Source: a virus (Duplodnaviria > Caudoviricetes). Taken from it: 26,003 bases of DNA. The position numbers and the translations under genes are program-made. How positions within the stretch are numbered: the stretch's first letter is position 1; each line of letters opens with the position of its first letter. The stretch lies in IMG/VR virus record IMGVR_UViG_3300038797_000108, positions 1 to 26,003 of that record. One strand, written 5' to 3'. Below, in pieces: positions 1 through 26,003 of the stretch. A model generated the notes under the pieces. That model had not been told where the DNA came from. It did not search any database and saw only the letters and a list, made by a program, of their open reading frames with translations.

Positions 1-276
1 TCAAGAGGCGCGTTTTAAGCCATTGAGCTGATTGCACTCCTTGACTGCGGCTTCCCGCTGCAAGTCGAGGTAGGCCGCAAGGTCGGTGATGTGGATACCC
101 TTAGCACTTTTCTGGCTGGGCTCCAGACGGGTGATCGGAATTTTGATCTGACCCGCCAGCACCTTGCGCTGGAACATCTCGGTGGTCAGGTGCGTGAAGT
201 AGTCCTTGCACACCTGCTCTAGTGGGATGATTGCCCGGCCATTGTATTGGGCCATCAGGATGAAGGCTGTGTTCAT
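1..276 (-). CDS. Pyocin activator PrtN family protein (91 aa)
   Basis: MNTAFILMAQYNGRAIIPLEQVCKDYFTHLT...IPITRLEPSQKSAKGIHITDLAAYLD resembles PrtN-family sequences. SD GGAG precedes ATG 276; the start overlaps the upstream stop (ATGA). Confidence 0.8.
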   Translation of the reverse strand: MNTAFILMAQYNGRAIIPLEQVCKDYFTHLTTEMFQRKVLAGQIKIPITRLEPSQKSAKGIHITDLAAYLDLQREAAVKECNQLNGLKRAS

Positions 277-443
277 CGTTTGTCTCCTGCGCGCCGGATG
301 ATGCCTTCGGCCTGGCGCTGCTTGCTGCATTTTTCGTGGTTGCCATGTGCCCGCGACCTGTCGCACTTGTCGCAGATGGTTTGTAAATCGAGAGGCGGCA
401 TTTGCCCCGTGCGGATTCGGACCGTTCGGCGAAGGGCTGTCAT
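273..443 (-). CDS. Small putative zinc-binding protein, 56 aa (absent from the ORF track)
   Basis: MTALRRTVRIRTGQMPPLDLQTICDKCDRSRAHGNHEKCSKQRQAEGIIRRAGDKR; CxxC...HxxC motif; ATGA overlaps with both neighbouring genes. Confidence 0.75.
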   Translation of the reverse strand: MTALRRTVRIRTGQMPPLDLQTICDKCDRSRAHGNHEKCSKQRQAEGIIRRAGDKR

Positions 444-2215
444 GCTGCAAGCCTCTGGTACATGCTGATCAGGTCCGCAGCATTCGCTGCGACTAGATCT
501 TCAGCCTCATCTGGACAGACGCTATTACCGATCAGTCGCACCTGGTCCGTTTTGTTGATGTCGCGCCATTCCTCGGCGCCGGTGACAGGGTCAACGAACA
601 GCCCGCGGTCGATGATGTAGTCACGGTCAAAGCCCTGCGCGGCCTTCAGTTCAGGCGGTTGCAGCATGCGCAGGGTGATGTCCACCAGCACGTATCCGCC
701 GACCAACACCATTTCGGCGGGGTCTTTGAAGTGCTCCGGCAGGTACTCGTGCATGAAGGCGGCACAGCGACGGGCGCCTTCCATCTGTTCTGATGTCAGC
801 GAGTTCGGCACCTGCACAACCTCGACCAGCGCAACCCGATCCTTCGTAGGAAGCGTGTGCATTGGCTCGGTGAGCGATATCCCGTCCTTCTCGTTACCGT
901 AGTACTTCACCAAGTAGGCGTTGGCCAGCCGCTGATTGGCGCCGGACTGGCATATGGTTGAAATTGGGTCATAGGCCGATCGGCCTTCGCCTTTGTAGTA
1001 CCCGCCGTTCGCTTGTTCGAAGAATGCGGCCGATACAGCATGGTGTCCGGTGCTGGTGGCGACCACACCGAGGGGGCGGTCGACATCAGCCCCAACCGAA
1101 CCTTTTCGCAGGGTGATCATGTTCGCCGCGGCCAGCGCGAAGTGTCCACCTTTGACCTGGGCGACTTGCGTGCGCAGCGGCTCGACCGCGCTGAAGTTGC
1201 GCTGCGCTGAGCCATTGGCGCACTCGGTGAGAAATGGTGCTGCCACCGGCTTGACCAAGGCGTGATGTGTGCCCCCGGCACTGATGGTCGACAGCGCTTC
1301 GTCCACGCCGTGGGTGCTGGTGTGTGATTCCGAGGTGCCGCGCATTGGAACAATGAACGGCTTCGCGCTGGTCAACACATGGCGCCAGCAGCCTTTGGCC
1401 ACGCGGCGCATGGTGTTCTCTGCCATTGGCTTATCGCGGAATATGGTGCGGCCGAGGTTGCTCCAGTCGATACACTCGGCAGCGGTGCGCCAAGGCAGCT
1501 GTTTGGCGGTCGGCACCTTGTGGCGTTTTGGCGCGGGCCAGACGATCGGTTTGCCGTCGCTGCGCGCCACCAGGTACAGGCGTTTTCGAATGGTAGGGGT
1601 GCCGGCGTTGGCCGCGATCCGTTCGCGCCACTCGACGTTGTAGCCGAGTCCCCGGACAAGATTTTTGACTGGCACGAACTCGCCAATTGACTGGAGTATC
1701 TCCGGCATATCGGGGTGATCGGCTGCCAGCCCGGTGCTGAGCGCGGCAATGAATGATTTGAAGGTGCGCCCGCGCTCCGACTTGATCGGCTGACCATCGT
1801 CGTCGATTGGCCCCCAGTCGCAGAACTCTTCAACGTTCTCGAGGAACATCAAGCGAGGGCGAGTGGCGTGCGCCCAACGCACGACCACCCAAGCCAGACC
1901 GCGTACGCCGCGATCGCGCGGTGCGCCGCCCTTTGCTTTGCTGTGGTGGCGGCAGTCCGGTGAGGCCCAGAGAATGCCAACTGGTTGGCCACCGGTTGCG
2001 CGGATCGGATCTACCTCGAACACGTCGGCAACGTAATGTGCTGTTTCCGGGTGATTGGCGCGATGCACAGCCAGGGCAATTGGGTTGTGGTTCACCGCGA
2101 CATCGGGCTCCCTGTAGGCCCGGGCAATGCCGGTACTCGCGCCACCACCACCAGCGAATAGATCCACCACCAGTTCTTTTTCAAATGGCAATGACAGTGA
2201 TGACATGCAGGTCAT
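440..2215 (-). CDS. DNA (cytosine-5) methyltransferase, orphan phage type
   Basis: Motif I DLFAGGGG, catalytic ASPDC, motif VI LENV, motif VIII TIRKRLYLVA, motif IX LRMLQPPEL..AQGF, motif X IGNSVCP. Confidence 0.93.
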   Translation of the reverse strand: MTCMSSLSLPFEKELVVDLFAGGGGASTGIARAYREPDVAVNHNPIALAVHRANHPETAHYVADVFEVDPIRATGGQPVGILWASPDCRHHSKAKGGAPRDRGVRGLAWVVVRWAHATRPRLMFLENVEEFCDWGPIDDDGQPIKSERGRTFKSFIAALSTGLAADHPDMPEILQSIGEFVPVKNLVRGLGYNVEWRERIAANAGTPTIRKRLYLVARSDGKPIVWPAPKRHKVPTAKQLPWRTAAECIDWSNLGRTIFRDKPMAENTMRRVAKGCWRHVLTSAKPFIVPMRGTSESHTSTHGVDEALSTISAGGTHHALVKPVAAPFLTECANGSAQRNFSAVEPLRTQVAQVKGGHFALAAANMITLRKGSVGADVDRPLGVVATSTGHHAVSAAFFEQANGGYYKGEGRSAYDPISTICQSGANQRLANAYLVKYYGNEKDGISLTEPMHTLPTKDRVALVEVVQVPNSLTSEQMEGARRCAAFMHEYLPEHFKDPAEMVLVGGYVLVDITLRMLQPPELKAAQGFDRDYIIDRGLFVDPVTGAEEWRDINKTDQVRLIGNSVCPDEAEDLVAANAADLISMYQRLAA

Positions 2216-2601
2216 GCTGCGGCTCCTGGCTGGATGGTGTCACTGATGCGGTTGGCCAGTTCGAGGATCTTTTGCGCTTGCTTCTCCGCCTTCAACTGGG
2301 TCGATTCCGTGCCGGGCATTGCTCGCCACGTCAGCTGGGCGAGAGTCAACGTTGCTTGGGCTTGTAGTAGCGTTTGATAGTCGGCCCACGTGAATATCTG
2401 TTCGCTATGTGGAAGGCGGGTCAGGCGAACGATGTCGTTAGTTAGGGCTGCTATGCGTTCCCGGTGATCTTTGAGTTCCGTGGCATGGCGTGCCGCTATG
2501 CGGGCGAAGGCCAGAAGGACTGCTTTGCGGATGAAGTAGGCCATCAGCAGCAGCCCGAGGGCTGAGCCGGCAGCGATGATGATCAGGTGTTGAGTTTGCA
2601 T
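2212..2601 (-). CDS. Hypothetical protein with N-terminal transmembrane helix and coiled coil
   Basis: LIIIAAGSALGLLLMAYFI hydrophobic stretch; SD GAGG; ATGA-coupled to the methyltransferase. Confidence 0.75.
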   Translation of the reverse strand: MQTQHLIIIAAGSALGLLLMAYFIRKAVLLAFARIAARHATELKDHRERIAALTNDIVRLTRLPHSEQIFTWADYQTLLQAQATLTLAQLTWRAMPGTESTQLKAEKQAQKILELANRISDTIQPGAAA

Positions 2602-2674
2602 GTGCTGTGTTCCTCGGTAGAGCCCGCCGCCGGGATTCTTGGTGAGAGGCCGGCGGCGGGTGTTGCAATGGTGG

Positions 2675-3487
2675 TTAGCCCAGGTTGAAGGTGCCGATGG
2701 TCAACTTCGCGGCGCCGCCGACTTCTTGCTGAACGACATCCTTGAACTCTTGGGCGAGGTCTTCGCGCAGTTGTTCTTCGCCAATCCAGCGCAGGACAAG
2801 CAGGGGTTTTTCGCCGCCGGTGAGGACGGCAACACGGAGGCGAATGATCTGGACCGTCAGCCCTTCGTAAGGCTCGACGGTAAACAGGAATTCAGCGGGC
2901 AGGCCTTCCGAAGACTTGGCCTCGATCTGGTCCATCGCCGAACGGGATGCGCTCAGGTCGCCGACGATGTGTTCGCTTTTGCGTGCTTGCTCGATGCTGA
3001 TGGAGCGGATGGCGCTCGCTGCTCTGCGCAAGTCGATGTGGCTGTCATCGGCTGTAAGGGCTTGGAGGTTCGACGACCAATCTTCAATCCAATCGCTCAG
3101 TTCTTTCTGTGCGAATTTGATGGAGGCGGCCCGCTCCAGCGCCCGGAAGGCCGCGGTCTTTCTCAGGTTGAGGGTGGCGGTGAAGTCGCCATGCCCTGGT
3201 GCTTTGGTGTCGCCCAAGTTGAAAATCACGGTGCAGGACATGGCTTCTGCGTCGACAAAGCCAGAGGCAACGACATCGGTGCTTTGTTCCATCACGTAGT
3301 TGCCGAAGTCGAGCAGTGAGTGTGTGGTGAGCGCGCCACGGAAGCGGCTGCGTGCAGCCTGGAATTTCTCGATGCTGTGGATCTTCTGATCCGACGGCAG
3401 TACCAATGTCGGGGTGAACGTGCCCAGCGGCTTGGCATAGGCCAGAACGGCAGTGTCTTGAATCAACTGAATTGCTTTGGCTTCCAT
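2675..3487 (-). CDS. YfdQ/DUF2303 family phage protein
   Basis: 270 aa with RSRFRG..TTHSL.DF, FNLG....PGHGD, QKELSDWIEDW and PYEGL signatures. Confidence 0.85.
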   Translation of the reverse strand: MEAKAIQLIQDTAVLAYAKPLGTFTPTLVLPSDQKIHSIEKFQAARSRFRGALTTHSLLDFGNYVMEQSTDVVASGFVDAEAMSCTVIFNLGDTKAPGHGDFTATLNLRKTAAFRALERAASIKFAQKELSDWIEDWSSNLQALTADDSHIDLRRAASAIRSISIEQARKSEHIVGDLSASRSAMDQIEAKSSEGLPAEFLFTVEPYEGLTVQIIRLRVAVLTGGEKPLLVLRWIGEEQLREDLAQEFKDVVQQEVGGAAKLTIGTFNLG

Positions 3488-3529
3488 TGGATCTATTTCC
3501 TTTTGGCGAGAGATATGGAGCGGGTTGGT

Positions 3530-3880
3530 TTAGGACTTGGCGTGAACCGGTGCTTCGTCGCGGTTGAACAGCTGGCCGGCGCGAGGTGCCTCGGCAAACA
3601 GCGTCAGGCGTCCGCCCTCGTTGACGTGCATCGGCGTGTCGAGCGTGGTGTCTTCGCTGCGGCTGCCACGTTTCGTTGGCACTTTGTAGGCGAGCTTGTG
3701 GTTGACGGTGACCTGGTGGCTATCGGCGATCTGCTTCAAGGTGAAGGTCAGCGTGACGGAGCCGACCTTGCCGTTATCGACAACGCCCGATGCCACTTCG
3801 GAAAGTGCATGACCGATCTGATTTGCGAATACGCCGGCGTTCAGTTCGCCGATGAATTCGGCTGTGTCGGTAGGTTTCAT
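3530..3880 (-). CDS. YfdP-like phage protein (usual partner of DUF2303)
   Basis: TDTAEFIGELNAGVF...HKLAYKVPTKRG.RSEDTT.DTPMHVNEGGRL; lies immediately upstream of DUF2303. Confidence 0.75.
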   Translation of the reverse strand: MKPTDTAEFIGELNAGVFANQIGHALSEVASGVVDNGKVGSVTLTFTLKQIADSHQVTVNHKLAYKVPTKRGSRSEDTTLDTPMHVNEGGRLTLFAEAPRAGQLFNRDEAPVHAKS

Positions 3881-3937
3881 GTGCTGTGCCTCGTTGTGCG
3901 AGTTGTTTGCCCCTGGGCGGCAGGGGCTACCGTTGAA

Positions 3938-4180
3938 TCAAGCCGCTGCCTTCGTCGCTTGGGCGTCGAGGAATTCAGCCAGGTTGTGCAGGTACACCAC
4001 CGGCTTTGCTCGTGCCGAGCAATGCAGGCGCGTTACGACCAGGGCGATACGGCCTGCCTTGATCTCGGCCAGCAGGTAGCGGTCGGTGCGGATGTGTGCG
4101 AAGTACTGTTCACGTACTGCCGACAAGGTCGGGCAGGGCGTGGCGAACTGTTTGCGTAGTTGATCGAGGGTGTCGCTCAC
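3938..4180 (-). CDS. Second PrtN-family protein (80 aa)
   Basis: TLDQLRKQFATPCPTLSAVREQYFAHI...IKAGRIALVVTRL..SARAKPVVYLHNLAEFLD aligns by eye with the PrtN at 1-276. Confidence 0.75.
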   Translation of the reverse strand: MSDTLDQLRKQFATPCPTLSAVREQYFAHIRTDRYLLAEIKAGRIALVVTRLHCSARAKPVVYLHNLAEFLDAQATKAAA

Positions 4181-4560
4181 GCGGCATCCTCCCCGAACCC
4201 CTCCGATGGGGGCACCAGCTTGAGGCCGATCAATTCGGCGAGGCCTTCTTTGCTCTTGCCTATGCCGGCGGCGCAGATGTGGCCAGCGGCGTCTGCGACT
4301 ACGGCGCCGAAGGGGTATTCGGGCGAGTTAGTCGGGGTGACGTAGGCGGTTTGGCCTTCGTGGATCACGTTGTTGACGCAACGGAACACTTCGGCCAGTT
4401 CGGTGCTGAGCGCTGGCATGCTTTCCAACAACTGGATCGCTTCGGTCGAGGCGCCCAGCATCGTGGCTCGGCTGATCACGCCCGGGCACGTCAGGTAGAT
4501 CGGGATCAGCTTCAGGGCGCCGAGCGCTTGGGTGTAGGCGTTGAGTTGATTAGTTTTCAT
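4177..4560 (-). CDS. Hypothetical protein (127 aa, MKTNQLN...)
   Basis: ATG 4560 overlaps the stop of the upstream gene, with SD AAGGA; its stop overlaps the start of the next gene. Confidence 0.7.
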   Translation of the reverse strand: MKTNQLNAYTQALGALKLIPIYLTCPGVISRATMLGASTEAIQLLESMPALSTELAEVFRCVNNVIHEGQTAYVTPTNSPEYPFGAVVADAAGHICAAGIGKSKEGLAELIGLKLVPPSEGFGEDAA

Positions 4561-4832
4561 GCGGCGGCGTCCTTTCTGGTGATGGTGATTCCAAGCTTCT
4601 TGGCCAACCAATCCACGCCGCCTTCTTTCACCATCACCACGGAGTAGTGACGGCATTTGTTGAGCGACGGGATCAAGGTGCTGCGCGGGTCCGAGTACAG
4701 GTGCCCACGGTCTCTGTACTGGCTGGCAAGGTCACCACTGCTATTCAAAATGCCCAGTTCCCGCAGCCTTGTGCGGAATGCGCGGGGCTTGAGGCCGAGC
4801 ACTGCGGCCGTTTCGGCCAAGGTGCGGTTCAT
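4557..4832 (-). CDS. Phage antirepressor KilAC/ANT-like domain protein (91 aa)
   Basis: TLAETAAVLGLKPRAF...L..LGIL...ASQYRDRG.L...VMVKEGGVDWLAKKL pattern; SD GAGG before ATG 4832. Confidence 0.65.
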   Translation of the reverse strand: MNRTLAETAAVLGLKPRAFRTRLRELGILNSSGDLASQYRDRGHLYSDPRSTLIPSLNKCRHYSVVMVKEGGVDWLAKKLGITITRKDAAA

Positions 4833-4842
4833 GGCGCTGGCC

Positions 4843-5214
4843 TCAGGCGGCAATCAGTTTGCGGACGCGGTCAAGCAAGGCTTCCGAGTCCGCCAGCGCT
4901 TGATCGATTTGCGCCAAGCGGCCTATCTGCCCGGGTGGCGCGGGTTGCGCAGACTCGATTCGGCCGTTCGCAATGTCCTGAATGAACTCCCGCAGGTGTA
5001 GGTGGTTGGCCCGGTCCGCACGCCTGAGGGTCAATTCACCGGTAAGGCCGCCCAGGTCAACATTGACGACTGCGGTGGTATCGGTGAGCTCGATCTCAAA
5101 GCGTGCATGGACTGTTTGCTCTGGGCGTTGGAGAGGGCACACGGCTGCGCCACCGACTTGCAGCATGTGGTGCAACAGCTCTTGTTTTGCGAGCGGGATT
5201 AGATAGCTATTCAT
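4843..5214 (-). CDS. Hypothetical protein (123 aa)
   Basis: In operon; ATGA-coupled to the upstream ORF. Confidence 0.7.
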   Translation of the reverse strand: MNSYLIPLAKQELLHHMLQVGGAAVCPLQRPEQTVHARFEIELTDTTAVVNVDLGGLTGELTLRRADRANHLHLREFIQDIANGRIESAQPAPPGQIGRLAQIDQALADSEALLDRVRKLIAA

Positions 5215-5411
5215 GCTGCGTCGCCCCCGTAAGGCCGCGAGCTATCGGCGGCGGTGCTGGTGGACTCGATAGCCGCGGTGCGACCTTTGGGTGTGGTGAT
5301 CACGAGCAGCCCGGTACGGCGCTGGATGGCTTCGACTGCTGCCCGGCTGCTGCATGCAGAGGGGTGCAGGTAGACCGGGCAGCGTGTGTTGCTGTGCTGT
5401 GTGGTTTGCAT
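5211..5411 (-). CDS. First gene of the pL operon, hypothetical 66 aa (MQTTQHSNTRCPVYLHP...)
   Basis: ATG at 5411 is the first start downstream of predicted pL; ATGA overlap with the next gene. Confidence 0.7.
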   Translation of the reverse strand: MQTTQHSNTRCPVYLHPSACSSRAAVEAIQRRTGLLVITTPKGRTAAIESTSTAADSSRPYGGDAA

Positions 5412-5448
5412 GGCTCGTACTCTTTGGTGAGAGGTAGATACGAGTGCA

Positions 5449-5477
5449 AAATTAGTATCACTGATTAAATAAGTCAA
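5449..5477 (-). promoter_or_regulatory. pL-like sigma70 promoter
   Basis: Minus strand TTGACT-17 bp-TAATTT, overlapped by operator-like palindromes. Confidence 0.75.
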
Positions 5478-5490
5478 CAGTAACACTTAT
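5451..5490. promoter_or_regulatory. OL-like operators (two 15-bp pseudo-palindromes)
   Basis: ATTAGTATCACTGAT (5451-5465) and AACAGTAACACTTAT (5476-5490); the same AGT-N3-ACT core occurs at pR. Confidence 0.65.
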
Positions 5491-5518
5491 AAAATGAGTG
5501 AAATAAAAGTAGCAGACG

Positions 5519-5545
5519 AAAAAAAAGCCCCAAGGGGGCCTTTTC
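5519..5545 (-). terminator. Intrinsic terminator downstream of cI
   Basis: Minus strand GCCCC-CTT-GGGGC followed by a long T run. Confidence 0.75.
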
Positions 5546-5557
5546 GATTGTGGTGAT

Positions 5558-6355
5558 TCAGAGCATCACGGAATACCAGAATACCTTCCCGATGACGCGT
5601 ATGTGTTGCTGAACGTAGTCTCCTTCATAGCGCTCGTCTGGGTGCTCTTCAGTGTTATAGCTTCGAAGACGCAGCCCGGAACCAGGTAGTCGGTAAAGAA
5701 GCTTCACGCGGAGCTGTCCGTCATGATCAATTGCGTACATCTTTCCGTCTTGAATGGTTGTGTTCGCAGTGTCTACGCCAACGGTGCTGCCGTCCGGAAG
5801 TACGGGTTCCATACTGTTGCCAGTGACTGGTACGCATCCTGCAGCCGCGGGATCAATGCTCTTTCTCTTCAGCGTTCGCTTGCCGAAACGCAATTTTCGG
5901 CCGTTTGTTTCAAGCATCACCTCAGAGCCCTTACCTGCCGACAATTCTACTTCCTTAAAGAATGGCAGCTCGACTTCATCAGGTCCGAGCGGGGTGTCAT
6001 CGTCCCAAACCTCGATTGGGTGCATTTCCCAATCGGTGCTTCTGGTTTTTTCTGAGGCTCCCTCCGACTGCCTCAAGCGAGGCATTTCTGCAAGCCCGGC
6101 TAGGCGCGGGCTGACCTCGTCGAGCGAAAAGCCCAGCACGTTGGCAAATTTGATGAGCGCTCCGATGTTCAGTGGGATGCGGCCATTCAAGTACTGACTC
6201 ACAACGCTCTGGCCAGACCACTCGCAGAGATCGGCGATTTTGTCTTGCGTCAGGGATGGGTCTTTCCGCTTGCGATCCTGATAAATAGCCTTCAAGCGCA
6301 TGGCTTCGGCTTTTCGGGTCTCGTCATCGGCAATAAGTGGGATTGAGATAATCAT
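5558..6355 (-). CDS. cI: CI-type phage repressor (HTH + S24 autopeptidase), PrtR/LexA-like
   Basis: HTH LTQDKIADLCEWSGQSVVSQYLNG; cleavage site LSAG; catalytic GNSMEP and RVKLL; C-terminal VIGKVFW; divergent from cro. Confidence 0.93.
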   Translation of the reverse strand: MIISIPLIADDETRKAEAMRLKAIYQDRKRKDPSLTQDKIADLCEWSGQSVVSQYLNGRIPLNIGALIKFANVLGFSLDEVSPRLAGLAEMPRLRQSEGASEKTRSTDWEMHPIEVWDDDTPLGPDEVELPFFKEVELSAGKGSEVMLETNGRKLRFGKRTLKRKSIDPAAAGCVPVTGNSMEPVLPDGSTVGVDTANTTIQDGKMYAIDHDGQLRVKLLYRLPGSGLRLRSYNTEEHPDERYEGDYVQQHIRVIGKVFWYSVML

Positions 6356-6362
6356 GCTTCCC

Positions 6363-6390
6363 AATTTATAAGGAAGGCTTATTTTTTCAA
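6363..6390 (-). promoter_or_regulatory. pRM-like promoter, probably giving a leaderless cI mRNA
   Basis: TTGAAA-16 bp-TAAATT, then 7 nt to the A of ATG 6355. Confidence 0.5.
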
Positions 6391-6439
6391 AACAGTCATA
6401 CGTCTTTTTTGCTTGCTGTTTAAAAGAAGTAACACTAAT
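6368..6439. promoter_or_regulatory. OR-like operators
   Basis: AGAAGTAACACTAAT (6425-6439), plus weaker AACAGTCATACGTCT (6391-6405) and ATAAGGAAGGCTTAT (6368-6382); similar to the OL sites. Confidence 0.55.
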
Positions 6440-6441
6440 AT
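6413..6441 (+). promoter_or_regulatory. pR-like sigma70 promoter
   Basis: TTGCTG-17 bp-TAATAT upstream of cro. Confidence 0.7.
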
Positions 6442-6473
6442 CCATACCGCAACGCCCATTCGAGGAAACGTGG

Positions 6474-6683
6474 ATGGCTAACGAAATAGGTATCCCTCTG
6501 GAGGAATTTGCAGAGGGAAAGACTCAACCAGAGCTGGCTTTACTCATTGGGGTTTCGCAAAGCGCTGTGTCTCAAATGCTCAACTCGGCTCGGGATATTC
6601 GTGTGCGGGTTGATGAGAAAGGGGCATGTTCTGCGGTAGAGATTCGTCCAATCGGATCGCGCCGCAAGCCCAAAGCTGCTTAA
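6474..6683 (+). CDS. cro: Cro-like repressor
   Basis: 69 aa HTH (TQPELALLIGVSQSAVSQML) with lambda-Cro-like C-terminal strands (RDIRVRVDEKGACSAVEIRP); divergent from cI. Confidence 0.88.
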   Translation: MANEIGIPLEEFAEGKTQPELALLIGVSQSAVSQMLNSARDIRVRVDEKGACSAVEIRPIGSRRKPKAA

Positions 6684-6763
6684 AAAGGTGCCGAGCTGGG
6701 GCCTCTCACCAAAGAATCCCCCAGCCCAGCTACGACGACACACAGCACATGCACATCGGTCGT
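6682..6763 (-). ncRNA. Predicted ~82-nt two-hairpin antisense/trans-acting small RNA
   Basis: Upstream promoter TAGCCA-17-TATCCT; two stem-loops; 3' stem pairs with G-U only on this strand; ends CACCUUUUU; loops complementary to four sites in the left operon. Confidence 0.65.
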
Positions 6764-6769
6764 GGTCAT

Positions 6770-6798
6770 AGGATAGGGTTTGCCCTGGCCTATGGCTA
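6770..6798 (-). promoter_or_regulatory. Leftward sigma70-like promoter for the predicted sRNA (pRE-like position)
   Basis: -35 TAGCCA (6798-6793), 17-bp spacer, -10 TATCCT (6775-6770); predicted +1 is A at 6763, the first base of hairpin 1. Confidence 0.55.
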
Positions 6799-6823
6799 CA
6801 CCGTAAACAGGGGATTTACGGTT

Positions 6824-7312
6824 ATGAGTCGCACAGATCTTTTGCCGGACGCTGGTCCGGTCCTACCGCTACGCCAGGCGATCTATCGCGCTGGTCGAGA
6901 CTATAAGGGCGGAATCACCGCCCTTGCCTTTGACATGGTGTTGGAGAACGACACCCTCCAGAAGAAACTCAAGCTCGATGAAGAACGTCGCTGGCTGAAT
7001 CCTGATGAGCTTGAAGAGCTGATCCGGCTGACTGGCGACTCGCGCTTGCTTGATGCGCTGATGCGGCCTGCAGGTGCGGTCTGGTATCGCCCGGTACCGG
7101 TACCGGCGACACGAGATGCTTTGAAAGCTGTCGGCAAGTTGCTCGGAGAGACAGGTGAGTTTGTCGCCGCGATGCACGATGGCGCTGCCGACAATGTCTG
7201 GGAGCTTCACGAAGTTCTCGACCTTGAAAAGCAGGGCATGGACGTAATCCGCGAAGTCCTCGGCATCATGGCGGGTGCACGCCAAGCGATGGAGGATCGC
7301 GACAATGGCTGA
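6824..7312 (+). CDS. Phage regulatory CII-family protein (162 aa)
   Basis: Lies after cro; YKGGITALA...TLQKKL......L...EL..LIRLTGD.RLLDAL pattern; SD AGGGGA. An in-frame upstream ATG at 6749 lacks an SD. Confidence 0.7.
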   Translation: MSRTDLLPDAGPVLPLRQAIYRAGRDYKGGITALAFDMVLENDTLQKKLKLDEERRWLNPDELEELIRLTGDSRLLDALMRPAGAVWYRPVPVPATRDALKAVGKLLGETGEFVAAMHDGAADNVWELHEVLDLEKQGMDVIREVLGIMAGARQAMEDRDNG

Positions 7313-7511
7313 CGATATCGATCGCGCTAATGATCAGGCGCAATACCTGCTCGACGTTGCCATCCATCGCAATCGTCGTATGCCAACAAGCCGTGTAAGT
7401 GCTCAGTTCTGCGAGGACTGCGACGATGCTATCCCGTTGCTCCGACAGCAGACGATTGAGGGTTGTGAAACCTGCGTCCACTGTCAGGGGTTGCGGGAGG
7501 CTCGGCGATGA
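7305..7511 (+). CDS. TraR/DksA C4-type zinc finger protein
   Basis: MADDIDRAND...CEDC...IP..R.....GCETCVHCQ; SD GGAGG. Confidence 0.9.
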   Translation: MADDIDRANDQAQYLLDVAIHRNRRMPTSRVSAQFCEDCDDAIPLLRQQTIEGCETCVHCQGLREARR

Positions 7512-10207
7512 GTGAACCGGCCAAAGGAATAGCCATCGCCACTTGGGCAAAACGTTACATCAACACATTTGACCTCGCCCTGGTCTCCATCGAGCCAGGT
7601 GAGAAAGCCCCGAAAGGTATGGGCTGGAACAAACCGGGCGGCTACTTCACCGATGCCGCCACGGCTGAAGCATTCTGGCAACGAAACCCTAACCACAATC
7701 TCGGCGTCGTGCTTGGGCCTAGTCGTGTCTGCTCGTTGGACGTAGACGATGTTCAGTGGACGCGTCATGTGTTGTTCGAGCTGCTAGGTGTCGATCTGGA
7801 TGCCATGGCGGTGGTTTACCCGACCATCGTTGGCAACCCCCTGCGCTTCCGTGTGTTGTTCAAATTGCCGGAAGGCGTTGAGCTGACCCGGCATTCTCTT
7901 TCATGGCCGAATGAAAATGACCCTGACGGTTCGATTTTTAAAGGCCTGATGGATAAGGCCAAGGCTGCGAAAGAGCAGGGCGATGCTGCCGGGGAGGCTG
8001 CGGCACGTGCGGAAGCTGATCCGTTCAAGCGCTTTACGGTGTTTGAACTGCGTGCTGGTCTGGTTCAGGACGTGTTCCCGCCGTCAATTCATCCGGGGAC
8101 CGGTAAGCCTTACACCTGGAAAACTCCGCCGAGCGCCGCTGACGGTTTGCCAACGCTAACCGCCGAGCTGCTTGCCATCTGGCAAAACTGGGACATCTTC
8201 AAGCGCGATGCTGAAGCGGCATGCCCGTGGGCGATCAAAGCTGCAGCGCCGCCGGCGAAGGTCGCTAAGCGCACCATATCGCCGGCGGGAAAGTCCCCCT
8301 CGGTGATCGATGAGTTCAACCGCAGCCATGACATCGAAGAACTTCTGCGCGCGCATGGTTACATCAAGCGTGGCAGCAAATGGCTTTACCCCCAGAGCAG
8401 CACCGGCCTGCCGGGCGTGACGATCAGCGAGGGTAAGGTTTATTCGCACCATGGCGCGGATCCACTCGCGAACGGGCATCAGAACGATGCCTTCGAAGTC
8501 TTCTGTTTACTCGAGCATGGCGGCGACCAGTCAAAGGCTGTGAAGGATGCTGCGCGGATGCTGGGTATGCAGCATACAGCGCGACCCGATCCGCGTGATC
8601 TTCCCCCGACCCCATCTGGTGACCTGAGCGAGCCGAGCTGTGCGCCTGACGCGGATGGCGAGGCCGCTCCGGCTCCTGACTGGGGCGCGGGGGAGGTGCT
8701 GACGCTTGACCATATTCTTCGGCGGTTTGCGCTGGTGGAGGGCACCACGCATGTGTGGGACTTTGACCAGTCGCGGGTGATGAAGAAGTCGGCATTTGAA
8801 GCGCGGGTCGGTAAGCCGCTGGCGAAACAGTGGTTGGAGGACACCGAGCGCCGCAAGCTGATTTCGGATGACCACGTGCGCGACATCGAGCAGGCGCGGC
8901 GGATGGCGGGCAAGAAGGGTGGCGCTTTCGGTATGCCGCCAACTGAGCGTTACGTGTACATCGACGGCACCAAGGATGTTTGGGATCGCGAGAAGAAACG
9001 TCGCGTTGCCGAAGGCGCCGTGAAAATGGCCTTGGGTGACACCTACCCGCTGTGGTTGAACAGCAGCGAACGGCGGGTAGTGGACGTAGACCATATCGTG
9101 TTTGACCCGACGATGACGAAAGACCCTAGCGTTTATATCAACACGTTCGACGGCCTGCCGCTGGAGCCGGTCAGGGATGATGAGGCCTGCGCGAACCTGC
9201 GTTGGTTGATTTCGTTTCTGTGCAATCACGATCAGGACGCGGCGCAGTGGTTGATCCGGTGGATGGCATACCCGCTTCAGCACCTGGGCGCCAAGATGGA
9301 CACGGCAGTGTTGATGCACTCCATCATGGAGGGCTCGGGCAAAAGCCTGTTGTTCGCTGATGCACTGGGGATGCTTTACGGGCAGTACGCGGCCACGGTC
9401 GGTCAGACGCAGCTCGAAAGTAACTTCAATGCCTGGCAAAGCCGAAAGCTCTGGTCGGTGTTTGAGGAAGTAGTCAGCCGTGACCAGCGTTACAACCAGG
9501 TGGGCAAGATCAAGCATTTGATCACCGGTAAGACGGTGCGCATGGAATCCAAGTTCATCAATGGTTGGGAAGAGGCTAACCATATGAACGCGGTGTTCCT
9601 GAGCAACGAGATCATGCCGTGGCCCATCAGCGAGAGTGACCGGCGGATGTTGGTGATGTGGCCAGAACAGACCCTGCCCGAGGTCCGGCAGAAGGCTATC
9701 GGCAACGAATTGAAAAATGGTGGTGTCGCGGCGCTCTACGGGTGGCTTTTGTCGGTCGACCTGGGCGACTTTGACGAACGCACTCGGCCACCGAGTACCG
9801 CGGCACGTGAACGCTTGGTGGCCCTGAGTCGGGCTGGTTGGCAAACATTCCTGAACCTCTGGAAGTTCGGCGAGCTGGGGCGCGATTTGTGGGGCGTGTG
9901 TCTATCGACCGATCTTTATTCGTTGTTCCTTGAGTGGTGCCACCGCAACAAAGAGCACGTGATGAGCCAGACGAAGTTCTCGCTGTTCATCGGTTCAGAA
10001 GTCGATAAAACCCGCTCTATTCCTTGGACTGAAGGCAGTAACAGGCGGTTTGGCGCGTTCTTCTTCCCGAACGATCCTGACGCTTCCCAGCCCCCATCAT
10101 TGAAGGCGGCCGATCTGGGCAAGACGGTGAGCGCCTGGCGTGCTCAGGCGAAGCTGGCAGGGTGGAACGTGGACAACTGGGAGCACGTCAAGGCGGCTGC
10201 AGCATGA
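7508..10207 (+). CDS. Bifunctional primase-polymerase (AEP) fused to an SF3-type helicase (DUF5906-like)
   Basis: N-terminal KAP...GW, NLGVVLG, LDVD and PPSIHP.TGKPY.W motifs; C-terminal Walker A EGSGKS, Walker B VFEEV, and FLSN / DRR motifs. Confidence 0.9.
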   Translation: MSEPAKGIAIATWAKRYINTFDLALVSIEPGEKAPKGMGWNKPGGYFTDAATAEAFWQRNPNHNLGVVLGPSRVCSLDVDDVQWTRHVLFELLGVDLDAMAVVYPTIVGNPLRFRVLFKLPEGVELTRHSLSWPNENDPDGSIFKGLMDKAKAAKEQGDAAGEAAARAEADPFKRFTVFELRAGLVQDVFPPSIHPGTGKPYTWKTPPSAADGLPTLTAELLAIWQNWDIFKRDAEAACPWAIKAAAPPAKVAKRTISPAGKSPSVIDEFNRSHDIEELLRAHGYIKRGSKWLYPQSSTGLPGVTISEGKVYSHHGADPLANGHQNDAFEVFCLLEHGGDQSKAVKDAARMLGMQHTARPDPRDLPPTPSGDLSEPSCAPDADGEAAPAPDWGAGEVLTLDHILRRFALVEGTTHVWDFDQSRVMKKSAFEARVGKPLAKQWLEDTERRKLISDDHVRDIEQARRMAGKKGGAFGMPPTERYVYIDGTKDVWDREKKRRVAEGAVKMALGDTYPLWLNSSERRVVDVDHIVFDPTMTKDPSVYINTFDGLPLEPVRDDEACANLRWLISFLCNHDQDAAQWLIRWMAYPLQHLGAKMDTAVLMHSIMEGSGKSLLFADALGMLYGQYAATVGQTQLESNFNAWQSRKLWSVFEEVVSRDQRYNQVGKIKHLITGKTVRMESKFINGWEEANHMNAVFLSNEIMPWPISESDRRMLVMWPEQTLPEVRQKAIGNELKNGGVAALYGWLLSVDLGDFDERTRPPSTAARERLVALSRAGWQTFLNLWKFGELGRDLWGVCLSTDLYSLFLEWCHRNKEHVMSQTKFSLFIGSEVDKTRSIPWTEGSNRRFGAFFFPNDPDASQPPSLKAADLGKTVSAWRAQAKLAGWNVDNWEHVKAAAA

Positions 10208-10220
10208 GTGCGCCTAAAAG

Positions 10221-10512
10221 TGTGTTGGGTGTGTCGGGCGTGTGTTGGGTTGGTTTTGAGTACCCCACACAATTTTGGGCCTTGGATTACGCGGGTTTCC
10301 GCCGGTTGTGTGGGGTGTGTTGGGTTTGGCGTCGCGCACGCGCATGCATGACGTTATTTGAATGGCAAACAAAGGCCGTAATTTTTTCTTATGCGAGGAC
10401 CGATAAACCCAACAAACCCAACACACTCAACTCAAAGTTAATAAAGGTGTTGATTTTAAAGAGATTTATTTGTGTTGGGTTTGTGTTGGGTAGTGCGTTT
10501 TTTGTGTCGGGT
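10221..10512. repeat. Iteron array, candidate replication origin
   Basis: About 11 copies of TGTGTTGGGT (6 perfect) in both orientations around an AT-rich stretch, directly after the primase-helicase gene. Confidence 0.75.
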
Positions 10513-10535
10513 TCGGTTTTTCGGGGGGAAGGACG

Positions 10536-11018
10536 ATGATCGAGGTAATGGAAGTACTGCTGAAGCATTGGGGCGAGCAACTTCGGAGTAATGGCGAATC
10601 CGGCGGCATGGGCAGCCCCATGGCGACGATCATGGAGTGGGGCGGTTGTGCGCCACGCGGAACGCCCGGGTCGCGGATCATCCTCGGTGCAGGAGCTGGC
10701 CCTGATGCTGTTGCTCAGGAGATTGGTGCTGCGCTGTCGGAGATCGCTCGGCAGGATGAGCGCGGTGAGCGGCTACATCGGTTGGCAGCTTTGCGGTATT
10801 GCGAGGATCCGGCGCCGACGTGGTTGATGCAGATGCATCTGTTGGGTTTGGAGTCCAAAGCGAAACAGACTTACTACGACCAGGTGCACGGACTTCACGA
10901 ACGGCTGCTGACGGTCATCACTGAGCGTGCTGATGCTCGCAAGTGGCTTGCCACTGGTCGGGGCGGAATGCCTCAAAGTCTCCTCAAAGTTGCGTCAAAG
11001 TTGCGTCAAGTTGGATAA
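10536..11018 (+). CDS. Putative late-gene regulator, Q-like antiterminator
   Basis: Last early gene before the late leader; N-terminus MIEVMEVLLKHWG resembles phage 21-type Q (L.rWG). Function is inferred mainly from position. Confidence 0.5.
   Translation: MIEVMEVLLKHWGEQLRSNGESGGMGSPMATIMEWGGCAPRGTPGSRIILGAGAGPDAVAQEIGAALSEIARQDERGERLHRLAALRYCEDPAPTWLMQMHLLGLESKAKQTYYDQVHGLHERLLTVITERADARKWLATGRGGMPQSLLKVASKLRQVG
10972..11013 (+). repeat. Four direct repeats TCAA(A)GT with 11-bp period
   Basis: Cores start at 10973, 10984, 10995 and 11006. Confidence 0.8.
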
Positions 11019-11145
11019 CCGAAAATGGCCTCTTTTCGGTTCCGTACTGAGGGGGTAAAAAGTCCCCACGATATGGAATTTGCGCCTTGGCGCTGACCTC
11101 GCACGTGCTGTGCAGCTTTACCCGGCCCACCCTGAGCCGGTCACC

Positions 11146-11172
11146 AACCCCGCTTCGGCGGGGTTTTCTTTT
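11146..11172 (+). terminator. tR'-like intrinsic terminator before the holin
   Basis: AACCCCGC-TTCG-GCGGGGTT followed by TTCTTTT. Confidence 0.88.
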
Positions 11173-11203
11173 GCGGCTCCGGCACCACCACTTAGGACAG
11201 AAC

Positions 11204-11548
11204 ATGACAAATGAACAGCAGGCGCTGGCGGAAATGCCGATCTGGTTGGTGATCCTCTTGGCCTTGGTCGGCGGCGTTTCGGGTGAGATGTGGCGGGCGG
11301 ATAAAGATGGTGCGCGCGGCTGGGCATTGTTGCGGCGCTTGGCTCTGCGGTCTGGTGCCTGCATCGTCTGCGGAGTGTCGGCAATGATGCTGATGATCGG
11401 TGCCGGTTTATCGGTCTGGACGGCAGGCGCGATCGGATGCCTCACCGCAATGGCCGGCGCCGATGTGGCGATTGGGTTGTATGAGCGTTGGGTCGCGAAG
11501 CGGCTCGGTGTCACTGAGGTTCCTGCCGATGTCCAGTCCGAACGATGA
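11204..11548 (+). CDS. Holin, Pseudomonas pyocin/prophage type (114 aa)
   Basis: MTNEQQALAEMPIWLVILLALVGGVSGEMWRADK...AMAGADVAIGLYERW; three hydrophobic segments; SD AGGA. Confidence 0.88.
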   Translation: MTNEQQALAEMPIWLVILLALVGGVSGEMWRADKDGARGWALLRRLALRSGACIVCGVSAMMLMIGAGLSVWTAGAIGCLTAMAGADVAIGLYERWVAKRLGVTEVPADVQSER

Positions 11549-11897
11549 TCGACGAGGCAGCAGCACTGAGCGTGGTTATGGGTACAAGTGGCAGAAGTCC
11601 CGTGATGGGCATCTTCGTCAGCATCCTTACTGCGCCATGTGTTCGACCGACCAGCGTCCGGTTGCTGCCACTGTGGTTGACCACAAGATTGCGCCGAAGC
11701 TGAAGGACGCCAAGGACAGTGGTGATCCGGCACGCATCAAGGCCGCATGGAAGTTGTTCTGGAATCCAAAGAACTGGGCGAGCCTGTGCAAGTTCTGCCA
11801 CGACTCGACCAAGCAGCGGATGGAGAGGAGCGGTCGGCTCCCTGGCTGTCACTCAGACGGCAGACCGGTCGATCCGGGGCATCACTGGAACCGGTGA
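11529..11897 (+). CDS. Packaging-associated HNH endonuclease (HK97 gp74-like)
   Basis: RGYGYKWQ..R...L..HPYC.MC...ATVVDH...LFW.PKNW.SLC..CH...K; precedes terS. Confidence 0.9.
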   Translation: MSSPNDDRRGSSTERGYGYKWQKSRDGHLRQHPYCAMCSTDQRPVAATVVDHKIAPKLKDAKDSGDPARIKAAWKLFWNPKNWASLCKFCHDSTKQRMERSGRLPGCHSDGRPVDPGHHWNR

Positions 11898-11919
11898 TCA
11901 GCGATCAACCACGCACCAA

Positions 11920-12035
11920 AAAAATGCACCACCCGAGGGTAGGGGGGGTGAAAAACTTCGGCGGGAATTTGTTCTAGACCGCTCGCCCCCCTCTCTTCGC
12001 AAAGTCGGGAAAAATGAGGGAGGGGGGGTATCAAG
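11920..12035. other. Probable cos region
   Basis: Non-coding gap between HNH and terS with G runs (AGGGTAGGGGGGGTGAAAAA...GACCGCTCGCCCCCC), the usual cos position in HK97/P27-like phages. The exact cut site was not determined. Confidence 0.55.
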
Positions 12036-12050
12036 GTAAGGGGTTATTTT

Positions 12051-12584
12051 ATGGCCGGAAATGGAAACTCAGGGCGCCCCGGAATGCCGGTGGCGCTCAA
12101 AATTTTGCAAGGAAATAAGGGGCGGGAAAATATCGATGACCTGCTCGCCCAGGTAGCGCAGCCCGCTGTCCCGGTGGGCGCGCCGCCAAGACCCGATGTC
12201 TTGTCTCCTGAAGCAATCGCCGAGTGGGACGAACTGGTCCCCGCGCTGATTTCTCTGGGCATCGTTTCACAGCTCGACTCGATGGCGCTGGCCACCTACT
12301 GCCAGGCCGTTGCCGATTGGCGCCGCTACCAGCGTCTGATCACCAAGCGCAACGCCGAGTCCGACGACGAATTAGGCGGCGATATCCAGACCTTCAAGAC
12401 CGGCGCGCAGCAAGTCCACGCCCTTCGGACGCTTGCGAACGACGCGGAGAAGCGTGCCAATGCCGCCGGCGCCCAGTTCGGCATGTCGCCAATGTCCCGG
12501 CGCAACCTGAAAACTGCCCCGGCCCCGCAAGGTGATCTATTCCCAAATGCCCAACGAGACGCCGCAGACAAGTACTTCAGCTGA
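12051..12584 (+). CDS. terS: Terminase small subunit, P27 family
   Basis: GRPGMP.ALK.LQGN.G...P..L...A..EW...LA.YC.A...W...FGMSP.SR. Confidence 0.9.
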   Translation: MAGNGNSGRPGMPVALKILQGNKGRENIDDLLAQVAQPAVPVGAPPRPDVLSPEAIAEWDELVPALISLGIVSQLDSMALATYCQAVADWRRYQRLITKRNAESDDELGGDIQTFKTGAQQVHALRTLANDAEKRANAAGAQFGMSPMSRRNLKTAPAPQGDLFPNAQRDAADKYFS

Positions 12585-14361
12585 CGACCGAGTCACTAGT
12601 TTCGCTCACGCCGTCCTGGCTGGCGAAATCGTCGCAGGCCCCAACGTCCGTAACGCTTGTAAACGCCACCTTCGAGATCTTGAGCACGGCCCGGCTCGCG
12701 GTTTGGTCTGGGATCTTGAGCGCGTGAACCGCGCCCTCGGTTTTTTCGAAGATGTCCTTTGCCTCAACGGTGGCGACTACGAGGGCATGCCCTTCATGCT
12801 CGCGCCCTGGCAAGCGTTTGTCGTCGGTAGTTTGTTCGGTTGGATGACGATTGATGGTTATCGCCGCTTTCGACTTGGCTACATCGAGACCGGAAAAGGC
12901 TCGGGCAAGAGTCCGTTGGTTGCTGGCATCGGCCTTTATGGGTTGGTGGCCGACGGCGAGCAGCGCGCCGAAATCTATGCTGCCGCCACCAAGCGCGACC
13001 AGGCAATGATCCTGTTTCGGGATGCCGTGTCGATGGTCGACATGTCGAAGAATCTTCGATCGCGACTTGTGCAGTCGGGTCGCGATGAAAAAGTCTGGAA
13101 CCTGTTCTACCAGAACACTAACTCCTTTTTTCGGCCCATCAGCGCCGACGAAGGTAAGTCCGGTCCACGGCCGCACATTGGCTTGCTCGACGAGCTGCAT
13201 GAGCACAAGTCCGCTTCCACTGTGAACATGATGCGGGCTGGTACCAAGAACCGCCGCAAAGCCATGGTGGTAATGATCACCAACAGTGGTTCCGATAAGA
13301 AGACGGTCTGCGGTCAGTACCACGATCTGGGCGTGCGGATCTGCGCGGCCATCGAAGATGATGACAGTTTCTTCGCCTTCATCTGCTCGCTGGATGAAGG
13401 TGATGACCCGTTCAAGGACGAGGCCTGCTGGCCCAAGGTCAACCCCTCGCTCGACTACATCGCCGAAGGGCAAAGCGATGGCATTCCGGGCCGCAAGTAT
13501 CTGCGTGAGCAGGTCCAGTCGGCCCGTGGGTTGCCGGCTCAAGAGTCGGTGGTGCGCCGTCTCAACTTCTGCGAATGGACACAAGCTGATGCCCCGTGGA
13601 TTTCTTGGGGCGTGTGGAAGCAAGCCGAAGAGCGTGTGCCAATGCGGCTCCTGCGCAACCGCCGTTGTGTCGGCGGGCTCGACCTGGCCAGCACCACGGA
13701 CTTGACCGCATTCGTCCTGATTTTCTGGCCCGCGCCGCACGATCCGCACTGGCGGCTGCTGCCGTACTTCTGGATCCCGGACGACGACCTGCAAGGACGT
13801 GAGGATCGCGACAAGGTGCCCTACGCCATGTGGGTTAAAGATGGGCACCTTGAAACGACCCCGGGCCGGGCCATCAGCAAGCTGCATGTGCTGCGTCGTC
13901 TGGTCACGATCTGTGCGTACTTCGATGTCGAGCGCATCGCCTATGACCGCTGGCGCATTGAAGACCTGCTGCAGCTGATGTCCGAGTACGACATCTCGCT
14001 CCCGGAAATGGTGGGCTTCGGCCAGGGCTACAAGGACATGGGGCCGGCAGTTGATGAGTTTGAACGTCGTTTGTTGGGCCTGGCTCCCGAGCAAGACGTG
14101 ATCGATCTTGATCCCGCTGACTGGGAGGTTATCGAAAGCGAGACAGTTGAAACCCTGCGTCACGACGGCAACCCGGTAATGACCTGGTGCGCGGGCAACG
14201 CGGTGATTGTTTCCGATCCAGCCAACAACCGAAAGGCCGACAAGGCCAAGGCGACTGGTCGGATCGACGGCATCGTTGCATCAATCATGGCCGTCGGAAT
14301 CAGCAGCAAGGCTGCGGGGCCGAGTGGTAAATCCATCTACGACGAAGGGGCGGGTATATGA
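12547..14361 (+). CDS. terL: Terminase large subunit
   Basis: LAPWQAF, Walker A GKGSGKS, Walker B LLDELHEH, nuclease GLDLAST.DL, YDRW, QG, HDGNPV, RIDG. Start could be 12532 or 12547. Confidence 0.95.
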   Translation: MPNETPQTSTSADDRVTSFAHAVLAGEIVAGPNVRNACKRHLRDLEHGPARGLVWDLERVNRALGFFEDVLCLNGGDYEGMPFMLAPWQAFVVGSLFGWMTIDGYRRFRLGYIETGKGSGKSPLVAGIGLYGLVADGEQRAEIYAAATKRDQAMILFRDAVSMVDMSKNLRSRLVQSGRDEKVWNLFYQNTNSFFRPISADEGKSGPRPHIGLLDELHEHKSASTVNMMRAGTKNRRKAMVVMITNSGSDKKTVCGQYHDLGVRICAAIEDDDSFFAFICSLDEGDDPFKDEACWPKVNPSLDYIAEGQSDGIPGRKYLREQVQSARGLPAQESVVRRLNFCEWTQADAPWISWGVWKQAEERVPMRLLRNRRCVGGLDLASTTDLTAFVLIFWPAPHDPHWRLLPYFWIPDDDLQGREDRDKVPYAMWVKDGHLETTPGRAISKLHVLRRLVTICAYFDVERIAYDRWRIEDLLQLMSEYDISLPEMVGFGQGYKDMGPAVDEFERRLLGLAPEQDVIDLDPADWEVIESETVETLRHDGNPVMTWCAGNAVIVSDPANNRKADKAKATGRIDGIVASIMAVGISSKAAGPSGKSIYDEGAGI

Positions 14362-14543
14362 AGTTGGTCATCCTGTCTTGGCTGGCCGGGCTGTTGGGCT
14401 TCGGCCTGCTGGTCGGCGGTGTGGCGATGATGCACGGCCCAGCCGCGTGCATTATCGCGGGTATTGGGCTGCTGACCTGGTCCCGACTGGCCGATCGGGC
14501 AGCGGCTGCAATGACAGCCAAATCCAAACCCAAAGGAGGTTGA
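14358..14543 (+). CDS. Small two-transmembrane protein between terL and portal
   Basis: 61 aa, hydrophobic; ATGA-coupled to terL; same position as in several HK97-like phages. Confidence 0.75.
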   Translation: MKLVILSWLAGLLGFGLLVGGVAMMHGPAACIIAGIGLLTWSRLADRAAAAMTAKSKPKGG

Positions 14544-14545
14544 GC

Positions 14546-15817
14546 ATGTTCTTTTCAAGCGTGCTCGGCGAAGGGCGCGGCAACTTGACGGACCCGGGCA
14601 GTGGCTTCTGGCGCGGCTTGATTGGCAGCGGTCGCAACAGCTCCGGCGTGAAGGTCACGCCGGAGTCAGCCTTGGGTCTGCCGATCCTACAGAATTGCGT
14701 CACGCTGCTAGCCGAGACCATGGGGCAGCTGCCGTGTGAGATGTACAAGCGGTTGGACAAAGGCCAGCGCGAAGCGGCTATCAATCATCCGGCGTATGAC
14801 GTGCTGCGGTACCAGCCAAACGGCTTTCAGACTCCGTACGAGTTCATGGAGTGCATGCAGGGTGCCGCCGGCTTGCGCGGCAACGGTTACAGCTTCATCG
14901 ACCGTCGCGACGACGGCAACGTTGTGGAGCTCTGGCCGCTGTGTAACGACAAGGTTCAGGTGCTCAAGGGCGGCGACATGCTGCCGTATTACCGGATCGC
15001 TGGCGGTGAGGCTCTACCGATGCGCATGGTCCATCACGTGCGATGGTTCAGTACCAACCACTACGTGGGGCTGTCACCAATTGAGGTGCATGCCGATTCG
15101 CTGGGATTGGCTCAGGCTGTCCGGCAGTACACGGGCAAGAGCTTCGCCAACGGTGTGACGGTCTCCGGCGTAATCGAGCGGCCACGAGAAGCGCCCGCGA
15201 TCAAGGATCAGGGCAGCATCGACAAAATCGTCGACCAGTGGGGCCAGAAGTTTGGCGGTATGGACAACGCCAAGAAGGTGGCCTTGCTGCAAGAGGGCAT
15301 GACCTTTAAGCCTGTCTCCATGAACAACGTTGACGCCGAGGTGCTGGGGATCCTGAAAACCACCGGTACCGATATCGCCAGGATCTACAAGATCCCTTTG
15401 CCCATGGTCAACGACCTGGAGAAGTCCAACTACAACACCCTTGAGCAGCTGATGATTCAGTTCGTGGTGTTCGCGTTGCTGCCGTGGGTCAAGCGTCACG
15501 AACAGTCGATGATGCGCGACTTCCTGTTGCCCGCAGATCGGCGCAACTACTTCATCGAGTTCAACCTCTCCGGGCTGCTACGTGGCGACCAGAAGAGCCG
15601 CTACGAAGCCTATGCCATTGGACGTCAGTGGGGTTGGCTGAGTGCCAACGACATCCGGCGGCTGGAGAACATGCCGCCGGTAACGGGCGGCGACATCTAC
15701 ATGCAGCCGCTGAACATGGTTGACGCAGGCAAGAGCGGCGCCGACTTAACCAACCCTGCGGTGCGCGCGCAACTCGAAATGCAGCACGCACAAATTGAGA
15801 GGATTCTGGCGCAATGA
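14546..15817 (+). CDS. Portal protein, HK97 family
   Basis: SD GGAGG; QPN..QT, GNGY, GLSPI, LLQEGM.F, LLRGD.KSR, NDIRRLENMPP..GGD. Confidence 0.95.
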   Translation: MFFSSVLGEGRGNLTDPGSGFWRGLIGSGRNSSGVKVTPESALGLPILQNCVTLLAETMGQLPCEMYKRLDKGQREAAINHPAYDVLRYQPNGFQTPYEFMECMQGAAGLRGNGYSFIDRRDDGNVVELWPLCNDKVQVLKGGDMLPYYRIAGGEALPMRMVHHVRWFSTNHYVGLSPIEVHADSLGLAQAVRQYTGKSFANGVTVSGVIERPREAPAIKDQGSIDKIVDQWGQKFGGMDNAKKVALLQEGMTFKPVSMNNVDAEVLGILKTTGTDIARIYKIPLPMVNDLEKSNYNTLEQLMIQFVVFALLPWVKRHEQSMMRDFLLPADRRNYFIEFNLSGLLRGDQKSRYEAYAIGRQWGWLSANDIRRLENMPPVTGGDIYMQPLNMVDAGKSGADLTNPAVRAQLEMQHAQIERILAQ

Positions 15818-16758
15818 AAAACTACCTGCGAGCCTCCAGCCTGCTGTTCAATCAGCCGCTGTTGGTGATGCCTGATATGTTGGACCTCGGCGTTCGCTGG
15901 GCCAACCAGGTGATGAGCTTGAACATCGTCAATATCGGTGCGGCGGGCGCTGCTGGCCTGTGGTCGGATGACGGTATGGACCGCATCGCCCAGCGCGAAG
16001 AAGAGCGCCGTACTGCGATTGCCCGCACCGGCATTGAGGTGATTCCGGTCAGCGGTGTGTTGGTCAGTCGCGGTAGCCATATCGGTATGTGCGAGACGAT
16101 GACCAGCTATGAACAGCTGCGCGGGCAGATCCGAAACGCAGTTGCTGACCCGATGGTCGAGCGGATCGTGCTGGACATCGACAGCCCCGGTGGTTCTGCC
16201 GTGGGGGCGTTTGAACTAGCTGCGGATATCCGCGCCATGGCCCAGCAAAAGCCCATCACCGGCATCGTGAACTTCATGGCTTACAGCGGCGGCTACCTAC
16301 TCGGCTCGGCCTGTAGCGAGTTGGTGGTGAGCCAAACCAGCGGCGTCGGTTCCATCGGTGTCATTGCTAGCCATATGGACCGTTCCAAGATGGAAGAGGG
16401 CATGGGCGTCAAGGTAACCACGGTGTTTGCCGGAGCCCACAAAAACGACCTTAGCCCACACGAACCCTTGAGCGATCAGTCGCTGAAGTATCTCAACGAC
16501 GTTGTTCAAGAGAGCTATCAGCTCTTCGTCAACGCTGTTGCCGAGTACCGGGGGTTGTCTGTACAGCAGGTGATGGCGACCGAGGCGGGGTTGTATCGCG
16601 GTCAGGCCGGCATCAGTGCCGGCCTGGCGGATCGAATGCAGAGCCCGCAACAGGCCGTTGATGACCTTTCCCATTCGGTTGCGGTAAGCCGGGCAAGCCG
16701 CCCGGGTGGTCGCATTGCGGTCCGTGCTGCTGCACTGAACCTTCAAACACTGAGCTGA
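15814..16758 (+). CDS. S49 family prohead protease
   Basis: LDIDSPGG, MAYSGGY, GSIGV, AGAHK, GLAD motifs. Confidence 0.93.
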   Translation: MKNYLRASSLLFNQPLLVMPDMLDLGVRWANQVMSLNIVNIGAAGAAGLWSDDGMDRIAQREEERRTAIARTGIEVIPVSGVLVSRGSHIGMCETMTSYEQLRGQIRNAVADPMVERIVLDIDSPGGSAVGAFELAADIRAMAQQKPITGIVNFMAYSGGYLLGSACSELVVSQTSGVGSIGVIASHMDRSKMEEGMGVKVTTVFAGAHKNDLSPHEPLSDQSLKYLNDVVQESYQLFVNAVAEYRGLSVQQVMATEAGLYRGQAGISAGLADRMQSPQQAVDDLSHSVAVSRASRPGGRIAVRAAALNLQTLS

Positions 16759-16779
16759 CCGCGTTCGCGGCACTCGTCG

Positions 16780-16804
16780 AAGCCCGCCTTGTGCGGGTTT
16801 TTTT
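16780..16804 (+). terminator. Terminator-like hairpin before the capsid gene
   Basis: AGCCCGC-CTTGT-GCGGGTT followed by a T run. Confidence 0.65.
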
Positions 16805-16820
16805 ATGCCCAGGAGGCACC

Positions 16821-18131
16821 ATGTCCCTTGTACTTCAAATGCGTAGCGAACGCGCCCAGTTGGTTACCCAGGTCCAGGCACTTGCCCAGATCGAGGCCGG
16901 TGGCGCTAGCCTCACAGTGGAGCAGCTCGCGCAGTTTGCGCAGTTGGAAACCCAGATCAACGAAATGACCGCGAAGATCACTCGCGCCGAAAGCGCCGAG
17001 CGTATCGCGGCAGCGGCTGCGGTGCCTGTTGAGGAGAGCGCGCAGGGCAATAAAGGCTCCCCAACTCATATCAGCACTCATAGCGAACCAACAAAGCCGG
17101 GTGTCGCGATGGCGCAAATGGTGCGCCTGATGGTCCAGGCTGGCGGCAATCAGCAGGTCGCTGCTGAAATGGCGAAGACTGGCGGCTATGGTGCTGACGT
17201 GCACATGGCTCTGTCCACCGTGACCGCTGGTGCCGGTGGTGTGCTGGTGCCAGAAAACTTCAGTACCAGCGTCATCGAGTCGCTGCGGCCCAAGTCGGTT
17301 GTGCGAAAAATGGGTGCGATCAGCTTGCCGTTGAACAACGGCAATCTGACCATGCCGCGTGTGCTCGGTAATACTCAGGTGACCTACCTGGGGACCGAGG
17401 AAGACATCGCAATCACCGACATGCAATTCGGGGACCTGAAGCTGTCCGCGAAAAAGGCCGCCGCGATCGTCCCGATTTCCAATGACCTGCTGGCGTATGC
17501 CGGTGTTAACCCCCGCATCGACGCCCAGGTCAGCAGCGACTTGGCGGTCAGCATGGGCCTGTCCGAGGATTTGCACTTCATCCGCGGCGCTGGCACCGGT
17601 TCGCTGCCGAAAGGCCTGCGTTACTGGGCTCTGCCTGGGAACGTCCTGGGTGCTCCAGCTGGTGCGACGTTGGCTATTGTTGACCTGTACCTGGGCAGCA
17701 TGATGCTCCGTCTCGAAACGGCGAACGTTGAGCTGGGTGGTTGTGGTTGGATCATGGCGCCGCGCACCATTCGTTGGTTGCAATCTCTGCGCGATGGTAA
17801 CGGCAACAAGGCATATCCAGAAATTGATGCCGGCCAGTTGAAGGGCTACCCAGTTGCACTGACCACTCAGGTACCAACCAACCTCGGTGTCGGTGGCAAC
17901 GAATCCGAAATCTACTTCGTGAACTTCGCTGATTGCTACATCGGTGAAGACACTACCCTGGCCATCGCTATCAGTACTGAAGCTTCCTACAAGGACGGTG
18001 CTGGTAATACCGTCAGCGCGTTCCAGCGCGACCAAACGCTGATCCGTGTGATCAGTAAGCATGACTTCGGCCCGCGTCATGTCGAGTCGATCTCCGTGGG
18101 CACCGCCATCACTTGGGGCGCTGGTATGTAA
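16821..18131 (+). CDS. Major capsid protein, HK97 fold with N-terminal coiled-coil scaffold domain
   Basis: SD AGGAGG; GGVLVP, K.AAIVPISNDLL, G.G....PKG, L.GYPV, FQRDQT.IR. Confidence 0.95.
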   Translation: MSLVLQMRSERAQLVTQVQALAQIEAGGASLTVEQLAQFAQLETQINEMTAKITRAESAERIAAAAAVPVEESAQGNKGSPTHISTHSEPTKPGVAMAQMVRLMVQAGGNQQVAAEMAKTGGYGADVHMALSTVTAGAGGVLVPENFSTSVIESLRPKSVVRKMGAISLPLNNGNLTMPRVLGNTQVTYLGTEEDIAITDMQFGDLKLSAKKAAAIVPISNDLLAYAGVNPRIDAQVSSDLAVSMGLSEDLHFIRGAGTGSLPKGLRYWALPGNVLGAPAGATLAIVDLYLGSMMLRLETANVELGGCGWIMAPRTIRWLQSLRDGNGNKAYPEIDAGQLKGYPVALTTQVPTNLGVGGNESEIYFVNFADCYIGEDTTLAIAISTEASYKDGAGNTVSAFQRDQTLIRVISKHDFGPRHVESISVGTAITWGAGM

Positions 18132-18182
18132 TCCCCCGGCCCTGCCTACCGGCGGGGCCAACTATCTTGAGTGGGTAGCAAA

Positions 18183-18515
18183 ATGAGCGATAAGAAAATC
18201 GTCACCTTCAAAAAGGAATGGCGCGGCTACGCCATTGGGGAAACAGCAGGCTTCGATATTGAGGCTGCCAATGCGCTGATCGAGTCGGGTCGGGCCCGGC
18301 CGTATGTAGCATCAGCGGTCGTTGAGAAATCCCAAGTAGCGTCCGGCGGGAAAAAAACGACAGCGAAGAGAGCCGGCAAGTCGACCGACCCAGTCGACCC
18401 AGTCGACCCAGTTGATCCAGTTGATCCGGTGGACCCAGTGGACCCAGTTGATCCGGTTGATCCGGTTGATCCGGTCGACCCAGTTGATCCAGTTGAACTG
18501 GATGAGAAGCCATAA
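18183..18515 (+). CDS. Small post-capsid protein with a (DPV)12 tail
   Basis: V.F.K.WRGY..GE.AGF....A..LI..G.A N-terminal domain, Lys-rich linker, then DPV repeats. Confidence 0.75.
   Translation: MSDKKIVTFKKEWRGYAIGETAGFDIEAANALIESGRARPYVASAVVEKSQVASGGKKTTAKRAGKSTDPVDPVDPVDPVDPVDPVDPVDPVDPVDPVDPVDPVELDEKP
18387..18494 (+). repeat. 12 x 9-bp coding tandem repeat GAYCCRGTN
   Basis: 108 bp; all variation falls at third codon positions. Confidence 0.95.
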
Positions 18516-18518
18516 ACC

Positions 18519-19070
18519 ATGGCCCGTCGAATCGAGTACTTCGGTGATCCGGCGCTAACCCTGGCACAGGTTGCATTCCAGTGCCGGGTTGAGCCGGAGG
18601 ACATGGAGCCGGACCTTATCGAGCAAATCATCATTCCTGGTGTGACCGCTCAATGCGAATCAAAAACCGGCGCCGCAATTCGTGGTGCGGTTTACGAAGA
18701 GGACTGGCCGACGTCTTTCGCGGCCGGTCACGCCTTGGACGCCGGCCAGGCCAATGAGATTGTTTCAGTCATGTCACGGCAGCCGGATGGCACATGGGCA
18801 GAGCAGGCCGGCCCGTTCGACCTTCAACAGGGGCAGCGAGAAAGTTTGTTGTTCTTTCCCTCTGGGCGGCCTGCTGGTCCGTTGCGGATCCGCTACAAGG
18901 CCGGGCTCAATCTTGACCTTCACCCGGGTGTGCGCAATTGGCTGCTGATGGCTGCGGCAACCATCTACCGTCACCCGGAATTGTTCCTGGTGGGGCAGAC
19001 ATTGGCTGAGCTGCCGTCAACGTTTCTCGACTACCTGGTGGCTGAGATCACCGTTCCGCCGAGGTTCTGA
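18519..19070 (+). CDS. Head-tail connector (gp6/gp15-like)
   Basis: P.LTLAQV..QCRV...D...I....A.CE..TG..I and W.LM.AAT.YRH.E patterns; position after capsid. Confidence 0.8.
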   Translation: MARRIEYFGDPALTLAQVAFQCRVEPEDMEPDLIEQIIIPGVTAQCESKTGAAIRGAVYEEDWPTSFAAGHALDAGQANEIVSVMSRQPDGTWAEQAGPFDLQQGQRESLLFFPSGRPAGPLRIRYKAGLNLDLHPGVRNWLLMAAATIYRHPELFLVGQTLAELPSTFLDYLVAEITVPPRF

Positions 19071-19072
19071 AC

Positions 19073-19435
19073 ATGGCGATGCGCGAGCCCAGTGCCGGGG
19101 AGTTGGACCGGCGTATCACGTTGCGATTGAGGACAGATGTTCCGGCCCCCGATCTGGGGCTCGACTCATTGTTCGCCGGGCAGAAAAAAAGGTGGGCAAA
19201 GATTGAGCCTGTTGGGACCGCCGTTTACGCGAGTGGAGTCCAGACCGACGTCAAGATCACTCACAGGGTGACCATCTATTACCTAAAGGGCATGAGTGAG
19301 TCGCATGAAGTCGTGCATGGAACCACGGTTTATCGCGTGCGCAGGGTCACAGATATGAACGGTAAACGCCGGTACACCTTGCTTGAGGTTGAAGAGCTGG
19401 GTCCGGAAAAAGCAGGGGGAGGCATCTATGGCTAA
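19073..19435 (+). CDS. Head-tail adaptor / head closure protein
   Basis: AGEL.RRITL...WAKIEP...THRVTI.Y...YRV..V.D. Confidence 0.85.
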   Translation: MAMREPSAGELDRRITLRLRTDVPAPDLGLDSLFAGQKKRWAKIEPVGTAVYASGVQTDVKITHRVTIYYLKGMSESHEVVHGTTVYRVRRVTDMNGKRRYTLLEVEELGPEKAGGGIYG

Positions 19436-19949
19436 TTCCGGATCACTCGAGGGATACCTGCACATAGAAGGCTTCGATCAGTTCGGCCGCGAAGCTTTCG
19501 ACAAGAAAAAGATCCGCGCCGGTATGCGCAAGATCGGCCGGCTGGTCACCCAGCGCGCGCAGATGAACCTGGCGCTGGGCAAGGGGCAGGATGGTTACCC
19601 GGTCAATCGCACCGGGGCCACCCTGGAATCGATTACCGCCAAAGTGTCGCGCTCCGGGTTCATGGTCAAGGTCGCGCCGCGCAAGACCAGCGCGATGAAA
19701 ACCTACTACCCGGCGTTCCTGCACTACGGGGTCAAGCGCGGCAAGCGCCTGGGCAAGTTGGCGCCGGGCAAGGGTGTCGGCAAAAGCAACCGCCGCGCCA
19801 AGGGCGTGCGCGCCGCGGCGCTGGCCGAGCGCGCCGCCGGTGAGTGGCGGATCAAACCGCGTGACAACTACATGGTCGACGCCCTGCAGGATGCCTCGGC
19901 GCAGGTGCAATCGATTCTTTCCGCCGCCTTTGCCGCCGCCCTTGGCTGA
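19428..19949 (+). CDS. Tail completion protein, HK97 gp10-like
   Basis: P..RTG.TL.SI, Y.AFLHYG, I.PR.NYM..AL; SD GGAGG. Confidence 0.7.
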   Translation: MANSGSLEGYLHIEGFDQFGREAFDKKKIRAGMRKIGRLVTQRAQMNLALGKGQDGYPVNRTGATLESITAKVSRSGFMVKVAPRKTSAMKTYYPAFLHYGVKRGKRLGKLAPGKGVGKSNRRAKGVRAAALAERAAGEWRIKPRDNYMVDALQDASAQVQSILSAAFAAALG

Positions 19950-19972
19950 GCGTTAGCACTTCTGGAGCCGTT

Positions 19973-20563
19973 ATGAAACTGACCCCCATTGTCGCGCAGC
20001 TGCGCGCGGACTGCCCGACCTTTGCCGGCCGGGTCAGTGCCGGCATTGATTGGGACGCGGTGGTCGACAGCGCCAAGCTCGCGCTGCCGGCGGCCTACGT
20101 GATCGCCGCGGCCGATGCGGCCGGTGACAACCAGGTGCAGAACGGTGTGCAGCAACTGATTACCGACCTGTTCAGTGTGGTGGTGGTTCTCGATTCCGGC
20201 GACGAGCGCGGGCAGGCGTCCAATGACGCCCTGCACGACGTGCGCAGCGAGCTCTGGCGGGCGCTGGTGGGCTGGACGCCGGGTGGCGACTACAGCCCGA
20301 TTGAATACGTCAAGGGTGAACTGCTGCACATCAGCCGGGCGCGCACCGTTTACCAGTACAGCTTTATCGCCGATTTCCAGCTGGGGCGTAACCGCCCTGG
20401 TGATCCACCCGAAACCTGGCATGAACGTGACCTTGACGGTCTGCCCGGTTTCACCGGCGCCACGATCCGCATGGACTGCATCGACCCGGCGGATCCGAAC
20501 CTGCAGTACCCCGGCCCGGATGGGCGTATCGAAGTGACCTTTTCAGGAGACGTAACCCCATGA
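19973..20563 (+). CDS. Tail terminator-like protein (SfV/Mu-like tail module)
   Basis: MKLTPIVAQLR..CP.F.GRV, LPAAYV, L.RALVGW.P; position before sheath. Confidence 0.7.
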   Translation: MKLTPIVAQLRADCPTFAGRVSAGIDWDAVVDSAKLALPAAYVIAAADAAGDNQVQNGVQQLITDLFSVVVVLDSGDERGQASNDALHDVRSELWRALVGWTPGGDYSPIEYVKGELLHISRARTVYQYSFIADFQLGRNRPGDPPETWHERDLDGLPGFTGATIRMDCIDPADPNLQYPGPDGRIEVTFSGDVTP

Positions 20564-20766
20564 CCCAGCGCATCACAGTGGTGCCGGCCGAAGGCCGCGC
20601 CGTGCCCGATCCGGAGGCCGGCGACCTGTTGCCCGCCGAAGGCCGCGAGGTGCCCGATAACGCCTGGTGGCGCCGCTTGGAGCGCGCACAGGACGTCAGC
20701 ATCAAGGATGCGACGGAAAAAACCACCCCAGCCGCACGCGCGGCGAAATCTGAGGAAGCGCAATAA
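20560..20766 (+). CDS. DUF2635 family (Mu gp38-like) protein
   Basis: V.PAEGRAVPDP..G.LLPAEG.EVP.NAWW.R.....DV. Confidence 0.85.
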   Translation: MTQRITVVPAEGRAVPDPEAGDLLPAEGREVPDNAWWRRLERAQDVSIKDATEKTTPAARAAKSEEAQ

Positions 20767-22262
20767 TGGCGATCGGATTCAGCAACATCCCCGCCGATAT
20801 CCGTGTGCCGCTGTTTTATGCGGAGATGGACAACTCGGCGGCCAACAGCGCGACCTCGGCTATGCGCCGCTTGATCGTCGCCCAGGTCAACGACGCCGTG
20901 GTCAGTGCTGGCCTGGGCCAGCTGGTGCTGGTGTCCAGCCTGGCGCTGGCCAAGGAAATCGGCGGGCCCGGTTCGATGCTGGCGGCGATGTACGAGGCGT
21001 TTCGCAAGGTCGATCCGATCGGCGAGATCTGGTGCCTGCCGCTGGAAAAGGGCGACGGCGCGGCCGCCACGGCCACGGTGACCCTGACCGGTACCGCGAC
21101 CGAAGCCGGGTTGCTGAATTTGTACATCGGCGGCGTGCGGGTGCAGTCGGTGGTGGTCTCGGCGGCCACCCCGACCGTCGCCGCGGCGGCGCTGGCGGTG
21201 AAAATCAACGCCATGCCGGACCTGCCGGTGACGGCGGCCGCGGTAGCGGGGGTGGTTACCCTGACCTGCAAGTGGTCGGGTGACAGCGGCAACGACCTCA
21301 GCCTGCAGCTTAATCGCCTGGGCAAGTCCAACGGCGAGCAGACCCCTGCAGGGTTGAATGCGGTGGTCACCGCGATGACCGGTGGCGTCGGCACCCCGGA
21401 TGCGCTGGACGCCGTGGCGGCCATTGGTGATGAGCCGTTCGAATTCATCAGTATGCCCTGGACCGATAGCACCTCGCTCAACGCCTGGCAGGCGGCCATG
21501 GATGACAGCGTTGGCCGCTGGAGCTGGGCCAAGCAATTGTTCGGTCACGTCTACAGCGCCAAGCGCGGCACCCTCGGCACCTTGGTGGCGGCGGGGCAGG
21601 CGCGCAATGACCAGCACATGACCATTCAGGCCATGGAGCCGGGTGTGCCGCAGCCGTTCTGGGTACAGGCAGCGAGCCTGACGGCGCGCACCGCGGTGTT
21701 CATCTCGGCCGATGCCAGCCGCCCGACGCAAAGCGGCGCGCTGCCGGGGCTGGATCCGGCGCCGGCGAGTGAGCGTTTCACCCTGACCGAGCGCCAATCG
21801 TTGCTCAGTTATGGCATCGCTACGGCCTATTACGAAGGCGGTTATGTGCGCATCCAGCGCTCGATCACCACCTACCAGAAAAACGCCTTTGGCCAGGCCG
21901 ACAACTCGTACCTGGACAGCGAGACCATGCACCAGTCGGCGTACATCATTCGCCGCCTGCAGGGCGTGATCACCAGCAAGTACGGGCGGCACAAGCTGGC
22001 CAGCGATGGCACCCGTTTCGGCGCTGGTCAGGCCATCGTTACCCCGAGCACCATCCGCGGTGAACTGATCGCCCAGTACGCCAAGCTGGAAAGCGAAGGC
22101 CACGTCGAGAACGCCGAATTGTTTGCCGAGCACCTGGTGGTCGAGCGCGACAGCCTGGACCCGAGCCGGGTCAACGTGCTGTTCCCGCCGGACTACATCA
22201 ACGGCCTGCGTATCTTCGCCATGCTCAACCAGTTCCGCCTGCAGTACGACGCCGCGGCGTAA
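20766..22262 (+). CDS. Tail sheath protein, Mu gpL-like
   Basis: FSNIP.DIRVPLFYAEMDNSAAN, G.GSML..M, DASRPTQ, D.SYLD.ET, VER...DP.RVNV..P. Confidence 0.95.
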   Translation: MAIGFSNIPADIRVPLFYAEMDNSAANSATSAMRRLIVAQVNDAVVSAGLGQLVLVSSLALAKEIGGPGSMLAAMYEAFRKVDPIGEIWCLPLEKGDGAAATATVTLTGTATEAGLLNLYIGGVRVQSVVVSAATPTVAAAALAVKINAMPDLPVTAAAVAGVVTLTCKWSGDSGNDLSLQLNRLGKSNGEQTPAGLNAVVTAMTGGVGTPDALDAVAAIGDEPFEFISMPWTDSTSLNAWQAAMDDSVGRWSWAKQLFGHVYSAKRGTLGTLVAAGQARNDQHMTIQAMEPGVPQPFWVQAASLTARTAVFISADASRPTQSGALPGLDPAPASERFTLTERQSLLSYGIATAYYEGGYVRIQRSITTYQKNAFGQADNSYLDSETMHQSAYIIRRLQGVITSKYGRHKLASDGTRFGAGQAIVTPSTIRGELIAQYAKLESEGHVENAELFAEHLVVERDSLDPSRVNVLFPPDYINGLRIFAMLNQFRLQYDAAA

Positions 22263-22280
22263 GCCGAGCCTTCACCCTCT

Positions 22281-22303
22281 AGCCCGCCGCGTGCGGGCTT
22301 TTT
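22281..22303 (+). terminator. Terminator-like hairpin between sheath and tube
   Basis: AGCCCGC-CGCGT-GCGGGCT followed by TTTT. Confidence 0.55.
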
Positions 22304-22321
22304 CATTCTGGAGCAAAGACC

Positions 22322-22669
22322 ATGGGGCAAAAAGTTGCCGGCACTGCGTACGTCAAGGTCGACGGGATGCAGCTGACCATCACGGGCGGTGCCGAGGCAC
22401 CGTTGATGGATAAAAAACGCGAGACGGTTTATCCGGGCTTTTACAAGGAAGAAGAGCTGGCGGCGTATCTGAAGATGACCGCCTTGATGCCGCCGGATTT
22501 TCCGTTGAAGGCTCTGACCCAGGGCACAGACATGACCGTCACCTGTGAATTCAACAACGGCAAGGTCTACGTATTGTCCGGTGCATACATGGTCGACGAG
22601 CCGTCCTTGAAGGGCGAGGACGGCACCCTGGAACTGCAATTCGACGGCGTTAAAGGAGTATGGCAATGA
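22322..22669 (+). CDS. Tail tube protein, Mu gpM-like
   Basis: AGTAYVKVDG.QL...G.YKEE...NGKVYVLSGA...G...L.F.G. Confidence 0.9.
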   Translation: MGQKVAGTAYVKVDGMQLTITGGAEAPLMDKKRETVYPGFYKEEELAAYLKMTALMPPDFPLKALTQGTDMTVTCEFNNGKVYVLSGAYMVDEPSLKGEDGTLELQFDGVKGVWQ

Positions 22670-22962
22670 GTGAGGTGATCAAGTTGCAGGTGGCCATTCA
22701 AGCCCAGGATGAAACCCTGACCAGCCTGACCCTGCGCCGCCCGACGGTGCAGGAAGTGCGCGCGATCAAGGCGCTGCCGTACAAGATCGATCAGAACGAG
22801 GAGGTCAGCCTCGACATGGAGGTAACGGCCAAATACATCGCCGTGTGCGCGGCGATCCCGCCGTCGTCGGTCAACCAGTTGGATCTGGCCGACCTCAACA
22901 CGTTGAGCTGGACCATTGCCGGTTTTTTCATGAAGCCGGGATCGGCGCCGTCGACGAGCTGA
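22666..22962 (+). CDS. Tail assembly chaperone (Mu gp41 / P2 gpE-like)
   Basis: LTLRRPT..EV, IP.SSV.QLD.AD.......I.GFF; lies between tube and tape measure. Confidence 0.88.
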   Translation: MSEVIKLQVAIQAQDETLTSLTLRRPTVQEVRAIKALPYKIDQNEEVSLDMEVTAKYIAVCAAIPPSSVNQLDLADLNTLSWTIAGFFMKPGSAPSTS

Positions 22963-23090
22963 CCACCGTCGCTTATGACCTGGCCTGGTTCTGGAAGGTA
23001 GACCCCGACCAGATGCTGGCTAAGCCCATGGACGTGCTGCAGGAATCGCTGCAGCACGCCCAGCGCATTAACAAAATCCAGCAGGGGTAG
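22923..23090 (+). CDS. -1 frameshift extension of the tail chaperone (gpE'/gpGT-like)
   Basis: Slippery heptamer T TTT TTC at 22923-22929; the -1 frame reads FFHEAGIGAVDELTTVAYDLAWFWKVDPDQML...QQG up to the tape-measure start. Confidence 0.8.
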   Translation, partial: FFHEAGIGAVDELTTVAYDLAWFWKVDPDQMLAKPMDVLQESLQHAQRINKIQQG

Positions 23091-25117
23091 TGATGGCGGA
23101 CAAGTTCCAGCTGAAGGCGTTAATCACAGGCGTCGACAAGCTGTCGCCGACGCTCAACGGGATCCGTAAGAACATCTCGGTGTTCAAGAAAAACCTCGAC
23201 AAGACCGGGCTGGGCAAAATCAGCTTCAGCGACGTGCTGGCCGGGGGCGCCTTGGCCGCGCCCTTTGTGGCGGGGGCGGCCGCGGCCATCGATTTTGAAT
23301 CGCAAATGGCCGACGTGAAGAAGGTGGTCAACTTCGACAAGCCGGAACAGTTCAAGCAAATGGGCGACGATATCGGTCGCCTGTCCGAGCGCCTGCCGAT
23401 GGCCGCCGGCGACATTGCGAAGATCGTCGCCGCTGGCGGGCAGTCCGGCATTGCCCGCGACGAGCTGCTGGGCTTTGCCGAGGCAGCGGTCAAAATGGGC
23501 ATTGCCTTTGACCAGTCCGCCGAGGAAAGCGGCGACATGATGGCCAAGTGGCGGACCTCGTTCAAAATGACCCAGGCCGATGTGGAGGGTCTGGCGGACC
23601 GCATCAACTACCTCGGCAACACCGGCCCGGCGAACACCAAGCAGATCTCCGACATCGTCACCCGAATCGGTCCGCTCGGTGCGATCGCCGGCCTGGCGTC
23701 GGGGCAAATCGCCGCCCTGGGCGCGACCATGGCCGGCGTCGGCATCGAGCAGGACGTGGCCGCCACCGGTATCAAAAACTTCATGCTGGCCCTGACCAAG
23801 GGCAGCGCGGCCACCAAGGGCCAGCAGCAGGCCTTCAAGGCGCTGCGTCTGGATTCCAAGGCCGTCGCCGCGGGCATGCAGAAAGACTCCCAAGGTACCC
23901 TGCTCGACGTGTTGACGCGGGTGAGCAAGGTCAAGGCGGAGTCGCAGGCGGGCTTGTTGACGACCTTGTTTGGCAGCGAGTCGGTTGGAGCGATCGCACC
24001 GTTGCTGACCAACCTTGATCTGCTCAAGAGCAATTTGCAGAAGGTCACCGACGAGAAGGAATACGGCGGCTCGATGGACAAGGAATACCAGTCCAGGGCG
24101 GCAACCACGGCTAACAATCTGCAACTGCTGCGTAACTCGGCCGCCAGTGTGGCGCGCGCCATCGGTGATGCGCTGCTGCCAGCCATCAACACGGTGGCCT
24201 CGGCACTGCGGCCGATGGTGTCGAGGGTGGCGCAAATCATTCAGGCCAATCCCGGCCTGGTCCGTGGGTTGGCGATTGCCGGCGCTGCCTTCACTGCCAT
24301 CCGCCTCGCGGTGTTCAGCGCGACGGTCGCGGTGCGGCTGCTCGGGGTCGCGTTTGCGGCCACTCCGATCGGCATTGCGGCGATGGCCATCGCGGCCGCG
24401 GCGGGGCTGATCGTGGCCAACTGGTCGACCCTGGCGCCGTATTTCGAGGCCTTATGGGCGAAAATCAAAGGCCCGGCCATGGTCGTCTGGGGCTGGTTCA
24501 AGCAGGCCTTTGCCTTCTCTCCGATTGGCCTGGTCGTCGAAAACTGGGGGCCGCTGACCGAGTTATTCAGGGCGTTATGGAGCATGCTGGTGGCCGTCTC
24601 GACGCCGGTCATGGACTTTCTCGGGCGCATGTTTGAGTGGTCGCCGCTCGGGATGATCATCAAGAACTGGGCGCCGATCACCGCATGGTTCCAGGATCTG
24701 TGGGCCACGCTGAAGCCGATCATCGAGCCAATCATGAAGTACTTCGGTGGCGGCGAGGGTGGTGACGGCATCATCGAGACCGCGACCAACAAGGCCAATG
24801 CGTTTGCCGAAGAGCAGCGCGTGCGCAATGCCGGCGTTGGGGGCGGTGACGGTTCTTTACTGACCGGCAAGTTCAACGCCGGGGCCGGCTCCGGGTCGCT
24901 GTTGGGCAGTACCAGCCTGGCGGCGCAATCGAGCAACCTGCTGCAGCAGACCGCGGCCAATCAGGCGCAGAAGGTCGATGGCGAGATTAACGTCAACATC
25001 AACGGCGCCCCCGCCGGGACCACCGTCGAACAAGCCAAAACCAGCCAGAGCGGGCTGAGTATCAAGCCCAGCGTGGGCACGCGAACCATTGGTGTGATGA
25101 GGCCTCAGAATGGATAG
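23090..25117 (+). CDS. Tail tape measure protein (TP901-type core)
   Basis: A.DFES.MADVKKV, LFG.ES, NNLQLL, and Trp-spaced repeats (PIGLVVENW / PLGMIIKNW). Confidence 0.93.
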   Translation: MMADKFQLKALITGVDKLSPTLNGIRKNISVFKKNLDKTGLGKISFSDVLAGGALAAPFVAGAAAAIDFESQMADVKKVVNFDKPEQFKQMGDDIGRLSERLPMAAGDIAKIVAAGGQSGIARDELLGFAEAAVKMGIAFDQSAEESGDMMAKWRTSFKMTQADVEGLADRINYLGNTGPANTKQISDIVTRIGPLGAIAGLASGQIAALGATMAGVGIEQDVAATGIKNFMLALTKGSAATKGQQQAFKALRLDSKAVAAGMQKDSQGTLLDVLTRVSKVKAESQAGLLTTLFGSESVGAIAPLLTNLDLLKSNLQKVTDEKEYGGSMDKEYQSRAATTANNLQLLRNSAASVARAIGDALLPAINTVASALRPMVSRVAQIIQANPGLVRGLAIAGAAFTAIRLAVFSATVAVRLLGVAFAATPIGIAAMAIAAAAGLIVANWSTLAPYFEALWAKIKGPAMVVWGWFKQAFAFSPIGLVVENWGPLTELFRALWSMLVAVSTPVMDFLGRMFEWSPLGMIIKNWAPITAWFQDLWATLKPIIEPIMKYFGGGEGGDGIIETATNKANAFAEEQRVRNAGVGGGDGSLLTGKFNAGAGSGSLLGSTSLAAQSSNLLQQTAANQAQKVDGEINVNINGAPAGTTVEQAKTSQSGLSIKPSVGTRTIGVMRPQNG

Positions 25118-26003
25118 AACCTGGCGCGATGCCGTATTGCCGGCGTCGTTTCGTGGGGTCAGTTTCCTGGTCCCGCAGACGTCGGTACCGGTGGGCATGA
25201 AAGGCCCGTTGCACGAATTCCCGCAACGCGACACGCCGTTTTTTGAGCAGATGGGCAAGCAGGCCCAGGTGCACAAGATGACCGCGTGGGTGGTCGGTGA
25301 TGACTGTTTCGAGCGCCGTGACAAGCTGATCGAGGCCCTGCAAACCCCTGGCCCCGGCGAGCTGGTGCACCCCTGGCTGGGGCGCCTGCAGGTCAAGGTC
25401 GGCGAGTGCGACATGGGCCACGAACGCAGCCAGGGCGGCATGGTCACGTTCGAGCTGACCTTTTACCCCGACCTGCCGCTGCAGTCGCCGTCGGCCAGGG
25501 TCAACACCCAGCAGCAGGTGGTGAAGTCCTCCAGCAGCCTGCTGGATGCCTCGCTGGGGCGTTATCAGTCGTCGATGGCCAGAGTCGACCAGGCGCGCCT
25601 CGGGCTGTCGAGCCTGCGCAGTAATCTGTCTGGGGTGTACGGGGCAATTCAGCAGCAATTCTCGCCGCTGCTCAGCACCTATTCGACCCTCAGCGGTTTT
25701 GCCCTGGCGCTGATGAATGCGCCCGGTTCGCTGTCGTCGTTGCTCGCCGGCTACTTCAGCAGCTTCGGCGGCAGCGACTATTTCGGCGGCAGCAGCTCCG
25801 GTGATTCCGCCGGTGGTTATCGGGCGGCGCTGGCAGACACGGCCCAGCAAAGCCAGACGGCCAGCACGATTGATACGGTCAGTCAGCAGGGTGGTCAGGA
25901 CACGGCGCTGGCCTCGCAAGCGGCTGCCAACCTGGTGCAGGACACCTTGCTGGTGAAGATCGGCTTGATCGTCAGCGAGATGCCGGTGGCCCAGCAACCG
26001 ACG
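25110..26003 (+). CDS. Mu-like DNA circularisation (gpN/gp43-like) protein, 3' end runs off the window; absent from the ORF track
   Basis: MDRTWRDAVLPASFRGVSFLV...HEFPQRDTPF.EQMGK...RDKLIEAL..PGPGELVHPWLG. Confidence 0.9.
   Translation, partial: MDRTWRDAVLPASFRGVSFLVPQTSVPVGMKGPLHEFPQRDTPFFEQMGKQAQVHKMTAWVVGDDCFERRDKLIEALQTPGPGELVHPWLGRLQVKVGECDMGHERSQGGMVTFELTFYPDLPLQSPSARVNTQQQVVKSSSSLLDASLGRYQSSMARVDQARLGLSSLRSNLSGVYGAIQQQFSPLLSTYSTLSGFALALMNAPGSLSSLLAGYFSSFGGSDYFGGSSSGDSAGGYRAALADTAQQSQTASTIDTVSQQGGQDTALASQAAANLVQDTLLVKIGLIVSEMPVAQQPT

Follow-up and report, generated by a model that had tools for sequence, protein, structure and literature searches.

Textbook accounts present the lambdoid switch as a circuit of proteins, and the antisense RNAs lambda OOP, aQ and P22 sar each overlap a single target on the opposite strand. 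The C4 RNA of P1 and P7 is encoded within, and cut from, the operon that it controls.

In the portions of the published work available to us, OOP, aQ and sar are described as small antisense RNAs with which phages adjust the choice between lysis and lysogeny (PMC12197685), and the C4 RNA (RF01695; c4-a1b1 target motif of Weinberg 2010) as a short structured phage RNA with loop segments that pair near a ribosome-binding site. C4 RNA blocks antirepressor synthesis and gives specificity classes (PMC12197685); it is processed and serves as a substrate of RNase P (PMC5499578; PMC8546580), and according to the available part of one of these articles bacterial RNase P cleaves hairpin substrates, among them C4 and CI RNAs (PMC5499578). 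In phage P4 (CI RNA, seqA/seqC) and in Gifsy-1 (IsrK/STnc1160), a processed RNA pairs at two sites of an early transcript, as far as the accessible text covers these systems (PMC4825925). For phage 186, the accessible text places the inverted repeat bound by CII at pE, the establishment promoter of cI, with its half-sites at -38 and -58 (PMC6593788).

The window, i.e. the whole stretch of 26,003 nucleotides analysed here, represents a temperate Pseudomonas-type phage with genes for a cI-like repressor, cro, CII, primase, terminase and a contractile tail; no tRNA or tmRNA was found in it. The switch region contains the following features.

5558..6355, minus strand: cI-like repressor gene
6390-6363, minus strand: candidate pRM of cI, TTGAAA-16-TAAATT
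6474..6683, plus strand: cro, with a Pfam Cro match above cut-off
6682..6763, minus strand: small RNA predicted here, or the 5' end of a cI transcript of the pE type; +1 at 6763, 3' end uncertain
6770..6798, minus strand: putative promoter of sigma70 type, TAGCCA-17-TATCCT, placed like lambda pRE and 186 pE
6800..6822, either strand: palindrome ACCGTAAA-N7-TTTACGGT, centred at -48; candidate CII site
6824..7312, plus strand: CII gene of the phage-186 (CP76) family (PF06892, 58 bits versus a cut-off of 26; phrog_101)

The leftward early operon is ordered ORF1 (5411), a KilAC-like gene (Pfam match below cut-off), a PrtN/excisionase-like gene, a YfdP-like gene, DUF2303, the 2601 gene and a cytosine methylase gene. 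Several of these genes overlap from stop to start, and the stop of ORF 2601-2212 overlaps the methylase start. Three members are referred to repeatedly.

5411-5211, minus strand: ORF1, phrog_13491, no function assigned
3880-3530, minus strand: YfdP-like gene, phrog_204
start at 3487, minus strand: DUF2303/YfdQ gene

The cro-cII spacer probably encodes a leftward antisense RNA that would block translation of the leftward operon and thereby favour lysogeny. The predicted RNA has in common with C4 that it is short and structured, and that two loop segments are complementary to bipartite a/b sites at translation starts. It differs from C4 in that it consists of two or three separate hairpins, fails the C4 covariance models, has its own conserved promoter and lies in another transcription unit, 1.3-4.1 kb upstream of its targets, with cI and the predicted pL in between; moreover, four start regions are targeted instead of one operon head. 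Complementarity to paired sites of an early transcript is reminiscent of P4 CI and IsrK. The CI RNA, however, lies between its targets on the same transcript and causes termination, whereas the spacer RNA lies outside the pL transcript and its boxes are located at start codons, in trans and behind another predicted promoter. A role in the lysis-lysogeny choice would be shared with OOP, aQ and sar, unlike which the spacer RNA has short loop seeds that match several distant start regions. Judged from sequence, it is likely a C4/CI-like antisense repressor outside the C4 family, and there is a good chance that it works like P1/P7 C4 and P4 CI while lacking some of the features that define membership in either.

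The original prediction did not assign the RNA to any described family, and this assessment held: an Rfam search of the window to E ≤ 1, with the C4 models included, gave no relevant match but only chance matches (SECIS_4, sR3), and none at gathering score was obtained in seven related loci. The listings and abstract openings of the open-access literature yielded no description of the spacer RNA, and a trans-acting RNA derived from a pE or pRE leader was not found in the open-access literature searched. The terms small RNA, non-coding and antisense do not occur in the accessible portion of the paper on Lodos and Turba (PMC11846083), and the portions of the Weinberg 2010 supplements that were examined contain no described motif with these loops. 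In the available part of supplement file 4 of PMC2864571, a C4-looking row shows the letters of the a box in the flank downstream, a short distance ahead of an AUG; this may be chance or a seed shared with C4 RNAs.

Predicted leftward promoter and candidate CII site

A minus-strand promoter with +1 at about 6763 had been proposed, and its parts are as described: a -35 hexamer TAGCCA (6798-6793), a spacing of 17 bp, a -10 hexamer TATCCT (6775-6770) and +1 at 6763. Since a scan for consensus sites recognised neither the promoter (8 of 12) nor an intrinsic terminator at the U5 tail, relatives were compared instead. They comprised 66 genome loci, 80 viral loci and named phages, to which 16 pattern-found loci and 77 loci found via distant CII proteins were added later. 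For the promoter comparison, 151 loci minus five that were dropped (three without anchor, two too short) gave 109 distinct spacers. Both hexamers were kept at 17-bp spacing in 108 of the 109. Among these, the -10 element was TATCCT (99), TACTCT (6) or TATTCT (3), with the general form TA...T, and the -35 element was near TAGCCA, while conservation in the middle of the spacer dropped to 0.2 bits. Conserved hexamers around a variable mid-spacer are the pattern of a putative leftward promoter under selection.

The adjacent palindrome brackets the Shine-Dalgarno (SD) sequence of cII on the plus strand, and 319 of 328 positions were complementary across 41 variants. It differs by CII clade, with an own version in 31/32 pAN-like and 13/13 Halomonas-like loci. 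In locus L058, a degenerate palindrome stays with the promoter at a distance of 179 nt from the cII start owing to an insertion. The spacer of this locus is duplicated (L058:8560-9005): a promoter-less hairpin copy lies beside cII, and the full copy with promoter, degenerate palindrome and several loops is found farther left. The mispairs within the palindrome favour an RNA hairpin on the cII mRNA (six G·U, no A·C), five of them coming from a single variant.

Like 186 pE and lambda pRE, the promoter points leftward and is convergent with pR, and next to it lie a gene for a 186-family CII and an inverted repeat with its centre at -48. It differs from 186 pE in that the half-site centres are 15 bp apart in the main clade instead of 20, conservation of the -35 hexamer is strong and cI has a pRM candidate of its own. 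Because the palindrome occupies the position of the 186 CII site and changes with the CII clade, the leftward promoter is probably pE-like; the chance that CII controls it is about even. Given the position of an establishment promoter and the CII-type palindrome, the RNA may be the 5' end of the cI transcript and not a free-standing, terminated 82-mer. Gating of the pR operon by the same RNA, also proposed at the outset, would follow from geometry alone; the RNA at 6682..6763 does not overlap the cII start. An N-terminally extended CII starting from the b-box ATG was considered and discarded, as this upstream in-frame start was open in just 59 of 116 spacers.

Hairpins, ends and possible transcripts of the predicted spacer RNA

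Two hairpins make up the predicted RNA.

6732..6763, minus strand: hairpin b', which displays GUGCUGUG; its CAU is complementary to AUG
6687..6730, minus strand: hairpin a', with a 12-bp stem, the loop core GGUGAGAG and a G-C end pair followed by ACC

The two-hairpin fold was reproduced as claimed, with -38.4 kcal/mol (z -3.5) for the leftward strand of the 82-nt sequence versus -24.2 kcal/mol (z -2.2) for the rightward strand. The leftward strand also folded better in 59/59 relatives compared, a result given little weight because this strand is G/U-rich. The a' stem had further been said to form G·U pairs on the leftward strand where the plus strand would have A·C. In agreement, the non-Watson-Crick pairs of 32 distinct type-1 a' stems were 32 G·U versus 4 A·C on the leftward strand, and most columns showed two-sided changes. 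Type-2 a' stems had no strand bias (3 versus 5 in 10 stems), and 18 RNAs remained unparsed in this test. In an automatic test of 16 hairpin b' helices, 17 G·U versus no A·C pairs were counted on the leftward strand.

The predicted U5 tail is present in the window, where it shares two bases with the cro stop codon, but its conservation is poor: at least four U were found in just 30 of the 61 type-1 relatives that could be parsed, and RNAs of the P. aeruginosa type have no U tail. An intrinsic terminator at this position was rejected, as the scanner calls none and conservation is poor, and owing to the weak conservation of the tail the 3' end of an 82-nt RNA is tentative. The G-C closing pair plus ACC after the 12-bp a' stem occurred in 65 of 85 type-1 RNAs, a count that excludes the type-2 RNAs, which have no such acceptor-like end. 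The end of the a' stem resembles a tRNA acceptor and is a possible RNase P substrate. The number of hairpins varies: RNAs of the P. aeruginosa/otitidis type (L001, L052, L057, L060, L067, L151-L166) carry two a' hairpins in tandem with identical loops, and those of pAN and PG1 contain a third hairpin, the loop of which matches the internal a2 site in PG1.

A P. aeruginosa-type copy of the locus was present in 14 RNA runs from six studies. In one of four runs examined, a contig (depth 31.6) extended from the exact predicted +1 to 5 nt past the cI stop, and a cII-side contig (depth 9) of the same run did not join it; in the other three runs, contigs crossed +1 unbroken. As the contigs are unstranded and the +1 contig comes from one study, it is taken as a lead, not as proof; such contigs define neither start nor level, and DNA carry-over is possible. 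Four raw-read runs (2026) contained no phage sequence and hence provided no test of the transcript.

Target boxes and their co-variation with the loops

Sequences complementary to the loops are located in the leftward operon.

5421..5434, minus strand: box a1, 14 nt, in the loop of the pL leader hairpin
5393..5403, minus strand: box b1, 11 nt, ORF1 codons 3-7
3878..3888, minus strand: box b, 11 nt, between SD and AUG of the YfdP-like gene
3502..3512, minus strand: box a, with one G·U and read by eye, upstream of the DUF2303/YfdQ start at 3487
2597..2651, minus strand: bipartite target of ORF 2601-2212, with a2 at 2632-2651 (9+13 nt around a 1-nt bulge, in a hairpin loop) and b2 at 2597-2610 (14 nt, SD to AUG)

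The claimed complementarity of the loops to start regions of the opposite operon was borne out by five exact matches of at least 11 nt on the leftward mRNA (1-5460), all of them at start regions. In a shuffle control the mean was 0.16 and none of 2000 shuffles reached five; the other three compartments gave 0, 2 and 1 such matches. Each loop motif alone, with mismatches allowed, was not enriched in the window. By duplex energy the bipartite sites ranked first and second of 34 start regions, with 5/34 control starts misplaced; this ranking was obtained by co-folding, and loop-loop pairing is outside its model. The 3502-3512 box, perfect in many relatives, showed the weakest predicted binding of the four sites in the window.

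Silencing had been proposed for an antirepressor/PrtN/methyltransferase operon. The boxes do lie in this operon, at the starts of ORF1, the YfdP-like gene, DUF2303/YfdQ and the 2601 gene, but none was found at the KilAC-like gene (without a box also in the start-region binding comparison), PrtN or the methylase; these three genes could be reached only via translational coupling or polarity. The 3' arm of the pL leader hairpin holds the ribosome-binding site of ORF1. An automatic test of this hairpin on the mRNA strand gave 33 A·C versus 15 G·U, a lean opposite to that expected of an mRNA hairpin, which may stem from loop positions having been counted. The three Pseudomonas box classes CUCA, CUGA and CUUA (5427-5434, 2639-2649) vary at the free position of the YUNR U-turn, a motif typical of recognition loops in antisense RNAs; YUNR is matched neither by the CCUCUAC class nor by the Halomonas boxes.

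Alignment of relatives had been suggested as a check for co-variation of loops and targets, and several classes did co-vary, out to Halomonas phages. Among 86 loci, the left arm contained the a core 167 times on its pairing strand versus 8, 6 and 3 times in the control compartments, and the b core 207 times versus 5, 82 and 3; the 82 control matches represent one late-leader motif. Among 123 distinct loci, a cognate box was present in 93/108 with loop GTGAGAG, 8/8 with GTCAGAG, 2/2 with GTAGAGG and 1/1 with GTAAGAG, and cross-class sites amounted to one in total; 15/108 main-class and 2/4 'other' loci lacked a cognate a box in the vicinity of a b box. Retrieval of the variant loci relied on spacer patterns and made no use of the targets; being related, however, these loci represent a handful of events, so that locus counts overstate the number of independent events. 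The flank tracks too: TTT in the RNA went with AA in the target at 155/176 sites, and TGT with AC at 30/37.

Distant phages provide the stronger evidence. In pAN and PG1, new a' loops occur with matching boxes, and the layout is kept. The wholly different loops of Halomonas H4907, in which the layout is likewise kept, match the pL leader, the ORF1 start and the DUF2303 start of this phage by 13-14 nt. For 26 distinct spacers, drawn from 30 of 44 Halomonas-like and pAN-like loci with one locus lacking a match, 70 matches of at least 11 nt were found on the pairing strand versus 3, 7 and 4. Single-base changes in the Halomonas b' loop are mirrored in the targets, and matches of 11-16 nt change letter for letter in Halomonas phages, even inside coding sequence. 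The last spacer hairpin of Halomonas-type loci (L168-L174, L177) is followed by a U run, and its loop matches a site upstream of DUF2303 by 12-13 nt in five of the distinct spacers examined. The breadth of the family seen comprises phages of Pseudomonadaceae and Halomonas.

Taken by itself, the co-variation is also compatible with copies in the same sense that are recognised by a protein. Lambda nutR sits just after cro. The boxes could be nut/put-like sense-strand signals that occur in both early transcripts, pL and pR, and act on a protein or on RNA polymerase, with the leftward fold being incidental. The pR transcript has the same hairpin-plus-box layout just past cro, and pL has it just past its promoter; the specificity classes could reflect a partner protein, the late-leader GUGCU hairpin does not track the boxes, and the loop-target mismatches comprise five G·U-compatible changes, three other transitions and nine transversions. 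We nevertheless regard this explanation as improbable, because the spacer stem takes G·U on the leftward and not on the pR strand: read on the latter, the type-1 a' stems give 32 A·C versus 4 G·U, which is not the picture of a structure selected there. Further points against it are the conserved leftward promoter directed into the spacer hairpins, the SD/AUG positions of the boxes, the letter-for-letter changes in the Halomonas phages and the fact that no N-like protein was identified among the annotated genes of the window.

The RNA could also pair with the boxes but activate, by opening the hairpin that hides the ribosome-binding site of ORF1. The 3' arm of the pL leader hairpin holds the SD sequence in predicted folds, and IsrK, in the part of the report available, sets a precedent with orf45-anrP (PMC4825925). 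Activation of this kind appears unlikely, since loop b' is complementary to the SD-AUG spacer plus AUG at 2601 and 3880 and to ORF1 codons 3-7, and both the promoter position and the CII-type palindrome point to a role that promotes lysogeny. Similarly slim is the chance that the promoter is simply the cI establishment promoter and the hairpins a stabilising 5' leader whose main action is in cis, directed against the pR/cro transcript, the trans boxes being of secondary importance: the promoter position, the CP76-type CII, the weak U tail and the one contig spanning +1 to the cI end would fit, but a cis role needs no loop conservation and does not account for the joint change of loops and distant boxes in all clades examined.

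Proposed mechanism and significance

For the preferred reading, an antisense RNA that represses the leftward operon in trans, we propose the following course of events on the basis of the promoter-like site, the hairpins, the a' strand bias, the box positions and the loop-box co-variation observed. Transcription would start from +1 at 6763, and CII sitting on the neighbouring palindrome would probably increase it, as happens at 186 pE; CI (by read-through) and the RNA would then both come from a single promoter. The short form may be generated at the 12-bp stem plus ACC by RNase P-like processing and not by intrinsic termination. The first contact would be between loop a' and the CUCUCACC loop exposed by the target hairpin, after which loop b' would mask the stretch between SD and AUG or the first codons. 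The genes coupled downstream (KilAC-like, PrtN/xis-like, methylase) would be silenced via lost coupling and polarity. In lytic growth, the complementary pR transcript would titrate the RNA.

A more far-reaching version is possible but doubtful: that in a widespread group of temperate Pseudomonas, Stutzerimonas and Halomonas phages a CII-driven transcript supplies CI and is cut by RNase P, in the manner of a tRNA precursor, into modular guide hairpins that silence several start codons of the leftward early operon, the loops forming an RNA immunity code beside and independent of CI.

If the repressor reading is true, an RNA brake is added to the lysis-lysogeny switch, CII gains a second, post-transcriptional output in silencing the leftward early operon, and a few bases in the loops could define superinfection-immunity groups. 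Members of the family are found in P. aeruginosa prophages that are inducible (Lodos, Turba) and in many environmental pseudomonads. Because the natural loop classes supply allele-specific pairs, the idea is cheap to test, and these classes could yield orthogonal riboregulators for pseudomonads.

Two minor observations concern the region to the right of the RNA. A late leader (11067-11172, plus strand) before the gene in the holin position contains a small hairpin (11101-11113) that shares GUGCUGUG with loop b' and precedes a strong intrinsic terminator. On the plus strand, this motif was found 3-7.5 kb to the right of the RNA in 127/139 loci, a few of these occurrences lying outside the leader (e.g. 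in terL), and in 90 of 105 distinct anchored leaders. The late-leader hairpin could be a second RNA acting against the b boxes; as a co-evolving second guide it was rejected, because it does not follow the variant boxes of L042 and L044 and is absent in L066. Finally, an ORF in the head region (18171-18515) contains a long DPV tripeptide repeat.
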